Assembly (NCBI GenBank): GCA_964364175.1
Contig: CAYILR010000008.1
Location: 32,001 to 96,000 of the forward strand
DNA from: an uncultured Bacteriovoracaceae bacterium
GTDB lineage: Bacteria > Bdellovibrionota > UBA1018
DNA length: 64,000 nucleotides
Reading direction: 5' to 3'
Part shown: piece after piece, positions 1 to 64,000 of the stretch
How positions within the stretch are numbered: position 1 is the stretch's first letter
Layout of the letters: the number at the start of each line of letters is the position of its first letter
The notes under the pieces: model-generated
What the model saw: only the letters and a program-made list of their open reading frames with translations
Told to the model about the DNA's origin: nothing
The model's database searches: none
Position numbers and translations under genes: made by a program

Positions 1-343
1 GTCAAGATGTCGGATGCCGAGAGCGAAGGCGCTTTCGTTGAGTTTGGCGGCAAGCTCAAAGAACTCATGGAGTGCGGCGTGCGCGATCGTCTCCTTGGCC
101 TTCTCCCGATAGCGGTGCATGAAGTCGGTGGCCTTCTGTGCGCCCTCCTCCTTGAGGACCGCCCGGACCTCGTTGAGGCTAGCATCCATCGCGTCGGCCA
201 TCCGATGCTCACGATCGGTGGCTGTGGGTGGGTACAGGTTCGAGGCTTTCTGTTCGGCCTCGTAGGCTGCGACGAGGGCGTCGATCTGCTCCTGGGTCGG
301 TTCCCAGGTCTCGTTCCCGATCTTGATCTTCGTTGTTTTCATG
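1..343 (-). CDS. hypothetical protein (C-terminal part cut by window edge)
   Basis: ATG at 343-341 preceded on the minus strand by GAAGGAGGG; the frame stays open to the window edge (MKTTKIKIGNETWEPTQEQIDALVAAYEAE...). Confidence 0.45.
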
Positions 344-353
344 TCACCCTCCT

Positions 354-1082
354 TCAGCCCTGGCGGCTCTTGAACTCAAGGCGCTCCTTGGCCCACGCTA
401 CGGCGATGCTCGGCCAGATACCGCCGGACGCGATCGACGCCAGGTCATCGATCATGAGATCGCTCAACATGAGTGAAAGGTCACTCACTACCTGCGCGTC
501 TGAAAGTGCACCTGCGCGGACGCGAGCCTCCAAGGCGGAGAAGCGGGGGCTACGCGCCGTGATGAGCTTCGGGTCCGGGCGCTGGCCGTCAGCGCCTTGG
601 ATGTTGAGAGCTTGAGCCAGCTTCGGGTCCATAGCCGCAATGATGTTCTTCATGCCGGCGCTCTGCTCGCGGGCCTTCTCAGCCTTGATGGCGGCCTCCG
701 CCTCCTGGGTCGCGCGCTGTTCTCCGGTGCGAGCAACGTAGGTGTTATTGGCCTCGTTGTAGGAGGCACGGAAGGCAGCGACCGCGCCCGGATCGGCCAA
801 GGCTTCCTGGGCTTCCTTCTCGTCCACGACCTCGACGGAGCCCGTGTTGAGGTACTTGCGAAAGCTCGACGACGAGCGGAGCGACTCCGGGTCGATGTGA
901 TCACAGATGTTGAACGGTGTCGCGCTGCGCGGGATGTTGAAGCTCTTTTCCCCCTCAGCCGAGGGGTAGTTGAGCACCAAGATCGACAGCGTGTTGGAGG
1001 TCTTGTGACGGCTATTGTTGCGGATGAACAGTGGCTCGCGGGCGGCCAGCTTCTTGTCGATGTCGCTGAAAGACGTGAACAC
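354..1082 (-). CDS. hypothetical protein
   Basis: 242-codon ORF with a GTG start preceded by AGGAGA; non-repetitive sequence. Confidence 0.6.
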   Translation of the reverse strand: MFTSFSDIDKKLAAREPLFIRNNSRHKTSNTLSILVLNYPSAEGEKSFNIPRSATPFNICDHIDPESLRSSSSFRKYLNTGSVEVVDEKEAQEALADPGAVAAFRASYNEANNTYVARTGEQRATQEAEAAIKAEKAREQSAGMKNIIAAMDPKLAQALNIQGADGQRPDPKLITARSPRFSALEARVRAGALSDAQVVSDLSLMLSDLMIDDLASIASGGIWPSIAVAWAKERLEFKSRQG

Positions 1083-1223
1083 GGTGGTCTCCTGGTTCGA
1101 GTGCTCTTAGGGCAGAGTCGCCCCTCTAGCACGGCCAGGAGAACTGGTCATCTGCACTTCTCGACGAAGCAGAGCAGGTCAGAATTTCAGGCGAGCATTC
1201 GCGTGCGTTCGTAGCCTACAGCC

Positions 1224-1550
1224 TCAGGAGCCGTCGTAGGAGCGATAATCCTTCACGTTCACCGCGAAGCCGCACCTTGCAAGCTCGGAGAGGAAGTCGG
1301 CGGGCTGCTCATAGGATGGGGTCTGGGCCAGGGTGATTCCCCACTTCATGCCCTTCTCGCTGTCTGCTTCCATGATGATGTTCAAGACACGGCCCATGAT
1401 CTGACCGTAGAACACGATACACAGCGAGGCTGGCTGGGATGGTGGCCACACGATGGAGAGGCAGTTCGACAGCGTCACCACGCGCGCGTCCTCGGTCATC
1501 AAAGCCTCGGGGACAGCCACGGTGGCGGTGTAATCCACGGTCTTCGACAT
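1224..1550 (-). CDS. hypothetical protein
   Basis: 108-codon ORF that abuts the upstream gene end at 1551. Confidence 0.55.
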   Translation of the reverse strand: MSKTVDYTATVAVPEALMTEDARVVTLSNCLSIVWPPSQPASLCIVFYGQIMGRVLNIIMEADSEKGMKWGITLAQTPSYEQPADFLSELARCGFAVNVKDYRSYDGS

Positions 1551-3875
1551 TCAGTCCTCCAGGTACTCGGCGACGTTCACGATGGTGTCAACGATCTTCT
1601 TCATCTTGGCTGCACGCCGGACGCGACGTTTCTTCTTGTAGTAGTTCGTCGAGGCAACTACCGGAGGTGGCGGCAACGACAGGTTTGGTGCGAGCTTAGC
1701 AAGACAGGCTTCAGCCAGCGGAACAGCCTTCCCACCGCTACGCTCGGCTAGGTCCGCCAGCTTCTCCAGGCCGCGCATCACCGTGTTCGTTGGATAACCG
1801 ACTTGAAACGCAGCCTCTTGGACGGCCGCCCGCATGGCCTCGTCCTGATGAATCTGCATGTTCAGGTTGCGTGTCTCCGTCGACAGGATCTGAAGCTGCT
1901 CCATGAGAGGGGCTTCCGGGTCCAACAGCACGTTGATGGCCTGAGCCGTGCGCAGTGCAGGAGCCGCGGGAGTCGGACCGAACGGGTCATGGGTGATGGG
2001 ATCGACGGCAGAGGACACGCGACCAAGGCGTCCAATTTTCTTTCCTTTGGAACGGCTCTCGGCGATGTTGGTCACCACGGTCCTACCCTTCAGCGTCTTC
2101 GCCAGGTTGCTTGGGTCGAGGTCACGATGGCGGATCTTGTTCGCTCTGAGGAACTTGAGCGTCGACTTGGCCCAGGCGATCTTGGCCTCCAAACCAGGAT
2201 CTTTCCATACGGCTCTACGTCGAGCCGCGATATCCGCGCGCCGATCGTTCATCATCTTGAAAGGTAGCGCCGTCTCGACCCGCCTACGGCGCGTCGTCAC
2301 CGGGTCCGTTTTCTCCGGGTCGACGATGAAGCGGAGGAAGTCCTCCAGGTCCTTCGGCTGTGCCGGCGTGAGCGCGTTCTTCTGCATCGCGCGCCAGCGG
2401 AAGAGGGTGTCGACGAACAGATCCCAATCCGGGTCGACAGGCCAGGTCACACGCTCGTGGACGATGGCCCAGAGCGGCTCCTTGACGCCGGACAGCCGAA
2501 GCTCGAACACGTCGTGGATGCGGGGCATGGCGACGTGCCGCTTGTTCTTCAGGCGGTTCCAGGACTGTCCTTCAAGCTTGTCGGTCGTGAGCGTGAGTGT
2601 TGTTTTCTTATCCGGCAATAACCAGCTTGTGAGCGGCCGGTGATGATATCTGCGCCTCCCACCCAAAACTGGCGCAAGCTGCATGACACCTTTGGCGTGG
2701 TCGATTCCTAGCCGCGCAGCGACTTTGCGCCAGGCTTTGTCGTGGCCTTCGAGGGGCTGCGGCAGTGGTTGGCGGCCTGGCTTGATCTTCTTCCAGGCGT
2801 CGAACGGACGCTTGAACTCAGCCGTGACCTCCAGATAGGAGGCAGTGGCGAGTAGTGCTCGTGCTACTGACTTGAGCCTGGCATATCTGTTTTCAGGGTC
2901 ATCGTCTGTGAAGTTTCTGAAGTCTACGGATACGGGTCCTTTGAGGGACCAGTCCCACTCCCAGTCACGTACTGTTTGCTGCTTCTCGTTGTCGAAACCA
3001 GTGCTAGTGTCAAAATACAGACCGAATTCTTGCAGCGCCTCCTGGGCACGTCGGAGAGCTTCCTTCTGTTCATCAGTAGCATCTGTCAGGTCGAAGTGTA
3101 GACCAACAGCGACGTCTCGCCCACGGTCTGGGCTATCCGCTACCTTTGCAGCAGCCTGAAGGTCATGCCATGGGCCATGGTGTCCAGAGCGGAGTCCTTT
3201 GATCATGGCTTCTTCGGCCGTGTAGCGCTTCTCCTGTGTAGGCTTGTGCTTCGTGTTGAAGGCCGCGAGGGACGACGGCTGACGCTTGAAGTGCTCAGTC
3301 TGCCAGTCGTAGACCTTGCCCTTGAACTCGACCCAAGCGTGCTCATAACGCGGTCGTTCACCAGGAGCCGGATCTGGGTTCACAACCACAGCGTGGACGA
3401 CCACGGCGTCGTCCCCAAACTCCCGTGCCTTCTGGGTCGCATATCGGAAACAGTCACCACATGGGATGACCTTGGCGACTGCCGACACCGGATTCCAGAC
3501 CTTGGCTTCACCGCCGCGCTGGCTGGCGCCCGTGCTGACTTCCACGAGGCCCTTGCGCTTGAGCTTCTGGAGCGCGTTCAAGACCATCAAGTCCTGCTGC
3601 CGCTTGGTCATCCACTTGATGTCTTCCGGGAGCCCGCCTGTTCCTTCGATGGCCAGGTCGCGCAGCAAGCTCGTAGTGAGTGACGGCTCCGGACCGCCGC
3701 GGCGCTTCCAGGCTGCGTACATGTCCTTTGCAGCTTGAAGGACAGCATCTTCCAGCCACTTCAGGTCTTCGACGCGCTTGCGCTCCTTCACCCGACCCTT
3801 GGCCGAGCCTTCAGGGCTCAGGTCCATGCGGTGACCTGCCTCGATGACATCGTTGTGAGAGGCCAGACGCTTCAT
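1551..3875 (-). CDS. large hypothetical protein (about 775 aa)
   Basis: The ORF is open to 4010, but its first 45 codons are Arg/Pro-rich and overlap other genes. The ATG at 3875 (MKRLASH...) forms an ATGA overlap with the small upstream ORF. Confidence 0.6.
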   Translation of the reverse strand: MKRLASHNDVIEAGHRMDLSPEGSAKGRVKERKRVEDLKWLEDAVLQAAKDMYAAWKRRGGPEPSLTTSLLRDLAIEGTGGLPEDIKWMTKRQQDLMVLNALQKLKRKGLVEVSTGASQRGGEAKVWNPVSAVAKVIPCGDCFRYATQKAREFGDDAVVVHAVVVNPDPAPGERPRYEHAWVEFKGKVYDWQTEHFKRQPSSLAAFNTKHKPTQEKRYTAEEAMIKGLRSGHHGPWHDLQAAAKVADSPDRGRDVAVGLHFDLTDATDEQKEALRRAQEALQEFGLYFDTSTGFDNEKQQTVRDWEWDWSLKGPVSVDFRNFTDDDPENRYARLKSVARALLATASYLEVTAEFKRPFDAWKKIKPGRQPLPQPLEGHDKAWRKVAARLGIDHAKGVMQLAPVLGGRRRYHHRPLTSWLLPDKKTTLTLTTDKLEGQSWNRLKNKRHVAMPRIHDVFELRLSGVKEPLWAIVHERVTWPVDPDWDLFVDTLFRWRAMQKNALTPAQPKDLEDFLRFIVDPEKTDPVTTRRRRVETALPFKMMNDRRADIAARRRAVWKDPGLEAKIAWAKSTLKFLRANKIRHRDLDPSNLAKTLKGRTVVTNIAESRSKGKKIGRLGRVSSAVDPITHDPFGPTPAAPALRTAQAINVLLDPEAPLMEQLQILSTETRNLNMQIHQDEAMRAAVQEAAFQVGYPTNTVMRGLEKLADLAERSGGKAVPLAEACLAKLAPNLSLPPPPVVASTNYYKKKRRVRRAAKMKKIVDTIVNVAEYLED

Positions 3876-3973
3876 TCGTCTCTGTTCCGAGATACGAGAT
3901 GGTGGAACCCTGCCAGAACCAGGGCGGCGAGGAACGCCCAGAGAACGGCCCAGGGGAGGACCGTCCGCCACAT
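3872..3973 (-). CDS. 33-aa hydrophobic (single transmembrane) peptide
   Basis: Hand translation gives MWRTVLPWAVLWAFLAALVLAGFHHLVSRNRDE. The ATG lies 2 nt after the stop of 3976-4317, and the stop overlaps the next ATG as ATGA. It is below the ORF-track size cutoff. Confidence 0.4.
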   Translation of the reverse strand: MWRTVLPWAVLWAFLAALVLAGFHHLVSRNRDE

Positions 3974-3975
3974 GG

Positions 3976-4317
3976 TCAGTCCTTGCCTTGGTCTTGGACC
4001 ACCATGGCAAGCTCCTCGATATCCTTCATGATGGAGAAAAGGCACTTCAAGCGGTCATCATGTTGCTTGCGCGCCACCTGATAGGCACCAGGCTTGAGCG
4101 TCTGGTAGTCGCGACCGTGAGGCGTAGCGTTCGTCAGAGCATTCTGCATCGCGCGCCCGGCGTGGGCCACCGCGATGAGTTGGTCCATCAACTCCTTCTT
4201 GGAGGTGCCGTTGTTGTTGACCTGGGGCGCTTGCAAGCCACTCTCACTGGCCGAGAGCTTGGCGGCAGCCAAGCGGAGGGACTTAGTGATCTGAGCGCGG
4301 GTCTTCTGGTCCATCAC
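3976..4317 (-). CDS. hypothetical protein
   Basis: 113-codon ORF whose start overlaps the stop of the upstream gene at 4314-4317. Confidence 0.55.
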   Translation of the reverse strand: MMDQKTRAQITKSLRLAAAKLSASESGLQAPQVNNNGTSKKELMDQLIAVAHAGRAMQNALTNATPHGRDYQTLKPGAYQVARKQHDDRLKCLFSIMKDIEELAMVVQDQGKD

Positions 4318-6452
4318 TTCACCCCGAGCTTGGCAGCGAGCTTCTTGGGATCGACGATGAGAGCCACGTAGCCTTCGATGTTGCTGATGACCTTGATCTC
4401 ACCGCTGGCGGCTTCCTTGGCGTCGAAGTCGGCCTTGACGGAGATGTCGCTTCCAAGGCGCGTCCCCATCATCTCGCCGACGTCCTTGAGCGTGATGTCC
4501 TTGCCGAAGGGGTTGTTGACACCTTCGCTGGCGTTGAGGAACAACTCGACGTCACCGATGCTACCGGTGCTGACGACGACGTTCTTCATGGCCCGGATGC
4601 CAGGGATGAACTTGTAGTCCCCGACGTCGTACATGGCCTTCTCGATCTCGTCACCGGAGGTGCCCGCAGCCAGAGCCTTGGAACAAACCTCGGCCACGTC
4701 CTCCAGGTACTGGCTGTTGAGGTTCTTCTCGACGAACTGCTCAACGTCGTTCCACTGGTAGGCGAACGAGTCGCCGGGGCCGTCAGGGAAGTAGTCGGAA
4801 GGATCACGCTCCTTCTCCGCGTCCACTGCTGCTTCAACGGCTGTGTTGTAGACGTCGTTCGCATTGCCCACGATCTCCTCGTAGGCGTCGGACAGAAGCT
4901 CGAAGGACGACTCCATGATGGCGTCAGCCAGGCTCTGGTGTGCGGCCTTGATCGTCGAGTCGGTGTCGAGGAGCTTGCGGAGGACTTCGACGTCGAGGAT
5001 CCCCTCCAAGTCGCCATCGTGAATGCCTACGCCGTGGCCCTCCTGCGTCATCCACATGAGGTATGGGGCGTCGGCCGCCATCGCCTCTTCGGCCCGAGCG
5101 ATCTCGAAGGTGCCTTCGAGCAGCTTCTCGGCCGCGGTCTCGTAGTCCCGCGCCGCCTCCTGTACCTTGGCGGACACATCCAGATCGCCATGCACAAGGT
5201 TGCTGAAGACGTAGACGTTGTCCCCATCGTCTGAGATGTTGGACTCGATCGCCATGCTAACAAGCTGCTGGAGCGTGTCATAGTCGAACGCGCCCTGAGA
5301 AGCCGAGATGACGCTGGCTGCGGCACTATTCTTCTCGGGCTTCACCTTGCGCGTCTTGCCTCCCTGCTTAAAGCCAAGGGCGGCTGCGGCGTCTCGGATG
5401 AAGACACGATCCTTCTCTTTCTCGTCTTCAGGAAGATCGGCGTAGGGTTTCTTGAGGTCATCCGAGGCCCAGGACTTATTGCGCTCAACCCAGGCATCAT
5501 GGATGTTGGAGGCCATAGCCTCCATGTCCTCCGCTGGGAAGGTCTTGGCGCGGTTCAAAGCCTTCGACTGCATGGTAATCAAGACGTTCTGAACGGCCGC
5601 CACTGCTGACGCAGTGTTCTCTTTCGCGATGTCCTTCGGAAGCTCTGAGTTTTTGAGCTTCGTGATGTCCACCTGGTCGGTTCCGTTCTTCTTGATCCAG
5701 TCCTCGTCCTTGGTGGTCTTCACACGAGGCTTGTCGCCATTCTTCTTCTTGTAATCGTCCTTCCACTTCTCGTGAGCGGAATCTGCAACTGCTGTCATGG
5801 CGGCTACCGTCTTCGTAAGTGCCGAGGCCAATTTGACCTTTCCGGCTTTCTCATATGAGGCCACTAGATCAAGAACGTCTTTCGGGCTGCCAACGTCCTT
5901 GAAGTTGTCGAACGCTACCTGGAAGCGCTCTTTCGGGGACAGCTTTGCAAGGTCCTGGCCTGCTTCCGCAGCGCCGTACTCGTAGGCCGAGCCATCTTTG
6001 GGCTTGACCATGAGCTTGATGCCCTTGATGGAGAGTTTGTCGCCGAACTGGACCTTGATCTGAGAGCCGGACTTCTCGCCCTTCTTCGGGCCGGTCTTCC
6101 ACTCAAAGGTCGCATTGCCCACGCCTTTCTTGTTGGGCTGCTTGTTGATCGTCAACCACTTCTTCGTGAACTTCTTATTCTTTTCAGCCTCTTTCTTCTG
6201 CTCCGATGTCATGCGCTTGCGCCTCACAGCGTCGATGACCGACGCTGTGATGTCCTGCCCGTGGACATGCTCGGTCGCCTGGACCGCTGCCGCCACGGCC
6301 TGAGCCGCGTCCTCAAGGGCACGAAGCGTCTCGGCCGGAAGCTCGACCTCTTTGGTCGTTTGCTCCACCAGATCGTCGATCTTCTGAGACAGGTTCTCAG
6401 GAATCGCGGTCGTCGGTTCTGGCTCAGGCGTGGGGATTGGCTTAATATCCAT
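4314..6452 (-). CDS. large acidic/Lys-rich protein with a GNATF-motif domain (paralog of 44608-46008)
   Basis: Long ORF. I prefer the ATG at 6452 (MDIKPIPTPEPEP) directly after a 12-bp hairpin; the track start at 6491 is a GTG inside that hairpin. Shares WxxxNxKGxxGNATFxWK...GDxLxIKGxxLxVKPKxGxxYEYGAAE with 44608-46008. Confidence 0.6.
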   Translation of the reverse strand: MDIKPIPTPEPEPTTAIPENLSQKIDDLVEQTTKEVELPAETLRALEDAAQAVAAAVQATEHVHGQDITASVIDAVRRKRMTSEQKKEAEKNKKFTKKWLTINKQPNKKGVGNATFEWKTGPKKGEKSGSQIKVQFGDKLSIKGIKLMVKPKDGSAYEYGAAEAGQDLAKLSPKERFQVAFDNFKDVGSPKDVLDLVASYEKAGKVKLASALTKTVAAMTAVADSAHEKWKDDYKKKNGDKPRVKTTKDEDWIKKNGTDQVDITKLKNSELPKDIAKENTASAVAAVQNVLITMQSKALNRAKTFPAEDMEAMASNIHDAWVERNKSWASDDLKKPYADLPEDEKEKDRVFIRDAAAALGFKQGGKTRKVKPEKNSAAASVISASQGAFDYDTLQQLVSMAIESNISDDGDNVYVFSNLVHGDLDVSAKVQEAARDYETAAEKLLEGTFEIARAEEAMAADAPYLMWMTQEGHGVGIHDGDLEGILDVEVLRKLLDTDSTIKAAHQSLADAIMESSFELLSDAYEEIVGNANDVYNTAVEAAVDAEKERDPSDYFPDGPGDSFAYQWNDVEQFVEKNLNSQYLEDVAEVCSKALAAGTSGDEIEKAMYDVGDYKFIPGIRAMKNVVVSTGSIGDVELFLNASEGVNNPFGKDITLKDVGEMMGTRLGSDISVKADFDAKEAASGEIKVISNIEGYVALIVDPKKLAAKLGVK

Positions 6453-6491
6453 GTGAGGCAACCTCGGGTCGTCAATCCAAGGTTGCCTCAC
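6453..6491 (-). promoter_or_regulatory. 12-bp perfect hairpin immediately 5' of a start codon (possible SD occlusion)
   Basis: gtgaggcaacct (6453-6464) and aggttgcctcac (6480-6491) are exact reverse complements. On the mRNA the 3' arm carries GAGG 9 nt before the ATG at 6452. Confidence 0.45.
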
Positions 6492-6844
6492 AACGGCCGA
6501 AAAAGATCGACTTCACGCCTTGCCGGCTTTGCCTCATAAGTTGCCTTACAAGACTTCGGGCATGAGGAGCTTCATCGCTTTTGGCTCTGCTCCCTTGTTT
6601 TCCAGGCACTAGCCGTACCCAAATTCACTTTGGTTTTTCGCTGTAGGACCCAGTATTTTCAACTTTGAATCCAGCGCAGTTGCCCTCTGCTTTATCTAGT
6701 TTTACTTCACACAAGACTTTGTGTGAAAACGCGATACTAGGTTGTCAAAGAACGAGAGGCCGCACCGTCAGGATGTGCTACCTTGACGGCACGACGACGC
6801 TAGGAAGACCGACTAGCCATGTCAACTGCCAATTTGAGGCAAAG

Positions 6845-7168
6845 CTACATCTTGCCCATCTCCTCCAGCCGGACCGCCGCGTAGCCGCGTTGGAGCTTGA
6901 TCGACTTCAAGGCGTCCTTGTAGGGGCCTTGCAGGTTCTTCAACTCCTCTTTCAGTTCCTTGATCTTCTCATCGGCTTCCAGCTTGTCGTCGGTCTCTTT
7001 CTCGTGTTGTGCGAGTGACACGAGGCGATCTCGAAGCTCTTGCTCGCTCATGCTCTGCATGGCTTCGACCACGGCTTCACCTGCCGCCTTGAGCAGCTTC
7101 TCTTCCAGCTTGGTGCCGGTGCTCTTGGCGCCCCAGTCACCACCGTTGTTGCCTTTGCCTTTACCCAT
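6845..7168 (-). CDS. small coiled-coil protein
   Basis: 107-codon ORF; ATG preceded by GAAGGAGA; Glu/Lys-rich heptad-like sequence. Confidence 0.6.
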   Translation of the reverse strand: MGKGKGNNGGDWGAKSTGTKLEEKLLKAAGEAVVEAMQSMSEQELRDRLVSLAQHEKETDDKLEADEKIKELKEELKNLQGPYKDALKSIKLQRGYAAVRLEEMGKM

Positions 7169-7203
7169 AGTGAATCTCCTTCGGTAGAGGTGCCTTGTAG
7201 CAG

Positions 7204-8718
7204 CTACCAGCCACCCTTGGCCTTCTTTTTCTTCTGGTTGCCGATCTTCGGCGGGATGACGGGTTCGTCCTCCTCGACAGCGGCGGTCTTGACCGGCTTG
7301 GTGGTCTTCTTCGGCGGCGGTGCCTCCGCCTCCTCAGCGGCCTCCTCCGCCTCGAAGGACTCCTCCCCCTCCTCCGATTCATCCTCGTCGTTGCCGCTCA
7401 AGGACGACGCCTTGGAGGTCTTCTGGCCTGTCAGGCCCACGTCCTCCTCGTCGGACGCCTTGGTCTTGTCCTTCGAGTTGCGGTAGCGCTTCACAGCCTC
7501 GCCGTTGGCGAGCGCCGCGTAGCAAGCATTGAAGAACGTGTTGGTGCCGTCCGCGCGTTGCTTGCGGATGATGGTCTCCAGCGCCGCGGGCGACGGGTAC
7601 TTGCCGTCGATCTTGAGCCTGGTGACGCCGAGGAACTTCATGATGAGGTCGAGGGCACCTGAGAAGTCCTTGGCGGCGACAAGCTCCTTCGCCTTCTTCG
7701 TGAAGGCGTCGACCTCTTCCTTCTTCGCCTTCGTCAGCGCCTTCTCCACGTTCTTCATCTGGATGTCGAGGTTGAATTTGTCGAGGCCGCTGATGGTCAA
7801 ACCCTTGGCGTCCTTGGTGAGATAGCCCGCCTTCTTGGCAAACGTCATCGCGTCGTTGGCCGGATCGAATCCCTGGCCGAGGTGCAGGAACACCTCAGCC
7901 TCCTGCATCGGGATGAAGTTCTTGTTCTTGTGGGTCTTGAAGCGCGTCATCTGGAAGACGCCGCCATCGTCCAACTCGATCTGCTTGCCGCGTCCGATGC
8001 GAACCAGGTTGTCTGTCGAGAACTGCCAGGCGTTGCCACCAGGGATCGACTCTGGGCTCTGGTACGGGTTGCCGACGTTCGATCGGACCTGGTTGGTCGC
8101 CACCAGCGAGACGTGCTTGCGGGTCAGCAGCCCCTTCAACATGCCCCAATACTTCGAGTGCATCGAAGCTCGGACAGCCGGGCGCTTGGACTCCTCCAGC
8201 TTGAACTCGTTGCGCTCGGCCATGGTCGCGACCGAGTCGATGAAGATGACCAACTGCGGCAAGCCGTAGTGCTTGTCCGGAAGCTGGTTGCACGCCGCGA
8301 TGATCATCTCGTAGGTGCCGTTGCCGCTCTCGGGCCGGTAGTAGGTCAGGACGGGGTCCTTGTTCGAGCGGTCCATGCCGAGCGTGTCGATGTACGCCGC
8401 ATCAGTGGTACCCTCGTGGTCGAAGAACACGGTAGGGATACCGAGCTTGTGCAGGAACGCTGCCGCTGAATATACAAGAGAAGACTTACCAACTCCGGCA
8501 GGACCATATATTTGGAAGACCTGGCCGCCGTAGTAGCCGCCTCCCATGATCAAGCTCAGGGTCAACGAACCCGCCGACAGGTAGTCAGCTTCCTCCTTCT
8601 GTCGAAGCTCGATGGCGTGAACCTTCTTCTCCTTCTCCAACTTTCCGAACAGAGACAACACATTCTTGGCGCTGAGCTTCTCGGTCTTTTGCTCAACCTC
8701 TTGCTTCTTGCTTCCCAT
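7204..8718 (-). CDS. RecA/UvsX-family recombinase
   Basis: LSAGSLTLSLIMGGGYYGGQVFQIYGPAGVGKSSLV matches the RecA-fold Walker A region, followed by a Walker B-like VIFIDSV and an acidic/basic tail. I prefer the ATG at 8718 (MGSKKQE); the ORF is open to 8832. Confidence 0.75.
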   Translation of the reverse strand: MGSKKQEVEQKTEKLSAKNVLSLFGKLEKEKKVHAIELRQKEEADYLSAGSLTLSLIMGGGYYGGQVFQIYGPAGVGKSSLVYSAAAFLHKLGIPTVFFDHEGTTDAAYIDTLGMDRSNKDPVLTYYRPESGNGTYEMIIAACNQLPDKHYGLPQLVIFIDSVATMAERNEFKLEESKRPAVRASMHSKYWGMLKGLLTRKHVSLVATNQVRSNVGNPYQSPESIPGGNAWQFSTDNLVRIGRGKQIELDDGGVFQMTRFKTHKNKNFIPMQEAEVFLHLGQGFDPANDAMTFAKKAGYLTKDAKGLTISGLDKFNLDIQMKNVEKALTKAKKEEVDAFTKKAKELVAAKDFSGALDLIMKFLGVTRLKIDGKYPSPAALETIIRKQRADGTNTFFNACYAALANGEAVKRYRNSKDKTKASDEEDVGLTGQKTSKASSLSGNDEDESEEGEESFEAEEAAEEAEAPPPKKTTKPVKTAAVEEDEPVIPPKIGNQKKKKAKGGW

Positions 8719-8728
8719 GAAGTACCTC

Positions 8729-9201
8729 TCAAGTTTTGATGATGAATCGGTCGATTTCGGCGCTAAGGGCGTCCAACAAATTGACATAGCCCGCAGGGCT
8801 GGGCGCGACACGGCGGATAAAAGACTTTCCACCGACGTCTTGCGCCAAGAACTGACCGTTATCTCCGATAGACACAGAAGACCGAAACAGGATAGTGCGC
8901 CTCTTCACGAGGCGGACTTGAGGAAGCCAGCAAGCACTGATGGTGGTCATCAGCTTCGCATCGTTCCTATCCAAGAGGAGCCGGTGATAGCTGACTCTAG
9001 GACGTTCCTTTGTCCAGTTGGTGAGACCCTCGTCGAGGGTCCCACCGGCCTCTGTGAGCTTATCGAGGACACGGTAAGCCAGAGCCGGGATGCCCGGCTT
9101 GACCTTAGGCACAGCCTTCAGGTCCTCAAGAAGGAGAAGAAGCAGAAACCGATCCCCCACAGAGGTGAATAGGTGCTCCACCTCGGCGGGAGATACGGCC
9201 A
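8729..9201 (-). CDS. hypothetical protein
   Basis: The ORF is open to 9232; the ATG at 9201 is preceded by AAGGAAAAGAGG. Confidence 0.5.
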
Positions 9202-9237
9202 TTTGCCTCTTTTCCTTCACAAGGGCCAACAAGAGGC

Positions 9238-10224
9238 TTACTCCTCGTCGGCGGCCTCATCAGGGACGTCATCGTCACCGGGAGTGGCGTAGGAGCGCTC
9301 GGAGGCACCACCTTCGTCTTCATCCCACGGGAGGTCCTTCTTGCCCTGCTTGCCCTTGCCACTCTTGGGCGAAGCGTCGTCGTCATCCATCAGGGACGCA
9401 CGACGTTCGGGTGCCTTGCCCTTGCCGGTCTTGCTGTTGCCTCCTTTAGGAGGTGCTGTCACCGGGTCGTCGTCCCCATCCGCGGGGACGTCATCATACT
9501 TGGAGTAGTCCTTCTCGGCCTTCTGAGTGCGGGCCGAGTCGGCTCCCCCCTCGATGACGCCGAGCTTGGCGAGCTTGGCGGCAATCTCAGCCTTCGGTGG
9601 CGTCGCCGCCTTAGCTAGCGCTGCGAAGCTCACTCCCTCGATGTACTCCTTGAACGCACGGACCTCGTCCTTGGTCAGTGGGATCTTGCCGCCTTCTGCG
9701 GTGTGGACCGGGTACTCGGTCTTGTTGTTGTTCTCCGACTTCGAGATCAGGATGTCGAAGCCGAACTTCGGGTCCGTCGCGTCGGGCAGGCTGTCCTCAT
9801 CGTCCCAACCATCGGGGGCGCCTTCCGAATAGGCGATGTCCGAGAGCTTCAGCAGGTCGCTCACACACTTCGGCGTCAGGCGGATCGGGCGAACTTGGAG
9901 GTTCCCCTTCTTCTGCTCGGCGCGGTTGATGGTGTAGGCATACGTGTACGAGGTGACACGCAGGCCAGCCTCACACATCGGGCAGCCGTGATCTGTGGAC
10001 TTCTCGTTCTCGTAGTCCCAATTGAGGCACAGGTCGTAGTAGCCGCTCTTCTCTTTGCGCTTCACAGAGAAGAACTCGACCCAGTGCATCGGCACTGTAG
10101 TCACGTCGTTGTAGAGGCGGTTCCGAGAGGGCTTGCCGGGGATGTCGTAGAGATCGTCCTTGAACGACTCATCCCAGCGCTGCCGATTGTTGCTGTTTTG
10201 TGCTGCTTTCTTCAGAGTACCCAT
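9238..10224 (-). CDS. gp32-like single-stranded DNA-binding protein (tentative)
   Basis: Has a Cys/His cluster (HGCPMCEAG), OB-like middle region and strongly acidic C-terminal tail (DDDVPDEAADEE), and sits next to the recombinase as in T4-type modules. Confidence 0.5.
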   Translation of the reverse strand: MGTLKKAAQNSNNRQRWDESFKDDLYDIPGKPSRNRLYNDVTTVPMHWVEFFSVKRKEKSGYYDLCLNWDYENEKSTDHGCPMCEAGLRVTSYTYAYTINRAEQKKGNLQVRPIRLTPKCVSDLLKLSDIAYSEGAPDGWDDEDSLPDATDPKFGFDILISKSENNNKTEYPVHTAEGGKIPLTKDEVRAFKEYIEGVSFAALAKAATPPKAEIAAKLAKLGVIEGGADSARTQKAEKDYSKYDDVPADGDDDPVTAPPKGGNSKTGKGKAPERRASLMDDDDASPKSGKGKQGKKDLPWDEDEGGASERSYATPGDDDVPDEAADEE

Positions 10225-11551
10225 GATTCACCGGTTTGTGGTTTTGTTGACTTGTATGACTTGTACGAGGTTGACGAAACGAGTGTTTGGTCTTCTCGAC
10301 TTGTCGATCATGCTCACTAACAAACATCGGGGAGATGATGTTGGCGAGCATGACGGCGTCGATACCAGAGTTCAGAGCCCAGAGCAAGACCGGGAATATC
10401 AGACTCGGGTCTTCTTCGCTCAAGATGGTTGTGGCTTCTTCAAGAAGCTCACGTCCAGTGGCGATTAGATCGGAGGCCACGTAGTTGTCTTCTGTCGCCT
10501 GAGATCGACTCAGAGCCTCACCTAAGACTAGCTGGGCGTCCGGACTCGTGATCAGGACGCTCTCGAATGATCCGTCATCGCCCCCTTCGTCCGTGTCCTG
10601 CGCCCGATTAGCGTTTGAGCTATGCGCGTAGAACATCTCAGCACGTTCACGCAAGTCGGAAACGCGCTCAGAGGAAAGCTCCACTTGCCCACGGTGTAAG
10701 AGCGAAAGTTGATACCACGTCGTGGTCGGCAGCGCGATGACGGAGGATTGGCGCTGACGCTGAAGGACTGCGGAGCGTACCCACCATTGGCAATGCGCAG
10801 TGAAACTCGATCCGTCCACCGGATCATAGTTGCGGGCTGCACGAATCATCCCCTCGTATCCAGCCGAGAAGTTCTCCTCGGTCGAGGTCACCCCTCGTAG
10901 GCGATGAGAGAACCGGAATAGGAGGCGCGCGTAGGCCATCGTGACGTGCTGCACCATGCGCTCGATCTGGTCATAGATCGAGCGCACGTTCACGGTCACG
11001 TACCAGGCGTCGTCTCTACTTATCCCTACTTCTACTTCAAGGACTTTTAAGAAGGAGTCGATCTTGGCGCACTCTTCGATGTCGCCGTCTGCCTTCGCGG
11101 CCATCCAGTCAGCGAGGAGGGCCGGGTAGCTGTTCATCAGCGCCGTGAAGTAGGTCGCCATGTCGTCGTAGACGAGACGTGAGACACCAAGGTCATGGAT
11201 CTCCTCCTCTGAAGGAATCGCCTTGGACGTGTCGAACTTGTGCAACAATCTTGTCGCGCTCGCCACAAAGCGAGTGTGGCGCGGCTTGATGTTCGATGCC
11301 CAGGAGGTCTGGACTTGGACCGCACTGTCGTAGTCAGACTCAGTGGACTTACGTGCGCGAGAAGTCAAGATGAGGCGATTACGATCAGTGCCCGCCAGGA
11401 GGTCACGGACCTGATCTCGAAGCCAGGTTCGGGCAAAGCGGGTATACGGGAACAGCAAGAGCCGAAAAACATGGTTGACGACTAGCTGGTCGTAGACCTG
11501 GTAGAGGTCCAAGAGATCGACCACCTTGAACTTCTTGGTGGTGGACACCAT
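10169..11551 (-). CDS. sigma-70 family-like protein (region 2 recognisable)
   Basis: EGMIRAARNYDPVDGSSFTAHCQWWVRSAVLQ resembles sigma-70 region 2.1-2.4. I prefer the ATG at 11551 because it leaves room for the divergent gene; the ORF is open to 11716. Confidence 0.55.
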   Translation of the reverse strand: MVSTTKKFKVVDLLDLYQVYDQLVVNHVFRLLLFPYTRFARTWLRDQVRDLLAGTDRNRLILTSRARKSTESDYDSAVQVQTSWASNIKPRHTRFVASATRLLHKFDTSKAIPSEEEIHDLGVSRLVYDDMATYFTALMNSYPALLADWMAAKADGDIEECAKIDSFLKVLEVEVGISRDDAWYVTVNVRSIYDQIERMVQHVTMAYARLLFRFSHRLRGVTSTEENFSAGYEGMIRAARNYDPVDGSSFTAHCQWWVRSAVLQRQRQSSVIALPTTTWYQLSLLHRGQVELSSERVSDLRERAEMFYAHSSNANRAQDTDEGGDDGSFESVLITSPDAQLVLGEALSRSQATEDNYVASDLIATGRELLEEATTILSEEDPSLIFPVLLWALNSGIDAVMLANIISPMFVSEHDRQVEKTKHSFRQPRTSHTSQQNHKPVNHGYSEESSTKQQQSAALG

Positions 11552-11650
11552 TTTCTCAAGGTAGGTATGCGACTTGTTCTTGCTGCGCTTGGCGGAGGAC
11601 TTGTTCGTCTTTGTTTGCGGCACGAGTGCTATCCTGTGTAGAGGCTCCCG

Positions 11651-12226
11651 ATGTTGACTCTGAGGCATATGCTTGAGGCGACCCCGGCCAAGATCAAAGG
11701 CCGTGCTCGCAATCAATGCTTTGCGCAGACCTACGCCCCACCACGACAGAAGGCGGCCCGTGAGTCTTTGACGAAGTCGGGAGGGTACATCGTCGAGGAC
11801 GAGTCGGGTCGCTACCGCGAGTTCAAATTCAAGACCAAATGCACGGATGGCTGGCGCAAGGTCGCCATCCGGTTCTACGGTCCCCTGAACGTGAGCACGC
11901 GCGTGTGGTGCTGGTGTTCGTGCCCATACTTCAAGTACAACTGCGAGGTTGCCTTAGCTGCGCGCGGTTCTTCCGCTGTCGTTCAGAGCAACGGACAGCG
12001 ACCACGACACACGAACCCGAAGATGGAACCTCGGATTTGTAAACACACGATTCTGGGATTTGCGTTGGCTATGCGCCGCCGCAAACCAGGCAAAGACGAG
12101 CAGATGGGATCAGTGAACCAGCCGAAGGGTCGAGTGAAGAAGGCTCAGACCATGAGAGCGGTATGGGCTGGTGATGTGCTCGGTGGCACTAACAAGGCGA
12201 TTCAAGCAGCAGTACGCAAAGAATGA
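11651..12226 (+). CDS. SWIM zinc-finger protein
   Basis: CWCSCPYFKYNCEVAL...ICKHTILG fits the SWIM CxCxnCxH pattern. The gene is divergent from the sigma-like gene. Confidence 0.6.
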   Translation: MLTLRHMLEATPAKIKGRARNQCFAQTYAPPRQKAARESLTKSGGYIVEDESGRYREFKFKTKCTDGWRKVAIRFYGPLNVSTRVWCWCSCPYFKYNCEVALAARGSSAVVQSNGQRPRHTNPKMEPRICKHTILGFALAMRRRKPGKDEQMGSVNQPKGRVKKAQTMRAVWAGDVLGGTNKAIQAAVRKE

Positions 12227-12236
12227 GCAGCGAGCA

Positions 12237-12338
12237 TCAAGCGGGCTTCTTGACCTCCTCAGCTTCCTCAGCCTTCTTCGCTTCCTCAGCCGCTTTCTTC
12301 TGGTCTTCGACCGTCGGTGATGGTGGCTCAGCCACCAT
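12237..12338 (-). CDS. 33-aa Lys/Glu-rich peptide (tentative)
   Basis: Hand translation gives MVAEPPSPTVEDQKKAAEEAKKAEEAEEVKKPA. Its ATG overlaps the TAA stop of the upstream nuclease gene as TAATG. Confidence 0.3.
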   Translation of the reverse strand: MVAEPPSPTVEDQKKAAEEAKKAEEAEEVKKPA

Positions 12339-13456
12339 TACGTCTGTCGACTCGACAACGTCTCCACGAATGATTCCACCCATCGCGCTCTCTCCTTGTT
12401 CAAAAACCCATCAAGGGTCTGTTTGGCTTCCTTATCGTACAGTGCGTCCGCCGTGAACGCCAGATGACCTTGAGGTTGTAGACACACGTCCTTGTGCGAG
12501 CAATATCTGCATGTCGGAAGCGCCGAGATTTCGGCGGGTGTCTTGGCAAAACCGATAGGCAGCATCTGGAGCTTCTTGGCCTTCTGCGCCATGGCGATAC
12601 GTGCCCGGATCTCCGCCCACCAGGAGTTGTCGGCCGGGACTTCCATAGAGATTGCGGCCATGATCTTGGGGGAGTCACGCGAGAAAATCATGTAGTCGAC
12701 GTGGGTTACGGGCGGGATCTCACGCCCATATTGCAAACGGATGAGCGAAGCGTAGGTCGACGCTTGGTGCCAGTAGCCGTAAAAGGGGGCCTCTGTTTGG
12801 AAGAGCAGAGCCAGATCTGCTGCCGGCATCTGTTGGAGCGCCCGGACCTTCTCGTCGCCGGCAGACTTGATCTCCAAGAGCGAGGAGTGCTTCTTGAAAA
12901 CCAAAACTCCATCGGTATGGCCGGCGAGATGGATCGCGTCGTCAGTCAGCCGCATCTCGTGGTACTCGAACTTCGGTGAGCCACAGGCTCGACAACGCTC
13001 GTATTCCGGGAAGAAGGTCGGCTCCTCGCTCCACTGCGCGCTACATCCAGGGCGGGCGCACTTCCAAAAGCCCCAGAGCCGACCGGTCTTGGCCAGGGCG
13101 TTCTGAGCGACGTAATGAACGGACTTGCCGATCTCGGTGTAAAAACAGGCACCGACGTCAAAGGTGCTCTCCATGACCAAGCCGAGGCGCTCCATCGCGT
13201 AGCGCCGTGGGCAAAACGGGAAAGAGGACGGCCGGACGTCTGCGGCCTTGCGCCACTGGTTCGGGTCGCCGTGGCTCACGGGCGGGTCGCTCAGGAGAGC
13301 CATCCATGTCTGCTCGATCTTCGTGTTTCGCGTGAAGACGGGGGCGGCACCGATTGGAATTAGCTCGCTTTTTCGCCCAATCTCCAGCACCTCAAGGCGA
13401 GCGGACTTTTCCTTGTCCTTGTGCGCGCTCTTGATCTGTCGTAGGGATTTGGCCAT
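12338..13456 (-). CDS. PD-(D/E)XK nuclease, Cas4/RecB-like
   Basis: GHTDGVLVF...LLEIKS gives the D...ExK core. An N-terminal Cys (FPFCPRRY) and a C-terminal CRYCSHKDVC cluster are typical of Cas4-type Fe-S nucleases. Confidence 0.65.
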   Translation of the reverse strand: MAKSLRQIKSAHKDKEKSARLEVLEIGRKSELIPIGAAPVFTRNTKIEQTWMALLSDPPVSHGDPNQWRKAADVRPSSFPFCPRRYAMERLGLVMESTFDVGACFYTEIGKSVHYVAQNALAKTGRLWGFWKCARPGCSAQWSEEPTFFPEYERCRACGSPKFEYHEMRLTDDAIHLAGHTDGVLVFKKHSSLLEIKSAGDEKVRALQQMPAADLALLFQTEAPFYGYWHQASTYASLIRLQYGREIPPVTHVDYMIFSRDSPKIMAAISMEVPADNSWWAEIRARIAMAQKAKKLQMLPIGFAKTPAEISALPTCRYCSHKDVCLQPQGHLAFTADALYDKEAKQTLDGFLNKERARWVESFVETLSSRQT

Positions 13457-13486
13457 CGCGTCGTTTCACCCGAGAGCTATCAGACC

Positions 13487-14479
13487 ATGCGCAGCCGCGT
13501 CGCAGACTTCCAAGAGCGCACGGCACCTGCTGTTCAGCAGAAAGACGAAGCTTGGTATAGACAACAGCTAGAGTCGAAGTGCCCAGAGACAATAGTAAAG
13601 GGCAAGGACTTCCTCATACGCTGTCCGTTTCACGCTGACAACAACCCTTCGTGCGGCGTGGATCGACTCACGGGGGTTTTCAAATGTTTTAGTTGTGGTG
13701 CCGGCGGAGGTTGGAACAAGCTCGCCAAGCGCTTGGACATGGAGCGTCTAGCCTGGAAGGGCGACGGCAAGAAACGCGACTTCAAGGCCGGTGAGGTGAA
13801 GGACGATCTAGCTAGGGCGCTCACGAAGGCCGGGGTAGTCGATCCGGGAAAACGGAAGGGGGAGAAGGTCCGCCCAATTGTGGAACCTTGGTCTGCCCAA
13901 GCAGATTGGCGTGGGCTACTAGGCCAATTTCTCTCTGGCCTTGGCTGCATCAAGGTCGTTGATCTCATGCACAACGTCATGCGGATCGGCCTCCCAGTTC
14001 GCACCACCGACGATGAGCTTCTCGGGTATACCTGTCGCGCTGTCGATCCAGAAGGCGCCGAGCCGAAGTACACGCCCTTGGCCGCGGATCGAATCACCTG
14101 GCGAGCGAAAGAACTGCCCGCGAACATTTCGCTATTCCTGGTGGATCGAGCGATGAACGAGGGCTGGGACCGAGTAGTCCTGGTGGAAGGCCCCTACGAC
14201 GCGCTCAAGCTCTACAGCGTCGGCATCCCGGCGCTCGCTATCCTCGGCACCAACAACTGGACCGCGCAGAAGGCGGCGATCGTACTGGGCCTTGGCCTGT
14301 CCGACGTATTCGTGATGATGGACAACGACAGATCTGGTTGGGAGGCGCAAAACCGGATCGTGCAGGAGCTTGGCCCCAGCATCAAGACGAAGGGCCTCCG
14401 TCTGCCTGACGGAGTGAAAGATCCTGGCGGGCTATCTGAGGGACAACTCAATTGGCTGAAGCGTAAGGTGGGGGCATGA
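13487..14479 (+). CDS. DnaG-type DNA primase
   Basis: CHC2 zinc finger CPFHADNNPSCGV...FKCFSCGAGG, then a Toprim domain LVEGPYDALKL...MMDNDRSG. Confidence 0.8.
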   Translation: MRSRVADFQERTAPAVQQKDEAWYRQQLESKCPETIVKGKDFLIRCPFHADNNPSCGVDRLTGVFKCFSCGAGGGWNKLAKRLDMERLAWKGDGKKRDFKAGEVKDDLARALTKAGVVDPGKRKGEKVRPIVEPWSAQADWRGLLGQFLSGLGCIKVVDLMHNVMRIGLPVRTTDDELLGYTCRAVDPEGAEPKYTPLAADRITWRAKELPANISLFLVDRAMNEGWDRVVLVEGPYDALKLYSVGIPALAILGTNNWTAQKAAIVLGLGLSDVFVMMDNDRSGWEAQNRIVQELGPSIKTKGLRLPDGVKDPGGLSEGQLNWLKRKVGA

Positions 14480-14613
14480 CGCGGCTCTGGTTTGTCTCGT
14501 TGCGTGGTTGGGTCGCTAAAGCTAATGAAATAGCTGAGCAGGTACGGCATAAGCTGTATGAAGCGGAGGTCGCCGCGCGCCAGTTGAATCTTTTTGGTGA
14601 CGACGGGACTTGA
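14476..14613 (+). CDS. 45-aa hypothetical peptide (tentative)
   Basis: ATGA overlap with the primase stop; hand translation gives MTRLWFVSLRGWVAKANEIAEQVRHKLYEAEVAARQLNLFGDDGT. Confidence 0.3.
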   Translation: MTRLWFVSLRGWVAKANEIAEQVRHKLYEAEVAARQLNLFGDDGT

Positions 14614-14638
14614 CGAGCCTACCCAAGGCGACATACAG
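14610..14638 (+). promoter_or_regulatory. sigma-70-type promoter (TTGACG, 17-nt spacer, ATACAG)
   Basis: cTTGACG at 14610-14615 and ATACAG at 14633-14638; the ATG at 14649 is about 3-4 nt from the expected transcription start. Confidence 0.4.
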
Positions 14639-14648
14639 ACGGTTCTCC

Positions 14649-15278
14649 ATGTCCCATGTCCCGCTGATCCCTTTTCAGCGTCCTGTACCGCAGGTGTTCT
14701 TGCGGCCTATTCAGTCTACCAAAACTGTCAAACCTACAAAGCAAAAGAAGGCCAAGATGGTGTCTACCTCCAAGAAGCCTAGGTTCGAGGCGACCAACAC
14801 CGACGACATCAAGCACATGCCTTCAGATGTCCGGCGTCTATGGCAGATCATGGAGAAGCAGGACCCAAACGGCGACGTCTTCGTCAATGATGTCGCCATC
14901 ATCGTCCTGGAGGGGGAAGGCCCCAAAGATCGAACCCCACAAGGATTGAAGCTGCTGTCGGATGACGTAGCACTGCTTCGTCCCTTCGGTGTGCTCGATG
15001 GCCCCAAGGCCAACGATCCTGAGACAGCCGTAGGAGTCATCTTCACGCCATTTCAGATGGTTCAACTGGCCTACGAACTTGGTCGCCAGGCCGAGCAACG
15101 CAAGGTTGCTTCCGACTTCAAGAAGGTGGTCTCGGCTCCCGTGGTCAATGACTACGGCGAGGACGAGGACGAGGACGAGAGCTTCGATGACGAGATGGCC
15201 GTCGTCGATGAAGATGAGGATGACCACGAGGTCGACGACAACGATAACGAAGAAGATGAGGACGAAGATGAAGCCTGA
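14649..15278 (+). CDS. hypothetical protein with poly-acidic C-terminus
   Basis: The ORF is open from 14610 and the first ATG is at 14649. The C-terminus is EDEDEDESFDDEMAVVDEDEDDHEVDDNDNEEDEDEDEA. Confidence 0.55.
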   Translation: MSHVPLIPFQRPVPQVFLRPIQSTKTVKPTKQKKAKMVSTSKKPRFEATNTDDIKHMPSDVRRLWQIMEKQDPNGDVFVNDVAIIVLEGEGPKDRTPQGLKLLSDDVALLRPFGVLDGPKANDPETAVGVIFTPFQMVQLAYELGRQAEQRKVASDFKKVVSAPVVNDYGEDEDEDESFDDEMAVVDEDEDDHEVDDNDNEEDEDEDEA

Positions 15279-15351
15279 TGGTCAGGTTTCGTCTTCGCCA
15301 TCTCACACCAAAGCGTTCAATCGTTGATCGATTGCGCGAGGAGCAAGAACA

Positions 15352-15894
15352 GTGTCACTAGAAGCACGTCGCAAGAACAAAGCCGCTGCCGCAGGCGATG
15401 AGAAGAAGAAGAAGAACACCAAGGCAAACCGCGTGGGAGGAACACTGCGCTCAATCGCGATCGGTCGTGCCTACCTGGAGCATGAGCCCCAGGTAGACCC
15501 CGAAGGTCGCCCTTTCTTCCGGTCCATCTTCGACGCTCAGGGCAATGGTGCCAAGCGGATCGGCAAAGACATCGCGAAGGATCGCGTGCTCCCCACGTCG
15601 GCACTGCTCAAGCATACGAATGAAACGGTTGCCAAGCAGGTGCTGGGTATGTCGCTTCGCCCGAAGGTGTGGCGCATGATCATGGAAGGCATCTGCGACC
15701 AGGTGCTTACCCTCGCTGAGGCCGGCTACAAGGTCAAGTTGCCGAACCTTGTCGTGGTCCAGGCCGTGAAGCGCGGCGCGCGTTTGGCTCGCAATCCGAA
15801 GACCGGTGCCCCCGTGCCCGTGCCGGCGCGTACCGCCCTGTCCACCAAGCCGGCGCGCTCGGCCAAGGCGTACATGGCCAACGGCGGCGTCTGA
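15352..15894 (+). CDS. HU/IHF-family DNA-binding protein with N-terminal extension
   Basis: RGARLARNPKTGAPVPVPARTALSTKPARSAK matches the HU beta-arm motif RxGRNPxTGexixIpa...FKpg. Confidence 0.65.
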   Translation: MSLEARRKNKAAAAGDEKKKKNTKANRVGGTLRSIAIGRAYLEHEPQVDPEGRPFFRSIFDAQGNGAKRIGKDIAKDRVLPTSALLKHTNETVAKQVLGMSLRPKVWRMIMEGICDQVLTLAEAGYKVKLPNLVVVQAVKRGARLARNPKTGAPVPVPARTALSTKPARSAKAYMANGGV

Positions 15895-15925
15895 GCGGAA
15901 CAGCAGAACTGACGCCCTCCCAGGG

Positions 15926-15964
15926 CGCCCTCGTCACCCTATGACGAGGGCGCTCTTTTTTTTT
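15926..15964 (+). terminator. intrinsic terminator
   Basis: cgccctcgtca / tgacgagggcg stem with a 5-nt loop, followed by a T-run ending at 15964, directly after the HU-like gene. Confidence 0.8.
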
Positions 15965-15978
15965 CGCCTGGAGGCGCC

Positions 15979-16788
15979 GTGCCATTGGTCAATTTCGATG
16001 CCGTCGCCACTTTGTTCCGCGACACAGCGTCTACCCAGGTCAAGATCGCCCCGCCAACGACACAACGGTCCAGCAACCAGGAGTTCTCTCCCAAGAGCTT
16101 CTTGAACGGCTTTGGCTCCCAAACTTCCCCACAGCCGGCGGCACCCAACAATGTCGATGCCATCAAAATGCGCCAAGCATACGCTGGTGGTCTCAAAGAC
16201 ACCCGCATCGGCTTCGTGCTCACTACGGACATGTGGCGCCTGGAGGGCAAGGCCCTGGCTCTCCACGCCGGCCCAGCGTCTGCCGACTGGAGTCTGGCTC
16301 TGCGTGCCGCTGAGGAGGAAACCAAGGCCGGTCGTGCCCGCTATGCCCAGGCCCGTCAGTTCACGCGCGCCAGCCATGATCAGGGGTCCACGTTTTTTGA
16401 CTTCCCGAGGGTCAACTTTCAGTTTCAGGGCGGCAACATCTTGCCCATCCAGGGGTTCTCAAACGAGGTCGTTCGTCCGCCTGGGCTAGAGGACTTCTAT
16501 CTGTTCTTCGAGCTACTGAATCAGCCGCCGCTGTTGCCGTCAGGGCAATACGAGGGCGCTCACAACTTCGTCTGGATCTTCTACACGAGCTTGATGTTCC
16601 CTCAAGTGACCTTGAAGGGCTACTTTGATCCAAACGGCCTCAGTTGGGAAGACACTGCCGACGAGCCGACGATGCTCCGCTGGACCTCGGAGTTCCTCGT
16701 CTACGAGATGACCCCTAACCTCTGGGACACCGACGAGCTTTACACCGCGTACTCGAACTTCATGACCACGAACGGTACGCTGCGGTAG
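15979..16788 (+). CDS. hypothetical protein
   Basis: 269-codon ORF with an alternative start codon, beginning right after the terminator. Confidence 0.5.
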   Translation: MPLVNFDAVATLFRDTASTQVKIAPPTTQRSSNQEFSPKSFLNGFGSQTSPQPAAPNNVDAIKMRQAYAGGLKDTRIGFVLTTDMWRLEGKALALHAGPASADWSLALRAAEEETKAGRARYAQARQFTRASHDQGSTFFDFPRVNFQFQGGNILPIQGFSNEVVRPPGLEDFYLFFELLNQPPLLPSGQYEGAHNFVWIFYTSLMFPQVTLKGYFDPNGLSWEDTADEPTMLRWTSEFLVYEMTPNLWDTDELYTAYSNFMTTNGTLR

Positions 16789-16795
16789 CCGCGCC

Positions 16796-17320
16796 TCATT
16801 TGATTCTGATCTTGTTAACGAACGTAAATTCACCAGAGATGCGGATGACACCTTCGCCGTCGGCCGTGAACGCATCGAAGCTCTTGCTGTTGAACCAGCA
16901 GCCCAGGTACCGGTACTGACGGTACAACTGGAGGCCCTTGAGGTAGACCTCGTCAATCGCGAACGGCGTGTTTTGGTTGAGGAGGAGCGTGTAGACGTCG
17001 GCCTCACCAAACGCCTTCTCAATCTCCTCACCCCAGACCTCAGCGCGCCCGAAGCCGACGGTGAAGGTGTTGGCCTTGCCAGGCACGGCGTCGACAGGCT
17101 GGCCCCAGGTTCGGGCGTTCAATTCGTAAAGCAGCGTGACGTCGCGGTCCATTGCCTGCGGCGTCCACTCCGTGAAGCGGCCGATCATGATGCCGCCGAC
17201 CTGGATCGAGAACCCGTGATAGGTCTGGGTCGTTGGTGCATAGGGGGAATTTACATCGATCTGCACAGCAGGCCGATTTGCCTCGATGTGGAACCTGTTG
17301 GACGCGGCAATAGGGGGCAT
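16796..17320 (-). CDS. hypothetical protein (possibly structural)
   Basis: The ORF is open to 17569, but upstream of the ATG at 17320 it overlaps the plus-strand gene and looks non-coding. The ATG is preceded by GCGAGG. Confidence 0.5.
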   Translation of the reverse strand: MPPIAASNRFHIEANRPAVQIDVNSPYAPTTQTYHGFSIQVGGIMIGRFTEWTPQAMDRDVTLLYELNARTWGQPVDAVPGKANTFTVGFGRAEVWGEEIEKAFGEADVYTLLLNQNTPFAIDEVYLKGLQLYRQYRYLGCWFNSKSFDAFTADGEGVIRISGEFTFVNKIRIK

Positions 17321-17395
17321 CGCAGACCTCGCTTGGTGCTCTCCTAGAGAGGTGCGCCGTTGGTCTGCCTCCTGTCCTCCGATTACTATGACGCC

Positions 17396-18556
17396 ATGCC
17401 TCCACGTCTGACCAAGGACGACTTCATCCGCCGCGCTACGGCAGTCCATGGAGCCAAGTTCGACTATTCGTGCGTGGCGTATGAGACACAGTTCGTACCA
17501 GTCACGATCAGGTGCTTGGAGTGCCAGACCCAGTTTCAGCAGAAACCACACACTCACTTCCAAGGCCATGGCTGTTCACGTTGCGCAAAGAGCCTCAGCC
17601 CTGAAGATTTCATGACAAAGGCCAGGGCTGTTCACGGTGATGCCTACGTTTACGGCACGTACACCTCGATGCGCGACAAGATCGACTTGGTCTGTAGAAA
17701 ATGCGAAACGAGATTCTCGCAGACAGCCAGCAACCATCTACGTGGAAAGGGAGGTTGTCCTTCGTGCTCGGTGACGCGACAGCGCCTCACCACAGCAGAT
17801 TTCGTCAACCTGGCCCGCGCCGTTCATGGTGAAGCCTTCAACTACGATTCTGTTAAGTACGTCACCAGCCACATCGATGTCATCATTCACTGCAATACCT
17901 GCTGCGAAGACTTCCCTCAAAGCCCTAATACTCACTTGACTGGTTCTGGATGCCAGACGTGTGGGTACCGCGCGATGGCTGAAGCACACAGGAGCAGCAC
18001 AGAAGACTTCATAGCAGCCGCGAAGAAAGTCCACGGCAACAAGTACGACTACTCCAAAGTCCAGTACGTCGGATCTACAATCAAAGTTGAGATTGTGTGC
18101 AAAAGGCACGGTGCGTTCTTGATGACGCCAAACGCCCATCTGGTGGGACAGGATTGCCGTCTCTGTTCCAGATCAGGTGTATCGAAGGCTGAAATCGCAT
18201 GGTTGGACTCGCTCGCCATCCCACAACAGCAACGACAGGTCCGCCTTCCGGAGTTGTCCATCCGGGTGGATGGGTATGATCCCGTGACTCGGACGGTTTA
18301 CGAGTTCCTAGGAGACTTCTGGCACGGGAATCCAGCGGTCTACGCCGCGAGTTCTGTGAACACGGTCTCGAAGAAAACGTTTGGCACCCTCTACATCAAG
18401 ACCTTGGCGCGTTTCGCAAGGCTAACCGACGCTGGTTACAAGGTGGTCTGGATCTGGGAGCGTGATTGGCGACAAAAGATGCTTCAGCCACCCTTCAACG
18501 CCCGTAGCTCCTCCACGAGCGCAGCGATCTCTTTCCGCGCTTTTGCAAGCTCTTGA
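17396..18556 (+). CDS. putative homing endonuclease: four zinc-ribbon repeats plus a Vsr/PD-(D/E)XK-like C-terminal domain
   Basis: The unit (F/Y)DYSxVxYxxxxxxVxIxCxxCxxxFxQxPxxHLxGxGCxxC occurs four times. The C-terminus VDGYDPVTRTVYEFLGDFWHGNP...GYKVVWIWERDW resembles Vsr-like nucleases. Confidence 0.5.
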   Translation: MPPRLTKDDFIRRATAVHGAKFDYSCVAYETQFVPVTIRCLECQTQFQQKPHTHFQGHGCSRCAKSLSPEDFMTKARAVHGDAYVYGTYTSMRDKIDLVCRKCETRFSQTASNHLRGKGGCPSCSVTRQRLTTADFVNLARAVHGEAFNYDSVKYVTSHIDVIIHCNTCCEDFPQSPNTHLTGSGCQTCGYRAMAEAHRSSTEDFIAAAKKVHGNKYDYSKVQYVGSTIKVEIVCKRHGAFLMTPNAHLVGQDCRLCSRSGVSKAEIAWLDSLAIPQQQRQVRLPELSIRVDGYDPVTRTVYEFLGDFWHGNPAVYAASSVNTVSKKTFGTLYIKTLARFARLTDAGYKVVWIWERDWRQKMLQPPFNARSSSTSAAISFRAFASS

Positions 18557-18705
18557 TATAGGTCCGTGCCTTCCTCGACGACACGACGTCTGAGGGCGAC
18601 ATTGTCCGCTATCACAGCTTGGATGGCTGCTACGACGTCCTGGTCTGTACAGTCCTCGGGTAGCAGCAGGGCGGCCCGAAGCAGATCTGAAAGCGTTGCT
18701 CCCAT
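18484..18705 (-). CDS. small coiled-coil protein (tentative)
   Basis: 73-codon ORF downstream of the helicase gene, overlapping the 3' end of the convergent endonuclease gene by about 70 nt. Confidence 0.35.
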   Translation of the reverse strand: MGATLSDLLRAALLLPEDCTDQDVVAAIQAVIADNVALRRRVVEEGTDLYQELAKARKEIAALVEELRALKGG

Positions 18706-18767
18706 CCATCAGAATAGCAACGGCTGAGCACGACGGCGGAAAAACCGACCGTGCGCGCAGCACGACG

Positions 18768-20267
18768 TCAGAAGACAAGGAGAAGTTGGTCAACTGCGCG
18801 TGTGGTGGCAGTGTAGCCCCAGCGGCGTCTGTCTGGCTCTTCCATCATAGAGAGCGCCCACTCGAAGAACACTGCCACCTTATCAGCTTGTGATCCTTGG
18901 AACTTGTGCGCGGTTATCGCTCCCCCAAAGTCCAGCAAAGCACCTACTGACCACCATGATGAGTGCTTGCCCGGCACCTCATCGAAGCCAGCGAACGTCT
19001 TGTCCCGCAAGAACTGATGCGTGCAGACGTCAATGTCCTCCACGAGGCCGACCGGCTCGTCGAACTCCACTGTCATCTTATAGGTGTGCTGCTGTCCAGG
19101 GGCGCAGGACTTCACGGTGCCACGAAGCCCATTAGCCATGAGGCGCCCGTCATCTAGGCGCTTGTTCTTCAAGCAGATAACGACCTCACCTGGCTGCGGG
19201 TCAATGTCATCGGTGTAGCCGAATTTGTCGTGACGAATGTCGCGATTGAGCGCAGTGCGGAGCTTGTTTGTGTAGGTGATGAGCGCGCCTGGTGGGGCGC
19301 CAAACTCGATGGCTTGCGTCCGGTTCTTGGTGTAACGCACACGAGGATCGTCGATGTCGTCGATGAAGGCTTTGAGCGCTTCGTTGGGAGCGCCGTTACG
19401 GATCAATGTCGAGAGTCGAATGATGGGGTTACCGGCCGCCTGACGATGGATCTTCTCCAACCGGAAGTCTGGGTTGGTCATCAGCCCCGTGGATTCACCT
19501 ACAGGCGGGAGTTGGCCATGATCTCCTACGGCCAAGATCGGCACCCCGAAGCTGCGAAGGGTCTTGAGCACGTCCTGCGAGACCATCGAAGCCTCGTCCA
19601 CGACGACGAGATCACAATCGAGTTCCCGACGCGGCTCCCAACGGATGACCCGCCCAGTCTTTGGGTCCTCTACCGGTTTGTAGACGAGTCCGTGGATGGT
19701 CGTCACCGGCGCATCCAAAACACCACCGCGTGCCAGAGCCTTCTTTAGCACCTGGGCTGCCTTGCCGGTGGGAGTAGCGAAGGCGACAGTCACTCCCTCT
19801 TTGATGAAGTCGTAAGCCACGCGGCCCGTAAGCGCGGTCTTCCCTGTTCCAGCCCAGCCCCCAACTGTGAGGACCTCGATGCCGTCGTTGTTCTTCTGCC
19901 AGGCCATGATGCCGTCGCGGGCCTTCACCTGGTCTGGTGAAGGTGCCCACTCAGCGGGCTCACCGAGAGAGGCGGGCTTTGGTTTCGGCCGACGTCTGAA
20001 CTCGTCATCATCCCGATTTGGGTCGTAGTCCTCTGGGATGATGCTGCGGTGTTCGAGGTACTGAAGATCGACTGGCGGCGGCTCCCAAGTAGGAGGCAAC
20101 GGGATGGTCCAACTCGGCGCCTCCATGACCGATACCTCCAGCGGGCCTCCTGGTACCTGGAACTCGCAACCACACGCACCGCACTTGGCCATAGTGCCCA
20201 TCACACCGTAGCCGGTGGTCGGTGCGCAGCCGTTCGGGCACTTCAGTGGAGGCACGTCCATGGTCAC
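18768..20267 (-). CDS. SF1 DNA helicase, Dda/RecD-like, with N-terminal zinc ribbon
   Basis: Walker A GGWAGTGKTALTG, Walker B VVVDEASMV, later motifs ITAHKFQGSQADKVAVF and TATTRAVDQLLLV, and an N-terminal CPNGC...CGACGC. Confidence 0.8.
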   Translation of the reverse strand: MTMDVPPLKCPNGCAPTTGYGVMGTMAKCGACGCEFQVPGGPLEVSVMEAPSWTIPLPPTWEPPPVDLQYLEHRSIIPEDYDPNRDDDEFRRRPKPKPASLGEPAEWAPSPDQVKARDGIMAWQKNNDGIEVLTVGGWAGTGKTALTGRVAYDFIKEGVTVAFATPTGKAAQVLKKALARGGVLDAPVTTIHGLVYKPVEDPKTGRVIRWEPRRELDCDLVVVDEASMVSQDVLKTLRSFGVPILAVGDHGQLPPVGESTGLMTNPDFRLEKIHRQAAGNPIIRLSTLIRNGAPNEALKAFIDDIDDPRVRYTKNRTQAIEFGAPPGALITYTNKLRTALNRDIRHDKFGYTDDIDPQPGEVVICLKNKRLDDGRLMANGLRGTVKSCAPGQQHTYKMTVEFDEPVGLVEDIDVCTHQFLRDKTFAGFDEVPGKHSSWWSVGALLDFGGAITAHKFQGSQADKVAVFFEWALSMMEEPDRRRWGYTATTRAVDQLLLVF

Positions 20268-20281
20268 GAACCTCTTTTAGC

Positions 20282-20518
20282 CTATTGGGCGAGACGAGCA
20301 AGCTCCTCGCGACCTGTGTCTGTGATGAAGGCCCGGTAGCCTGCCGCGTGCTCCATCGAGCGATTCACGAGCTTCACCCAACCTCGACGGCGGAGCGACT
20401 GCGCTGAAATCGCGTCACTGTGCTCAACGATCAGGCCCTCGTCGCTTGGAGTGGTAGCCGCCCGAGAGAGGATGTCGACCTGTTTTGGAGTCAAAGGATA
20501 GGAGCGAGTACGTGACAT
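20282..20518 (-). CDS. hypothetical protein
   Basis: I prefer the ATG at 20518 (MSRTRSYPL), which overlaps the upstream stop as TGATG; the ORF is open to 20557. Confidence 0.5.
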   Translation of the reverse strand: MSRTRSYPLTPKQVDILSRAATTPSDEGLIVEHSDAISAQSLRRRGWVKLVNRSMEHAAGYRAFITDTGREELARLAQ

Positions 20519-21330
20519 CACGAAGGATTGAAGATCGGCCTTAGAAGAGGCAGCCATTCAGTGGGGGCCGCCTTGAGAAGGCTCCGCCTCGCCTTCTCAA
20601 GCTGAGGGTAAGGGTCACAGGCTTCGAGGGCCTTGCGCAAGGCTTCGTTGGCTTCGGCTTCCTTGTTGAAGTCGATCAGGCTGGCCTGCCGGAAGTCCGC
20701 TCCAACGGCCTCCCTGATGGCACGTAACACCCCCAAAAGCTTGGCCAGCTTCGGGGTCTTGACGACATGGAGGCCCATCTCAAGCTCGTCGTCGTAGCGA
20801 TAACACGCTACCACTAGCGTGACGGCGTTCGGGGTCGGTTGGTTCACGGCGGCCGTAGGACAACCGTGCTTTGGGTCGTTGGGGCCGGCGTACATGACAT
20901 CCGGGGTACCACCGAACCCAGTGTCCAGGTACATGACCTGATCGCCTTTCTCGGAGGCGTAGGCTGCAAGCGTGATGTCTGTGCGACGACCGTTGTCCTC
21001 GATATGGACCGCAGGGAACGTGAACCGTTTGGTGAACTTCGCTTTGATTCTCAAAGTCCTGAGAATGAGCATGTCCACATCGCTGTCAGCGAAACGTTCA
21101 ACATTCTCAGAAAGACCTTTGGTGTAGTCCTTGGTGAGTAGTCGAGGGTCAGCATACTTGGCCTTCACGAGGGCCGAGTTGTGACCTTTCCACAACACCG
21201 CTTTGGCGGACCAAGTGCAGTAGGGCCGGGGTTCGATGAACACGAGGTCGCCGGTTGGAACTGCTGTCGTACTCGATCCGAACAGCGGCTTCATGCCTGA
21301 CGGGGGAACCGATGCCTTGGATTTTCCCAT
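20518..21330 (-). CDS. hypothetical protein
   Basis: 270-codon ORF that directly abuts the upstream gene (21331). Confidence 0.6.
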   Translation of the reverse strand: MGKSKASVPPSGMKPLFGSSTTAVPTGDLVFIEPRPYCTWSAKAVLWKGHNSALVKAKYADPRLLTKDYTKGLSENVERFADSDVDMLILRTLRIKAKFTKRFTFPAVHIEDNGRRTDITLAAYASEKGDQVMYLDTGFGGTPDVMYAGPNDPKHGCPTAAVNQPTPNAVTLVVACYRYDDELEMGLHVVKTPKLAKLLGVLRAIREAVGADFRQASLIDFNKEAEANEALRKALEACDPYPQLEKARRSLLKAAPTEWLPLLRPIFNPS

Positions 21331-21738
21331 TCAGTCCTCACCTTTGGCACGCGCGAAGGCTACAGGGTCCAACAGACGGAGCGCTTCTTCAAGGGGCTTC
21401 GCAACCCACGTCACCTCGTCATCGTTGGCCTCGGTCCAGAGGGCCAGGAGCTTGGCTACCGCTTCTGGAGGAGCACCGAGGGCGGCGTCGAGGTCTTCGA
21501 TCGCGTCGATGTCGGCGGGCGTGCTGGAGTCACTGGAGTCGACCCATTCAATCGCCTTCATGGCTGCGGCGACCTTCAGCAGCAGGGCGCCGAGTCGGTG
21601 GCGCTCCGAGCGCTGTTTCTCGTTGAGGTCCGGTTTCTCTCGCGCATAGAGCGTGCGGTCCTCCAACAGAGCCTCGGCGCACTCTTTCATCTTGATGAAG
21701 CTGTAGTCCCAGGACCCGCCGCTCATGTTGCACCCCAC
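21331..21738 (-). CDS. hypothetical protein
   Basis: 135-codon ORF in the same minus-strand operon. Confidence 0.55.
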   Translation of the reverse strand: MGCNMSGGSWDYSFIKMKECAEALLEDRTLYAREKPDLNEKQRSERHRLGALLLKVAAAMKAIEWVDSSDSSTPADIDAIEDLDAALGAPPEAVAKLLALWTEANDDEVTWVAKPLEEALRLLDPVAFARAKGED

Positions 21739-21932
21739 GTTTCAAGAACCAGGCGGCCTTTGTCGGAGACAGAGAAGACGTCGCCATCGACATCAAGCAG
21801 GCCGTGCCACAAGAGGGCTCCGGTCTCTATAGGGTCCTGGACGTCGTTCAGAGCTACACGGCCCTTGGCTCGGATGTGCCGAAGGGCTCGCTTGCAGTCT
21901 TCGTTGTCAATCTCTGGTGGAATGGTGGTCAC
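21723..21932 (-). CDS. hypothetical protein
   Basis: 69-codon ORF with short overlaps to both neighbours. Confidence 0.45.
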   Translation of the reverse strand: MTTIPPEIDNEDCKRALRHIRAKGRVALNDVQDPIETGALLWHGLLDVDGDVFSVSDKGRLVLETWGAT

Positions 21933-22639
21933 AGCCCTGCTTCTTGACGCTTTTGTTTCAACTGCGCCTCCAACCGCTCAACGTCTTGACGTGCGCGCTC
22001 TTTGATGTGCTCGGCCTCTTTGAGGCGCATTTCCTCGTCGTTCTTTTGTTTGCTCACGCGCCACGCATCACCCTCGTAGGATCGCAGGCACAGGAAGATG
22101 AAGGCCCATACTTCCTCTCGGTCACCTAGCTCTACCGAGAAGCGCATCTTGTCGCTTTCGCTGTAGTAGCCGAAGACCAAGTCGCCGGGGAAGCCCTCGA
22201 AGTAGCACGAGACGAGATGGTCGCCAGCGTATCTCGGGGCTGTAGGCGGGTCCCCGCGGAACAGGCCGATTGGATCGATGTCGATCGGCTTGTCGCTGAT
22301 GACCGAGACTTTCCAGTTGTAGAAATTGCCGCGAAGGACGAAGCGAATGCCCTTTCCAGGCGGCTCCAGCGAGTAGACCGCCAGAGGACACGATTTCGAC
22401 ATGTGCTCAGAAACGACTTTGACATGTGAGCCGTCTTTGCGATGCTCGTATTCGACACCACGGCACACGTTCGCGCCCAGTACATCGCGCACGTAGATGG
22501 CCTGGTCGAGCGCGCCCTTGAAGTAGATCAAGTCGTTCTGCTTCTCTTCGCCTTTCTCGTCAAGATACGTCTTGTTGATCCAAGCTTGCAGCGAGTCAGG
22601 GTGTAGCTCTCTTGTCACTTGATCCTCACAGTCTGTCAT
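21929..22639 (-). CDS. hypothetical protein
   Basis: 236-codon ORF with a 4-nt overlap to the next gene. Confidence 0.6.
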   Translation of the reverse strand: MTDCEDQVTRELHPDSLQAWINKTYLDEKGEEKQNDLIYFKGALDQAIYVRDVLGANVCRGVEYEHRKDGSHVKVVSEHMSKSCPLAVYSLEPPGKGIRFVLRGNFYNWKVSVISDKPIDIDPIGLFRGDPPTAPRYAGDHLVSCYFEGFPGDLVFGYYSESDKMRFSVELGDREEVWAFIFLCLRSYEGDAWRVSKQKNDEEMRLKEAEHIKERARQDVERLEAQLKQKRQEAGL

Positions 22640-23470
22640 TCACATGAACACCAATTTCGTGCCGTCGGAGGCTTCTACCTCATGGCGGACGAAGTCGGCG
22701 TCGAGCATCTCGCGCCAGCGTTCCTTGGTGGTCTTCTGGTAGCCGAAAACGGAAGCGTTGGGTTCACACCAGGCGCAAAGCTCGTCGAGGGTGGCGAACA
22801 CCGGCGACATCGGTGATCCTTCGTTTGTTGTTGTCCACAACTGGTAGCCTTCGCCTTTGGGCGGGTCCGTGCTCGTCCAGGCTTCGTGGGCCTCGTAGAT
22901 GGCCGGGTCGATGTTATGGCCCTTGCAGACCGGGCAGATGCCCCAGTTGTCGTCTTCCTTGACCCCAGCGAACTCCTTGAGGCGTTTGGCTAGGCTCCAA
23001 GCGAAGCCACCTCCCATCATCACCCTGGCCTTCTTCCCGGCCAGAGCCTCAATGAGGTGCTGAAGCTCGGGGGTCAGGGGGAGGAGCTTCGGCGGATGGG
23101 CTCTGTACGCACGCTCGAAGGCCAGGTTGCGCTGAACCTCGTCCTGCGGGTCCTTGTCCCGGATGGCTTGGATCACAGCGTCAGGGACCGACGTGCGCGG
23201 CGCCTGAGACCACTCCTCCAGGTACGGATGAGGGTAGATGCAGCCGCGTGCGCGGCGCTCCTCGGCTTGCGGCGCCTCCAGGGCCTGCTCGGCGAGCAAG
23301 CCCATCAGGCGGCAGATCGACTCCAGCCACTGCCCGGCCGCCGTGTGTCCGTTGAAGCAGGTCTTACCCTCCTCGGGGCAGGAGGCTCGATGCGGGTTGA
23401 GGTAGCCTGCCCAGATCTTATTGATCGGCCAATCGAAGTTCAATGGAACACGTTTGAGTTCACGACCCAT
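22640..23470 (-). CDS. hypothetical protein
   Basis: 276-codon ORF that abuts the downstream gene without a gap. Confidence 0.6.
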   Translation of the reverse strand: MGRELKRVPLNFDWPINKIWAGYLNPHRASCPEEGKTCFNGHTAAGQWLESICRLMGLLAEQALEAPQAEERRARGCIYPHPYLEEWSQAPRTSVPDAVIQAIRDKDPQDEVQRNLAFERAYRAHPPKLLPLTPELQHLIEALAGKKARVMMGGGFAWSLAKRLKEFAGVKEDDNWGICPVCKGHNIDPAIYEAHEAWTSTDPPKGEGYQLWTTTNEGSPMSPVFATLDELCAWCEPNASVFGYQKTTKERWREMLDADFVRHEVEASDGTKLVFM

Positions 23471-23720
23471 TAGTCACCTTCTCCTTCTGGAACGGCTTGT
23501 AGTCGCGGAGGTCTTGCATGTCGATGTGGTGGCGCCAGAGCTTGTCGACAAGCTCGACTGGCCACAAGACGTCAGTCTCGCGCCAGTCGCGGTCGTTGGC
23601 CTTGAACTTCCCGGCCTCGTCGATGTGGTTCGTGTAACCATGGCCTTCCGGGCACCACCAGGTCACGCAGTTGCCGGTGAAGACCCGGCTGTCCTGGACG
23701 TAGTAGAGAGATTCAGCCAT
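23460..23720 (-). CDS. hypothetical protein
   Basis: 86-codon ORF in the operon. Confidence 0.5.
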   Translation of the reverse strand: MAESLYYVQDSRVFTGNCVTWWCPEGHGYTNHIDEAGKFKANDRDWRETDVLWPVELVDKLWRHHIDMQDLRDYKPFQKEKVTNGS

Positions 23721-24101
23721 CGGGAGTCGGTCTCACGATCTCGACCACGCAGCCGGGCTTGTGCTTCTCGTTGGCGTCGACGACGGCGCCACAGTCGGCG
23801 CAGTAGCGATAGCCAGAGCCGTAGGTCCCGCGGAGTCGGCCTTGTAGGCGTGCTTCTTCACGAAGGCGATGAGAGCGTCGACAGGCGGCTTGTCGTCGTC
23901 CTCCAGCTTCTCGATCTTGGCTTCGAGGTCCGCGATGTACGCCTTGGCGACGCACAGGCACATCTCGTCAGTGAGCCCGCACTTCCGGCAGGGCACCTTG
24001 CGGGCGGTGACGCCTTCTAATGCCTCATCCATACACCGCTCACACGGATGATTCTGTCCATGGCGAAAGCAATGTTTGGCGTGGGCGTCCTTCTCAGTCA
24101 T
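23713..24101 (-). pseudogene. Cys-rich protein split over two frames (frameshift, sequencing indel or recoding)
   Basis: Frame A (24101 down to about 23835) reads coding-like: MTEKDAHAKHCFRHGQNHPCERCMDE...FVKKHAYKADSA. The adjacent frame then reads GTYGSGYRYCADCGAVVDANEKHKPGCVVEIVRPTPDG to 23713. The switch lies at CCGCGGG near 23830. Confidence 0.4.
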
Positions 24102-24424
24102 GGTTCCACCTGCTCTCCACGAGGGGACCAGAAATACTCGTCGTAGCTAGCGTCTTGAAACCTCTTGAGGCGCCACATGTCGAACTCCTCGCCAACGATC
24201 CAGTCGTAGGCGTCGGAGAGGTCGTCACCGCGCGTGGTGATTTTCACCCGGAACGCCTCACCGGGAACGATGACGGCGACGACCTTGCCCGCAAGCTTGG
24301 CGGCCGTGTCGCCGAACCACACGGTGACCTCGTCGTTGATGCCAATGTTGTGGTCGACGCTGGCCGAGGTCATGGACCCTCCCACCAAGAACGATCGAAC
24401 GCCGACATACCACAGACGGAGCAT
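24098..24424 (-). CDS. hypothetical protein
   Basis: 108-codon ORF; the true start may be the internal ATG (MTSASVDH). Confidence 0.5.
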   Translation of the reverse strand: MLRLWYVGVRSFLVGGSMTSASVDHNIGINDEVTVWFGDTAAKLAGKVVAVIVPGEAFRVKITTRGDDLSDAYDWIVGEEFDMWRLKRFQDASYDEYFWSPRGEQVEP

Positions 24425-24753
24425 GACGACGATGAGCCGGACTCACGTTGGCCAGTACCTTTGCACTTGGGGCAGTTGAGGACGCCGCCGTGAGGTGAGC
24501 ACGTTCCGGTCCCGCCGCACAGGCGGCATTCACTCATGATCTTGGCCTCGGGGCCTTCGTGGTCGCACTTGTGATCCGTAGGAGGCCCGCAGGCGAAGAC
24601 CGTGATTGCGCTCCTCTCAGGCTCCTCGGGGCCGTAGCGCAGCTTGCCACCGCTCTCGGCGATGAGCTTGTCGATCGTCTCAAAGGCTTTGGCAAGCTTG
24701 GACTTCGGCGGCTTCTCATCGGTCACGGGAGCAACCAAAGTGCATCGTCCCAT
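24370..24753 (-). CDS. small protein with DnaJ-type CxxCxGxG zinc knuckles
   Basis: CRLCGGTGTC...CPKCKGTGQ. I prefer the ATG at 24753 (MGRCTLV); the ORF is open to 24822. Confidence 0.5.
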   Translation of the reverse strand: MGRCTLVAPVTDEKPPKSKLAKAFETIDKLIAESGGKLRYGPEEPERSAITVFACGPPTDHKCDHEGPEAKIMSECRLCGGTGTCSPHGGVLNCPKCKGTGQRESGSSSSCSVCGMSAFDRSWWEGP

Positions 24754-25088
24754 GGGCACTCGTTCTTGCGGATCGACTCCCACTCCTGGTCGGTGGGCGC
24801 GCGAAACGCGCCTTCCAGCCACGAGTCGTACTCATTCATGTCGGGAGTGTGGTGGTGGACCGTCTTGATCGTACCTTCCCAGATGCTGATCCCTTCGGGA
24901 GCGTCGTCGAGGCCGAGGAGATCGAGGTCGCTGACACCAGCCTCGTCGATCATGGAGTCGACGTGCGGTCCAGCCGAGAACAGGACGCAGCCACGTCCCA
25001 TGCCTTGGACGACGACAGCCAGCGACGGCTTCGACCAGTCGAGCTTGGGCGGCGGCGGACCTTCGTCCATCTGGGAGAAGTCGGTCAC
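24723..25088 (-). CDS. hypothetical protein
   Basis: The GTG at 25088 overlaps the upstream stop as GTGA. The upstream part of the 268-codon track ORF is Arg/Ser-rich and looks non-coding. Confidence 0.5.
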   Translation of the reverse strand: MTDFSQMDEGPPPPKLDWSKPSLAVVVQGMGRGCVLFSAGPHVDSMIDEAGVSDLDLLGLDDAPEGISIWEGTIKTVHHHTPDMNEYDSWLEGAFRAPTDQEWESIRKNECPWDDALWLLP

Positions 25089-25351
25089 TTTCGCGCCCTC
25101 GCCTGCTCCCTCACGCGGAACATGGTCTTCACGAGCTTGGCGCCCTTGAACGGAGTCGGCACGATGATGACGAGCCGGACTCCATTCAGTTGACGCCAGA
25201 CCACGCCCTGCCCATCGGGTGTGTCGACCCCGTTGTAGAGCACCTGCTCGAAAGCGTGTTCGTTGATGTCGTCCTCCTCTGCACGAGCTTGCGCGTGCCG
25301 ACTGACGGCGACGTTGCCAACTCCGGGAACATCGGGCCAGTAGTGCTTCAT
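25085..25351 (-). CDS. hypothetical protein
   Basis: ATG at 25351 (MKHYWPDVPG); coding-like only from this point onward. Confidence 0.5.
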   Translation of the reverse strand: MKHYWPDVPGVGNVAVSRHAQARAEEDDINEHAFEQVLYNGVDTPDGQGVVWRQLNGVRLVIIVPTPFKGAKLVKTMFRVREQARARK

Positions 25352-25737
25352 GACTTGTCCTCGACGAGCTTGATGAGCGCCTGGATGGCCTGACGCTCTG
25401 GCTTTGCAGGCAAGTGCATGTAGACCGTGTGCGTGCGCTGCGAGACGTCCGGCTCCTCGCAAAGCTGTCGCAGCGCGCCAAGGGCGCGGCGGAGCTTCTT
25501 CCGGAGCGAAGCGGTGAGGACGACGTCACCTGCGCTCAGATTCTCCATGCGGAAGTCCAACACCAACGGCATCAGGGTAGGTGCGCCGTGGCCGGTCTGG
25601 ATCCGATGGTACCAGGCATTCTCAGGCAACGTCGCGCCATGGGCACAGTCCGAGCACTGCCACATCTGCCCTTGAGGCGGATCGGCCAGCGTCGGCGTCG
25701 TCGCAGGATCGAGCTTTAGTGTGGGCGGTCTGGTCAT
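25348..25737 (-). CDS. hypothetical protein
   Basis: 129-codon ORF with 4-nt overlaps on both sides. Confidence 0.55.
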   Translation of the reverse strand: MTRPPTLKLDPATTPTLADPPQGQMWQCSDCAHGATLPENAWYHRIQTGHGAPTLMPLVLDFRMENLSAGDVVLTASLRKKLRRALGALRQLCEEPDVSQRTHTVYMHLPAKPERQAIQALIKLVEDKS

Positions 25738-26261
25738 GGCTTCGACTTCACCAGATCGTTGAGCCTCTTGGCCGCGGTGTCCACGGGGCTCAGCGCGGCC
25801 AAGAGGCTGGCGGCGGCGTCACGAAGGTTCTCAGCGGCGATGTCCTGGGCCTGGGCCTTGAGGCGGGTGATGAGGGTCTCGGCCAGGACGTCGAGGTCGT
25901 GTTCTTCCTCGGCCAGCGGCTCGGCGCCCAAGGCTTCGGCCATGTGGTCGCAGAACACCTTGACCTTTTGCCGAAGCGCCGTCAGCGGGTGCTGCTCACA
26001 AGTCTGGATGTGCTCGGTCAGCGCCGCGTGCTTGGCTGCGGGCGTGCCGTCCTGGTACTGGTGGCCGCAGTAGACGCAGGTGAGAATCCTAGCTGTTGCG
26101 ACCTCCTTGACCGTCTTCTCGGCCCACTCCTGCGCCTGTTGGGTCTCGGCTCTGGCGATCGAGATGCGCCGTAGGAGGCTCCGGGCGAAGCCGTCCGCGT
26201 CCTTCCAGAGCAGCTTCTCTTCTGCGTCGAGGTGTTGGGGTGCATCGTGCATGGTCGTCAT
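25734..26261 (-). CDS. hypothetical protein
   Basis: 175-codon ORF in the operon. Confidence 0.6.
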   Translation of the reverse strand: MTTMHDAPQHLDAEEKLLWKDADGFARSLLRRISIARAETQQAQEWAEKTVKEVATARILTCVYCGHQYQDGTPAAKHAALTEHIQTCEQHPLTALRQKVKVFCDHMAEALGAEPLAEEEHDLDVLAETLITRLKAQAQDIAAENLRDAAASLLAALSPVDTAAKRLNDLVKSKP

Positions 26262-26536
26262 TTTTCGCCCCAGAAGATGCCGTGTTTGAGCCGTTCCTTC
26301 TTGATCTCGACCTCGGCCTGGAGCGCGAGAAGGTTGCGGGCGATCTCGGCGAGGCGAACCGGATCTGGTGGAGCAGGGAGAGGCTTCTTGAAGCTCTCCG
26401 GGTCGGCCATGGCGACGACGCTGACGACCTTCTGCAAGATCACCTCCGCCTTCTTCAAGCGTCGGTTCACGAGCGTCAGGCGCACCGACATCGAGATGCA
26501 GCCGAGCGTGAGGAGGGTCAAGAATGCTTCGATCAT
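26258..26536 (-). CDS. small membrane protein
   Basis: The ATG at 26536 (MIEAFLTLLTLGCISMSVRLTLV) overlaps the upstream stop as ATGA; the N-terminus is hydrophobic. Confidence 0.5.
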   Translation of the reverse strand: MIEAFLTLLTLGCISMSVRLTLVNRRLKKAEVILQKVVSVVAMADPESFKKPLPAPPDPVRLAEIARNLLALQAEVEIKKERLKHGIFWGEK

Positions 26537-27582
26537 GTGGTCTTTTTCCAGGACGGCGGTTGCCGCAGGTTGCCGGGCGGGTTGTAGCTCCTCAGCACCT
26601 GCTCTCCGGTCTGGGTCTGCCCGCCTCCTACGTTGAAAACCGCGGTCTGCCCCTTCGGGCAATGCTCGCAGGGCAGGTCGTTGTTGCCGGTCTCGATGAC
26701 GCCGGTGTCGTTGCAGTGAGGGCAGAACCGCAGCTTCTCACCAATCTCGATGGCTTTGGTGAAGACGCGGCCCGTGGCCTCAACAAATGTCTTGAGAGGA
26801 GCCAGTCCATCCTGGACGCCTTCCCGGATGGCCTGACGCAGCGCCTCCAGGTCTTCGGGGCTGATGGCGGCTGTCTCGTCGAGAGCGGCGCGGGCTTTCT
26901 TGCCGGGGCGGTGGGCACCATCGATCTCCTCGAAGTCTTCGAGGAAGGGGCCGTGTGGGGGATCGCCCATGAAGCCGATCGCGAAGTAGGTCTCCGGATC
27001 AGCATAGAAGGTCAGGGCCTGGATCATCCGCCCGATGTGGCGGCCCATGCGCTTGGTCTTGTCCTTCGTCTTGGCGAGCGCGGCGTCCTTCTCGGCCAGG
27101 GCTTCATCGCGCGCCTTCTCGGCGTAGGCCACGCGCTCTTGAAGCTCGGTGCAAAGCTCCAAGAGGTGCTTGTTGCCGAGCGACGCGACCTCACGTTCCA
27201 GGTCACCGCGCATCCTCCCGGCAACCAGCAGATCTTGTGTCATAGCCGAGCGCATCTCGGTGATCTCAGCTTCAAGCTCCTTGACCCGCATGGCCTGGCG
27301 TTCCGTGCCCAGCACGAAGCCACCAGCTTGCGGCCCTTCCGGTGTGGCTGAGACCTCTCGCAGCTTGAAATGCGAGATGACGGTCGGCGCCTTGGCTGCG
27401 CTCTCCAGGGCTTCCTCGACGACGACGAGCGCGATGCTGAGCCCCGTCTTCATGGCGCTCTCGATCGTGCCGGTGTTCTCGTCTCGGGGCAGCGGGATCG
27501 TGGCTCTGGCTTTGCGGAGTCGATCTGCCACGTCTTGCAGGGTTCGGATGGTCACTTCGTATCCTTTCTGTCTTTGCCCCAC
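26533..27582 (-). CDS. coiled-coil protein with C-terminal Cys cluster
   Basis: 349-codon ORF containing CPHCNDTGV...CEHCPKGQ. Confidence 0.6.
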   Translation of the reverse strand: MGQRQKGYEVTIRTLQDVADRLRKARATIPLPRDENTGTIESAMKTGLSIALVVVEEALESAAKAPTVISHFKLREVSATPEGPQAGGFVLGTERQAMRVKELEAEITEMRSAMTQDLLVAGRMRGDLEREVASLGNKHLLELCTELQERVAYAEKARDEALAEKDAALAKTKDKTKRMGRHIGRMIQALTFYADPETYFAIGFMGDPPHGPFLEDFEEIDGAHRPGKKARAALDETAAISPEDLEALRQAIREGVQDGLAPLKTFVEATGRVFTKAIEIGEKLRFCPHCNDTGVIETGNNDLPCEHCPKGQTAVFNVGGGQTQTGEQVLRSYNPPGNLRQPPSWKKTT

Positions 27583-27893
27583 TCTTGGTCATCGAGCACG
27601 AGACCGAACTTGGTTGCCGCGGCCTTGAGTGGAAACCAGTGATGGTGGTTGCCGGTCTCGCGCCAGAGCTTGCGGATGCGTTCGTGGATGGCCTCCAACG
27701 GCTCATCGACCTTCTCAATCGTGACCCGGTACTTCTCGACAGAAACCGTGCCATTCCAACACGAAGGTTCCTCCTGCCGCATCTGACCGAGGCGGTAGCC
27801 GTCAACGTTTTGAAAAGTCTCGACGATGATGGGGTACTGCGGCCCCGTCGGTTTGGGCGTGGCCTTCTTCCTCGACGCCTTGGCCTTGGTCAT
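27552..27893 (-). CDS. hypothetical protein
   Basis: 113-codon ORF, first gene downstream of the promoter at 27956-27983. Confidence 0.55.
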   Translation of the reverse strand: MTKAKASRKKATPKPTGPQYPIIVETFQNVDGYRLGQMRQEEPSCWNGTVSVEKYRVTIEKVDEPLEAIHERIRKLWRETGNHHHWFPLKAAATKFGLVLDDQEWGKDRKDTK

Positions 27894-27955
27894 CGCACCC
27901 TCTTGAGTGTCCCGGTGGGGTTGTGGCTCACGTCATCGTGGGCGTCCATGGACCC

Positions 27956-27983
27956 ATTTTAGACATTGTGCTTGAAGCGTCAA
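27956..27983 (-). promoter_or_regulatory. sigma-70-type promoter (TTGACG, 16-nt spacer, TAAAAT)
   Basis: The minus strand reads CGCTTGACGCTTCAAGCACAATGTCTAAAAT. Confidence 0.55.
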
Positions 27984-27995
27984 GCGACTTTGACG

Positions 27996-28550
27996 TTATT
28001 TCTTGTGGGAGGGTTCCATACCGGCTTCTTTGCTGAGGGCCTCGACGATGCCCCTGAGGAGGAAGGGCCGCAAGGCGGGCCACTTCTCGATGCACAGGAG
28101 GGCGTCCGCGGCCTGGGCCTCGACGCTGCCGTGGGTGCCAGGGTCGGCAGCGACGAAGCTCTGCTGTTGGCTCGGGGCGTTGCCGTTTGGTGTGTTGCTG
28201 CTGGTCATGTCGTCCTCTGGGTCGGGGGTTTCGGGCTCGGCTGGTGGTGGCGCGTTCGGGTCGATGATCCCAAGCCGGGTCAGGTTTTGGACGGTGCGGC
28301 TCAGATCGAATCCGGCCGTGACGAAGATGGCTCCGACGCGGTCGGCTTCTCTTTTGCCGATGTCCTGCATCCCATGGGAGGCCATCTCGACGTTGAGGAG
28401 GACGACCTTAGTGCTGGCCGGGAATCTGTCCCTGGAGGACAGGTACTCGTGAACGGCGACGAAGTTGACCCCATATCGGGCCAGCTTCTTCCGCATGACG
28501 TTCCCCCGGTTCCCCGGAGGGCCTCCAAGCCAGACCGCTTCGATGGTCAT
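27996..28550 (-). CDS. hypothetical protein
   Basis: 184-codon ORF with a Pro/acidic linker in the middle. Confidence 0.55.
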   Translation of the reverse strand: MTIEAVWLGGPPGNRGNVMRKKLARYGVNFVAVHEYLSSRDRFPASTKVVLLNVEMASHGMQDIGKREADRVGAIFVTAGFDLSRTVQNLTRLGIIDPNAPPPAEPETPDPEDDMTSSNTPNGNAPSQQQSFVAADPGTHGSVEAQAADALLCIEKWPALRPFLLRGIVEALSKEAGMEPSHKK

Positions 28551-28807
28551 TCTGACCTCTGACGGCGCATGGCTTTCCTGACGATCTTGGCGGTGCTTGG
28601 GGCTACTGTGTCAAGCCAGACCAGGGCGGCCTCAAAGGCCGGTCTGACCCGCTCCATCTCGGCGATAATCGCTTCATCAGCTACAAGCAAAGCGAAGTCC
28701 ATGACGTCACCAGAAGCCCTGGTCTTGTTACTAAGTTCGCGCTTGTGGGCGCGGTGAACGATCCCATTCTCGTAGGAGCCCATCTGTTTGAGGGAACGAC
28801 GTTTCAT
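28547..28807 (-). CDS. hypothetical protein
   Basis: 86-codon ORF with a 4-nt overlap to the next gene. Confidence 0.5.
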   Translation of the reverse strand: MKRRSLKQMGSYENGIVHRAHKRELSNKTRASGDVMDFALLVADEAIIAEMERVRPAFEAALVWLDTVAPSTAKIVRKAMRRQRSE

Positions 28808-28811
28808 TCGT

Positions 28812-29432
28812 TCACCGAGCGGCCCTCTTGTCGAGCTTGGCGAACAAGCAGGTCGGTGCGTGCGGCTTGTTCACGGTCCCACCGCAGCCTTGGGTGCAGG
28901 TCTCGTCGCCTCCGCCGCTGTACTCGTACTCGACGAGAGCCTCGGTCAGCGTCGTGATCTGGGCCGCGATGGCTTCGAGGTCCGAGAGCCAGAGGGTCAT
29001 GACCTCGAAGTCGGTGAGCGGTGCCGCCTTGACCCCCAGGCGGGCCTCCAGGGCGCTCCTGCGGGCCGCCCTGGCCTCGTAGGCGTCATCCTCGGCTCTG
29101 GTGGCGGCTGCCTGCTCCCTGTGCCTCTGGGCGGTCCTGGCTTCGTAGGCGGCCCAGGTCTCGGCGATGAGGGAGAGGGGCACGATATCGGGCTCCCACT
29201 TGGGAAGCTCACCCTTGGGCGTGTACGGCCGCTTCCTGGCGATGGCGATCCCGTGCCGTGGACCAAAACCAAAGTCTTTCACCTTGGCGCCAGGCGTCTT
29301 CAAGGCGAAGTTTCCGCGGCCGGCGTCGACCCAATCACGGGTGTCGAGGACGATCGCCTTGTAGCGGTCCTTCGACGCCGGGCCGCGCTTCACGGCCACG
29401 ACCATCCCAACTTCAAGTTCAGCGCGCTTCAT
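28812..29432 (-). CDS. hypothetical protein
   Basis: 206-codon ORF with a C-terminal Cys cluster, CTQGCGG...APTC. Confidence 0.55.
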   Translation of the reverse strand: MKRAELEVGMVVAVKRGPASKDRYKAIVLDTRDWVDAGRGNFALKTPGAKVKDFGFGPRHGIAIARKRPYTPKGELPKWEPDIVPLSLIAETWAAYEARTAQRHREQAAATRAEDDAYEARAARRSALEARLGVKAAPLTDFEVMTLWLSDLEAIAAQITTLTEALVEYEYSGGGDETCTQGCGGTVNKPHAPTCLFAKLDKRAAR

Positions 29433-29512
29433 CGGAGCTTCCCACCTTTCGCCCGCAGCATGACGGCACAGCCCCGTGTGCTTTCCGGATTTTCTTGCTC
29501 ATGACGCGCCTT

Positions 29513-30019
29513 TCAGTTGGGCAGAGTGGTTTGGGGGAACAGCGGCTCGGCCATCCGGCCGCCGTCGATGGGGTGGGACTTGAACTCGGCCAGCGTCCGG
29601 GTGTTCCTCTCGTCGTGGGAGATCACGGCCGTCCAGACCTCGACGCCACCACCTCGGAACTCCAACCTCACCATCGCAGCCTCACCTTTATCGGCGCGCT
29701 GAGAAGGCCGCACCAGGGAGTCCGAGTCAACCTCCTCTTTGGTGGCGACGGCCGTCCAGATCTCGTTGACGATGGCGATCCCGATCGTGTGGTCGTCGCT
29801 TGCGAGCGCGGACAGCACCTGCATGAGTGCGTCCTTGGCCGTATCCGAAACCATGAACCGGCCCACCGGCAGCAGGCCCACACCTTCCTTGGTGACGACG
29901 AAGGCCACCGGCGCCAGTTCTTGCCCCGCCATCGTGGCCTGGGTGAACACGCTGCGCACGGCATCGAGGATGTACGTGCGGAAAGTTTCCTGATCCATGG
30001 TGCTGGTCACTCCAAACAT
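29513..30019 (-). CDS. hypothetical protein
   Basis: 168-codon ORF directly downstream of the GHKL-like gene. Confidence 0.55.
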   Translation of the reverse strand: MFGVTSTMDQETFRTYILDAVRSVFTQATMAGQELAPVAFVVTKEGVGLLPVGRFMVSDTAKDALMQVLSALASDDHTIGIAIVNEIWTAVATKEEVDSDSLVRPSQRADKGEAAMVRLEFRGGGVEVWTAVISHDERNTRTLAEFKSHPIDGGRMAEPLFPQTTLPN

Positions 30020-30022
30020 GGC

Positions 30023-31342
30023 TCAGTTCCTCATCTGGCTGGTGATGATGCGGGCGTAGAGCTTGCCTTCCGCGCGCTCGTGGCCGACGGTGCCGTCGCC
30101 GCCCTGGGCGTGCGCGACCTCGTGGACGAGGGTGGACAGGTACTCCTCGAAGTCCGAGAGCAGGCGCTTGGCGATCTTGATCTTGCCGCCGACGAGCGTG
30201 CCGTCGAGCGCCGCGTCGCCGAAGTCCACGATGTTGAGCCGGTCCTCGATGGTGCCGTAGCCGAGGTCCTTGGCCGCGCTCTCGACGAGGTCGAGCACGG
30301 TCTTGTAGGTCGCTTGCTCGGCCTCCGTCAGATCGGCCCAGGCGTAGGACTTCTGCGCCGTCTTCTTGTATTCCTCGCGCAACTTGTCGAGGTTCAGGGT
30401 CTCCTCACCCTTGAGGACAGCCATGAGGCCAGACTGCACGACCACACCCTTGAAGCCGTAGTGCTCGGCCTCGCGCGCGCCCGCCATCGACGTCACCGGG
30501 ATCGACTTCTCACCGTGGCGCGCCCGGAACACCTTGCCAACCTTGGCCGTGGTCGCAGCATCGACGTAGCCCTCGCCCATGTTGGTGACGTCGGGGGCGT
30601 TGCTCTGGAGGAGGTCCATGACCTTCTCGATGAACTCGGGCCTGGCTTCGTGGGTCATGGCCTCTTCCCACGCCTTGGCCGCGTTGTAGCGGAGGTCCCA
30701 ACCCGAGATCATACGGCGGTCGCGGTCGGTCTCCACCTGCTTGAAGTTGTAGCCCGCGCTGAGGTCCGGGCTGTTCTGGACGAAGATGCCCTTGACGAAC
30801 ACCCGGCCCTTCATGTGCTCGTCGAGGAGCACCTGGGCGTAGGAGGTCTCCACGACGTTCTTGGGTTTGGCGAGGAACAGGAAGCGGCCCTTCATGAGAT
30901 CCCAGGCTTCCTTCGTGATCCCGCTGACCTCGATCGTGAACGCGCCGCTGTCGTTCTGGCGCTTGTGCGTGTAGATGGTCAGCACCTCGTCGCCGAACAC
31001 CTCCGAGGCTTCGAGCTTGGGTGTCCAGGACTCGTCGCCGTTGATGATTTTCACCTCATGTCCCGCGCGCACCAAGGCCAGCACGCCGAGCTTGAGCCCC
31101 TCGCCGAAGTGGCCGCGGTAGCCACCGGACGACTTCGACGTCGTCCCCATCAGCCACACCCTGGCGTCGAGCTTCACGCCCTGCGAGACCACGCGGAACG
31201 TGTCGATGTGGTGGCTCACCTTCATCTCGGCGCCATCGTCCTGGGCGTCGAGGCCGTTTTGCACCAATTCACGACAACCTTCCCACGCCCCCCAGGTGGA
31301 ACAGTAGTTGGTCGCGATGGTGAGTTGAAACTTCATGGCCAT
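30023..31342 (-). CDS. GHKL-type ATPase-like protein with C-terminal HExxH motif
   Basis: N-box-like ELVQNGLDA, glycine box GGYRGHFGEGLKLG, and C-terminal HEVAHAQGGDGTVGHE. Confidence 0.55.
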   Translation of the reverse strand: MAMKFQLTIATNYCSTWGAWEGCRELVQNGLDAQDDGAEMKVSHHIDTFRVVSQGVKLDARVWLMGTTSKSSGGYRGHFGEGLKLGVLALVRAGHEVKIINGDESWTPKLEASEVFGDEVLTIYTHKRQNDSGAFTIEVSGITKEAWDLMKGRFLFLAKPKNVVETSYAQVLLDEHMKGRVFVKGIFVQNSPDLSAGYNFKQVETDRDRRMISGWDLRYNAAKAWEEAMTHEARPEFIEKVMDLLQSNAPDVTNMGEGYVDAATTAKVGKVFRARHGEKSIPVTSMAGAREAEHYGFKGVVVQSGLMAVLKGEETLNLDKLREEYKKTAQKSYAWADLTEAEQATYKTVLDLVESAAKDLGYGTIEDRLNIVDFGDAALDGTLVGGKIKIAKRLLSDFEEYLSTLVHEVAHAQGGDGTVGHERAEGKLYARIITSQMRN

Positions 31343-31373
31343 GGTCCTATGATGGTGAGAGTGGAGGTGAACA

Positions 31374-31928
31374 GTGGCGATCGGTATCTACGTCATACGC
31401 AACACGTCAAACGGGAAAAGATACATTGGGCAGTCAATAGACATACAACGACGATTTCGCGAACATAAGAGCAAGCTCAAGCTGGGTAAGCACGGAAACA
31501 AGCATCTGCAAGCGGCTTGGAACAAGTACGGAGGAAGTAGTTTTGACTTCTCGATACTTCTTCTTTGCCCAATGTCGTCCTTGGATGAACAAGAAGCTGC
31601 GATTCTGGCCTCATCCAGTCCTGAATACAACAAGTCTTTGGAGTGTCACGCACCAATGCGTGGAAGGAGGCATACAGACGCAACAAGGGCAAAAATGAGC
31701 ATCGCAAAGAAGAAGCCGCGTGGCCCACACAGTGAGGAGCGACGAAAGAGGATCTCCGAAGCCAAGAAGGGAAAGCCAAGGTCAGACGCCGCAAAAAACA
31801 GCACCAGTGAGACGCTGCGAAAAGCATGGAAGAAACGAAAAGCGGAGGGCCTACCGTGGAAGAACAAACGCCGCGTGGACGTCTTTCGTGGGCAGGTTCC
31901 GTTATTTTCACGGCAGACTCCGGTTTGA
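31374..31928 (+). CDS. GIY-YIG homing endonuclease with NUMOD3-like repeats
   Basis: GIYVIRNTSNGKRYIGQS...RFREH...N is a GIY-YIG core, and the Lys/Arg repeats GRRHTDATRAKMS and GPHSEERRKRISEAKKGK follow. The gene is visibly more AT-rich than its flanks and is on the opposite strand to its neighbours. Confidence 0.75.
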   Translation: MAIGIYVIRNTSNGKRYIGQSIDIQRRFREHKSKLKLGKHGNKHLQAAWNKYGGSSFDFSILLLCPMSSLDEQEAAILASSSPEYNKSLECHAPMRGRRHTDATRAKMSIAKKKPRGPHSEERRKRISEAKKGKPRSDAAKNSTSETLRKAWKKRKAEGLPWKNKRRVDVFRGQVPLFSRQTPV

Positions 31929-31936
31929 CAGGTCGG

Positions 31937-32329
31937 TCAGAACGGCAGATCATCGTCGGCCTCGAAGCCCCGATCTTCGACGCTCGCCATCATCGCACGG
32001 TCGCGTTCCTGGTCGAGGAAGTAGTCGGCACGCAAGTCTTCGAGGTCATGTTCGGCCTCGCGGTCGCGCTCCTCACCGGAGCCACCGCAGGCGGAGCAGG
32101 TGGACCCGTCGTACATGCCCTCGCCAGAGCCCGCGCACTTGGAGCAGAGCGGAGCCTCGGCCGCCCACAGGATCTGCACGGAATCTCGGTAGGAATCCGG
32201 GCAATCCGGGTCGCCGTGGTACAGCGGCGCGTTCTCGACTCCGGCGTCGCGCAGCGCCTCCCTGGCCGCCTGGACTTCGTCGTCCGTGTCGGTGAGGTGG
32301 GGTTCGCCGTCGATCAAGATGTAGCTCAC
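31937..32329 (-). CDS. small acidic protein with CxxCxGxG zinc knuckles
   Basis: GTG at 32329 preceded by AGGAAGGAAGG; contains CSKCAGSGEG...CSACGGSGE. Confidence 0.5.
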   Translation of the reverse strand: MSYILIDGEPHLTDTDDEVQAAREALRDAGVENAPLYHGDPDCPDSYRDSVQILWAAEAPLCSKCAGSGEGMYDGSTCSACGGSGEERDREAEHDLEDLRADYFLDQERDRAMMASVEDRGFEADDDLPF

Positions 32330-32352
32330 GGTGCCTTCCTTCCTGTAGCTCG

Positions 32353-32399
32353 ATTGTAGACTTGTGCGTTGAAACGTCAAGCGGCTTTGACAGATCAGG
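32353..32399 (-). promoter_or_regulatory. sigma-70-type promoter with upstream CCTGATCTG element
   Basis: The minus strand reads CCTGATCTGTCAAAGCCGCTTGACGTTTCAACGCACAAGTCTACAAT. Confidence 0.6.
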
Positions 32400-32772
32400 T
32401 GCGAAACTTCCGGCCCGAGATCACGTCCACGACCTCCACATCGCGTCCGAACGCCGCCCCGGCCTCGAAGCGCTCCTCCGCGCTGACCGGGCGGTTCTTT
32501 TGTGCCTTGCGGTAGGCCGCCACGAACTTGGCCGTGTCGCGCTCCCGCGCTGCCTGCGAGGCCGCGAAGTCGAACTTGAAGCCGACGGCCTGGAAGTCGG
32601 CCAAGACGTCATCGAAGGGCACACTGCCGTTCGATCGCCACCGCACGATGTCCTTGGCGTCCACGGTCGCGTTCTCCTCCCAGGTCTTGCGGGCCTTCTC
32701 CTCATCCAGGACCCACTGGACGCGGTCGGTGCCGGGGATTTTGACCATCTTCTCGAAGCCGTGGCGTGACAT
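32395..32772 (-). CDS. hypothetical protein
   Basis: ATG at 32772 (MSRHGFEKMVKIPG). The upstream part of the 261-codon track ORF overlaps another gene and looks non-coding. Confidence 0.5.
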   Translation of the reverse strand: MSRHGFEKMVKIPGTDRVQWVLDEEKARKTWEENATVDAKDIVRWRSNGSVPFDDVLADFQAVGFKFDFAASQAARERDTAKFVAAYRKAQKNRPVSAEERFEAGAAFGRDVEVVDVISGRKFRT

Positions 32773-32816
32773 GGTGAACCTCGGTTGGTTGCAGAGCGGG
32801 TGAGAGCGGAAGCGGT

Positions 32817-33095
32817 CTACTCGGCGTGGTGCCAGCCCTTGAAGTACGAGACCTGGATCTCGGCGTTGGCCGAACCCGGATAGTAGCCGTGGTTGACCTT
32901 GAAGCCCTTGGTCGTGAGGGCAGCTTCGATCTGCTTGCGGCGCTCCGGGGTCTGGCAGCCGATGTAGATCATCGACTTGCGGCCATAGGTCTCGTTGCTG
33001 ATGCCCTTGGCCTTGAGCCCGGCCTTGAGGGCGTCCGCGAACAGGTCCGGGGCGATCTCGGCGAGGGCGGCAAAGAGCTTGGTCTTGCTGAGCAT
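32817..33095 (-). CDS. hypothetical protein
   Basis: ATG at 33095 (MLSKTKLF) preceded by GGAACGGAGGACAGG. Confidence 0.5.
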   Translation of the reverse strand: MLSKTKLFAALAEIAPDLFADALKAGLKAKGISNETYGRKSMIYIGCQTPERRKQIEAALTTKGFKVNHGYYPGSANAEIQVSYFKGWHHAE

Positions 33096-33120
33096 CCTGT
33101 CCTCCGTTCCTGACCTCTCC

Positions 33121-33148
33121 ATTGTAGTCAATACGCCTGTGGCGACAA
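33121..33148 (-). promoter_or_regulatory. sigma-70-type promoter (TTGTCG, 16-nt spacer, TACAAT)
   Basis: The minus strand reads CGCTTGTCGCCACAGGCGTATTGACTACAAT. Confidence 0.5.
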
Positions 33149-33252
33149 GCGAAGTTGACTTGATTCGTGACTTGCATCACCGGATCAGGCTAAATGGCTG
33201 AATCTAGTCATGTAGGCACTGTATGACACTGTGCGTCAATAGGCTCATTATG

Positions 33253-33299
33253 CCTGATCTGCCAACGGCACTTGACGGGTTATTCCACAGGATTAGACT
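33253..33299 (+). promoter_or_regulatory. sigma-70-type promoter with upstream CCTGATCTG element; leaderless start predicted
   Basis: CCTGATCTGCCAACGGCACTTGACGGGTTATTCCACAGGATTAGACT. The -10 ends 6 nt before the ATG at 33306. Confidence 0.6.
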
Positions 33300-33305
33300 G
33301 CTGGA

Positions 33306-33989
33306 ATGAGCAAGCGCACGACCAAGAAGACCAAATCGAAGGCGAAGAAGGCGAACAAGAAGGTTCCTCCTCGGGTGGTGGGCTCTGGTCCGGTGCCTCC
33401 TGCGGTGCTGGCGGCTCGGGCCAAGATCTTGGCCGAGCATGGCGGCGGGGGTACCTGCACTCGCTGCGATGGTGAGGGCTACTTGGAGGACAACGAGTCC
33501 TGGATCATCGCTGAGGGCAAGAAAGGCGTGGGCAAGGTCTGCTTCCGCTGCCGGGGTGACGGCATCGAGCCGGGAGACCGGCTTCCTGATCCACTCCTGG
33601 TGCGCGCCAACGTGATCAAGCGTCTGGCTCCCATCGTCGAGCGTGGTGAGGTGCTGGTCATCGCCAAGCTCGCCCACCAGTTCATGTCCGGGCCGTTCTG
33701 GCCCTGCTTGGAGGACGCCTTCCATCGCGCCCAAGTGGCCGCCAGGGCTCGTCGGCCGGTCAAGCCGGGCTCCACGGCGGTCTCGGCCCCCAAGGCCAGT
33801 CAGGGAGGCGCCCAGCGCGTGAGGGAGGTCTCGGCCTCGGAGCACCTGAGCCGGGGCCTCAACGCCCACTTCGCCGGGGTCTTGGAGAAGCACCACCCCG
33901 ACGCCAGCCCCGAGGAGTTCGCCGAGGCCATGGGCGGACACGCGACCTTCGGTGGCGACGTCGTGTTCTACGAGGACGAGGAATTCTGA
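33306..33989 (+). CDS. Lys-rich protein with CxxCxGxG zinc knuckles
   Basis: 227-codon ORF containing CTRCDGEGY...CFRCRGDGI. Confidence 0.55.
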   Translation: MSKRTTKKTKSKAKKANKKVPPRVVGSGPVPPAVLAARAKILAEHGGGGTCTRCDGEGYLEDNESWIIAEGKKGVGKVCFRCRGDGIEPGDRLPDPLLVRANVIKRLAPIVERGEVLVIAKLAHQFMSGPFWPCLEDAFHRAQVAARARRPVKPGSTAVSAPKASQGGAQRVREVSASEHLSRGLNAHFAGVLEKHHPDASPEEFAEAMGGHATFGGDVVFYEDEEF

Positions 33990-34718
33990 ATGCCGGCAAA
34001 ATATAAGCCAAGGCTTCCGATGGGGACCGTTGTCCTCACAGTCAAACCCATCGAAGATTACGAGCGGCAGGGCTATGGCTGGAGACGCCATCTGACCGAC
34101 GAACAGAAGGCCGCACAGCGATGGGGTGTGGTTGGGCGCATCATAGGCCAGAATGGCTACCACGATGACAGCCACTACATCGTTGCCCACTACGATGACC
34201 AGACCGAGGCTCTATACAAAGTCTCGGATGTGAAGACGACGCATTTGGTCGGAAACGGCCCGCACCAAGCTCTCAGTGATTGGTTGGAGCCAGCAGAAGC
34301 CGAAGGGGTTAAGACCGCTCTTCGAGCACGGGTCTTCACTCAGGCCGAATCTTTCGATGACCTTCTCGTTGCTCTTGAAGATGAGCGACGAAAGACTGTG
34401 GACAGGGAGACAAGAAAGATAATGGAAAAGTGGGGTCCTTACTTCACGGACCGCAAGGCGGCTGTCATAAAGGCAGCGCTCATGACTGCCTTACCGGGGC
34501 CTGATGAAAAGCACGCTTCCAAAGCGGAAGTGGTCCGGCGCTTGGCTGACGTCGGCATGGGAACCAGTATCACACAAGCATTGGCTCTGCTGCCACAGTT
34601 GGTCAGAGTAGGGGAGGTCGGGGCTGTTACCCTCCGAACATACGCCGCGCAATCACGCATTCGGAATTCTACTGGCCGAACGAAGATCACCGCGACAGGC
34701 TGGCGTCGCGTAGAGTAG
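33990..34718 (+). CDS. hypothetical protein
   Basis: 242-codon ORF whose ATG immediately follows the upstream stop. Confidence 0.55.
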   Translation: MPAKYKPRLPMGTVVLTVKPIEDYERQGYGWRRHLTDEQKAAQRWGVVGRIIGQNGYHDDSHYIVAHYDDQTEALYKVSDVKTTHLVGNGPHQALSDWLEPAEAEGVKTALRARVFTQAESFDDLLVALEDERRKTVDRETRKIMEKWGPYFTDRKAAVIKAALMTALPGPDEKHASKAEVVRRLADVGMGTSITQALALLPQLVRVGEVGAVTLRTYAAQSRIRNSTGRTKITATGWRRVE

Positions 34719-34728
34719 TCAATGTGCC

Positions 34729-34756
34729 TTGACAGGCAACAACACATGCGTAGGAT
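34729..34756 (+). promoter_or_regulatory. sigma-70-type promoter (TTGACA, 16-nt spacer, TAGGAT)
   Basis: CTTGACAGGCAACAACACATGCGTAGGAT; the ATG at 34766 is only about 3 nt past the expected transcription start. Confidence 0.55.
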
Positions 34757-34765
34757 CTGTTCACC

Positions 34766-34999
34766 ATGAGGCACCGTCGACCCCCACCTATCGAGACCCG
34801 GCCCGACGGCCGGATCAAGATGCGCAACGAGCATGAGCGCGAGCGCGTCTTGGCCATTGCGACCCAGATCGTGGCGAGCCAGGTGGCGAAGGGCGAGGTC
34901 GATCCCGAGGACGAGGTCACCTTGAAGAAGGCGACCCAAGAGGCCGTGAAGCTCGCCGTCGAGGCATACCGGGCGGCCGAGGAGTTCATCTGTGGCTAA
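34766..34999 (+). CDS. hypothetical protein
   Basis: 77-codon ORF downstream of the promoter. Confidence 0.5.
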   Translation: MRHRRPPPIETRPDGRIKMRNEHERERVLAIATQIVASQVAKGEVDPEDEVTLKKATQEAVKLAVEAYRAAEEFICG

Positions 35000-35033
35000 G
35001 CGCCGACAACCTGAACCCACAACGGAGACGCAA

Positions 35034-35324
35034 ATGCCCTATGTCAAAGCACTGATGCCGTCGACCATCACATTCCAGCAAGCAAAGGAGACTCTCAAAC
35101 AGAGTGGCAGCGTTCATGTCGAAGGATTCGGAACACTGGAAGTTGTCGTATCCCCAGAACGCAAGGCGCGCAACCCTGCCACCGGCGACCCCGTCACTGT
35201 GTTGGCAAGTCGTCGAGTCCGTTTCCTGCCCGACGAGCAACTGGAGAAAGACCTCCGACTCAATCCTCGTCTCGACCGCTGTCGCAGGGCTGATTCGACT
35301 CGCAACCAAAGGTCAACAACGTGA
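35034..35324 (+). CDS. short HU/IHF-like DNA-binding protein
   Basis: GFGTLEVVVSPERKARNPATGDPVTVLASRRVRFLP matches the HU beta-arm. The ATG at 35034 is preceded by ACGGAGA; the ORF is open from 34992. Confidence 0.6.
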   Translation: MPYVKALMPSTITFQQAKETLKQSGSVHVEGFGTLEVVVSPERKARNPATGDPVTVLASRRVRFLPDEQLEKDLRLNPRLDRCRRADSTRNQRSTT

Positions 35325-35536
35325 AGCTTTACGAGTGGACCCTATGGAAGTCCCACTACAGTCACTCGCGGGTCCTGGTCCTGGCGCCAGACGTCAAAAC
35401 CGCGCGCAAGCTCGCGCTCGCCGAGGTCTCTGGCACTGCCTCAGGCTGCGTATCGAGCGAGGACAAGAAGGCCATCCAGGGGAAGCCCGACGTCTACCGC
35501 GCGCCCGTCGCCATCTGTGTCATCGAGGGCGAATGA
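35321..35536 (+). CDS. hypothetical protein
   Basis: The GTG start overlaps the upstream stop as GTGA; 71 codons. Confidence 0.45.
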   Translation: MKLYEWTLWKSHYSHSRVLVLAPDVKTARKLALAEVSGTASGCVSSEDKKAIQGKPDVYRAPVAICVIEGE

Positions 35537-36378
35537 CACTCCACGACGCACCAGAGTTCAACACTCGGGTGGCCAAAGAGGTCATCACGGGGCTGGTGCG
35601 TCGTGGGGGCCAGGTCAACGCCGGGGTTTGCGGCGTCATCACCGACGAGAAGCACGCGGATTTCGGCCGCCTCGTCTACAACGTCTGGTTCTCCGTGAAC
35701 CCGCAGTACTCGGTCTACGACAACCACGCGAACTTCCGAGTCGTCGAATCGAAGGATGGCTTCGTCACCCTCGACGGAACCTTCCGCCTCAAAGGCTCGG
35801 TGAACGGCGACACCCATGTGAACCGGAGCTTCTACCTGCCATCGAACCGGAGCCGCCAAGGGCGCCAAGCCTGGGAAGGCATCGACTCGTTCCTGGCCCT
35901 GTTCCGTCGCATCGGCCAGAACCGGGACAAGAACATCATCACCCAAGACGTCTTGCAACAGACCCTCACCACCTTGTGGTGGGCCACGGACCATGCGATG
36001 AAGAACGTCGCCTGGAGCCCCGGCGACCTTGAGCCTTTGCGCAAGGCATGGGCTGAGGTCGAGGTCCTCTGGACCCCTCCGCATCCCGACGACGAGCCAC
36101 CCATCACCGACGAGGAAACCATGCGACTGTCCATCCGCCCTGCCAAATCCTCCGTCGTCGAGACCGTGAAGACTGAGCACCAGATCATCGTCACCATGAG
36201 CGCCGGGGACATCGACGTCGCGCTCATCGAGTGGGCCAAGAAGAACCTCGGCTTCGCTCCTCCTGAGGGCGCCATCATCCGGGTCGAGCTTCACGAGGAA
36301 GGCTGCGACGATCATGGCACCGAAGGCGAGCCGGCCTACGCCAGGCTGACCACCGAGATGACGACTGTGGTGAAGTGA
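35533..36378 (+). CDS. hypothetical protein
   Basis: The ATG at 35533 (MTLHDAPEFNTRV) overlaps the upstream stop as ATGA. The earlier part of the 424-codon track ORF overlaps three other genes. Confidence 0.55.
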   Translation: MTLHDAPEFNTRVAKEVITGLVRRGGQVNAGVCGVITDEKHADFGRLVYNVWFSVNPQYSVYDNHANFRVVESKDGFVTLDGTFRLKGSVNGDTHVNRSFYLPSNRSRQGRQAWEGIDSFLALFRRIGQNRDKNIITQDVLQQTLTTLWWATDHAMKNVAWSPGDLEPLRKAWAEVEVLWTPPHPDDEPPITDEETMRLSIRPAKSSVVETVKTEHQIIVTMSAGDIDVALIEWAKKNLGFAPPEGAIIRVELHEEGCDDHGTEGEPAYARLTTEMTTVVK

Positions 36379-36381
36379 AAT

Positions 36382-36606
36382 ATGGCGAAGCGTGTTGAGA
36401 TCCTCCAATCCGACGTGGACCGTGAAGCCTTCGTCAAGGCAGTGATTCAAGCTGCCAAGGACGAGCTTACGGTCTTGGAAGGCGCCTTCGACACCTGGTC
36501 TCCCGAGATCGAAGGATGGGACGCTGCGTACAAGGCCATTGAGGACCTTGTGGACGTGCACATCCCTGGTGGCGTGTTCAAGAAGAAGGGCAGGATGACC
36601 CCATGA
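36382..36606 (+). CDS. hypothetical protein
   Basis: 74-codon ORF that starts 4 nt after the upstream stop. Confidence 0.5.
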   Translation: MAKRVEILQSDVDREAFVKAVIQAAKDELTVLEGAFDTWSPEIEGWDAAYKAIEDLVDVHIPGGVFKKKGRMTP

Positions 36607-36989
36607 GCGAAGCACAGTTCAACACGATGCTGACCGAGATCGAGAAGCAGATCGACTCCATGGACGAGAACCCTCCGCACATCCGCACGCGAGTCCTGTT
36701 CTTCCAGGCCATGGCCAAGCTCCTCGACGCCGACCGCTACATCAAGCCCGTCTACTCCCCGGTGAGGCTGGCCGTGGCCTGCATGACGATCAAGGTCTCT
36801 GTTCCTTCGGGAGTGGAGGAACAGACCATCGAAAACATGGTCCGCGTCATGGCGAAGGGCGCCGCCAAGGGCGTCATCCTCTACGCCAAGCGCGTTGCCT
36901 TGGTCGCGGAGTTGGACCTCATCAGCATCGTCGACGACATCATCGCAGCGGCCTTGAAGGACGTGAACGTCAAATTGGAGCTTTCATGA
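36603..36989 (+). CDS. hypothetical protein
   Basis: 128-codon ORF with ATGA overlaps on both sides, directly upstream of rtcB. Confidence 0.5.
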   Translation: MSEAQFNTMLTEIEKQIDSMDENPPHIRTRVLFFQAMAKLLDADRYIKPVYSPVRLAVACMTIKVSVPSGVEEQTIENMVRVMAKGAAKGVILYAKRVALVAELDLISIVDDIIAAALKDVNVKLELS

Positions 36990-38212
36990 GCGGACCTGAG
37001 ATTCTCGACGAGGGCGGCGCACCCATCTACGCCTGGACCAAAGGTGTGGAGCGCGAGGCGAGCGCGATGGAGCAGGTGGCGAAGCTGTCGAGGCTCCCCA
37101 TCATCCACGATCACGTCGCAATCATGGCAGATATGCACATGGGCATCGGCGCGACGGTGGGCTCGGTCATCGCAACCAAGGGCGCGATCATTCCAAGCGC
37201 AGTCGGCGTCGACATTGGGTGCGGCGTCATAGCTACTCGCACGAGCTTGAAGGCGAGCGACCTGCCCGAGAGCCTCGGAGGTCTACGTTCTGCGATCGAG
37301 CGCGCGGTGCCCCACGGCCGCACCTCCAATGGCGTCGCCGGCCAGGACCGGGGAGCCTGGGGTTCGCTGCCTGGGCCGGTTGATGCCGCCTGGAAGGCAG
37401 GACTCCACGATCGCTGGCAGGCCGTCGTCGACAAGCACCCGAAGGCCGCCGCCAAGAACACCGTTCACCAGCTTGGAACTCTTGGAACGGGCAATCACTT
37501 CGTTGAGGTCTGCCTCGACGAGGAACAGCACGTCTGGGTGATGTTGCACTCGGGGTCGCGCGGGCTCGGCAACCGCTTCGGTGAATACTTCATCGAGCTT
37601 GCCAAGGAGGACATGGGTCACCTGATCCACAACCTCCCGGACAAGGACCTGGCGTACCTCGCCGAGGGCACCGAGCACTTCAAGGACTACGTCGAGGCCG
37701 TCTCGATGGCCCAGGACTTCGCGCGCGTGAACCGCGAGATCATGATGGACCGGACCCTCGGCGCCCTGCGCAACTCCGGTGTGCTTCCGCCGTTCCAGTG
37801 GAAGTTGGAAACCACGAACTGCCACCACAACTATGTACAGAAGGAAACTCACCTTGGTGAGGAGGTCTTCATCACCCGCAAGGGCGCCGTCCGGGCTGGC
37901 CTCGGCGACATGGGGATAATCCCCGGCGCAATGGGCCGAAAAAGTTTCATCGTGCGGGGCAAGGGCTGCGCAGAGGCGTTCCACTCGTGCTCCCACGGCG
38001 CGGGCCGGAAGATGAGCCGCACGCAGGCGAAAAAGACCTTCACGTTGGAGGACCACGTCAAAGCGACCGAGGGTGTCGAGTGCCGCAAGGACGCCGACGT
38101 CATTGACGAGACGCCGATGGCCTACAAGGACATCGACGCCGTCATGGCCGCGCAGAGCGACCTCGTCGAGATCGTCCATACCCTCCAGGCCGTCGTTTGC
38201 GTGAAGGGTTGA
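36986..38212 (+). CDS. rtcB: RtcB-family RNA 3'-phosphate/5'-OH ligase
   Basis: MADMHMGIGATVGSV, AVGVDIGCG, GTLGTGNHFVE, HSGSRGLG, CHHNY and SCSHGAGR match conserved RtcB metal and GMP-histidine motifs. Confidence 0.9.
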   Translation: MSGPEILDEGGAPIYAWTKGVEREASAMEQVAKLSRLPIIHDHVAIMADMHMGIGATVGSVIATKGAIIPSAVGVDIGCGVIATRTSLKASDLPESLGGLRSAIERAVPHGRTSNGVAGQDRGAWGSLPGPVDAAWKAGLHDRWQAVVDKHPKAAAKNTVHQLGTLGTGNHFVEVCLDEEQHVWVMLHSGSRGLGNRFGEYFIELAKEDMGHLIHNLPDKDLAYLAEGTEHFKDYVEAVSMAQDFARVNREIMMDRTLGALRNSGVLPPFQWKLETTNCHHNYVQKETHLGEEVFITRKGAVRAGLGDMGIIPGAMGRKSFIVRGKGCAEAFHSCSHGAGRKMSRTQAKKTFTLEDHVKATEGVECRKDADVIDETPMAYKDIDAVMAAQSDLVEIVHTLQAVVCVKG

Positions 38213-38214
38213 GC

Positions 38215-39078
38215 ATGTTTTGGGTGCTCAACTCAAACCTGTATCGTGAACGGGGCTACGACCGGCTGATGGAGATTCTGCCGCGTATGGGCATCCGCTT
38301 CGCCACGGTGAAGACGGTGCCCATGACCGATCGCCTCATGCCCGCCGACGCCGACACGTTCGCAATGACGGCCGAGGAGCAGGAGAATTGCCCAGAGCCG
38401 TTCATTGACACGAGCGGCGCTGTCCTCATCTGTGGCTCGTACACGCTGGCCAAGATCGCCGTGAAGCGTGGCTGGAAGCCTGGCGCGTTCATCGACAACC
38501 TCGACTACGTCACGATGGCGTCCAAGCTGCCGGCCGACTGGCTCTTGAACCCTGACGCCACCATCCTGCCGTTCAAGGACGTGCGCATCGAGACCGACAA
38601 GTTCATCCGCCCCGTCGAGGACAGCAAGGTCTTCTCCGGCCGCGTCTACAAGCCCGAGGAGTGGGCCGACTTCCATGCCGGTGCCCTCAAGGCCCTCGAC
38701 GTCGATGGGGGCGTCCCAGGCTTCACGCTCGACGTCAACACGCCCGTCATCGTCTCGGCTCCGGTGGAAATCTTCACCGAGACCCGGTTCTTCGTCGTCG
38801 ACGGCAAGGTGGTGACGCATGGGCGCTACAAGCGGGGCAACCGCGTCGTCGGTCACATCGTCAACGACCCGGCCGATCCGCACGTCATCGAACACGCCCA
38901 GCGTGTGGCGGACTTCTGGCAACCGCAGCCCGCCTTTGTCGTCGACATTGCCGAGACGCCGGAGGGCTTGAAGATCGTCGAGTACAACAGCCTGACGTGC
39001 GCCGGTTTCTATGGCGCCGACGTCCAAGCCCTGGTCATGGCGCTGGAAGACCTAGGCTCGCGCTATGAAGGGGGCTGA
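38215..39078 (+). CDS. ATP-grasp fold protein (phage R2K-like, tentative)
   Basis: FIRPVEDSKVFSG, ETRFFVVDGKVVTHGRY and FVVDIAETPEGLKIVEYNSLTCAGFYG follow the ATP-grasp pattern. The ATG lies 3 nt after the rtcB stop. Confidence 0.5.
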   Translation: MFWVLNSNLYRERGYDRLMEILPRMGIRFATVKTVPMTDRLMPADADTFAMTAEEQENCPEPFIDTSGAVLICGSYTLAKIAVKRGWKPGAFIDNLDYVTMASKLPADWLLNPDATILPFKDVRIETDKFIRPVEDSKVFSGRVYKPEEWADFHAGALKALDVDGGVPGFTLDVNTPVIVSAPVEIFTETRFFVVDGKVVTHGRYKRGNRVVGHIVNDPADPHVIEHAQRVADFWQPQPAFVVDIAETPEGLKIVEYNSLTCAGFYGADVQALVMALEDLGSRYEGG

Positions 39079-39082
39079 GACG

Positions 39083-39556
39083 ATGGCTTCCTGGTGGCCC
39101 TTCTCCAAGAAGACCGACCCGTTCGTCGAGCAAGTCATCCAGAGCTTGGCGACGAACCCGGATTTGTGGACCTTGGAAGAGACCAAGGAGGTCGAGCGCT
39201 GGGAGGAGTGCGACAAGAGCCAACCGGAAGCTCGGAAGTCGGGCCGGGAGCGCTGGAACTACAGCCTCTATGAGCCCACCTACGAGTGCCCGATCTGGCG
39301 GCCTGTCTTTCGCCTCAAGCACACGGGTGGAACCATCGTCTTGTACGACCGCGACGCTAAGAACTACGAGGGCTGGATCATCGAGGTGCCGAGGCACGCG
39401 CCGATCTCGGACCGAGACTCCACCAAGCTCTCCAGAGCCGTGAAGAAGTGGCGCGAGTTCATGCTGGCGCACGATCTGACCAAGCACCTCCCGGAACAAC
39501 GGCTGCTGGCTGCCGCGATGACGGAACTGGAAGCAGACCTCAGAGAGAAAGCATGA
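39083..39556 (+). CDS. hypothetical protein
   Basis: ATG at 39083 preceded by AAGGGGG; an in-frame alternative ATG exists at 39065. Confidence 0.5.
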   Translation: MASWWPFSKKTDPFVEQVIQSLATNPDLWTLEETKEVERWEECDKSQPEARKSGRERWNYSLYEPTYECPIWRPVFRLKHTGGTIVLYDRDAKNYEGWIIEVPRHAPISDRDSTKLSRAVKKWREFMLAHDLTKHLPEQRLLAAAMTELEADLREKA

Positions 39557-39837
39557 CCACCGAACAGCGCTACGAAGCCCTCATCCAAGCCTACCGCGAC
39601 CACAAGGCGCCGAAGCGAAGCACCCTCCCTCAGGGTCAAAACAAGGTTGCCCAACAAATCCAACGGGAGCTTTTCCTTCTGGCCGCGCAACGATTCATCG
39701 ACGACACAAGCAGCGCCAGCAAGTGGGCCTTGAACCTTTGCACCGAGACCGTCATGCGCACCGCGCTGACCAAGTTCTACGGACGAAGTCTTCGGACGAA
39801 GTCTTCGGACGAAGACGTAACTGCCAAACTCACTTGA
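39553..39837 (+). CDS. hypothetical protein
   Basis: The ATG at 39553 overlaps the upstream stop as ATGA. A 13-nt tandem repeat lies near the 3' end. Confidence 0.5.
   Translation: MTTEQRYEALIQAYRDHKAPKRSTLPQGQNKVAQQIQRELFLLAAQRFIDDTSSASKWALNLCTETVMRTALTKFYGRSLRTKSSDEDVTAKLT
39781..39814 (+). repeat. 13-nt tandem repeat (ggacgaagtcttc, about 2.6 copies)
   Basis: Read directly: ggacgaagtcttc ggacgaagtcttc ggacgaag. Confidence 0.8.
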
Positions 39838-39893
39838 CAACTCCAGCAGATTTCTGCTTTGCTGGCGTCCCCACCAACCGGAGGCAACTACCA

Positions 39894-40559
39894 ATGCCGA
39901 GTATCTTCGTTCAGTCTGACGGCCCGATCCTCATCGACGACGTGTCCTGCCCGATCATCGTCCAGAACATCGAGGCCAAGAAAGCCTGGGTTGCGAAAGA
40001 CCTTCACGACGCGGCTCAGTTCTCGGGCATCCCCCGTGAGGAGATCGTCGCCCTCGCCGACGCCGGCAAGGACAACGAGAAGGACGGCTTCCGCTTCGTC
40101 TGGCCGACGCTCAAGGAAGTGAAGAAGCACTGGACCTATCCGGTCCGCAAGCCGGGCTCAAAGGCGCAGTTCGCCATCGCGGTTCCCGTCGAAGTCACGC
40201 TGGTCCCGCGGCCGGGCACCAAGAAGCGCGACAAGCTCTACTACCGCTCCATCACGTCGATGTGCCACGGCTGGTCGATCTCGAAAGAGACCTTCGACAA
40301 GATCGCCAACCAACACCTCGGCTGGCAAGACTCCCTGCCGAAGATGATGGCTTCCATCCGCACCGGCGTGAAGATGCCGAAGAACTACCTCACCGAGGGC
40401 GAGGTGACAGATGGCGCCTTGTTCGTGGTCAAGGAGACCAAGCGAGGCATCTTCATCGACGCCACCGCCCTCAATGGCCGGCGTTTCGGCCGCATCCAAG
40501 ACGTCCCCGCCACCGTGCTCGCCTTCTCGGATTGGGCGAGTGCCCGCAAGCGCGCCTGA
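39894..40559 (+). CDS. hypothetical protein
   Basis: ATG at 39894 preceded by CCGGAGG; 221 codons. Confidence 0.55.
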   Translation: MPSIFVQSDGPILIDDVSCPIIVQNIEAKKAWVAKDLHDAAQFSGIPREEIVALADAGKDNEKDGFRFVWPTLKEVKKHWTYPVRKPGSKAQFAIAVPVEVTLVPRPGTKKRDKLYYRSITSMCHGWSISKETFDKIANQHLGWQDSLPKMMASIRTGVKMPKNYLTEGEVTDGALFVVKETKRGIFIDATALNGRRFGRIQDVPATVLAFSDWASARKRA

Positions 40560-40615
40560 GCGCTTTCAAGCGGAGTCGATCCGACGCCCGAAGCCACGAT
40601 AACAGGAGCCCCCAC

Positions 40616-41422
40616 ATGCGTCTGAAAGCACCCAAGAAGAAGAAGACTGGCCCGTACACCATCACCGACAAAGGCATTGTCTATATTGTCGATGGTACCC
40701 GCACCACACCAGTGGTGAATGGCAAAGGCGAATTCTATCCGTCCACACAATCAGCGGGGAAAGCGTACAAGGTCCATTCGACGGCCATCACATTTGTCAT
40801 TCGCCGTGGTAAAGGTACCTCGGCGGGACAGACCTGGAGGCGAGCTTCCGTGGAGGAGTGTGCGACTAACGGCTTCCCACCCAAGCGCGGCTCGAAGGGC
40901 AAGCGCTCGAAGGGACCGCAGAGCCTACCCAAGCAGGAGATCAAAGCCGGTCTTTCGGTCGTCCAGATCAAAAACGGCAAGGTGAAGTTGTCAGACCGAA
41001 GGATCCCAGTCATCAGCGACCAGGGCGAGTTCTACACCTCCGGCCGGGAGGCTTCCCACGCTTTGGGCATGAAAAGCACTGCCGCCGTCGCCAAGTCGCT
41101 GTCCGATGGACAAGCTGTAGGAGGCCGGATCTGGCGTTACGCAACCAACACCGAGGTCATGGCCCACGGCATCAAATCAGAGGTCAAAGAACAACCGACG
41201 CTGATCGAGGTTCCCTACAAGGAACCGCCGCGCAAGCACAAGCCGACCAAACAGGGGGCAGCGCAGCGCTCGAAGGTCGACGCGGCGTTTTACGGGGTAC
41301 GCTGGCCCGATGGCGCCGTGACCCTCCGCGCCAACCACGGGTCAACCTGGACGATGACCCGTATGTCCGAGACAGACATCCCGAAGGAAATACTCACAGA
41401 GACGGTCTGGGTTAGCACATGA
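40616..41422 (+). CDS. DNA-binding-like protein with two NUMOD1-like repeats (tentative)
   Basis: ATG at 40616 preceded by AACAGGAG. Contains the repeats GEFYPSTQSAGKAYKVHSTAITFVIRRGKG and GEFYTSGREASHALGMKSTAAVAKSLSDGQ. Confidence 0.45.
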   Translation: MRLKAPKKKKTGPYTITDKGIVYIVDGTRTTPVVNGKGEFYPSTQSAGKAYKVHSTAITFVIRRGKGTSAGQTWRRASVEECATNGFPPKRGSKGKRSKGPQSLPKQEIKAGLSVVQIKNGKVKLSDRRIPVISDQGEFYTSGREASHALGMKSTAAVAKSLSDGQAVGGRIWRYATNTEVMAHGIKSEVKEQPTLIEVPYKEPPRKHKPTKQGAAQRSKVDAAFYGVRWPDGAVTLRANHGSTWTMTRMSETDIPKEILTETVWVST

Positions 41423-41441
41423 GGCGACGGAGGAGATCGCG

Positions 41442-41606
41442 ATGAGTGACGAGACGAGACAAGCTCTCGGCGAATGTCTAGCCAACTCAGTCGCTTCTCA
41501 TCCTGGTTTCGAGAACTGGCTGCAACGACTCAGCGCAGCCGATGTAGATCCCAAGCTACTTGCGGCTATCGACAAGATTTCAAAGATGGGCAAGGAGAGT
41601 AAATGA
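41442..41606 (+). CDS. 54-aa hypothetical protein
   Basis: ATG preceded by GGAGGAGA, and the stop overlaps the next ATG as ATGA. Hand translation begins MSDETRQALGECLANSVASHPGFENWLQRLSAADVDPKLLAAIDKISKMGKESK. Confidence 0.4.
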   Translation: MSDETRQALGECLANSVASHPGFENWLQRLSAADVDPKLLAAIDKISKMGKESK

Positions 41607-42142
41607 CCCAACAGCAGATATTCACCAAATTCCCCGGCTACATCCTGTTCGCCATTGTCGACGATCCAGCGCAGAAGCCGGGCTGGGACATCCTCGACGT
41701 CATCATCGCGGACCGGGTGGAGGGCCACTACGAGGCTGTTGGTGTCGCGCAAGGTTGCCCGAGCCGCGACAGCGGCAGCTACTCCGGCGGCTGGGCAGCC
41801 AGCCCACATGTCCTGGACGGCAACCGCAACTTCGTCGTCCGCAAGGCCCAGTTCCTCATGGGGCAGAAGGAGACGAACCTCGTCGAGGAGACGACCACCA
41901 AGGTCAGCAACGCCGAGAAGCGCGCCTGGGCCGCAGAGGAGGCCCTCAAGCCGGTGCGGTCAGACCTCGCCAGGGTCGAAGCCCGCCTCAAATCCATGGA
42001 GGAGGACCGCACGCGCGCCGCCGAGGAGCGCAAGGTCATCGTCGCGTCCAGAGACAAGCTCGAAGCTGACATGGCGAAGCTCAAGAAGATGCTCGGCGAG
42101 AAGACCGTCAACGACGTGCTCAACCCACCCACCAATGGCTGA
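41603..42142 (+). CDS. hypothetical protein with C-terminal coiled coil
   Basis: 179-codon ORF. Confidence 0.55.
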   Translation: MTQQQIFTKFPGYILFAIVDDPAQKPGWDILDVIIADRVEGHYEAVGVAQGCPSRDSGSYSGGWAASPHVLDGNRNFVVRKAQFLMGQKETNLVEETTTKVSNAEKRAWAAEEALKPVRSDLARVEARLKSMEEDRTRAAEERKVIVASRDKLEADMAKLKKMLGEKTVNDVLNPPTNG

Positions 42143-42425
42143 GTTCAAGAGCCACAAAGAGCCGGTGACTGAGGCGCAGATCGAGGTCGCCGACGAAGCC
42201 TTCAGCGTCGAGGTCAAACGTTTCTACGTCCCCGTCGTCATCAAGGCCAAGTGCCCGAACTGCGGCGCGGAGGTCAAGCACGACCTTCAAGGGCAGCACT
42301 ACCTCTCGTATCCGGCGTTCAACGCCATCGAGAAGGTCTACATGATGCACATCGTTGACAATGAGGGGTGCTGCGAGTTCTTCGTCAACGTGAGGCTCGG
42401 TTTCTCAGCTACAGTGGTGAAGTGA
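42135..42425 (+). CDS. hypothetical protein
   Basis: ATG at 42135 (MAEFKSHKEP) overlapping the upstream 3' end; contains CPNCG. Confidence 0.5.
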   Translation: MAEFKSHKEPVTEAQIEVADEAFSVEVKRFYVPVVIKAKCPNCGAEVKHDLQGQHYLSYPAFNAIEKVYMMHIVDNEGCCEFFVNVRLGFSATVVK

Positions 42426-42661
42426 TGACGCAAGGACGAACCGACTGGAGTATCCCCATCATCATCGTGGTCGCGGTGGTGGTCTTCGGCGGCATGTACT
42501 GGTTTCACACCAACTACCGCTGCACGTCGACACACATCGAGCAGCAAACGACCTGCGACACAGACACGTCGACGACCGGGTCAACATCAACCAAGTCGCG
42601 GCGCACAACCAACTGCCGGACTCGCCCCGTCGAGGTCTGCGACAACTGGGAATCGAGGTGA
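42425..42661 (+). CDS. small membrane protein
   Basis: ATG at 42425 overlapping the upstream stop; transmembrane segment IPIIIVVAVVVFGGMYWF. Confidence 0.45.
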   Translation: MTQGRTDWSIPIIIVVAVVVFGGMYWFHTNYRCTSTHIEQQTTCDTDTSTTGSTSTKSRRTTNCRTRPVEVCDNWESR

Positions 42662-43047
42662 CCGAGATCAAGCACGACCTCCAACAACACTACCTCGTCC
42701 ACGGCTTGGTCCTCGACGGCGACCTTGATCTCGACGCCAAGCGCCAATTCCACGGCGTCATCGGCGACATGATCATCGACGCCAAAGGTATGGTATCCGT
42801 CACGCTCGGCCGCGCGAACCCAGTGCGCATCCATCTCGGACAAGAGCCCATCATCGACCTCCTGCCGGGTGACTTCGTTGAGGGCCAGTACGTCGGCGGC
42901 CGGGCGGTCTCATTCACGCATGTCGAGCGCCAGGAGACCAGAACCCGAGTCATCTTCACGACGAAAGACCGGATGGGCCTCTGCACCTGCCCGCGCGAAT
43001 GGGTAGGCCCTCACGTCGATGAGTGTCCACTGAAGGAGACCCCGTGA
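42658..43047 (+). CDS. hypothetical protein
   Basis: The GTG start overlaps the upstream stop as GTGA; 129 codons. Confidence 0.5.
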   Translation: MTEIKHDLQQHYLVHGLVLDGDLDLDAKRQFHGVIGDMIIDAKGMVSVTLGRANPVRIHLGQEPIIDLLPGDFVEGQYVGGRAVSFTHVERQETRTRVIFTTKDRMGLCTCPREWVGPHVDECPLKETP

Positions 43048-43262
43048 CTATCCAAGACGCCGTGCAAACCGCTGTCGAGAACCTCAAGGCCGCTCAGAAG
43101 GCCGAGGAAGCCGCCCAGGCCAAGGTGGAGGAGGCGCGGGCTGCGACCAAGGATGCCAAGGAAGGCATCGCCAAGGTCTTCTTGGACCTCTACAACGCGC
43201 TGCCCACCGACGCCCGCAACAAGGTCCGCCAGGTCATCAACACGTCTTGGCCGACGTGTTGA
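43044..43262 (+). CDS. small coiled-coil protein
   Basis: GTG at 43044 preceded by GAAGGAGA, in a GTGA overlap. Its 3' end lies inside an 18-bp palindrome. Confidence 0.45.
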   Translation: MTIQDAVQTAVENLKAAQKAEEAAQAKVEEARAATKDAKEGIAKVFLDLYNALPTDARNKVRQVINTSWPTC

Positions 43263-43270
43263 TGACCTGG
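43229..43270. repeat. perfect 18-bp inverted repeat with a 6-nt spacer
   Basis: ccaggtcatcaacacgtc ttggcc gacgtgttgatgacctgg, checked base by base. No T-tract follows. Confidence 0.85.
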
Positions 43271-43298
43271 TCGAAGGTCCGAAAGGGGGCCCGGTAGA

Positions 43299-43820
43299 AT
43301 GAGTTACATCGGCACGTACCTGTTCGACGTCTTAGGCATGAAGCCCGAGGCCGCGATGGCCTACCTCAAGGGCTCGCTCATCGGCGACCGGTTCCGCCGC
43401 TTCCGCATCCAGATCGACAAGATCTACGACCCGGAGATCTACGACCTCGCCCCGCTTGAGGAGCCTGAGTACGGCCGCGTCACCTTCAGCTTGAAGAATG
43501 GCGTCATCACCAAGGCCCTCTGCGAGGGCTACGGCCACGAGCTTCACCGTCCGACGCCATGGCCCCCGCCTCCATCCGGCCTCAACCCTGGCGAGGTCTT
43601 CTTCCTCGGGGCGCCCGAGGTTTTCAAAGGCAACGGCATCAACCGACGCCGTGAGCTTCAGGTGGAGCCCGCTAACCCGCCCAAGGGCGGCTGGCGCATC
43701 GAGAACATCCAATCGTACTACTTCGTGGACCGAGGTCCTGATAAGCCCCCGCTCACGAACCTGCCTCCTCGGCCGCCGCCAAAACCAAAGATCGCCCCGG
43801 ACTTCGTCTACCTGGGATGA
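43299..43820 (+). CDS. hypothetical protein
   Basis: 173-codon ORF. Confidence 0.55.
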   Translation: MSYIGTYLFDVLGMKPEAAMAYLKGSLIGDRFRRFRIQIDKIYDPEIYDLAPLEEPEYGRVTFSLKNGVITKALCEGYGHELHRPTPWPPPPSGLNPGEVFFLGAPEVFKGNGINRRRELQVEPANPPKGGWRIENIQSYYFVDRGPDKPPLTNLPPRPPPKPKIAPDFVYLG

Positions 43821-43881
43821 CCTTTACCTTTGGTACTGAAGGAGCATATAGTGCTTATCGGTTCTACTTGGGGAGCCCTTC

Positions 43882-44421
43882 ATGGCGGTAAAAATCTCTG
43901 CGATGGCCGTCCTCCTGTCGGACGTGGTGGGACACAACTGGGGGTTTTTCAGCCGCGATGACGACCGGATGCACATTCAAACGGTCGACCGAGAATCTCT
44001 CAAAAACCCCAAGCTTCAAGCCAAGGTCTGGTTGGAAGCCCGCGGTGAGCGTGTCTTCGAGATCGAGGCGAATGGGGACTTGTCTGCAAAGGCGATCAAA
44101 GCGCTCTTTCAGGAAGTGAAGGACAACGAGGAGTACATCGAGCAGGAGTGGGTCAACTGGATGGCGGAGACAGGCAGGCTGGTGGTGAAGAAGCTGGGGG
44201 AAAAGGTTGGACTTTTTGCCTATCCGAAGACGCACAACCAGTACGAAGCCTACATCGACCTGAGAAGTGAGTTCCCCGGCGTAAAGGACTTCTCGACGTG
44301 GGTGGCATCCTACGATGGGGGTTCAGGGCTCTTGGCCATCGGTCCAGCAGCAAAAGACCAAGACCGCAGAAACCACATGGATCTTGTCCCTTTCCTCTTC
44401 AAAGGAAAGAGGCGGGCCTAA
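43882..44421 (+). CDS. DUF4160-like protein (paralog of 60613-61233)
   Basis: AVLLSDVVGHNWGFFSRDDDRMHIQT...AKVWLEARGERVFEIEANGDLSAKAIKALFQEVKDNEEYIEQEW aligns along its length with the 60613-61233 product. Confidence 0.5.
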   Translation: MAVKISAMAVLLSDVVGHNWGFFSRDDDRMHIQTVDRESLKNPKLQAKVWLEARGERVFEIEANGDLSAKAIKALFQEVKDNEEYIEQEWVNWMAETGRLVVKKLGEKVGLFAYPKTHNQYEAYIDLRSEFPGVKDFSTWVASYDGGSGLLAIGPAAKDQDRRNHMDLVPFLFKGKRRA

Positions 44422-44634
44422 CTCGTCGACCACGATGAGTGCTTCGAGTGCCGGGCCACCGACATAATCACCTTGAATGGGCCGCACGTCTGCCGCTCGG
44501 TGTCACCACAATTCGGCGGGTCATCGACCTGAACGGTCTGACCCGGCGACGCTGGACCAGAGACCAGGACATCCTCGACGACCTTCCCACAAGCCTCGCA
44601 CTTCACGTCAACGAGCTTGGCCATCGAAGCTCCG
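44418..44634 (-). CDS. small zinc-ribbon protein (tentative)
   Basis: ATG at 44634 (MAKLVDVKCEACGK...). The upstream part of the track ORF overlaps the preceding gene. Confidence 0.4.
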
Positions 44635-46008
44635 CAGCAGACTATCAGGTAGTAGATACAAGAACGTATCGAAGTCGTCTTCATCCATCGAGCGTTCGAT
44701 GCTTTTGAGGAGCTTCGCGGCTTTCTCGACGCCACCCTTCTCCAGGGCGTTCGCCAACAGCCTCAGGTTCACTCCAGCCAGGTCGTTGCCTTTCACGCGG
44801 GCAAGCCCACGCAGCGTCTTGATGTCGTTCTCGATCGACTCAGGCTCGTCTGGCATCCGGTCCAGAGAGTCGATGCTTGGCATCCCGTGACGAGGCCATG
44901 TGGCCTCCACCTTCATCAGCGCAGCGTGCAGACGGCGTACAGCCGCTTCCACTACGTCCTCCTCAGCAGCCATCGGGAGGTCGTTACCGAAATCAACAGC
45001 AGCCGGGGCAGCCTTCTTCTTCGATTTTGGTGGTAGAGACTTCTTCTCTGCCGCTGGAGCTTCTGTAGAGGTTTTTGACTCTGGTGGACCCAAGAGCCAC
45101 TTGTCGTCGTCGACTGCCTTCAGATTCTTGTCGAGGACCTTGAAGTCCGCATCAATGACGTCCGACATCCCGGCCTTCTGGGCTTCACCAAGCTTCTTGC
45201 GCTCGGAGGCGATCTCGGTCTTGATGGCCGGCCCCAATTCCTTGAGGGCCTTGCCTCCGCCCTTGATGGCCCCACCAAGGAAGAACAACGTCTTCACGAA
45301 GCCCTTGAGCGCCAACTTCCCAGCCAAGCCCACGAGCTTGCCGGCCACGCTCTTGCTGGTCTGCTCGACGCCCTCGTCCTCGACCTGCTTGGTCAGGCTT
45401 TGACCCAACTCGCCACGCAGCCGATTGGCCCTGGCTACGGCCTTCCTAACGGCCTTGTCAGCCGCCAATGCCTCTTTGCGGAGCTTCAGCTTCTTTTCTT
45501 CAGCTTCGAGGGCTTCCTCCTCCTCCATCTCAGCGATTTCTTCCTCGCTGAGAGGTCCCTCCCCTTCGTCCTCCTCATCCTCCTCAGCTTCATCCTCCTC
45601 GTCCTCGTCGCGTGCCTTGGGCTTCTTCTTTTTCGGAGGTGGAGCCTCCTCCTCCTCTTCCTCCTCCTCCTCAGCTTCATCCTCCTCGACTTCTTCTTCT
45701 TCTTCGACTTCTTCTTCTTCCGCAGCACCGAACTCGTATTCCTTGCCGTGTTTTGGCTTCACCCAAAGCTGCTTGCCTTTGAGCTTCAGGGTATCCCCGT
45801 GCTTTAGTGGGATCTCCTCCCCGTGCTTCTTGTCCTCGCCCTTGAACTGGAACGTCGCGTTCCCAGCCCAACCACCTCGCTTCGTTTTGCTGCCCTTGTC
45901 GTTGACCTTGACCCAGATCTTCTCCTTGGCCGCGTGTTTCTTGCCCGCACGCTCCAGTGCCTTCTGCTCGGCAGGCGTCATCTTCTTGGCGGTCACGGAC
46001 GTCAGCAT
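44608..46008 (-). CDS. acidic/Lys-rich protein with GNATF-motif domain and poly-Glu tract (paralog of 4314-6452)
   Basis: ATG at 46008 preceded by CCAGGAG. Contains WVKVNDKGSKTKRGGWAGNATFQFKG...GDTLKLKGKQLWVKPKHGKEYEFGAAEE followed by a long Glu/Asp run. Confidence 0.6.
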   Translation of the reverse strand: MLTSVTAKKMTPAEQKALERAGKKHAAKEKIWVKVNDKGSKTKRGGWAGNATFQFKGEDKKHGEEIPLKHGDTLKLKGKQLWVKPKHGKEYEFGAAEEEEVEEEEEVEEDEAEEEEEEEEEAPPPKKKKPKARDEDEEDEAEEDEEDEGEGPLSEEEIAEMEEEEALEAEEKKLKLRKEALAADKAVRKAVARANRLRGELGQSLTKQVEDEGVEQTSKSVAGKLVGLAGKLALKGFVKTLFFLGGAIKGGGKALKELGPAIKTEIASERKKLGEAQKAGMSDVIDADFKVLDKNLKAVDDDKWLLGPPESKTSTEAPAAEKKSLPPKSKKKAAPAAVDFGNDLPMAAEEDVVEAAVRRLHAALMKVEATWPRHGMPSIDSLDRMPDEPESIENDIKTLRGLARVKGNDLAGVNLRLLANALEKGGVEKAAKLLKSIERSMDEDDFDTFLYLLPDSLLRSFDGQAR

Positions 46009-46015
46009 CGGGGCT

Positions 46016-46042
46016 CCTGGTTTGCAAGGACAACAAACCAGG
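46016..46042 (-). promoter_or_regulatory. 9-bp hairpin overlapping the Shine-Dalgarno of the downstream gene
   Basis: cctggtttg (46016-46024) and caaaccagg (46034-46042). On the mRNA the 3' arm CAAACCAGG runs into AGGAG, 6 nt before the ATG at 46008. Confidence 0.45.
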
Positions 46043-46059
46043 ATGCCAATCTCCACCTG

Positions 46060-46746
46060 CTAGGCGCGCGGGTTCTTGGCCCAAGAACCAAAGCTCTGCG
46101 GTGGTCCTTTGATACTGGCATGACCGCACTTCAGGCAAAGACAGGCTTCTGTTCCCGGCCCCAGCGCGTCGAAGGTGGAGTCGATCTGCTCACGAGAGGT
46201 CCCCAGAATCCTTGGCAGGTCTTCACGATCTCGGCTCAACACTTCCGTGCGCCCCTGACATTTTGAGCAGCGGCTCAACAACGCCTCGGCTGCTTCCTTG
46301 TGCTTGAGATGGGCTTCGTCCTCACTTTCGAGGTCCTCGTCTCCCCCGTCCTCGTCGTCATCGTCATCCAACATCTCCTCCAGCAGGAAGAGAAGTTGTT
46401 GGACAGCGTCCTGCTGGGCTGCCGGCTGTTCGCGGAGTAGAGCGACAATCTTCAAGACCAGTTTGAAGTTGGCTTCTCGCACGTTCATGTCCCTCATGGA
46501 CATGAACCCCTGGTGCTCCAGGTCTGCTGCGAACATAGCGGCCATCGCGGCCAGCGTCTCGATCTCCGAGGAGTAAAGCTCGGCTTCATGCTTGTGAAAC
46601 TCAGCTTCTGTCGGAAACTCGGCCATGATGTCGTGCCGAATGGCGCTCGCAGCCGCGTTGAGCCCCAGGAAGTAGCGGGCGATCCACTCAGGCCGAGGGA
46701 GGGGAGCTTGCGGCCCGGAGGAACTGTTTTTGGTCTTTTTGGGCAT
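46060..46746 (-). CDS. hypothetical protein with acidic tract and C-terminal Cys pairs
   Basis: I prefer the ATG at 46746 (MPKKTKNSS); the ORF is open to 46857. Contains CSKCQG...CLKCGH. Confidence 0.5.
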   Translation of the reverse strand: MPKKTKNSSSGPQAPLPRPEWIARYFLGLNAAASAIRHDIMAEFPTEAEFHKHEAELYSSEIETLAAMAAMFAADLEHQGFMSMRDMNVREANFKLVLKIVALLREQPAAQQDAVQQLLFLLEEMLDDDDDEDGGDEDLESEDEAHLKHKEAAEALLSRCSKCQGRTEVLSRDREDLPRILGTSREQIDSTFDALGPGTEACLCLKCGHASIKGPPQSFGSWAKNPRA

Positions 46747-46883
46747 GGAGAAAATCTTTCCCCGTCGCAGACGAATGTCAACCTCTTTCGGCGGCTGAGC
46801 CGCCTGCCCACAACCCAAGAGCAGCCCCTCGGGTTGACAGGAGACGGCGACCCCCATAGGGACCCTCCCACGAGGTCCAGCAC

Positions 46884-49277
46884 ATGGTCGCCAAGATCAA
46901 GTCCCGTCCCAAGCTCGACGACGACGACCACGTCTGGGAATCCAAAGTCACCCAGACGCTCGAACGCTACTACCAACACAACCACGACCACGAAACCAAG
47001 GTCATCTGCTGGACGCAGACCCAACCGGCGTTCACAGACGAACAGCCCACGATCAACCAGTACGACTACGGCCACGGCTTCTACGTCCTCCTGGCCACCC
47101 CACTCACCCTCAAGCTCAGAGATCCCACCACCAAGGTCCAACGACTAGCTCATACGATAAAAGGACTCATAGAGAACATCGATAGCCTCATCGTCCGGTT
47201 CCCACCTACCGAAGCCGGCGCCCTAGAACGAGAACACCTGGTCAACACCAACGAAGCCATCGATCTCCCGTCTGGCTCCGTTCGGTCCATCAAAGCCAGG
47301 CTCCTCAACATCAAACGACACACCAAAAAAGACATCGGCTCCAAGCTCTACCTCAGAGCTTGTAAGCGCATTATCCACGCCATCCAGTGCGGCGCACAAT
47401 ACGAGAAACACAAATTCAACCCTCACACCGGGGAGGTCACAGCGACTTTCCTCGAAACCAAGGTCTGCAAGCTCCCCTGCTGCGCCAGACCCATCTGCCA
47501 CAACCAGACGAAGTCCAGAAAAGCCAGAGCCACCAACAAGGCCATCAAGAGACTCACCGCCCTAGCCAAGGACCAGGACCTCAGGCTCGTCATGGTGACG
47601 CTCACCCAGCCCTATGCCCTCCCCACCGAGGAGCGCAGAGCGCAGCGACACGGGTACCCGCAGCTTCACCTCATCGGTAGAGGTAAGCCAATCACCAACA
47701 GGCCCACACCACCAGTACTAGCCTCAGAGCGAAACTACCTCACCAAGAACCTCGACCAACACCAACTGGCCAGGTCCAAGTTCATCGCCAACAACCAGGC
47801 GAGAGATATACTCGCCTACCAGACCCACTACGTCTCCGAGTTCGCCTTCCTCATCCCGTCCGTACCAGGACACCGGTGTTTCCCTAACCCCCACACCCAC
47901 GTTCTGTCCGCCATCCCAAACTCGGCCGACCTCCAAGAAGCACAACAACAGCTACAGAAGGTCTACCAAAAGACGACCTCTCAGCCTCTCGCGGAGGTGC
48001 TCGTCTCCCCACTGTACTCGGATGACGCTACCGACGAAGAACGAACCGCTGCGCTTGAGGACTACTTTGGTAAGACCTTCGCTGTCACTCCTGACGTGAA
48101 GGACTACCGCTTCAGGGACCTCGGCATCATGGCCTCAGACTTCGTAAACGTCGTGGACGACAGAAGCCTGGCTGAAGTCATTGACTTTTACGACTTTCAG
48201 CCCGTCAAGAAGCTCACGGCCTCGTTCAACTACACCGCCGAACAACAAGACCTCTCTTCTCGGAAGAACCGAGCCATCGAACGCTTGCATCGGCTCATGC
48301 GACCCCTCAAGAACAAGAGCAAGAGCAAGAGCGTCGAGGAGCTTGACTCGGTTCCAGGTGTCTTTGATCCCAACCCTGCGGTCATCATCATGCCGGTCGG
48401 TACGTCAGATTTGTGGCCCGCTGGCGAGGTTCTTTCTGACTCTCAGGTTCCTGGTTCTCAAGCCAGGGCAGCCGAGTCCGCTTCGGACGGGGAGGGTTGT
48501 GAGCCCGAAAATAGGGAGCGAAGCTCGTTGGAAGGACAGGGAGGAGAGGTTCGGGTTGGTTGTGAGGTGGGAGGGAGGTCCCAGGGTCCAGGCCCGGCTT
48601 CAGTTGGGGGTTTGGATGACGGCGGCAGGACCGAAACTCGCCATGTTGGCGATGTCAGCTTCGTTGCTGAGTCGCGGATGGTACCAGCGCGCGGGCTGCT
48701 GGACCAACAAGCTGGTGATGGCTGGCTGGCCAAGCGGGATCACGGGAACGACGACCGAGAACTCGTCGCCTCCTATCTCCAGGCTCACCCCAGCCAGGAT
48801 GCCGACCCAGGACTTTGGGTGGAGGAAGACGACGACGATCTCATTGCCGCCAACAAGTACATGGCTTTGGTCGAGGAGCACTTGGTCCATGACCTGCTCC
48901 GTACCTGTGAGCAGGGAGACCGAGCCCGTGAACTGAAGGGGCTGCGCGTCCTCGTTGAGCCCGATGATGACTTGGACAGCATCGACAGCATCGAGGTACT
49001 CGGCATGGATGCCGAAGGCAGCCTTGCCGGTTCCCTGGTAGCCGGGGCTGAGTGGGGGATTGGCACCGGTGGTGACGACGGAAGTGAGGCTGTTGGCGGA
49101 GAAGCTGAACAAGTCCTTGCTGTCAAAGCCACGAAGCCCGATTCCGATGTAGGAGGTCAGGACCATGTTGGCGGAGAAGGTCACCGAGAACGTGACGGCT
49201 GGGAACGTGGGCGCCCCCAAAGTCACAGCCAATGCGGTGTTGCTTGCAGCGGCATCCAAGAGCAGCGGGTCCAGTAA
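46884..49277 (+). CDS. possible HUH-type rolling-circle Rep-like protein; C-terminal third probably non-coding read-through
   Basis: RLVMVTLTQP is motif I-like (about 47587-47612), PNPHTHVLSAI is HUH-like (about 47892-47900), and EDYFGKT is YxxK-like (Tyr codon 48063-48065). C/A-rich strand bias runs from 46884 to about 48430. No in-frame stop occurs before 49277, so the ORF runs antisense into 48600-50600. Confidence 0.4.
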   Translation: MVAKIKSRPKLDDDDHVWESKVTQTLERYYQHNHDHETKVICWTQTQPAFTDEQPTINQYDYGHGFYVLLATPLTLKLRDPTTKVQRLAHTIKGLIENIDSLIVRFPPTEAGALEREHLVNTNEAIDLPSGSVRSIKARLLNIKRHTKKDIGSKLYLRACKRIIHAIQCGAQYEKHKFNPHTGEVTATFLETKVCKLPCCARPICHNQTKSRKARATNKAIKRLTALAKDQDLRLVMVTLTQPYALPTEERRAQRHGYPQLHLIGRGKPITNRPTPPVLASERNYLTKNLDQHQLARSKFIANNQARDILAYQTHYVSEFAFLIPSVPGHRCFPNPHTHVLSAIPNSADLQEAQQQLQKVYQKTTSQPLAEVLVSPLYSDDATDEERTAALEDYFGKTFAVTPDVKDYRFRDLGIMASDFVNVVDDRSLAEVIDFYDFQPVKKLTASFNYTAEQQDLSSRKNRAIERLHRLMRPLKNKSKSKSVEELDSVPGVFDPNPAVIIMPVGTSDLWPAGEVLSDSQVPGSQARAAESASDGEGCEPENRERSSLEGQGGEVRVGCEVGGRSQGPGPASVGGLDDGGRTETRHVGDVSFVAESRMVPARGLLDQQAGDGWLAKRDHGNDDRELVASYLQAHPSQDADPGLWVEEDDDDLIAANKYMALVEEHLVHDLLRTCEQGDRARELKGLRVLVEPDDDLDSIDSIEVLGMDAEGSLAGSLVAGAEWGIGTGGDDGSEAVGGEAEQVLAVKATKPDSDVGGQDHVGGEGHRERDGWERGRPQSHSQCGVACSGIQEQRVQ

Positions 49278-50600
49278 GTCTTTCGCCGGGGCACCAAGCA
49301 CCACCTCACCGTTCACCTTCACAGCGACGAATCCGTCGTAGTCGAATGTGGCGTCAAGCAACTCGAAGGTGAAGGCGACGGCTGGATTCCACGCCTTCGA
49401 GACAACCGCCAGCGTCGTGTTGCCCCGGTAGAGCTTCGCCACCGCCAAGTTGGTGCTTGTCTTTTCGATGACAACAGAAACTTGACTATTCAGTAACGTG
49501 AACGCAACAAACGGATAGACGGTCACGCTAGGGGTAAACGCGATGGCCATGGTGGTGGTGAGCCCGCGGCCCGCTCGCGCCATGGAGTCCATGCCGCCAG
49601 TAAACAGCACCTCAAAGGGAGCGCCGGCAGTCTTGTTGAGGGTCGTGGTTCCTATACCGACGGTCTCGGTTCCGGCGCCGACAGCCGATGACGCCTGGTT
49701 GAGCCAGGACGCCCCCACAGCCACGGTGCGGGGCACGGTGGCCAGACCGAAGGTCTCGGAGGCCCCGAGGGTGTGGGAGCCCTCTGGGGCCACCAGGAGC
49801 GCTGGGGAGGTGCCTTCCTCCAAGGTCGAGCCCAGCGACCCGGCGCTGAGGTTGTAGACACCGGGAAACAGAGGCCAGTGTTCCAGATCTGGGTACTTGC
49901 CAAGCGTCTGTGAGCAAGTTGCGGTCAGCTTCTCCTCAGTGATCGCCAGAGCCGTCAGCGTGGGGGCCTGGCCTTGGCCCCACGCCATCTGGCTCTCTTG
50001 CCCGGCCAAGAGAGTCACGTTGGTTGCGTTATCAACGAACACTTCGCGGTTCAAGTTGACGGCGTAGCGAGCACCAGCCGTGAAGGGAGCTTCGAGGGTG
50101 ACCCGGAGGGTGGCGCCGGATTGGGAGAGGCCGATGACGGCGGGTTGGCGGGCCAAGTCGATCGGTGAAATCTGCACAACGTCTGCATACACATCGAACT
50201 CGATGGTTGCGATGGTTGCGGAGAATACGACGTCGAACTCGGAGGGACTCACCCAGACGATGGAGGACACAATGAGATCAGCTACTGTGACCGCGAACGT
50301 CTGGGTCACGAACGCCGGGTTCATCGGCGTACCATCAGCCATCGACTGGGCTGTGCCGGCAATCGTGACCGTGTAGCCACCAGCCAACGGCGCCGGGGAG
50401 GTCAGCAGAAGCTCGAATTCCACATCCGACCGCCGGATCACGGATGTGATCGCCGGGAGCCCGCCACCAGGAGTCCAAAGTGCTGGGTTTTCAGGGTCTT
50501 CTGGGGCCGAAGTTCCGAGCTTTCGCATCGGGACATCGAACATCGCTAGGATGGATGATTGGCCTGATCCGTTTGCATAGATGAGCTTCGGTGCTGCCAT
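48600..50600 (-). CDS. large Thr/Ala/Val/Ser-rich protein, probably virion structural (fibre or baseplate-like)
   Basis: 666-codon ORF with beta-rich, low-charge composition and no enzyme motifs. Confidence 0.55.
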   Translation of the reverse strand: MAAPKLIYANGSGQSSILAMFDVPMRKLGTSAPEDPENPALWTPGGGLPAITSVIRRSDVEFELLLTSPAPLAGGYTVTIAGTAQSMADGTPMNPAFVTQTFAVTVADLIVSSIVWVSPSEFDVVFSATIATIEFDVYADVVQISPIDLARQPAVIGLSQSGATLRVTLEAPFTAGARYAVNLNREVFVDNATNVTLLAGQESQMAWGQGQAPTLTALAITEEKLTATCSQTLGKYPDLEHWPLFPGVYNLSAGSLGSTLEEGTSPALLVAPEGSHTLGASETFGLATVPRTVAVGASWLNQASSAVGAGTETVGIGTTTLNKTAGAPFEVLFTGGMDSMARAGRGLTTTMAIAFTPSVTVYPFVAFTLLNSQVSVVIEKTSTNLAVAKLYRGNTTLAVVSKAWNPAVAFTFELLDATFDYDGFVAVKVNGEVVLGAPAKDLLDPLLLDAAASNTALAVTLGAPTFPAVTFSVTFSANMVLTSYIGIGLRGFDSKDLFSFSANSLTSVVTTGANPPLSPGYQGTGKAAFGIHAEYLDAVDAVQVIIGLNEDAQPLQFTGSVSLLTGTEQVMDQVLLDQSHVLVGGNEIVVVFLHPKSWVGILAGVSLEIGGDEFSVVVPVIPLGQPAITSLLVQQPARWYHPRLSNEADIANMASFGPAAVIQTPN

Positions 50601-50714
50601 GCTTCAGAATGCTTGCCTTCTGCGATCGAGAGGAGCTAACCTCTGTTCATGGAGCCAAAGGCCAAGGGTTACCTCCAACGTAACACCCTCGACCAATCAC
50701 TTGCTCCGTTTCAT

Positions 50715-51120
50715 GGGGATGATCTGGTTTCGACACGGGAGGAAGAACGCAGAGAGCGAGCCGGGGACGTTTGCAACCTCGTCAAAAAGCGAACAAAACC
50801 AAAAAAGCCAACGACAACGTCGAGGCTGCTCCCGCTCTCATGGCGGCCTGAAAGGGTCGCTCCTGAGGAAGGAGCAAGAGACAGGGCCTCAACAGCCTGA
50901 GTCTCCGGCAGACCGCCAGAGTGCCTTCTGTAGCGGACCCTGACGAAACCACTGAAGGCTGGGCATCAAGCAGGGCCAACCTGCTCGCTTGATGAGGAGG
51001 AAAACTGGGTTGGCGCCGCCTCGGGCAGCACATCAGTCGGTGGGTATGCACCGAACACGCTCGTAGCGCTCTGTTGACGGATTCTTGTGGACGCGAGTTC
51101 GATTCTCGCCATCTCCACCA
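50715..51120 (+). ncRNA. ssrA: tmRNA (ssrA); tag reading frame ANDNVEAAPALMAA
   Basis: The 5' end GGGGATGATCTGGTTTCGACA pairs with the 3' end GGACGCGAGTTCGATTCTCGCCATCTCCACCA (acceptor stem with a G3-U70 wobble, T-arm, CCA). The resume codon GCC is at 50807 and the frame gcc aac gac aac gtc gag gct gct ccc gct ctc atg gcg gcc tga ends at 50851. Confidence 0.9.
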
Positions 51121-51188
51121 ACGAGTTTGCAGCTTCTCTCAAAAGCTGATGGTGGAGGCGCCACGGCACCGTGGTTAGCCCTAGTGGC

Positions 51189-51224
51189 GCGGGAGGCTGA
51201 AGCCTCCCGCGTTGCTTTTTTTTT
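51189..51224 (+). terminator. intrinsic terminator after the tmRNA
   Basis: gcgggaggc tgaa gcctcccgc, followed by a run of nine T. Confidence 0.8.
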
Positions 51225-51240
51225 GCGACTCTCAAAAAGC

Positions 51241-51813
51241 CTAGTCCAAACGACCTTGGCTTTTGAGCCAGCGGGCGGTCTGCGCCCTGTTGTGCAGGTC
51301 GGTGACGGCGTACTTTCCCAGATGTTGAAGTACGATCTTCTGCAAAAGCTTGGTGTTCAGTTTCACGCTCGACAAGAGGAAGTCGAGATCCGCCAAATCT
51401 TTCGGACGCGCAGCGACCATTTTCATCGCAACCAAGAACTCGGGCGTGACCACCGGGATATCAAAACCGGTGACCTTCTTTGCAGAGTCAATAGCCGCGT
51501 CATACAAGTCGCGGTACTCGTCTCCTCGGTCAATGAAGTCAAACGGTACACCGGCTATCTCGACCGAACGACCACCGACATTGAGGCGGGCGCCCTTCTT
51601 TGCGAAGGAAGGAACCTGAGACACCATGAGGTCGACATCTTTGGTGAGACGCGAGCTTCCGTAAGCTTGCATGGCAAAGCCGCCACCTAGGGCAAACTGA
51701 ACTCGTGGATGCTCAGCTTTGAGCCTTGTAACCACGTCCGCCAACGCTTCCTTCACCTCCGTGAAGGACAACGGAGGACGAGGCGGGCCAGAAGACCGGA
51801 CTTTAGCAGCCAT
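51241..51813 (-). CDS. minimal nucleotidyltransferase-fold protein (AbiEii/MNT-like, tentative)
   Basis: GGGFAMQAYGSSRLTKDVDLMV fits GGxAxxxxGxxRxTxDxDL, and VVTPEFLVAMKMVAARPKDLADLDFLL follows. Confidence 0.5.
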   Translation of the reverse strand: MAAKVRSSGPPRPPLSFTEVKEALADVVTRLKAEHPRVQFALGGGFAMQAYGSSRLTKDVDLMVSQVPSFAKKGARLNVGGRSVEIAGVPFDFIDRGDEYRDLYDAAIDSAKKVTGFDIPVVTPEFLVAMKMVAARPKDLADLDFLLSSVKLNTKLLQKIVLQHLGKYAVTDLHNRAQTARWLKSQGRLD

Positions 51814-51819
51814 ACAGCC

Positions 51820-51847
51820 AGGATAAGCCGGTTATTAGGAAAGTCAA
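51820..51847 (-). promoter_or_regulatory. sigma-70-type promoter (TTGACT, 16-nt spacer, TATCCT); leaderless start predicted
   Basis: The minus strand reads GCGTTGACTTTCCTAATAACCGGCTTATCCTGGCTGTATG. Only 6 nt separate the -10 from the ATG at 51813. Confidence 0.5.
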
Positions 51848-51918
51848 CGCCACCTGTGTTGTGACGTTCGTCGCTTTGTCCTACATTGGCAACAAGTAAC
51901 TAGATCCAGCCACTTACG

Positions 51919-51965
51919 CCTGATCTGCCAAGACAACTTGACGTTTTCAACCGAGGGACTATGAT
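51919..51965 (+). promoter_or_regulatory. sigma-70-type promoter with upstream CCTGATCTG element
   Basis: CCTGATCTGCCAAGACAACTTGACGTTTTCAACCGAGGGACTATGAT, with AAGGAG and a GTG start following at 51989. Confidence 0.6.
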
Positions 51966-51988
51966 AGAGAGGCACCAAGGAGTCCAAC

Positions 51989-52927
51989 GTGGCCATCAAG
52001 AAGAAGACCTTTTCGGCGGCGGACCGGGCGGCGTACATCGAGTCGAAGAAGAACGAGGTCAAGGGTCTCCTCGACACGCTCACCGACAACGTCAAGGCGC
52101 TCACGTCCAGCGACGACTGGAAGAAGTACCTCAAGTTCCAGACCTTCTTCCGCCGCTACAGCTTCAACAACGTCCTTCTCATCACGATCCAGTGCCCGAA
52201 CGCCACGGCGGTCGCCGGATACCGCACCTGGCAGAAGGCCGGGCGCCAGGTGAAGAAGGGCGCCAAGAGCATCAAGATCTTGGCCCCCATCGTCCGCAAG
52301 TTCAACGTCAAGGCTGAGAACGACCAGGGCCAGATGGAGGAGACCGAGAAGAAGAGCCTCTACTTCCGCGCTGTGCCGGTGTTCGACGTGAGCCAGACCG
52401 AAGGTGAGCCACTCCCGACGGCGCAGCGCTGCACGCTCCTGAGCGGCAACGAGGCCGAGGCGACCGAGGCGTTCGACACGCTCTTGAGCTTCGCCTCCGA
52501 CCTCGGCTACAAGGTCGAAGACGAGGCGCTGGCCGAGGGGTTCAACGGCTACGTGGACTTCAACGCGAAGCGCATCGTCCTTCGCGCCTCGAACCCCAAG
52601 CTCCAGAAGGCCAAGACCTTGGCCCACGAGATCGCCCACGCGCTCCTACACAGCACCCCCGAGCTTCGCAAGGACATTGCCCATGACTCGTCGGACCACC
52701 GCGAGGTCGAGGCTGAGTCGGTGGCCTTCTGCGTGATGAACGCCTTTGGCCTCGACTCCGGCAGCTACAGTTTTGGGTATGTCGCAACCTGGGCTGGCGG
52801 CGACGCGAAGAAGATCCAGCAGTCGGCGTCGCGTATCCAGAAGGCCGTGTGCCAGATCTTGGACGCGGTCCTGCCCGAGAACAGCCAGGACGAGAGCGAC
52901 GAAGACAGCGCCGCCGAAGCGGCATGA
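51989..52927 (+). CDS. ArdC-like protein (N-terminal ssDNA-binding domain plus HExxH zincin domain)
   Basis: LKFQTFFRRYSFNNVLLITIQCPNATAVAGYRTWQKAGRQVKKGAKSIKILAPI matches the ArdC N-terminal pattern, and HEIAHALLH lies in the C-terminal half. Confidence 0.65.
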   Translation: MAIKKKTFSAADRAAYIESKKNEVKGLLDTLTDNVKALTSSDDWKKYLKFQTFFRRYSFNNVLLITIQCPNATAVAGYRTWQKAGRQVKKGAKSIKILAPIVRKFNVKAENDQGQMEETEKKSLYFRAVPVFDVSQTEGEPLPTAQRCTLLSGNEAEATEAFDTLLSFASDLGYKVEDEALAEGFNGYVDFNAKRIVLRASNPKLQKAKTLAHEIAHALLHSTPELRKDIAHDSSDHREVEAESVAFCVMNAFGLDSGSYSFGYVATWAGGDAKKIQQSASRIQKAVCQILDAVLPENSQDESDEDSAAEAA

Positions 52928-52966
52928 GCACTTGAGGACCAAAGCGACATCAACTAGGAGGATTTC

Positions 52967-53527
52967 ATGACGATGAAGAAAGAGCGGATCAACCACTACG
53001 AGTTCGTTGCCGACGTGCGCAAGCGCCTCGAAGTCGGGCTCGCCAAGTACGGCAGCGCGCTGCACATCAGTGGCAACATGGGCGCCGGCAGCATCTTCGC
53101 CGAGATCGAGCCGACCTTCGGGCTCGCCGTGAAGCTGGCCGTCGATGCGGACCTGCTGCGCGACCCCGAGGGTGGCGCCGTCAAGACGACCGTCACCTGC
53201 TCGTGCTCACACCAGACGCCGGGCTTTGCGCTGCTCATGGCGTCGATGATGCAGGATGCGGCCAACCTCGCGCTCCTCATCGAGGCGGCCTACGACAGTA
53301 AGCTCGTTTTCTTCGAGGCGAAGTGCATCGTCGAGTTGACGGCCGTCGGCGACAAGAAGATCGAAGTCATCAAGCTCGTTCGCGCGATCACCGGACTGCC
53401 GCTCAAGGAGGCCAAGGACTTCGTCGACGCTGCGCCCAAGAACGTCGGCGAAGCGCTGCCCAGGATCGAAGCCGAAGCCTTCAAGGCGAGGCTCGAAGCC
53501 CAAGGCGCCATCGTCACCCTCAAGTGA
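52967..53527 (+). CDS. protein with a C-terminal ribosomal bL12 (L7/L12) C-terminal-domain homolog
   Basis: [65 protein letters not shown] aligns with the E. coli bL12 CTD ([27 protein letters not shown]...AEALKKALEEAGAEVEVK). The N-terminal 110 aa or so are unrelated. Confidence 0.7.
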
Positions 53528-53542
53528 GAGGCAGCCTGAACG

Positions 53543-53923
53543 ATGACCTCCCGCAACCCACAGAAGGACCTGTCGCTGTCCGTCCGCCTCCGGAACGTGC
53601 TCTACTTCATGGAGATCGACAGCGAAGAGAAGCTCGACGAAGCCCTCGGCTCTGGCCTGCTCCGTACCAAGCGGAACATCGGGCCGAAGTCCATCGCCGA
53701 GGCCGCCGCTTGGCTCAGGGCGCAGTCGTTCGCCGGTATGGAGGACGGAGCCGTGCTCCGGCTCGATGTCGATGAGCGCGGCTGGAAGATCTGGCGTGGT
53801 ATCTCGGCTGTCGAGGACAAGGAACTCGCGCCGATGATGCCGGGACAGGCGCTCGTGTTCATCACAGACGCTTGGCCGGTGGGCACAGTGATCGAGGTCA
53901 GCGTACCAAGAAAGGCAACCTGA
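53543..53923 (+). CDS. protein with an RNA polymerase alpha-subunit CTD-like helix-hairpin-helix domain
   Basis: LSLSVRLRNVLYFMEIDSEEKLDEALGSGLLRTKRNIGPKSIAEAAAWL follows the alpha-CTD pattern LxLSVRxxNCL...L...LL...NxGxKSLxEI. Confidence 0.5.
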   Translation: MTSRNPQKDLSLSVRLRNVLYFMEIDSEEKLDEALGSGLLRTKRNIGPKSIAEAAAWLRAQSFAGMEDGAVLRLDVDERGWKIWRGISAVEDKELAPMMPGQALVFITDAWPVGTVIEVSVPRKAT

Positions 53924-53926
53924 ACC

Positions 53927-55408
53927 ATGCCAGCCAACCTCGACGCCATCATCAAGAAGCTCGCCAAGAAGGTCAAGATCGGTGAGTACGACCCGATGGA
54001 GGTCGTCGAGGCGCTCAACCTCACCGAGCCAGGTTGGACCATCGAGCCCATCACGACGACGATGCAGGCGTCGGGCTACAGCAATCAAAAGGAACGGTTC
54101 GAGCGCTTGTGGGCTGAAGCTCTCAAGCTCGACGTCAGCAGCAAGCACCGCACGGAGTTCACCGACGTCCCACCCGACATGGAGCCCATCGCGCTCCACA
54201 CCGACCATCTGTCCATCCATTGGAAGGAAGGGAACAAGCTCACGCCGAAGCAGGCCGAAGACCAGTTGAAGGATGTCCTCGCCAAGCTGGAGAAGCCACT
54301 CATCAAGGGCAAGACGCTGCCGTCGAACCTCCAGGTCGACGGGCTCTATTTTGCCGGCTTCAAGAAGCCAGATCCCGGCTACCGGGGCGCCAGCGTTGAC
54401 CTCATCAAGCCGAGGCTCGGCGTGCCGGGCTTCCTCATCAAGAGCCCCACGGGCGCGGAGCTTGAGCTTCCGGTGCAGCCCACCGGTCGAGCCGGGCCAG
54501 GCGACCCCACCAAGCTCGCAGCGGCCATGATCTGGACGTGGCTCTACAAAGAGACCGACGCACCGGCGAAGGCAGCCGCGTACCTGGAGAACCCGGAGAC
54601 GCAGGCCCGCCACGGCGCTCAGAGTCGGACGAAGGAGATCGCCGAAGCCGGTGGTGCCGGCAACGTCGGCTCATGTCCCATCTGTGACCGTCTCCAGAAG
54701 CTTGAAAAGAAGCGGACCAGAAGCGGGCACCCCGTCATGGTCCACCACGGCTACAAGCGCCCAGGAACCGGGTACATCTACGGCGACTGCTTCGGCGTCG
54801 GGTACCCTCCCTACGAGCTTTCCGCCGAAGGTTGTGAGGCGTACCTCGTCCAACTGGCTGAGTGGATCAAGAGGCAGAAGGAGCGCGTCGCCAACATCAA
54901 GGCTCGACAGGAGATGGAGTGCTGGCTCGGGATGCCGGAGAGCAAATACCGGCCTGCTGAGGAGTACAAGCTCGTCACGATCCACAAGAACGGCCGCATG
55001 GAGGACCAGGGAGAAGCGCCGCTGACCCGAGATCAGGCCCGGAAGATGATGGGCGTCGGCAAGGATTGGAACGAGCGCCAGGTGCAGCAGAAGTTTTGGG
55101 AGGGAAAGAAGAAGGGCCGGAACTCGCGGGTCGTCAATGCGGATCCCGGTGCTGATCCCGCTGCCATCTTCAACAAGGTGCAGCAGGCTGACCTGAAGGA
55201 AGCTGAGGGCGAGCTTCGGCAGATGGAGAACGACCAAGCTCACTTCGAGAAGAAGATCCGCGATTGGACGCTCCAGCCGCTGCCAGGCACGACGACAGCC
55301 TCGACCCGCATGGACGAGGTGGCCGAGAAGCTCCTAGCCTTCACGACGCCCGAGAAGGTCCGGGCCGCGGTCGAAGAAGCCGCCGACCTCCTGGCCAAGC
55401 TGGAGTGA
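53927..55408 (+). CDS. hypothetical protein (493 aa)
   Basis: Long ORF that starts 4 nt after the upstream stop; contains a CPICD...HHGY...GDCFG cluster. Confidence 0.6.
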   Translation: MPANLDAIIKKLAKKVKIGEYDPMEVVEALNLTEPGWTIEPITTTMQASGYSNQKERFERLWAEALKLDVSSKHRTEFTDVPPDMEPIALHTDHLSIHWKEGNKLTPKQAEDQLKDVLAKLEKPLIKGKTLPSNLQVDGLYFAGFKKPDPGYRGASVDLIKPRLGVPGFLIKSPTGAELELPVQPTGRAGPGDPTKLAAAMIWTWLYKETDAPAKAAAYLENPETQARHGAQSRTKEIAEAGGAGNVGSCPICDRLQKLEKKRTRSGHPVMVHHGYKRPGTGYIYGDCFGVGYPPYELSAEGCEAYLVQLAEWIKRQKERVANIKARQEMECWLGMPESKYRPAEEYKLVTIHKNGRMEDQGEAPLTRDQARKMMGVGKDWNERQVQQKFWEGKKKGRNSRVVNADPGADPAAIFNKVQQADLKEAEGELRQMENDQAHFEKKIRDWTLQPLPGTTTASTRMDEVAEKLLAFTTPEKVRAAVEEAADLLAKLE

Positions 55409-55461
55409 CGCTCGGACAGAGGCCCTGGCCCTCGATCGCAATCCGGGGTAAAGCAGGTGCC

Positions 55462-55716
55462 GTGGACACGACTACGAAGGTGAGGCCGAAGACCAAGCCA
55501 CCGGCTGTTGGTGGTGCCTTGCACATCTGCCCTAACGATCCGCTTGACTCGCTTGACCCGTTCGAGAAGCTCACGGCCTTGTGCGGCGCTGCCTGTTACT
55601 TGTTCAAGAACGGTGACATCATGCCCACGGACTTCGACTTCTATCTTCTGGGCTCCGGCCACGAGGCTGCGACCTGTATGGAGTGCCGCAAAGCGGCCGG
55701 CTTAGGAGCCACATGA
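55462..55716 (+). CDS. hypothetical protein (tentative)
   Basis: GTG at 55462 preceded by AAAGCAGG; only this part of the 150-codon track ORF looks coding. Confidence 0.35.
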   Translation: MDTTTKVRPKTKPPAVGGALHICPNDPLDSLDPFEKLTALCGAACYLFKNGDIMPTDFDFYLLGSGHEAATCMECRKAAGLGAT

Positions 55717-55927
55717 GCGCGATCGACTCCGATGCGAACGGCATGACCAGGGAGATAACAACGTGTGGGTCATCGACGAAGCCTTGGCCAAATTCAGAGA
55801 GGTCAACCCTGGGCGCTAACCGCCCGAGGCCCTGAACGTAGCATCCGGTAAGGTGGGGCAACGGATGCACGAAATACCAGCGACGCCGGGTAGCTCCTCA
55901 CCGACCCGGCAATCATCGAAAGGGAGT

Positions 55928-56308
55928 ATGTCTCTCGGACACATTGAGTATTGTTCAAGATGCGGCAAAGACGTCAACGGCACTGGGCTTGGCTGTCGAG
56001 CCCATGGCCCGTCGATGGCAAGCGCAACAAGGAGCGCTGTGCTCGCGCAAGTCCTACGCTCTCCTGAGCTTCTGGAGGAGATGGCGGCGCTGGAACACCT
56101 CCGTTGGTCGGGCTGGGAGACGTACCGAGAGTCCATCTTGGAGAAGGGCGACCGCCGTAAGCCAGAGGACCCGGAGACGCACCTGGAGCGCTGGAAGAGG
56201 CTGCGTGAGACGCCGTACCGGGACCTCACCGAAGCCGAGAAGGAGAGCGATCGAGTCGAAGCCCGAAAGACCCGAGATCTCATCATCGTGGCTCTGGGAC
56301 TGGAATGA
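55928..56308 (+). CDS. RyR-domain-like protein (tentative)
   Basis: [17 protein letters not shown]...[31 protein letters not shown] resembles the RyR repeat pattern. ATG at 55928 is preceded by GAAAGGGAG; the ORF is open from 55853. Confidence 0.45.
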
Positions 56309-56643
56309 CACGGCCCATCCCGCCAGAGGCCATGCACTACGGGGACGCCGTGCGCCTCCTGCGGGAAGCGCAGCGTATGACCCTGCGGGCTCTCGCTAGG
56401 AAGGTCGGGCTCTCGGCCCCGTTCCTCTCGGACCTGGAACACGGCCGCCGTCGAACGGACCATCACGAAGCCCTCGCCGCCGCGCTCGACGTCGATGAGG
56501 CCGAGCTTCGAGCCCTCGACGGCCGCATCACCCAGGCCATGAAGGACTGGATGGAGAAGAACCCCAAGCTCGTCGCCTTCTTGGAGGAGTGCCGGAAGCG
56601 GCGAGTCGATCCGATGAACCTGGTGCTCAGAGAGACCACATGA
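56305..56643 (+). CDS. XRE-family helix-turn-helix regulator
   Basis: [34 protein letters not shown] is a typical Cro/C1 HTH. Confidence 0.65.
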
Positions 56644-56951
56644 ACATCTGGGACAAGCCGTACATGGAGCACGGGCCGACCATCACCACGACGGCAAACA
56701 CACAGCTTGCTGACGGCACCGATGTTCCGGTGCGGGGCGTGGACCTGGCTATGCTCCAGCGTCTGGTGGATGTGGTTGGGGTGGAACGCGCAAACGCGAT
56801 GCTGACGGGGGAGCCGCTTTCCGCTCCCCCGTCAGCACCTACGCGCATCCCGACTAGGAATGAGCTACCTCGTATCAGTGACATCCCGAAGTACCGACGC
56901 AGACCAGCGGTCGGAGGGCCGAGCACCTCGGTGGCCATCCCATGCCTATGA
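56640..56951 (+). CDS. hypothetical protein
   Basis: The ATG at 56640 overlaps the upstream stop as ATGA. Confidence 0.45.
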   Translation: MNIWDKPYMEHGPTITTTANTQLADGTDVPVRGVDLAMLQRLVDVVGVERANAMLTGEPLSAPPSAPTRIPTRNELPRISDIPKYRRRPAVGGPSTSVAIPCL

Positions 56952-57622
56952 CCAATGACGTCAAGACCCAGCGAGATGAGCGACAAGCCACCGTGGCCAA
57001 GTGGTGCGCCGAGGCATTCGGCCAGGACCACGCCTCGTCGCTGCCCCAGCGTGGTCTGAGGCTCTTGGAGGAGGCACTTGAAGCCGCGCAAGCCGCTGGT
57101 GTTCCGCTGGCTCAGGCGCATCACGTCGTCGACTACGTCTACGGACGGCCGGTTGGGGAGCTTCAACAGGAGCTTGGTGGCATCGGCGTGACGGTTCTCG
57201 CCCTCGCAGCCGCGGCCGGGCTTTCGGCCGAAGAGGCTGAGGCTCGGGAGGTGGCGCGCGTCCTATCGAAACCGATAGAGCACTTCCGCCGTCGCAACAT
57301 CGAGAAAAACGAAGCGGGCCTCGAAGCTCGCCCCGACGCAGCCACCAGGCTCAACGCCGAGGCCGAGATGCTCAACAAGCTGGTGATCACGCTGCGCGAA
57401 ACGAGGCAACGAGACGCCGCCAAGATCGCGAAGCTTAAGAAGGCGCTCGAAGCTGGTCCGGCCCGGCTTCGGGAGATGGCCGACGACTACGACCGGAAGC
57501 TGCTATTGCACGACTTTTCCAAGGCCCGGTCTTCAGAAATGGCCGCGTTGATTCGATCTGCCGACCTCATCAACGCGGCGCTCCACGTCGAGGCTGCTCA
57601 GGAAAAGGCGATGGAGCCGTGA
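56942..57622 (+). CDS. hypothetical protein (possibly MazG-like all-alpha NTP pyrophosphohydrolase)
   Basis: LRLLEEALEAAQAAG...ELQQELGGIGVTVLALAA weakly fits the EExxE pattern of MazG-type proteins. Confidence 0.4.
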   Translation: MPMTNDVKTQRDERQATVAKWCAEAFGQDHASSLPQRGLRLLEEALEAAQAAGVPLAQAHHVVDYVYGRPVGELQQELGGIGVTVLALAAAAGLSAEEAEAREVARVLSKPIEHFRRRNIEKNEAGLEARPDAATRLNAEAEMLNKLVITLRETRQRDAAKIAKLKKALEAGPARLREMADDYDRKLLLHDFSKARSSEMAALIRSADLINAALHVEAAQEKAMEP

Positions 57623-57819
57623 TGCTTCTTCACTGCTACGTCTACATGCTTCGGCGCGGTCCTCGATTTCCCGGTGGGCCGGGGCACTTCATCGACTACG
57701 TCTACGAGCGCACCTGTGGCACCGAGCAGGACGCCAAGGACCGCGTGGCTGAGCTTAGGAGCCGTGGTGAGGAGGCCCTCTACCTCATCAACCACACCAT
57801 CCGAGGCGCGTTTTACTGA
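57619..57819 (+). CDS. hypothetical protein
   Basis: 66-codon ORF overlapping the upstream stop. Confidence 0.45.
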   Translation: MMLLHCYVYMLRRGPRFPGGPGHFIDYVYERTCGTEQDAKDRVAELRSRGEEALYLINHTIRGAFY

Positions 57820-58103
57820 TGAGCACAACATTTCACTTCGTCCGCTCAGTTTCCATTCAGCAGATGGCACAAGCCGTCGATGGACGGCTAGAGCAGCAAC
57901 CTCCGGTTGGAGGCGAACCACATTGGCTGTTGTCCTGGCGTGGAAAAGAATTGGGTCGTGAGTCGTTGGCCGTCTACCTGACTGTTCGGCCAGACGGATC
58001 TGTCGATGTCGATCAGGGCTACACACCGTACTTCTCCGGTCATTGGGAATTGAGGGAGGCGTTGGTAGCCGCTGGTCTTCCAAAGGAAGACTACACTTCA
58101 TGA
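57819..58103 (+). CDS. hypothetical protein
   Basis: 94-codon ORF overlapping the upstream stop. Confidence 0.45.
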   Translation: MSTTFHFVRSVSIQQMAQAVDGRLEQQPPVGGEPHWLLSWRGKELGRESLAVYLTVRPDGSVDVDQGYTPYFSGHWELREALVAAGLPKEDYTS

Positions 58104-58387
58104 AGAAGCACTACGCGACCAGGGGCACTCGTGGATTTCCCCTTTGTGGGGCGGAGCCGTCATTGCCGTTCCTCCCGACGAAGCGGGCCAAGGACGTGAC
58201 GTGTCTGCGATGCAAGAAGCGCCTGAAGAAACAGCCTCGGGTGTTGTCGTCGTGGATGAAGGGCAAGACGCAGAGCCGGAAGGTCGGCAAGGTGCCGAGG
58301 TGGGTGGTGGCTCGGTTGCCGCATCCCAACTCGGTTGCGGCGCGGATGATCCTCATCAGAGGGAACCCATGGGCGGGGTGCCAATGA
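58100..58387 (+). CDS. basic protein with CxxC pairs
   Basis: The ATG at 58100 overlaps the upstream stop as ATGA; contains FPLCG...CLRCKK. Confidence 0.45.
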   Translation: MKKHYATRGTRGFPLCGAEPSLPFLPTKRAKDVTCLRCKKRLKKQPRVLSSWMKGKTQSRKVGKVPRWVVARLPHPNSVAARMILIRGNPWAGCQ

Positions 58388-58557
58388 GAACCTGGCTCTT
58401 GTGCTGGGACGACGTTCCTGAGGCCGTCATCGTCGCCAAAGATGATGAAGAGGCTGAGCGGCTCGTCTACAAGCACCACCTCAAGGACGTTGAGCGTGGG
58501 ACCGTCCGCCACTGGTCATGGCGCGAGCTTCCGTCCATCGAGGGACTGGATGCGTAG
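58384..58557 (+). CDS. 57-aa hypothetical protein
   Basis: The ATG at 58384 overlaps the upstream stop as ATGA. Confidence 0.4.
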   Translation: MRTWLLCWDDVPEAVIVAKDDEEAERLVYKHHLKDVERGTVRHWSWRELPSIEGLDA

Positions 58558-58822
58558 GACAGTCTCACAGGAGGTCATGGACGCCGCCCGCGGCGACCCA
58601 CGGGGCGAGGCCCGATCGGCCGCCTGGGTGGCGTACAGCGCGCGCCAGGCCGAGACCAACGCTCAGGGCTGGGACCCACCGGGGCCACCGTCGCCGTGGA
58701 CCATCGAGAGCCGACCTGTTCGGCCGGTGACGTTCCGGGTCACTGACATCCGGCCGTGGGAGCCGTCGTTCGTGGCTGTACCTGCGGATCCGGGGCCTTG
58801 GAATACGAAACGCAAAGGTTGA
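58550..58822 (+). CDS. hypothetical protein
   Basis: ATG at 58550 overlapping the upstream 3' end; 90 codons. Confidence 0.4.
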   Translation: MRRTVSQEVMDAARGDPRGEARSAAWVAYSARQAETNAQGWDPPGPPSPWTIESRPVRPVTFRVTDIRPWEPSFVAVPADPGPWNTKRKG

Positions 58823-58833
58823 TTGAGAAACAA

Positions 58834-58918
58834 CGGAGAAAGGTGGAGTCGAACCACTCACGCTTGCGCGTGTCTCGGTTTAGCAGACCGATGCCAGACC
58901 GCTCCGGCGACATTCTCC
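58834..58918 (-). tRNA. tRNA-Ser (anticodon GCT), class II
   Basis: Hand fold of the reverse complement gives anticodon arm TCGGT CTGCTAA ACCGA, a long variable arm, and T-loop TTCGACT. There are mismatches at 7:66 and 49:65, and CCA is not encoded. Confidence 0.75.
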
Positions 58919-58972
58919 CCAATGCGCCATGCTTCTTTACACGGAAGAAGCTGGCGCCCCAGATAGACCTTC

Positions 58973-59060
58973 TGGCGGGTCAGGCAGGATTTGAACCTGC
59001 GGCACCCGAAGGTGCTCTTGTTTTCAAGACAAGCGCCTTAAGCCGCTCGGCCACTGACCC
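58973..59060 (-). tRNA. tRNA-Ser (anticodon TGA), class II
   Basis: GGGTCAG acceptor, anticodon arm CTTGT CTTGAAA ACAAG, variable arm AGCACCTTCGGGTGCCG, T-arm GCAGG TTCAAAT CCTGC, G73, and CCA encoded. Confidence 0.9.
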
Positions 59061-59069
59061 AAAAACTGA

Positions 59070-59156
59070 AGGAAGACTGAGCAGTCGAAGCCCAAGCCCT
59101 TGTGAGGCTCCCATCGCGTTCGAAGCGAGTCCGGCGCCCTGTCCGGTTAGTCTTCC
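59070..59156 (-). tRNA. tRNA-Ser (anticodon CGA), class II
   Basis: GGAAGAC/GTCTTCC acceptor, anticodon loop TTCGAAC, long variable arm, T-arm TGGGC TTCGACT GCTCA. CCA is not encoded. Confidence 0.75.
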
Positions 59157-59167
59157 ATACCTATCAA

Positions 59168-59255
59168 TGGCGGACAGCGTGGGTCACGATCCCAACACCC
59201 AAAGGTGCCGCTCGATTTCCAGTCGAGGGTCAGCCCAAGCCAGACTTCACTGTCC
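59168..59255 (-). tRNA. tRNA-Ser (anticodon GGA), class II
   Basis: GGACAGT/GCTGTCC acceptor, anticodon arm CTCGA CTGGAAA TCGAG, long variable arm, G73, and CCA encoded. The T-loop ATCGTGA is unusual. Confidence 0.8.
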
Positions 59256-59276
59256 ATACCTGTGAACAGAACACGA

Positions 59277-59365
59277 TGACGGTGGCGGGAGTCGAACCCG
59301 CGAGTACCTTGCGGCTAGTCCTCGCGTTTAGGGCGAGCGCCTTGTCCACCTTGGCTTGCACCGTC
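59277..59365 (-). tRNA. tRNA-Leu (anticodon TAA), class II, C at position 33
   Basis: Perfect acceptor GACGGTG/CACCGTC, anticodon arm CTCGC CCTAAAC GCGAG, long variable arm, T-arm GCGGG TTCGACT CCCGC, A73. CCA is not encoded. Confidence 0.75.
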
Positions 59366-59373
59366 GTTGAGAA

Positions 59374-59533
59374 GCTCGAAGAACAAGTGTTGAAACCGGA
59401 TATGCCTTTCGGCTACGCCGCGTCTTCCAATTCCGCCATACCTCCGTTGGTGGAGGCACCAGGATTTGAACCAATGGACGAGCTTTCGCTCAGCGTATTT
59501 TACAGATAACCAGTTGTCGTCGGTTCTTCGAGC
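59374..59533 (-). ncRNA. permuted tRNA-Tyr-like element or YrlA-like tRNA mimic, bracketed by an 11-bp inverted repeat
   Basis: The minus strand reads, in order: GCTCGAAGAAC (59533-59523); a spacer; CTGTAAAA then TACGC; variable hairpin GAGC GAAA GCTC; T-arm with TTCAAAT; TGCCTCC A CCA; AC; GGAGGTA TG GCG GAATTGGAAGA CGC G GCGTA; hairpin GCC GAAA GGC; a spacer; GTTCTTCGAGC (59384-59374). GCGTA pairs with TACGC, and GGAGGTA pairs with TGCCTCC. Confidence 0.55.
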
Positions 59534-59546
59534 AAGAAACAGAAAC

Positions 59547-59666
59547 AGAGAGCAAGTGGCGTCAGTGGAAGTTGGCACCGCGCCTACGGCCCTTTACAGG
59601 GGCCGCACTGGGAGTCGAACCCAGCGATCTCCGTTGTGTAGATAATCCACAGAACATCGGCTCTCT
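59547..59666 (-). ncRNA. structured tRNA-like element (7-bp closing stem plus four hairpins); identity unknown
   Basis: The AGAGAGC/GCTCTCT closing stem encloses an irregular hairpin, a canonical T-arm CTGGG TTCGACT CCCAG, a 7-bp hairpin with loop CTGTAAA, and a 9-bp hairpin. It does not fold into a cloverleaf on either strand. Confidence 0.4.
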
Positions 59667-59670
59667 TGAC

Positions 59671-59755
59671 TGGTGCGCAAGGCGGGACTCGAACCCACAC
59701 GCCCGAAGGCACTCGACTCTGAATCGAGCAAGACTACCAGTTCCATCACTTGCGC
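59671..59755 (-). tRNA. tRNA-Leu (anticodon CAG), class II
   Basis: GCGCAAG/CTTGCGC acceptor, anticodon arm CTCGA TTCAGAG TCGAG, variable arm TGCCTTCGGGCGT, T-loop TTCGAGT, A73, and CCA encoded. Confidence 0.9.
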
Positions 59756-59762
59756 AAGAACA

Positions 59763-59825
59763 AGCTCGTATGAGGACTCGAACCTCGTTCCCCTTCGGGA
59801 CGCCTCCTGCGCGCTGGCTACGAGC
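59763..59825 (-). ncRNA. 62-nt tRNA-like element lacking an anticodon loop
   Basis: GCTCGTA/TACGAGC acceptor (extendable to 10 bp), D-like hairpin GCC AGCGCGCAGGA GGC, a 4-bp stem with GAAG tetraloop (TCCC GAAG GGGA) where the anticodon arm should be, and T-arm GAGG TTCGAGT CCTC. Confidence 0.45.
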
Positions 59826-59829
59826 TTGA

Positions 59830-59914
59830 TGGTGCGTGAGGCGGGAGTCGAACCCGCACGTCCGAAGACACTAGGCTCTCGACCTAGCAAGGCTACCAGT
59901 TACATCACTCACGC
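59830..59914 (-). tRNA. tRNA-Leu (anticodon GAG), class II, C at position 33
   Basis: GCGTGAG/CTCACGC acceptor, anticodon arm CTAGG TCGAGAG CCTAG, variable arm, T-arm GCGGG TTCGACT CCCGC, A73, and CCA encoded. Confidence 0.85.
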
Positions 59915-59922
59915 ACACAAAA

Positions 59923-60010
59923 TGGTGGGAGAGGCCGGACTCGAACCGGCTCAGTCACAAGGACAACAGTTTTACAGACTGCCATAGCTCGCCATCTCTA
60001 TCGCTCTCCC
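59923..60010 (-). tRNA. tRNA-Tyr (anticodon GTA), class II
   Basis: GGGAGAG/CTCTCCC acceptor, D-arm ATAG/CTAT, anticodon arm GCAGT CTGTAAA ACTGT, 15-nt variable arm, T-arm GCCGG TTCGAGT CCGGC, A73, and CCA encoded. Confidence 0.9.
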
Positions 60011-60015
60011 GAAGT

Positions 60016-60100
60016 TGGTGCAGTGTGATGGAGTCGAACCACCCGAGCCGAAGCACCTGGGTTACAACCAGGCCCGCTACCCCTACGGTGTTAACACTGC
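60016..60100 (-). tRNA. second tRNA with anticodon GTA (Tyr), class II, Leu-like body
   Basis: GCAGTGT/ACACTGC acceptor, anticodon arm CCTGG TTGTAAC CCAGG, variable arm TGCTTCGGCTCG, T-arm GGTGG TTCGACT CCATC, A73, and CCA encoded. The D-stem is weak. Confidence 0.8.
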
Positions 60101-60105
60101 ATAGT

Positions 60106-60190
60106 TGGTGCGAGCGGCGGGAATCGAACCCGCATGACTTTCGTCGCAGGAGTCTAGATCCTGGGTGTCTGCCAGTTCCACCACGCTCGC
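60106..60190 (-). tRNA. tRNA-Leu (anticodon TAG), class II, C at position 33
   Basis: GCGAGCG/CGCTCGC acceptor, D-stem GTG/CAC, anticodon arm CAGGA TCTAGAC TCCTG, variable arm, T-arm GCGGG TTCGATT CCCGC, A73, and CCA encoded. Confidence 0.85.
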
Positions 60191-60194
60191 ATGT

Positions 60195-60278
60195 TGGTGC
60201 CGTCACCGAGACTTGAACTCGGACGCCCGAAGGCCCACGATTTTGAGGCGTGGTTGTCTACCTTTCCATCATGACGGC
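60195..60278 (-). tRNA. tRNA-Leu (anticodon CAA), class II
   Basis: GCCGTCA/TGACGGC acceptor, anticodon loop CTCAAAA with a C-T mismatch at 31:39, variable arm GGCCTTCGGGCGT, T-arm TCGAG... TTCAAGT, A73, and CCA encoded. Confidence 0.85.
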
Positions 60279-60304
60279 ACACGACAGCACCTGGTGCCGT
60301 CATG
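60270..60304 (-). repeat. 11-bp inverted repeat pairing the tRNA-Leu(CAA) 5' acceptor strand with an upstream copy of its own 3' end
   Basis: catgacggcac (60270-60280) and gtgccgtcatg (60294-60304). On the minus strand the upstream arm contains TGACGGCACCA, identical to the last 11 nt of the tRNA. Confidence 0.7.
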
Positions 60305-60326
60305 CCCAACCTTTGCGTTATTCGGT

Positions 60327-60351
60327 TGTCAAAGAGCAGAGAACAGATCAG
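60327..60351 (-). promoter_or_regulatory. putative promoter of the tRNA array (CTGATCTG element plus TTGACA; -10 unclear)
   Basis: The minus strand reads CTGATCTGTTCTCTGCTCTTTGACA. It has the same upstream element as three other promoters, but no good -10 hexamer lies at 16-18 nt. Confidence 0.35.
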
Positions 60352-60386
60352 AACAGCGAACCAGAACTCGAAGGCCGCAAACGCGA

Positions 60387-60411
60387 GAAGGCCCCCTTTC
60401 GGGGGGCCTTC
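60387..60411 (-). terminator. GC-rich hairpin downstream of the 60613-61233 gene (possible terminator)
   Basis: gaaggccccc tttc gggggccttc with a 10-bp stem; the U-tract is weak on either strand. Confidence 0.4.
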
Positions 60412-60612
60412 GTCGAGCTTCGCACAGTAGGTGCTTGGCTAGGCGGAGTCCCCCTGATCGACGCAAAGGCTCAACAGGCTCGACAGCGAATAGTTGGTCG
60501 AGAGAGCGGAGGTCGATGAGAGGGACAACTGCGTCATGGCGACACCCAGGCTACGCGAGCCGGTTCGAGGAAGTCAACTCCTAAGTGAAGACGGCCAGAT
60601 CTGCCCACAGAT

Positions 60613-61233
60613 TCAGCGAGATCCGGAGAAGATGAAGGGCGCAAGTTGGAAATGCGCCCAGCCGTCTTGAGGCGTTCCCTTCGTTCCGACGGCAAGCACT
60701 CCAAGCTCTTCATCGAGCCGCGCTCGCGCCAAGGAAGGATTGGCGTCCCAGGTGCCGCCTTTCTTCCAGCGACCTGGAAGCTCTTTTCGCAGATCGATCG
60801 TGCGCTTGTACGTGTTGTGGCTGTCGGGATACACCGTCAGCGTCACCATGCTCCCATCAAGGGAAGCTAGGAGCCAGTCCTTCTCGATCAACCAGTGGAC
60901 CCAACTGTTCTCGATAAGCTCCTGGTCCTTTCTCACTTGGGCCAGGAGCTTCTTCTTGTCGGACGCCGACAAGGAACCCGCCGCGAGTTCAAAGACCCGT
61001 TCACCCCTCTTCTCCAACCAAAACTTGGCTGTGACCCCTTGTTTTAGGGACTTCGGATCAACGGTCTGGAGGTGTATCCGTTCGTCGTCATTGCTGAACC
61101 AACCCCAATTGTGGGACGCCACGTTCTTCAGCACTACAGCCATGGCCGTGATCGAACCACCGGCCTGGAGCTTCGCCAGGGCCTTCTCCACGGCTGCAAG
61201 ACGAGCTTCGATGGTCTTTCCCTTTGTCGTCAT
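60613..61233 (-). CDS. DUF4160-like protein (paralog of 43882-44421)
   Basis: I prefer the ATG at 61233 (MTTKGKTIEARL). AVVLKNVASHNWGWFSNDDERIHLQT...AKFWLEKRGERVFELAAGSLSASDKKKLLAQVRKDQELIENSW parallels the other copy. Confidence 0.5.
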   Translation of the reverse strand: MTTKGKTIEARLAAVEKALAKLQAGGSITAMAVVLKNVASHNWGWFSNDDERIHLQTVDPKSLKQGVTAKFWLEKRGERVFELAAGSLSASDKKKLLAQVRKDQELIENSWVHWLIEKDWLLASLDGSMVTLTVYPDSHNTYKRTIDLRKELPGRWKKGGTWDANPSLARARLDEELGVLAVGTKGTPQDGWAHFQLAPFIFSGSR

Positions 61234-61271
61234 ACCCACATGATGATCAAGGTTCGTTCGCTCGTCAAGAG

Positions 61272-61493
61272 CTACATCGACCTGGTCTTCCAGGCGAGCC
61301 GGACCCGATCCTGGCAATCGGCGCAGACGCAGGTCTTGCCGGCTTGCTTGAGCGCTCCCCAGAAGGGGCCAGGCTCGATGTCAAAGAGGTCTTGGTAGAC
61401 GATGTGCTCTCCGGTCTCGACCAGCCGCAGGACCCTCTTGGTCTTGTCCTTCGGGCTCTCGACCGAGGACAACGCCGAGCACGACGTGCTCAC
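61272..61493 (-). CDS. hypothetical protein
   Basis: The GTG at 61493 overlaps the phosphoesterase stop as GTGA; 73 codons; contains CVCADC. Confidence 0.45.
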   Translation of the reverse strand: MSTSCSALSSVESPKDKTKRVLRLVETGEHIVYQDLFDIEPGPFWGALKQAGKTCVCADCQDRVRLAWKTRSM

Positions 61494-62140
61494 AAGTCCA
61501 CCACCACCGGTGCTCGACAGACGTCGATCTGATTCTGCCCATCCAACTGCGAGACGTTCGCAGCCTCAACCCCGTGAAACCGTCCTCGGCCGTAGCCCTC
61601 GTGGACATGCCCAAAGACATGGAACTTCGGCTTGGCCCGAACTACCTCACGCAACAATCCAGGACACCCGTAGTGTTCGAGGGCCTTCGTCTGTTTGTTC
61701 AAGACTGCATCAAAGATCGTGTGTGGTGGCCCGTGCGTGATGAGCAGGTCCAGGCCCTCTGGGATCTGCGACCAGCGAACCTCGCCCTCACGCGCTCCGT
61801 AGCCGAACGCCCAGCCGCGGAACTCCGGCGTATAAGGGCTCCCCCAGAGCTTCTTGCCCATAACCTCGCAGCCTTGGTCCTTGAGAACGTAGTCGGCGTT
61901 CGAGAGCCAGGCTCGCGCGGTCCACCACGACTCCTGAAAGGCGAACTCGTGATTGCCTGGGATAACGACCTTGTAGGGATGGTCTTGCTCCCCCAACCAG
62001 TCATTGAAGTCCAGGATCTCTTTCTGAGTGCCTTTGAGGGTGAAGTCGCCCGCATGAACCAACACGTCCCCATCGGGCAACTTTGGCAGCCTGCGCTGTT
62101 GGTTGTGGGTGTCTGAGATACATACAACCCTGACAGTCAC
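61490..62140 (-). CDS. calcineurin-like metallophosphoesterase
   Basis: CISDTH, HAGDF, PGNHE and FGHVHEGYG are the dinuclear metallophosphoesterase motifs. The GTG at 62140 is preceded by CAGGAGC; the ORF is open to 62398. Confidence 0.7.
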   Translation of the reverse strand: MTVRVVCISDTHNQQRRLPKLPDGDVLVHAGDFTLKGTQKEILDFNDWLGEQDHPYKVVIPGNHEFAFQESWWTARAWLSNADYVLKDQGCEVMGKKLWGSPYTPEFRGWAFGYGAREGEVRWSQIPEGLDLLITHGPPHTIFDAVLNKQTKALEHYGCPGLLREVVRAKPKFHVFGHVHEGYGRGRFHGVEAANVSQLDGQNQIDVCRAPVVVDL

Positions 62141-62413
62141 AGATCCGCTCCTGTCAGCAGAGCCTAACACAAGCGTCTTGCCTGTAGAGCCGAAAAGAGC
62201 CCCAACGCCCGGCAAGGCGGTGGCCCTGCGGACAGAAGGGAGGTGATTGCTATGAAGATCGTGAGCGCTTCCCACGTCGACCACGGTCTCTCGCAGGCCC
62301 AGGTTGACTGGCTCGTGACCTAACCAGGGCCTAAGAGGTAATCTAAGGCACCGAGGGGTAGCTTGAGGCAACCTCATCAAGAGGTCATCAACGGTCATTG
62401 CTGAGAGGTCGCC

Positions 62414-62590
62414 ATGAAGAATGACAACACTGTGTTACTACTACGACTTGTCGAGGCGGCTGAACGCTTGGGCGTTTCGCCATCGACCGTTCGGCGCCTT
62501 GTCCGCACAGGAAAACTTCGCTCGGTTGTGATCGGAAAAGAGCGCCGTGTTCCGCTCGTCGCACTCAATGAATTCGTCGGTGGCAAATAG
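62414..62590 (+). CDS. 58-aa excisionase/MerR-type HTH protein
   Basis: Hand translation gives MKNDNTVLLLRLVEAAERLGVSPSTVRRLVRTGKLRSVVIGKERRVPLVALNEFVGGK. The gene ends 2 nt before tnpB. Confidence 0.55.
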   Translation: MKNDNTVLLLRLVEAAERLGVSPSTVRRLVRTGKLRSVVIGKERRVPLVALNEFVGGK

Positions 62591-62592
62591 GG

Positions 62593-63858
62593 ATGATGAA
62601 GGCGTTTCGTTTCCGTGTTTACCCAACCGCCGAACAAGAGGCGAGGCTGGAGGCATGGGAAGGCGCTTTGAGATTCCTCTGGAATCTTGCTCATGAACAA
62701 CGCTTGATGGGACTGCACACCGTGCGTGACCGACGCCGCTATTACACGGCGGTTGATCAGCAACGCGGTCTAACAGAACTCCGGGCGGAGCTACCGTGGT
62801 TGGCAGATGTTCCACGCCATGTCTGCGCCCAGGTCCTCGTAGAGTTAGATAAGGCTTGGCAGCGGACTTTCAAGAAGTTGGGCGGAGAGCCTCGTTTCAA
62901 GAAATTGGGCCGTGATGGCGTCGCTATCTGCGAGACCGATCCCAAGGTATGGAGCTTCGTCAATGACCACATCCGTTTTCCAAAACTGGGCGTGCTGAAG
63001 ACAGTGCTGCACCGACCGATCGATGGTAAGCCAAAGACATGTAGCCTAACACGAGACGTAGATGCTTGGTTCGTGTCCATCGTTTGTGAGTTACCAGGTG
63101 AGGAGCCGAAGCCCGGTACGGCAACTGGGCCTTCGGTAGCTATTGACCGAGGCGTTGCCTTGCTGCTCGCTGACAGCGATGGGCGAACTGTCGAGAACCA
63201 GGAACATCTACAGCGAGCCAGGAAACACCTAGCTCGCGCGCAACGGCGGGTTAGCAAGAAAATGAAAGGATCGAAGAACCGCGAGAAGGCGAAACGCCGG
63301 GTTGCGGTTCTTCATCGAAAGATCCGACGACAACGAGATCACCAACTGCACGTCCAAAGCTCGTACTATGCCAAGAACCACGGCGTAGTTATTGTAGAGG
63401 ACCTCAACATCCGAGGCATGACGAAGTCAGCCTCCGGTACAAAGGAGAAGCCAGGTAAGAATGTAGCTGCAAAGTCCGGCCTCAACCGCTCGATTCTCGA
63501 TGCGGGTTGGGGACGCTTTGCTCAAATGCTCGACTACAAGCTGAAGTGGCGCGGTGGAATTCTTCTGAAGGTTCCAGCGCACTATTCGTCGCAGACGTGC
63601 GCGAAGTGTGGCCATGTCGATGCTAAAAATCGGGTATCCCAAGCGCGGTTTTGGTGTACAGCGTGCGATTACGAAGCCAACGCTGATATCAATGCTGCGT
63701 GTGTACTTCTCAGCCGTGGAATCCACGGTGCAGCAGTCTGTGGAGGATCTTCCGCCCTAGGGAAGCCTGCGAAGCAGAAACTCCGCGTTGCGAGACGTGG
63801 AAATCAACCAACGATAGGAATCTCCTCGGAGAAACCTATGGTCACGGGGAATTTGTGA
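62593..63858 (+). CDS. tnpB: TnpB (OrfB_IS605 family, RuvC-like RNA-guided nuclease)
   Basis: N-terminal MKAFRFRVYPTAEQE, RuvC residues in VAIDRGV, VVIVEDLN and NADINAA, and zinc finger CAKCGH...CTACDY. Confidence 0.85.
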   Translation: MMKAFRFRVYPTAEQEARLEAWEGALRFLWNLAHEQRLMGLHTVRDRRRYYTAVDQQRGLTELRAELPWLADVPRHVCAQVLVELDKAWQRTFKKLGGEPRFKKLGRDGVAICETDPKVWSFVNDHIRFPKLGVLKTVLHRPIDGKPKTCSLTRDVDAWFVSIVCELPGEEPKPGTATGPSVAIDRGVALLLADSDGRTVENQEHLQRARKHLARAQRRVSKKMKGSKNREKAKRRVAVLHRKIRRQRDHQLHVQSSYYAKNHGVVIVEDLNIRGMTKSASGTKEKPGKNVAAKSGLNRSILDAGWGRFAQMLDYKLKWRGGILLKVPAHYSSQTCAKCGHVDAKNRVSQARFWCTACDYEANADINAACVLLSRGIHGAAVCGGSSALGKPAKQKLRVARRGNQPTIGISSEKPMVTGNL

Positions 63859-63911
63859 TTACGGGAGCACGCACTGGCCTTAGCTCAGTGACAGTCAGCC
63901 GGTCAACCTGC

Positions 63912-63937
63912 GGTGCCCCATGCCGGCATGGGGCACC
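63912..63937. repeat. 26-nt perfect palindrome downstream of tnpB
   Basis: ggtgccccatgcc ggcatggggcacc, 13-bp arms with no spacer. Confidence 0.85.
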
Positions 63938-64000
63938 CTACAAGCTGGAAGCAGCACGGTCATAGGCTCGCTCCAAATCATGGAGCAGCTTCACCGTCTT

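What the first reader, a model, noticed from the sequence alone, without database searches (positions are those of the whole stretch)
59374..59533. tRNA-Tyr-like gene with the 3' half upstream of the 5' half, bracketed by an 11-bp inverted repeat
Read 5' to 3' on the minus strand, the segment contains a tRNA 3' half followed by a 5' half.
- The 3' half is CTGTAAAA, TACGC, a GAGC-GAAA-GCTC variable hairpin, a T-arm with TTCAAAT, then TGCCTCC-A-CCA.
- Two nucleotides later comes a clean class II 5' half: GGAGGTA TG GCG GAATTGGAAGA CGC G GCGTA.
- GGAGGTA pairs with TGCCTCC (one G-U pair) and GCGTA pairs with TACGC, so the two halves form one cloverleaf whose ends lie in the anticodon loop.

The flanks also pair with each other. 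GCTCGAAGAAC (59533-59523) and GTTCTTCGAGC (59384-59374) are a perfect 11-bp inverted repeat. A further AACTGG/CCGGTT plus TAT/ATA helix extends it up to the anticodon-loop junction. I estimate the chance of an 11-bp perfect inverted repeat inside 160 nt at a few in a thousand.

Two readings fit this topology:
- A circularly permuted tRNA gene, which is known from some algae and archaea and not, to my knowledge, from phages. It would need end-joining, and an RtcB ligase is encoded in the same window.
- A YrlA-like Y RNA, a tRNA mimic whose termini lie in a long helix. In bacteria these are typically linked to rsr and rtcB.

One caveat is that the T-stem needs a 2-nt bulge (CCA-TT-GG / CCTGG), so decay cannot be excluded.
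Basis: partly seen in the sequence, partly recalled or inferred. Interest (0 to 1): 0.85.

Follow-up and report, generated by a model that had tools for sequence, protein, structure and literature searches.

The report
Phage Y RNA-like tRNA mimic
The "back-to-front tRNA" is real, but it is a phage copy of a known small RNA class (YrlA-type Y RNA, a tRNA mimic that normally partners the Ro60 protein), sitting with a second such RNA inside a tRNA gene array; it is not a permuted tRNA gene that must be re-joined.

Summary
On the minus strand, 59374-59533 carries a tRNA 3' half, ACCA, 2 nt, then a tRNA 5' half, closed by a perfect 11-bp helix. ARAGORN calls a tRNA once the halves are swapped.

The layout is that of YrlA, the bacterial and phage Y RNA-like tRNA mimic:
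- a closing helix with a CCGA / CACUUG bulged-C Ro60-site motif;
- GGUUAUC;
- a variable arm, a T arm, a 7-bp acceptor-like hairpin and a D arm.

A second such RNA (59546-59668) lies directly upstream.

Searching IMG/VR for these motifs found more than 120 phage loci. Forty-nine of them carry a Ro60 gene. A covariance model built only from those sequences scores the finding at 56.6 bits (E about 3e-13, full length) and its neighbour at 47.3 bits. All four helices covary across the family. The same model finds same-strand RNAs beside Ro60 in loci fetched by the protein alone.

No Ro60 gene lies in the window, and Rfam's own YrlA model does not report the element. About half of the family copies likewise sit in tRNA arrays.

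Verdict: a new member of a known kind. The permuted-tRNA/RtcB reading is not supported.

The parts
59374..59533 (-). Element A: the whole YrlA-type Y RNA-like RNA (the finding), 160 nt
   Evidence: Model R1, built without window sequences, scores 56.6 bits, E = 2.7e-13, over model positions 1-137/137 with all 22 consensus pairs canonical. Fold z = -4.3.
59523..59533 (-). 5' strand of the closing helix (GCUCGAAGAAC)
   Evidence: Perfect 11-bp inverted repeat with 59374-59384. The homologous helix covaries in the family: 9 of 9 pairs show changes on both sides.
59520..59522 (-). Bulged C plus GA, which with the preceding C forms the CCGA core of the putative Ro60/Rsr-binding motif
   Evidence: CCGA is invariant in alignment A2. 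It corresponds to the GNCGAA / GGUCCGA motif described in PMC4201824.
59505..59511 (-). GGUUAUC motif, containing the conserved YUAY of YrlA. The GG belongs to helix 2 (59510-59515 pairs with 59394-59399).
   Evidence: Invariant in A2, which was selected for it. Bxz1 YrlA has GGUUACC / GGUUAUC. Helix 2 is longer in cognate than in non-cognate strand pairs: 6.9 vs 5.6 bp.
59498..59505 (-).
   Evidence: Subfamily members have UGAUGGAAA, GAAAA or AAAGAAAA at this place, so the GUA triplet is not conserved.
59493..59497 (-). UACGC, the 3' strand of the anticodon-stem-like helix; pairs with 59414-59418 (GCGUA)
   Evidence: Present in the minimum-energy fold and in the ARAGORN cloverleaf of the swapped sequence.
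59480..59491 (-). Variable-arm hairpin GAGC-GAAA-GCUC (class II tRNA type)
   Evidence: Long V arms also occur in L071:6019-6169, L129:3962-4115, L142 and L161.
59459..59477 (-). T arm CCA[UU]GG-UUCAAAU-CCUGG, with a 2-nt bulge in the stem
   Evidence: R1 aligns it with 'uu' as an insertion and all pairs standard. The T stem covaries in the family, 99.6% paired.
59448..59458 (-). Acceptor 3' strand UGCCUCC, then A73-like A, then encoded CCA
   Evidence: 56 of 66 family members have a 7-bp acceptor-like stem, and 16 have NCCA right after it.
59439..59447 (-). Loop nucleotides AC, then acceptor 5' strand GGAGGUA. The predicted RNase P cut is between 59446 and 59445.
   Evidence: Inferred from M. 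smegmatis YrlA, which has a 7-bp acceptor stem, is cut by RNase P and carries CCA (PMC4201824). Not tested here.
59420..59436 (-). D arm GCG-GAAUUGGAAGA-CGC (class II type, 3-bp stem)
   Evidence: Near-identical D arms occur in L071:6019-6169, L101:8610-8757, L129:3962-4115 and L161, and closely related ones in L142 and L140. The D stem covaries.
59404..59413 (-). Extra GNRA hairpin GCCGAAAGGC before the return strand AUAUCCGGUU
   Evidence: The same module, GCCGAAAGGCAUAUCCG, occurs in L124:8569-8703, which lies about 600 nt downstream of a Ro60 gene on the same strand. Similar modules occur in L074, L078, L111, L126, L142 and L161.
59374..59389 (-). CAC-UU, then the 3' strand of the closing helix GUUCUUCGAGC
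   Evidence: The family 3' consensus is [A/C][A/C]CUU followed by G. The U and G are nearly invariant or invariant in A2 although not part of the search pattern.
59546..59668 (-). Element B: a second Y RNA-like RNA (YrlB-like). It has a closing helix AGAGAGC/GCUCUCU with CCGA / CACUUG, GGAUUAUC, a T arm (59608-59624), a 7-bp hairpin with loop CUGUAAA at the acceptor position, and no D arm.
   Evidence: R1 scores 47.3 bits, E = 7.4e-11, full length. Fold z = -4.6. An ortholog lies in the related phage at L052:7479-7612, 45.2 bits.
59671..59755 (-). tRNA-Leu(CAG), 3 nt upstream of element B on the same strand
   Evidence: ARAGORN and Rfam.
59277..59365 (-). tRNA-Leu(UAA), 9 nt downstream of element A on the same strand
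   Evidence: ARAGORN. No promoter or terminator consensus lies between the genes of the array.

Best explanation
Element A is a phage-encoded YrlA-type Y RNA-like non-coding RNA.

Shown here:
- It consists of a long terminal helix carrying a Ro60-site-like motif (C-bulge-GA opposite CAC-UU-G) joined to a tRNA-like body.
- The body enters through the 3' strand of an anticodon-like stem, runs through the variable arm, T arm, acceptor 3' strand, ACCA, a 2-nt loop, the acceptor 5' strand and the D arm, and leaves through the 5' strand of the anticodon-like stem.
- It belongs to a large, covarying family of phage RNAs, many of them encoded beside Ro60.
- A second, partial mimic (element B, YrlB-like) lies immediately upstream.
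- Both sit inside a same-strand class II tRNA array.

Inferred, by analogy with M. smegmatis YrlA/YrlB and D. radiodurans Y RNA:
- The two RNAs are co-transcribed with the tRNAs and released by the tRNA-processing nucleases.
- The terminal helix binds a Ro60/Rsr ring protein, encoded either elsewhere in the phage genome or by the host.
- With its 7-bp acceptor stem and encoded ACCA, element A is probably cut by RNase P between 59446 and 59445 and trimmed to CCA. That would give two base-paired pieces of about 86 and 72 nt that stay together.
- The tRNA-like body then serves as the module that recruits a partner to Ro60, such as an exoribonuclease like PNPase or a tRNA-binding factor, to remodel RNA metabolism during infection.

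No re-joining of the halves is required.
For: 1. Topology and motifs match published YrlA: a 5' GNCGAA-like motif, YUAY at the start of V, and the order V, T, acceptor-like stem-loop, D (PMC4201824). M. smegmatis YrlA has a 7-bp acceptor stem, is cut by RNase P, carries CCA, splits into 82 + 65 nt halves, and has a neighbouring YrlB with a T arm.
2. The known YrlA of mycobacteriophage Bxz1, upstream of Ro gp220, shows GCCGA..GGUUA(C/U)C..GGGUUCGAAUCCC.
3. The motif pattern found more than 120 IMG/VR loci. 111 of 152 matches have a closing helix of at least 6 bp anchored at CCGA, with 3' consensus [AC][AC]CUU-G. 49 loci carry a Ro60 ORF (phmmer against Bxz1 Ro, E <= 4e-37).
4. Rfam RF02553 YrlA hits family members at 31-45 bits.
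5. Model R1, built from 66 family sequences with none from the window, scores A at 56.6 bits (E = 2.7e-13) and B at 47.3 bits (E = 7.4e-11), both full length. The next window hit, 29.5 bits, is a partial match at a tandem-tRNA junction.
6. Circularity control: with the pattern motifs held fixed and all other positions shuffled, a sequence-only profile gives 40.3 bits for A against 11.6 +/- 4.6 for decoys (0 of 500 reach it), and 30.7 against 8.6 +/- 3.9 for B.
7. Covariation over 147 distinct sequences: 94.3% of cells paired against 63.1% in shuffles; covariation score 0.739 against 0.195 in shuffles and about 0.1 when partners are slid; 21 of 22 pairs change on both sides.
8. Independent validation of R1: in 20 loci fetched through the Ro60 protein alone with 1.5-kb flanks, every R1 match (24 across 13 loci; full-length matches of 50-97 bits in 10 loci) lies on the Ro60 strand, just upstream or downstream of the gene.
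9. The special modules of A recur in family members.
10. The Ro-site-like geometry with a stem of at least 7 bp occurs only twice in the 64-kb window, at A and B, against 0.53 expected.
Against: - No Ro60/TROVE gene lies in the 64-kb window or in a 4.6-kb extension. This was tested with Pfam on all long ORFs, with phmmer and with a 46-sequence Ro profile.
- Rfam's curated YrlA model reports nothing at this site even at E <= 10. The positive control Bxz1 also fails the gathering score, at 32.5 against 69 bits.
- The T stem has a 2-nt bulge.
- The published motif GNCGAAN0-1G is matched only in its CGA core: A reads ACCGAC.
- The related phage L052 lacks element A, so A is not conserved even among close relatives.
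- Expression, Ro60 binding, RNase P cleavage and function are all inferred. No transcript data are available.
- The family was collected with a pattern partly derived from A and B. That circularity is addressed but not removed.
Confidence: 0.82

Rival explanations
1. Circularly permuted tRNA-Tyr gene. The transcript would be cut in the flanking helix, its ends joined (for example by the phage RtcB) into a circle or a re-ordered linear RNA, then opened at the acceptor end by RNase P and 3' trimming to give a functional tRNA.
For: The swapped halves are called a tRNA by ARAGORN. A73, CCA, a long variable arm and a GUA triplet are present. RtcB is encoded in the window.
Against: - The loop would have 8 nt.
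- The GUA triplet is not conserved in the closest subfamily members.
- The conserved CCGA/CUUG helix and GGUUAUC are unexplained by this model but are typical of Ro60-linked RNAs.
- No bulge-helix-bulge motif or splicing endonuclease was seen.
- RtcB is 21 kb away, and none of the family loci had RtcB nearby.
- The array already has two tRNA-Tyr(GUA) genes.
- A known precedent, M. smegmatis YrlA, shows the same architecture works as a two-piece RNA without joining.
Confidence: 0.03
2. Decayed or rearranged tRNA remnant with no function: a deletion derivative of a tandem pair of class II tRNA genes, or simply the junction of two tRNA genes.
For: - The T stem has a 2-nt bulge.
- The element lies in a dense tRNA array.
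- The related phage L052 lacks it.
- Tandem-tRNA junctions do give partial hits to YrlA-type models (third hit; caveat in PMC4201824).
Against: - The match to R1 is full length and includes the non-tRNA parts: the closing helix, CCGA, GGUUAUC, the CUUG strand, and the GNRA hairpin with AUAUCCG.
- The decoy control shows about 29 bits come from positions outside the search pattern.
- All 22 consensus pairs are standard in A.
- The acceptor and anticodon-stem strands pair with each other, not with flanking tRNA parts.
- L052 shows no tandem Tyr pair at this position.
Confidence: 0.05
3. A Ro60-independent tRNA mimic. The array-embedded copies would work without Ro60, for example as a chargeable two-piece tRNA-Tyr-like decoy, a sponge for host tRNA-targeting nucleases or tRNA-binding enzymes, or a substrate or sensor for the RtcB repair pathway.
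For: - No Ro60 lies in 68.6 kb around the element.
- 56 of 150 family copies sit within 300 nt of same-strand tRNA genes in loci without Ro60.
- The element has a complete tRNA-Tyr-like body with ACCA.
- RtcB is in the window.
Against: - The Ro-site-like helix is kept intact in array-embedded copies, including A and B.
- At least two jumbo-phage contigs with array-embedded copies encode Ro60 elsewhere on the same contig: 3300034072_000926 and 3300034073_003340.
- The window covers only part of the genome.
Confidence: 0.08

Closest known systems
YrlA / YrlB of Mycobacterium smegmatis (Chen et al. 2014, RNA 20:1715; PMC4201824)
   Same: - Two adjacent Y RNA-like genes.
- YrlA has a terminal helix with a CGA-type motif and a tRNA-like body in the order V, T, acceptor-like stem-loop, D.
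- The acceptor stem has 7 bp. The RNA is cut by RNase P and carries CCA, giving two halves (82 + 65 nt there, about 86 + 72 nt predicted here).
- The partner RNA (YrlB, element B here) has a T arm only.
   Different: - Here the CCA is encoded; in M. smegmatis the CA is added.
- The tRNA body here is class II (long variable arm, 3-bp D stem) with a full 5-bp anticodon-like stem and an extra GNRA hairpin.
- The genes lie inside a tRNA array, with no rsr within 68 kb.
- Binding to Rsr and processing are shown for M. smegmatis and only inferred here.
Rfam RF02553 YrlA, and the YrlA of mycobacteriophage Bxz1 upstream of Ro gp220
   Same: Same order of helices (closing stem, T arm, acceptor-like stem, D arm). 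Same GCCGA...GGUUA(C/U)C...T-loop signature. Phage-encoded.
   Different: RF02553 gives no match to element A at E <= 10. Bxz1 scores 32.5 bits and other family members 31-45 bits, all below the gathering score of 69. Bxz1 RNAs lie next to Ro; the 3' strand there reads CACCAUGU, not CACUUG.
Metazoan Y RNAs and D. radiodurans Yrn1 (Ro60-binding helix)
   Same: A bulged helix: 5' ..C-C-GA.. opposite ..UU-G.., with the C bulged. The vertebrate motif GGUCCGA is quoted in PMC4201824. From my own memory, unverified here, the human Y1/Y3 3' strand reads CACUUGAC.
   Different: Metazoan Y RNAs lack a tRNA-like body. Yrn1 has its T and D arms in a different orientation.
Circularly permuted tRNA genes of Cyanidioschyzon merolae and other algae and archaea (from my own knowledge)
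   Same: The 3' half lies upstream of the 5' half, and the flanks pair.
   Different: Those use a bulge-helix-bulge motif, a splicing endonuclease and a circular intermediate to make a real tRNA. Here the flanks carry a Ro60-site motif, the junction loop has 8 nt and is not conserved, and relatives are linked to Ro60.
Phage Ro60 / Y RNA-like pairs (Thermus phage phiLo Yrl1/Yrl2, PMC12135203; also CcrColossus and Bacillus phage G as cited there)
   Same: Phage-encoded Y RNA-like RNAs, often in pairs, with a CGAA-type motif. They are proposed to recruit host PNPase through Ro60.
   Different: Those RNAs lie immediately upstream of the phage Ro60 gene. Here no Ro60 gene is nearby and the RNAs are embedded in a tRNA array.

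Membership tests
YrlA-type Y RNA-like RNAs (Chen et al. 2014) | tRNA-like domain with the module order V region, T arm, acceptor-like stem-loop, D arm, enclosed by a stem that leads to the RNA termini | tested here: met
   Sequence anatomy. ARAGORN calls a tRNA after the halves are swapped. R1 alignment is full length with all 22 pairs standard.
YrlA-type Y RNA-like RNAs (Chen et al. 2014) | Short 5' motif GNCGAAN0-1G (the putative Rsr/Ro60 site) | tested here: inconclusive
   A reads A-C-C-G-A-C-G, matching the CGA core and 4 of 6 defined positions. B reads G-C-C-G-A-U-G, matching 5 of 6. The first position is base-paired and covaries in the family (GC 39, GU 18, AU 7, UA 2). CCGAC occurs in many family members, including some in Ro60-linked loci.
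YrlA-type Y RNA-like RNAs (Chen et al. 2014) | Conserved YUAY at the start of the V region | tested here: met
   GGUUAUC lies at 59505-59511. It is present in Bxz1 and throughout the family (though that set was selected for it). B has GGAUUAUC.
YrlA-type Y RNA-like RNAs (Chen et al. 2014) | Encoded within 4 kb of a Ro60/TROVE gene on the same strand (the operational criterion of the original survey) | tested here: not met
   No TROVE gene was found in the window or the L042 extension. This is a search criterion, not a structural property. 56 of 150 family copies are also tRNA-linked without Ro60 in the locus, and two such contigs carry Ro60 elsewhere.
YrlA-type Y RNA-like RNAs (Chen et al. 2014) | Bound by Ro60/Rsr in vivo; modified by tRNA enzymes (TruB, DusA) | not testable with these tools
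   Needs immunoprecipitation, EMSA and modification mapping.
Rfam RF02553 (YrlA) | Score at or above the curated gathering threshold (69 bits) | tested here: not met
   No match at E <= 10 in 59150-59800. The known phage YrlA of Bxz1 also fails, at 32.5 bits, as do 12 family RNAs at 31-45 bits. The curated model does not cover the phage diversity.
Phage Y RNA-like family defined here (model R1) | Full-length significant match to a covariance model built without the query, with covarying helices, and with the model validated on Ro60-adjacent RNAs | tested here: met
   A scores 56.6 bits, E = 2.7e-13; B scores 47.3 bits. Decoy control. Covariation. Validation on loci fetched by Ro60 protein.
Circularly permuted tRNA genes | The re-joined product is a canonical tRNA with a 7-nt anticodon loop and a conserved anticodon | tested here: not met
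   The junction gives an 8-nt loop (ARAGORN 'gtaa'). The GUA triplet is not conserved in subfamily relatives.
Circularly permuted tRNA genes | Processing signal at the flanks (bulge-helix-bulge) with a cognate endonuclease and ligase; a circular intermediate | tested here: inconclusive
   The flank helices are 11 bp, an internal loop, then 6 + 3 bp, with no 3-4-3 bulge-helix-bulge geometry. RtcB is present in the window but unlinked. Circular RNA cannot be tested here.
Ordinary tRNA gene or tandem tRNA junction | A contiguous cloverleaf detectable by tRNA finders | tested here: not met
   ARAGORN and Rfam tRNA find nothing in 59366-59670.

The most novel reading that the evidence does not exclude
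Array-embedded copies such as element A may work without Ro60. After RNase P cleavage and trimming to the encoded CCA, the two-piece class II tRNA(Tyr)-like body would be recognised, and perhaps charged, by tRNA enzymes. It would then act as a decoy or sensor for host tRNA-targeting defences or for the phage RtcB repair pathway. That would make it a phage counter-defence RNA rather than a Ro60 cofactor.
Probability: 0.08. Interest if true: 0.75.

Novelty: new member of a known kind. Interest (0 to 1): 0.4.

Why it matters
The finding itself turns an apparently exotic "permuted phage tRNA" into a recognisable member of the Y RNA-like (YrlA) class, so it should not be counted as a new kind of gene.

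Three side results may interest specialists:
- **Abundance.** YrlA-type RNAs appear far more common in uncultivated, often jumbo, phages than the 22 phages reported in 2014.
- **Placement.** About half of those copies sit next to same-strand tRNA genes instead of next to Ro60. The original survey excluded that placement by design, and I found no description of it in the searched literature.
- **Acceptor end.** Most phage copies have a 7-bp acceptor-like stem, and about a quarter encode NCCA. This suggests that RNase P cleavage into two-piece RNAs, shown so far only for M. smegmatis YrlA, may be common.

These points give concrete candidates for testing what the tRNA-like module of Y RNAs does during infection.

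Tried and rejected
- **Similarity to cultured phages.** BLASTN of the region against INPHARED phages, near and distant modes, gave no match.
- **Exact core in IMG/VR.** An exact 25-mer of the core gave no match.
- **Synteny through flanking proteins.**
  - The metallophosphatase relatives in IMG/VR (31 loci) are unrelated phages without the array.
  - The 206-aa neighbour has no IMG/VR relative.
  - Its 7 database homologs sit in non-syntenic contexts.
- **Pseudo-ORF search.** I searched the spurious ORF that gene callers place over the element, hoping to find related contigs. Only the window's own copy came back.
- **Extending the window.** The left extension failed because the 819-aa protein is not on record. 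The right extension (L042, 4.6 kb) holds homing-endonuclease-like and methyltransferase genes but no Ro60.
- **Ro60 in the window.** Pfam and PHROGs on all long ORFs, phmmer, and a 46-sequence Ro profile gave only a 16-bit hit to an out-of-frame segment, judged spurious.
- **Third candidate upstream of the tmRNA.** A weak Ro-motif hit at 50502-50708(+) is not supported by model R1.
- **RtcB linkage.** No family locus has RtcB nearby.
- **First search pattern.** It also returned 8 false positives, a tRNA followed by a promoter-like CACTTGTTCT with no closing helix.
- **The GUA 'anticodon' as a conserved feature.** Rejected. It is absent from subfamily relatives of A, and the CUGUAAA loop of B is GCAA in its L052 ortholog.
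Full report

Yes. Read on the minus strand, 59533 to 59374 is, in order: GCUCGAAGAAC, C, GA, CGAC, AACUGG, U, UAU, CUGUAAAA, UACGC, U, GAGC-GAAA-GCUC, GU, CCA[UU]GG-UUCAAAU-CCUGG, UGCCUCC, A, CCA, AC, GGAGGUA, UG, GCG-GAAUUGGAAGA-CGC, G, GCGUA, GCCGAAAGGC, AUAU, CCGGUU, UCAA, CAC, UU, GUUCUUCGAGC.
- The 11-bp inverted repeat is perfect.
- The 160-nt RNA folds at -58.8 kcal/mol (z = -4.3; 0 of 200 shuffles as stable). The fold contains the flank helices, the acceptor pairing and the UACGC/GCGUA pairing.
- ARAGORN and Rfam see no tRNA at this site. When the two halves are swapped in silico, ARAGORN calls a tRNA: Tyr-GUA if one A is dropped, otherwise a tRNA with an 8-nt loop.
- RtcB is encoded at 36986-38212(+).

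The window looks like part of a large phage genome from Hainich groundwater metagenomes. It carries a tmRNA, RecA, a sigma-like protein, primase, helicase, TnpB, and a class II tRNA array at 58834-60278 on the minus strand.

**2. What else is there?**

The 305-nt gap between tRNA-Leu(CAG) and tRNA-Leu(UAA) holds two structured RNAs, not one. Element B (59546-59668; fold z = -4.6) lies directly upstream of the finding (element A). Both are closed by a helix of the same design:
- A: 5' ..GAAGAAC-C-GA.. opposite ..CAC-UU-GUUCUUC..
- B: 5' ..AGAGAGC-C-GA.. opposite ..CAC-UU-GCUCUCU..

In both, the C is bulged and GA pairs with UU. This geometry with a stem of at least 7 bp occurs only at these two places in the 64-kb window, against 0.53 expected. 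It resembles the Ro60-binding helix of Y RNAs. The vertebrate 5' motif GGUCCGA and the bacterial GNCGAAN0-1G are quoted in PMC4201824. The human 3' strand CACUUGAC is from my own memory and was not verified here.

**3. Comparison with published YrlA**

Chen et al. 2014 (PMC4201824) describe YrlA as follows:
- a 5' GNCGAA-type motif;
- a conserved YUAY that begins a V region;
- a T arm, an acceptor-like stem-loop and a D arm, all enclosed by the terminal stem.

M. smegmatis YrlA has a 7-bp acceptor stem, is cut by RNase P, carries CCA, and persists as Rsr-bound halves of 82 and 65 nt. A neighbouring YrlB has a T arm only. YrlA-like RNAs were reported next to Ro60 in 22 phages.

Element A has this module order, with GGUUAUC (59505-59511) as the YUAY motif. 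Element B is the YrlB-like partner.

As a positive control, Rfam RF02553 (YrlA) hits the RNA upstream of Ro gp220 of mycobacteriophage Bxz1, but only at 32.5 bits against a gathering score of 69. It reports nothing for element A even at E <= 10. That negative result has to be explained.

**4. Relatives**

Routes that failed:
- protein synteny;
- a pseudo-ORF search;
- BLASTN against cultured phages.

Motif scans of IMG/VR worked.
- The pattern CCGA..GGTTCRANTCC..CACTTGYTCT gave 12 loci. Four of them have real closing helices whose outer pairs differ from A and B.
- One of these, L052, is a related phage: its sigma-like protein is 57% identical and its RecA 41% identical. It has the same order of class II tRNAs and an ortholog of B, but no A and no tRNA-Leu(UAA).
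Many are on contigs of 100-480 kb, often with 2-4 tandem copies.
- 111 of 152 matches have a closing helix of at least 6 bp anchored on the first C of CCGA, with 3' consensus [A/C][A/C]CUU-G.
- 49 of the loci contain a Ro60 ORF (phmmer against Bxz1 Ro, E <= 4e-37).
- RF02553 hits 12 of the RNAs at 31-45 bits.

So the pattern retrieves genuine Ro60-linked YrlA-type RNAs. Rfam's model is simply too narrow for the phage diversity.

**5. Membership test for A and B**
- I aligned 66 family sequences, none from the window (A2). RNAalifold recovers the closing stem, T stem, acceptor-like stem and D stem, with compensatory changes in 19 of 22 pairs.
- The covariance model R1 built from A2 scores element A at 56.6 bits (E = 2.7e-13) and element B at 47.3 bits (E = 7.4e-11). 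Both matches are full length, and all 22 pairs of A are standard.
- The next window hit, 29.5 bits, is a partial match across a tandem tRNA junction. This is the false-positive type Chen et al. warned about.
- The search pattern was partly derived from A and B, so I ran a decoy control. With the pattern letters fixed and all other positions shuffled, a sequence-only profile gives 40.3 bits for A against 11.6 +/- 4.6 (0 of 500 decoys reach it), and 30.7 against 8.6 +/- 3.9 for B.
- Over 100 sources R1 finds 152 matches. On 147 distinct sequences, 94.3% of cells pair against 63.1% in shuffles. The covariation score is 0.739, against 0.195 in shuffles and about 0.1 with slid partners.
- As an independent check of R1, I fetched 80 loci through the Ro60 protein alone with 1.5-kb flanks and searched 20 of them. 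Every R1 match there (24, across 13 loci; full-length matches of 50-97 bits in 10 loci) lies on the Ro60 strand, just upstream or downstream of the gene. A and B score within that range.

**6. The unusual features of A are family features**
- Its class II-type D arm (GGCGGAAUUGGnAnACGC) recurs in L071:6019-6169, L101:8610-8757, L129:3962-4115 and L161, with closely related arms in L142 and L140.
- Its GNRA hairpin followed by AUAUCCG recurs in L124:8569-8703, about 600 nt downstream of a Ro60 gene on the same strand, and in L074, L078, L111, L126, L142 and L161.
- 56 of 66 members have a 7-bp acceptor-like stem, and 16 have NCCA directly after it.
- Helix 2 (AACUGG/CCGGUU in A) is supported: cognate strand pairs give longer helices than non-cognate pairs, mean 6.9 against 5.6 bp, with 18 of 80 at 9 bp or more against about 2 expected.
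- The CUGUAAAA that looked like a Tyr anticodon loop occupies the place of a purine-rich linker that reads UGAUGGAAA, GAAAA or AAAGAAAA in subfamily relatives.
- The CUGUAAA hairpin loop of B is GCAA in its L052 ortholog.

I therefore see no evidence that GUA acts as an anticodon.

**7. Genomic setting**
- Of 150 R1 matches in 84 loci, 69 lie within 300 nt of a same-strand tRNA gene. 56 of these are in loci without Ro60. A further 51 are in Ro60 loci without an adjacent tRNA.
- The window's arrangement, Y RNA-likes inside a tRNA array with no Ro60 nearby, is therefore common among uncultivated phages.
- No Ro60 gene is found in the window or in a 4.6-kb extension.
- Two jumbo contigs with array-embedded copies (3300034072_000926 and 3300034073_003340) do carry Ro60 elsewhere. 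There is no overlap with the RNA loci and no R1 hit next to those Ro60 genes. A Ro60 gene outside this 64-kb window is therefore plausible.
- RtcB is not linked to family loci.
- No promoter or terminator consensus lies inside the array. This is weakly consistent with co-transcription with the tRNAs.

**8. Mechanism**

*Shown:* the anatomy, family membership, covariation of four helices, and the Ro60 linkage of relatives.

*Inferred:*
- A and B are released from the tRNA-array transcript.
- Their CCGA/CUUG helix binds a Ro60/Rsr ring.
- A is cut by RNase P between 59446 and 59445 and trimmed to its encoded CCA, as M. smegmatis YrlA is. That would give a base-paired two-piece RNA of about 86 + 72 nt.
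- The tRNA-like body recruits a partner to Ro60. PNPase is the known partner for D. radiodurans Y RNA and is proposed for Thermus phage phiLo (PMC12135203).

The 2-nt bulge in the T stem could weaken recognition by tRNA enzymes. That has not been tested.

**9. Rival explanations**
- **Permuted tRNA gene re-joined by RtcB (about 3%).** It does not explain the conserved non-tRNA parts or the Ro60 linkage, and it would give an 8-nt loop.
- **Decayed tRNA remnant or tandem junction (about 5%).** It is contradicted by the full-length model match, the decoy control, and the absence of a tandem Tyr pair at this position in L052.
- **Ro60-independent mimic, decoy or sensor (about 8%).** It is not excluded, because Ro60 is missing locally. 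This is the most novel surviving reading.

**10. Novelty and score**

YrlA-type RNAs and their presence in phages are known (PMC4201824; PMC12135203). Two literature searches found no description of copies embedded in tRNA arrays, but that is a modest extension. I classify the finding as a new member of a known kind, interest about 0.4.

Its second interpretation is supported and its headline interpretation is not.

Noticed in passing
window 59173-59262 (-) and 59073-59163 (-): Two class II tRNA-like genes that fold as cloverleafs but are missed by ARAGORN and Rfam. Their anticodon loops are CUGGAAA (Ser-GGA) and UUCGAAC (Ser-CGA), and their T loops are unusual (AUCGUGA, CUUCGAC). Both are conserved in the related phage at L052:7618-7830.
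   Followed up: partly
window 59756-59829 (-): A 74-nt mini tRNA-like element between tRNA-Leu(GAG) and tRNA-Leu(CAG). It has a 10-bp terminal stem, a small hairpin and a T arm (GAGG-UUCGAGU-CCUC), but no D or anticodon arm and no CCA (z = -2.2).
   Followed up: partly
window 60016-60100 (-) and 59923-60010 (-): Neither ARAGORN tRNA-Tyr(GUA) gene reaches the Rfam tRNA gathering score. The 60016-60100 copy has an unusual D-arm region.
   Followed up: no
window 59424-59438 and 59557-59571: A 15-nt stretch of the D arm of element A is 80% complementary to the 3' part of element B, so the two RNAs could pair with each other. This may be chance.
   Followed up: no
window 58925-58957 (-): A stable hairpin (GCGCCAGCUUCUU-CCGUGUA-AAGAAGC-A-UGGCGC) lies in the spacer between the two annotated tRNA-Ser genes (z = -2.5).
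   Followed up: no
window 62414-63858 (+) and L042:1-2484 (beyond the window end): A TnpB (IS605 OrfB / Cas12f-like) gene with a small HTH ORF lies just upstream of the operon that contains the tRNA array. GIY-YIG and LAGLIDADG homing-endonuclease-like ORFs lie just past the window end.
   Followed up: partly
L124:7254-7478 (-): A permuted (two-piece) tmRNA (RF04321, 71 bits) sits in the same large tRNA array as a Ro60 gene and two YrlA-like RNAs on a 165-kb IMG/VR contig.
   Followed up: no
L015:11527-11603 and L016:11814-11890: ARAGORN calls tRNAs with an 8-nt anticodon loop ('gagg') in two IMG/VR contigs fetched through the metallophosphatase.
   Followed up: no
L213 and L222 (IMG/VR contigs 3300034072_000926 and 3300034073_003340): In two jumbo-phage contigs the Ro60 gene has no Y RNA-like match within 1.5 kb, while several copies sit in tRNA arrays elsewhere on the same contig. 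So the Ro60 gene and its presumed RNAs can be unlinked in phage genomes.
   Followed up: partly
ENA contig carrying P0005 (22,287 bp; no DNA available): A related phage contig places RtcB, an RF-1-like protein and the homolog of the array-flanking 206-aa protein side by side. It also encodes a 513-aa protein with only VWA-domain hits, which could be a divergent Ro60-like protein.
   Followed up: no
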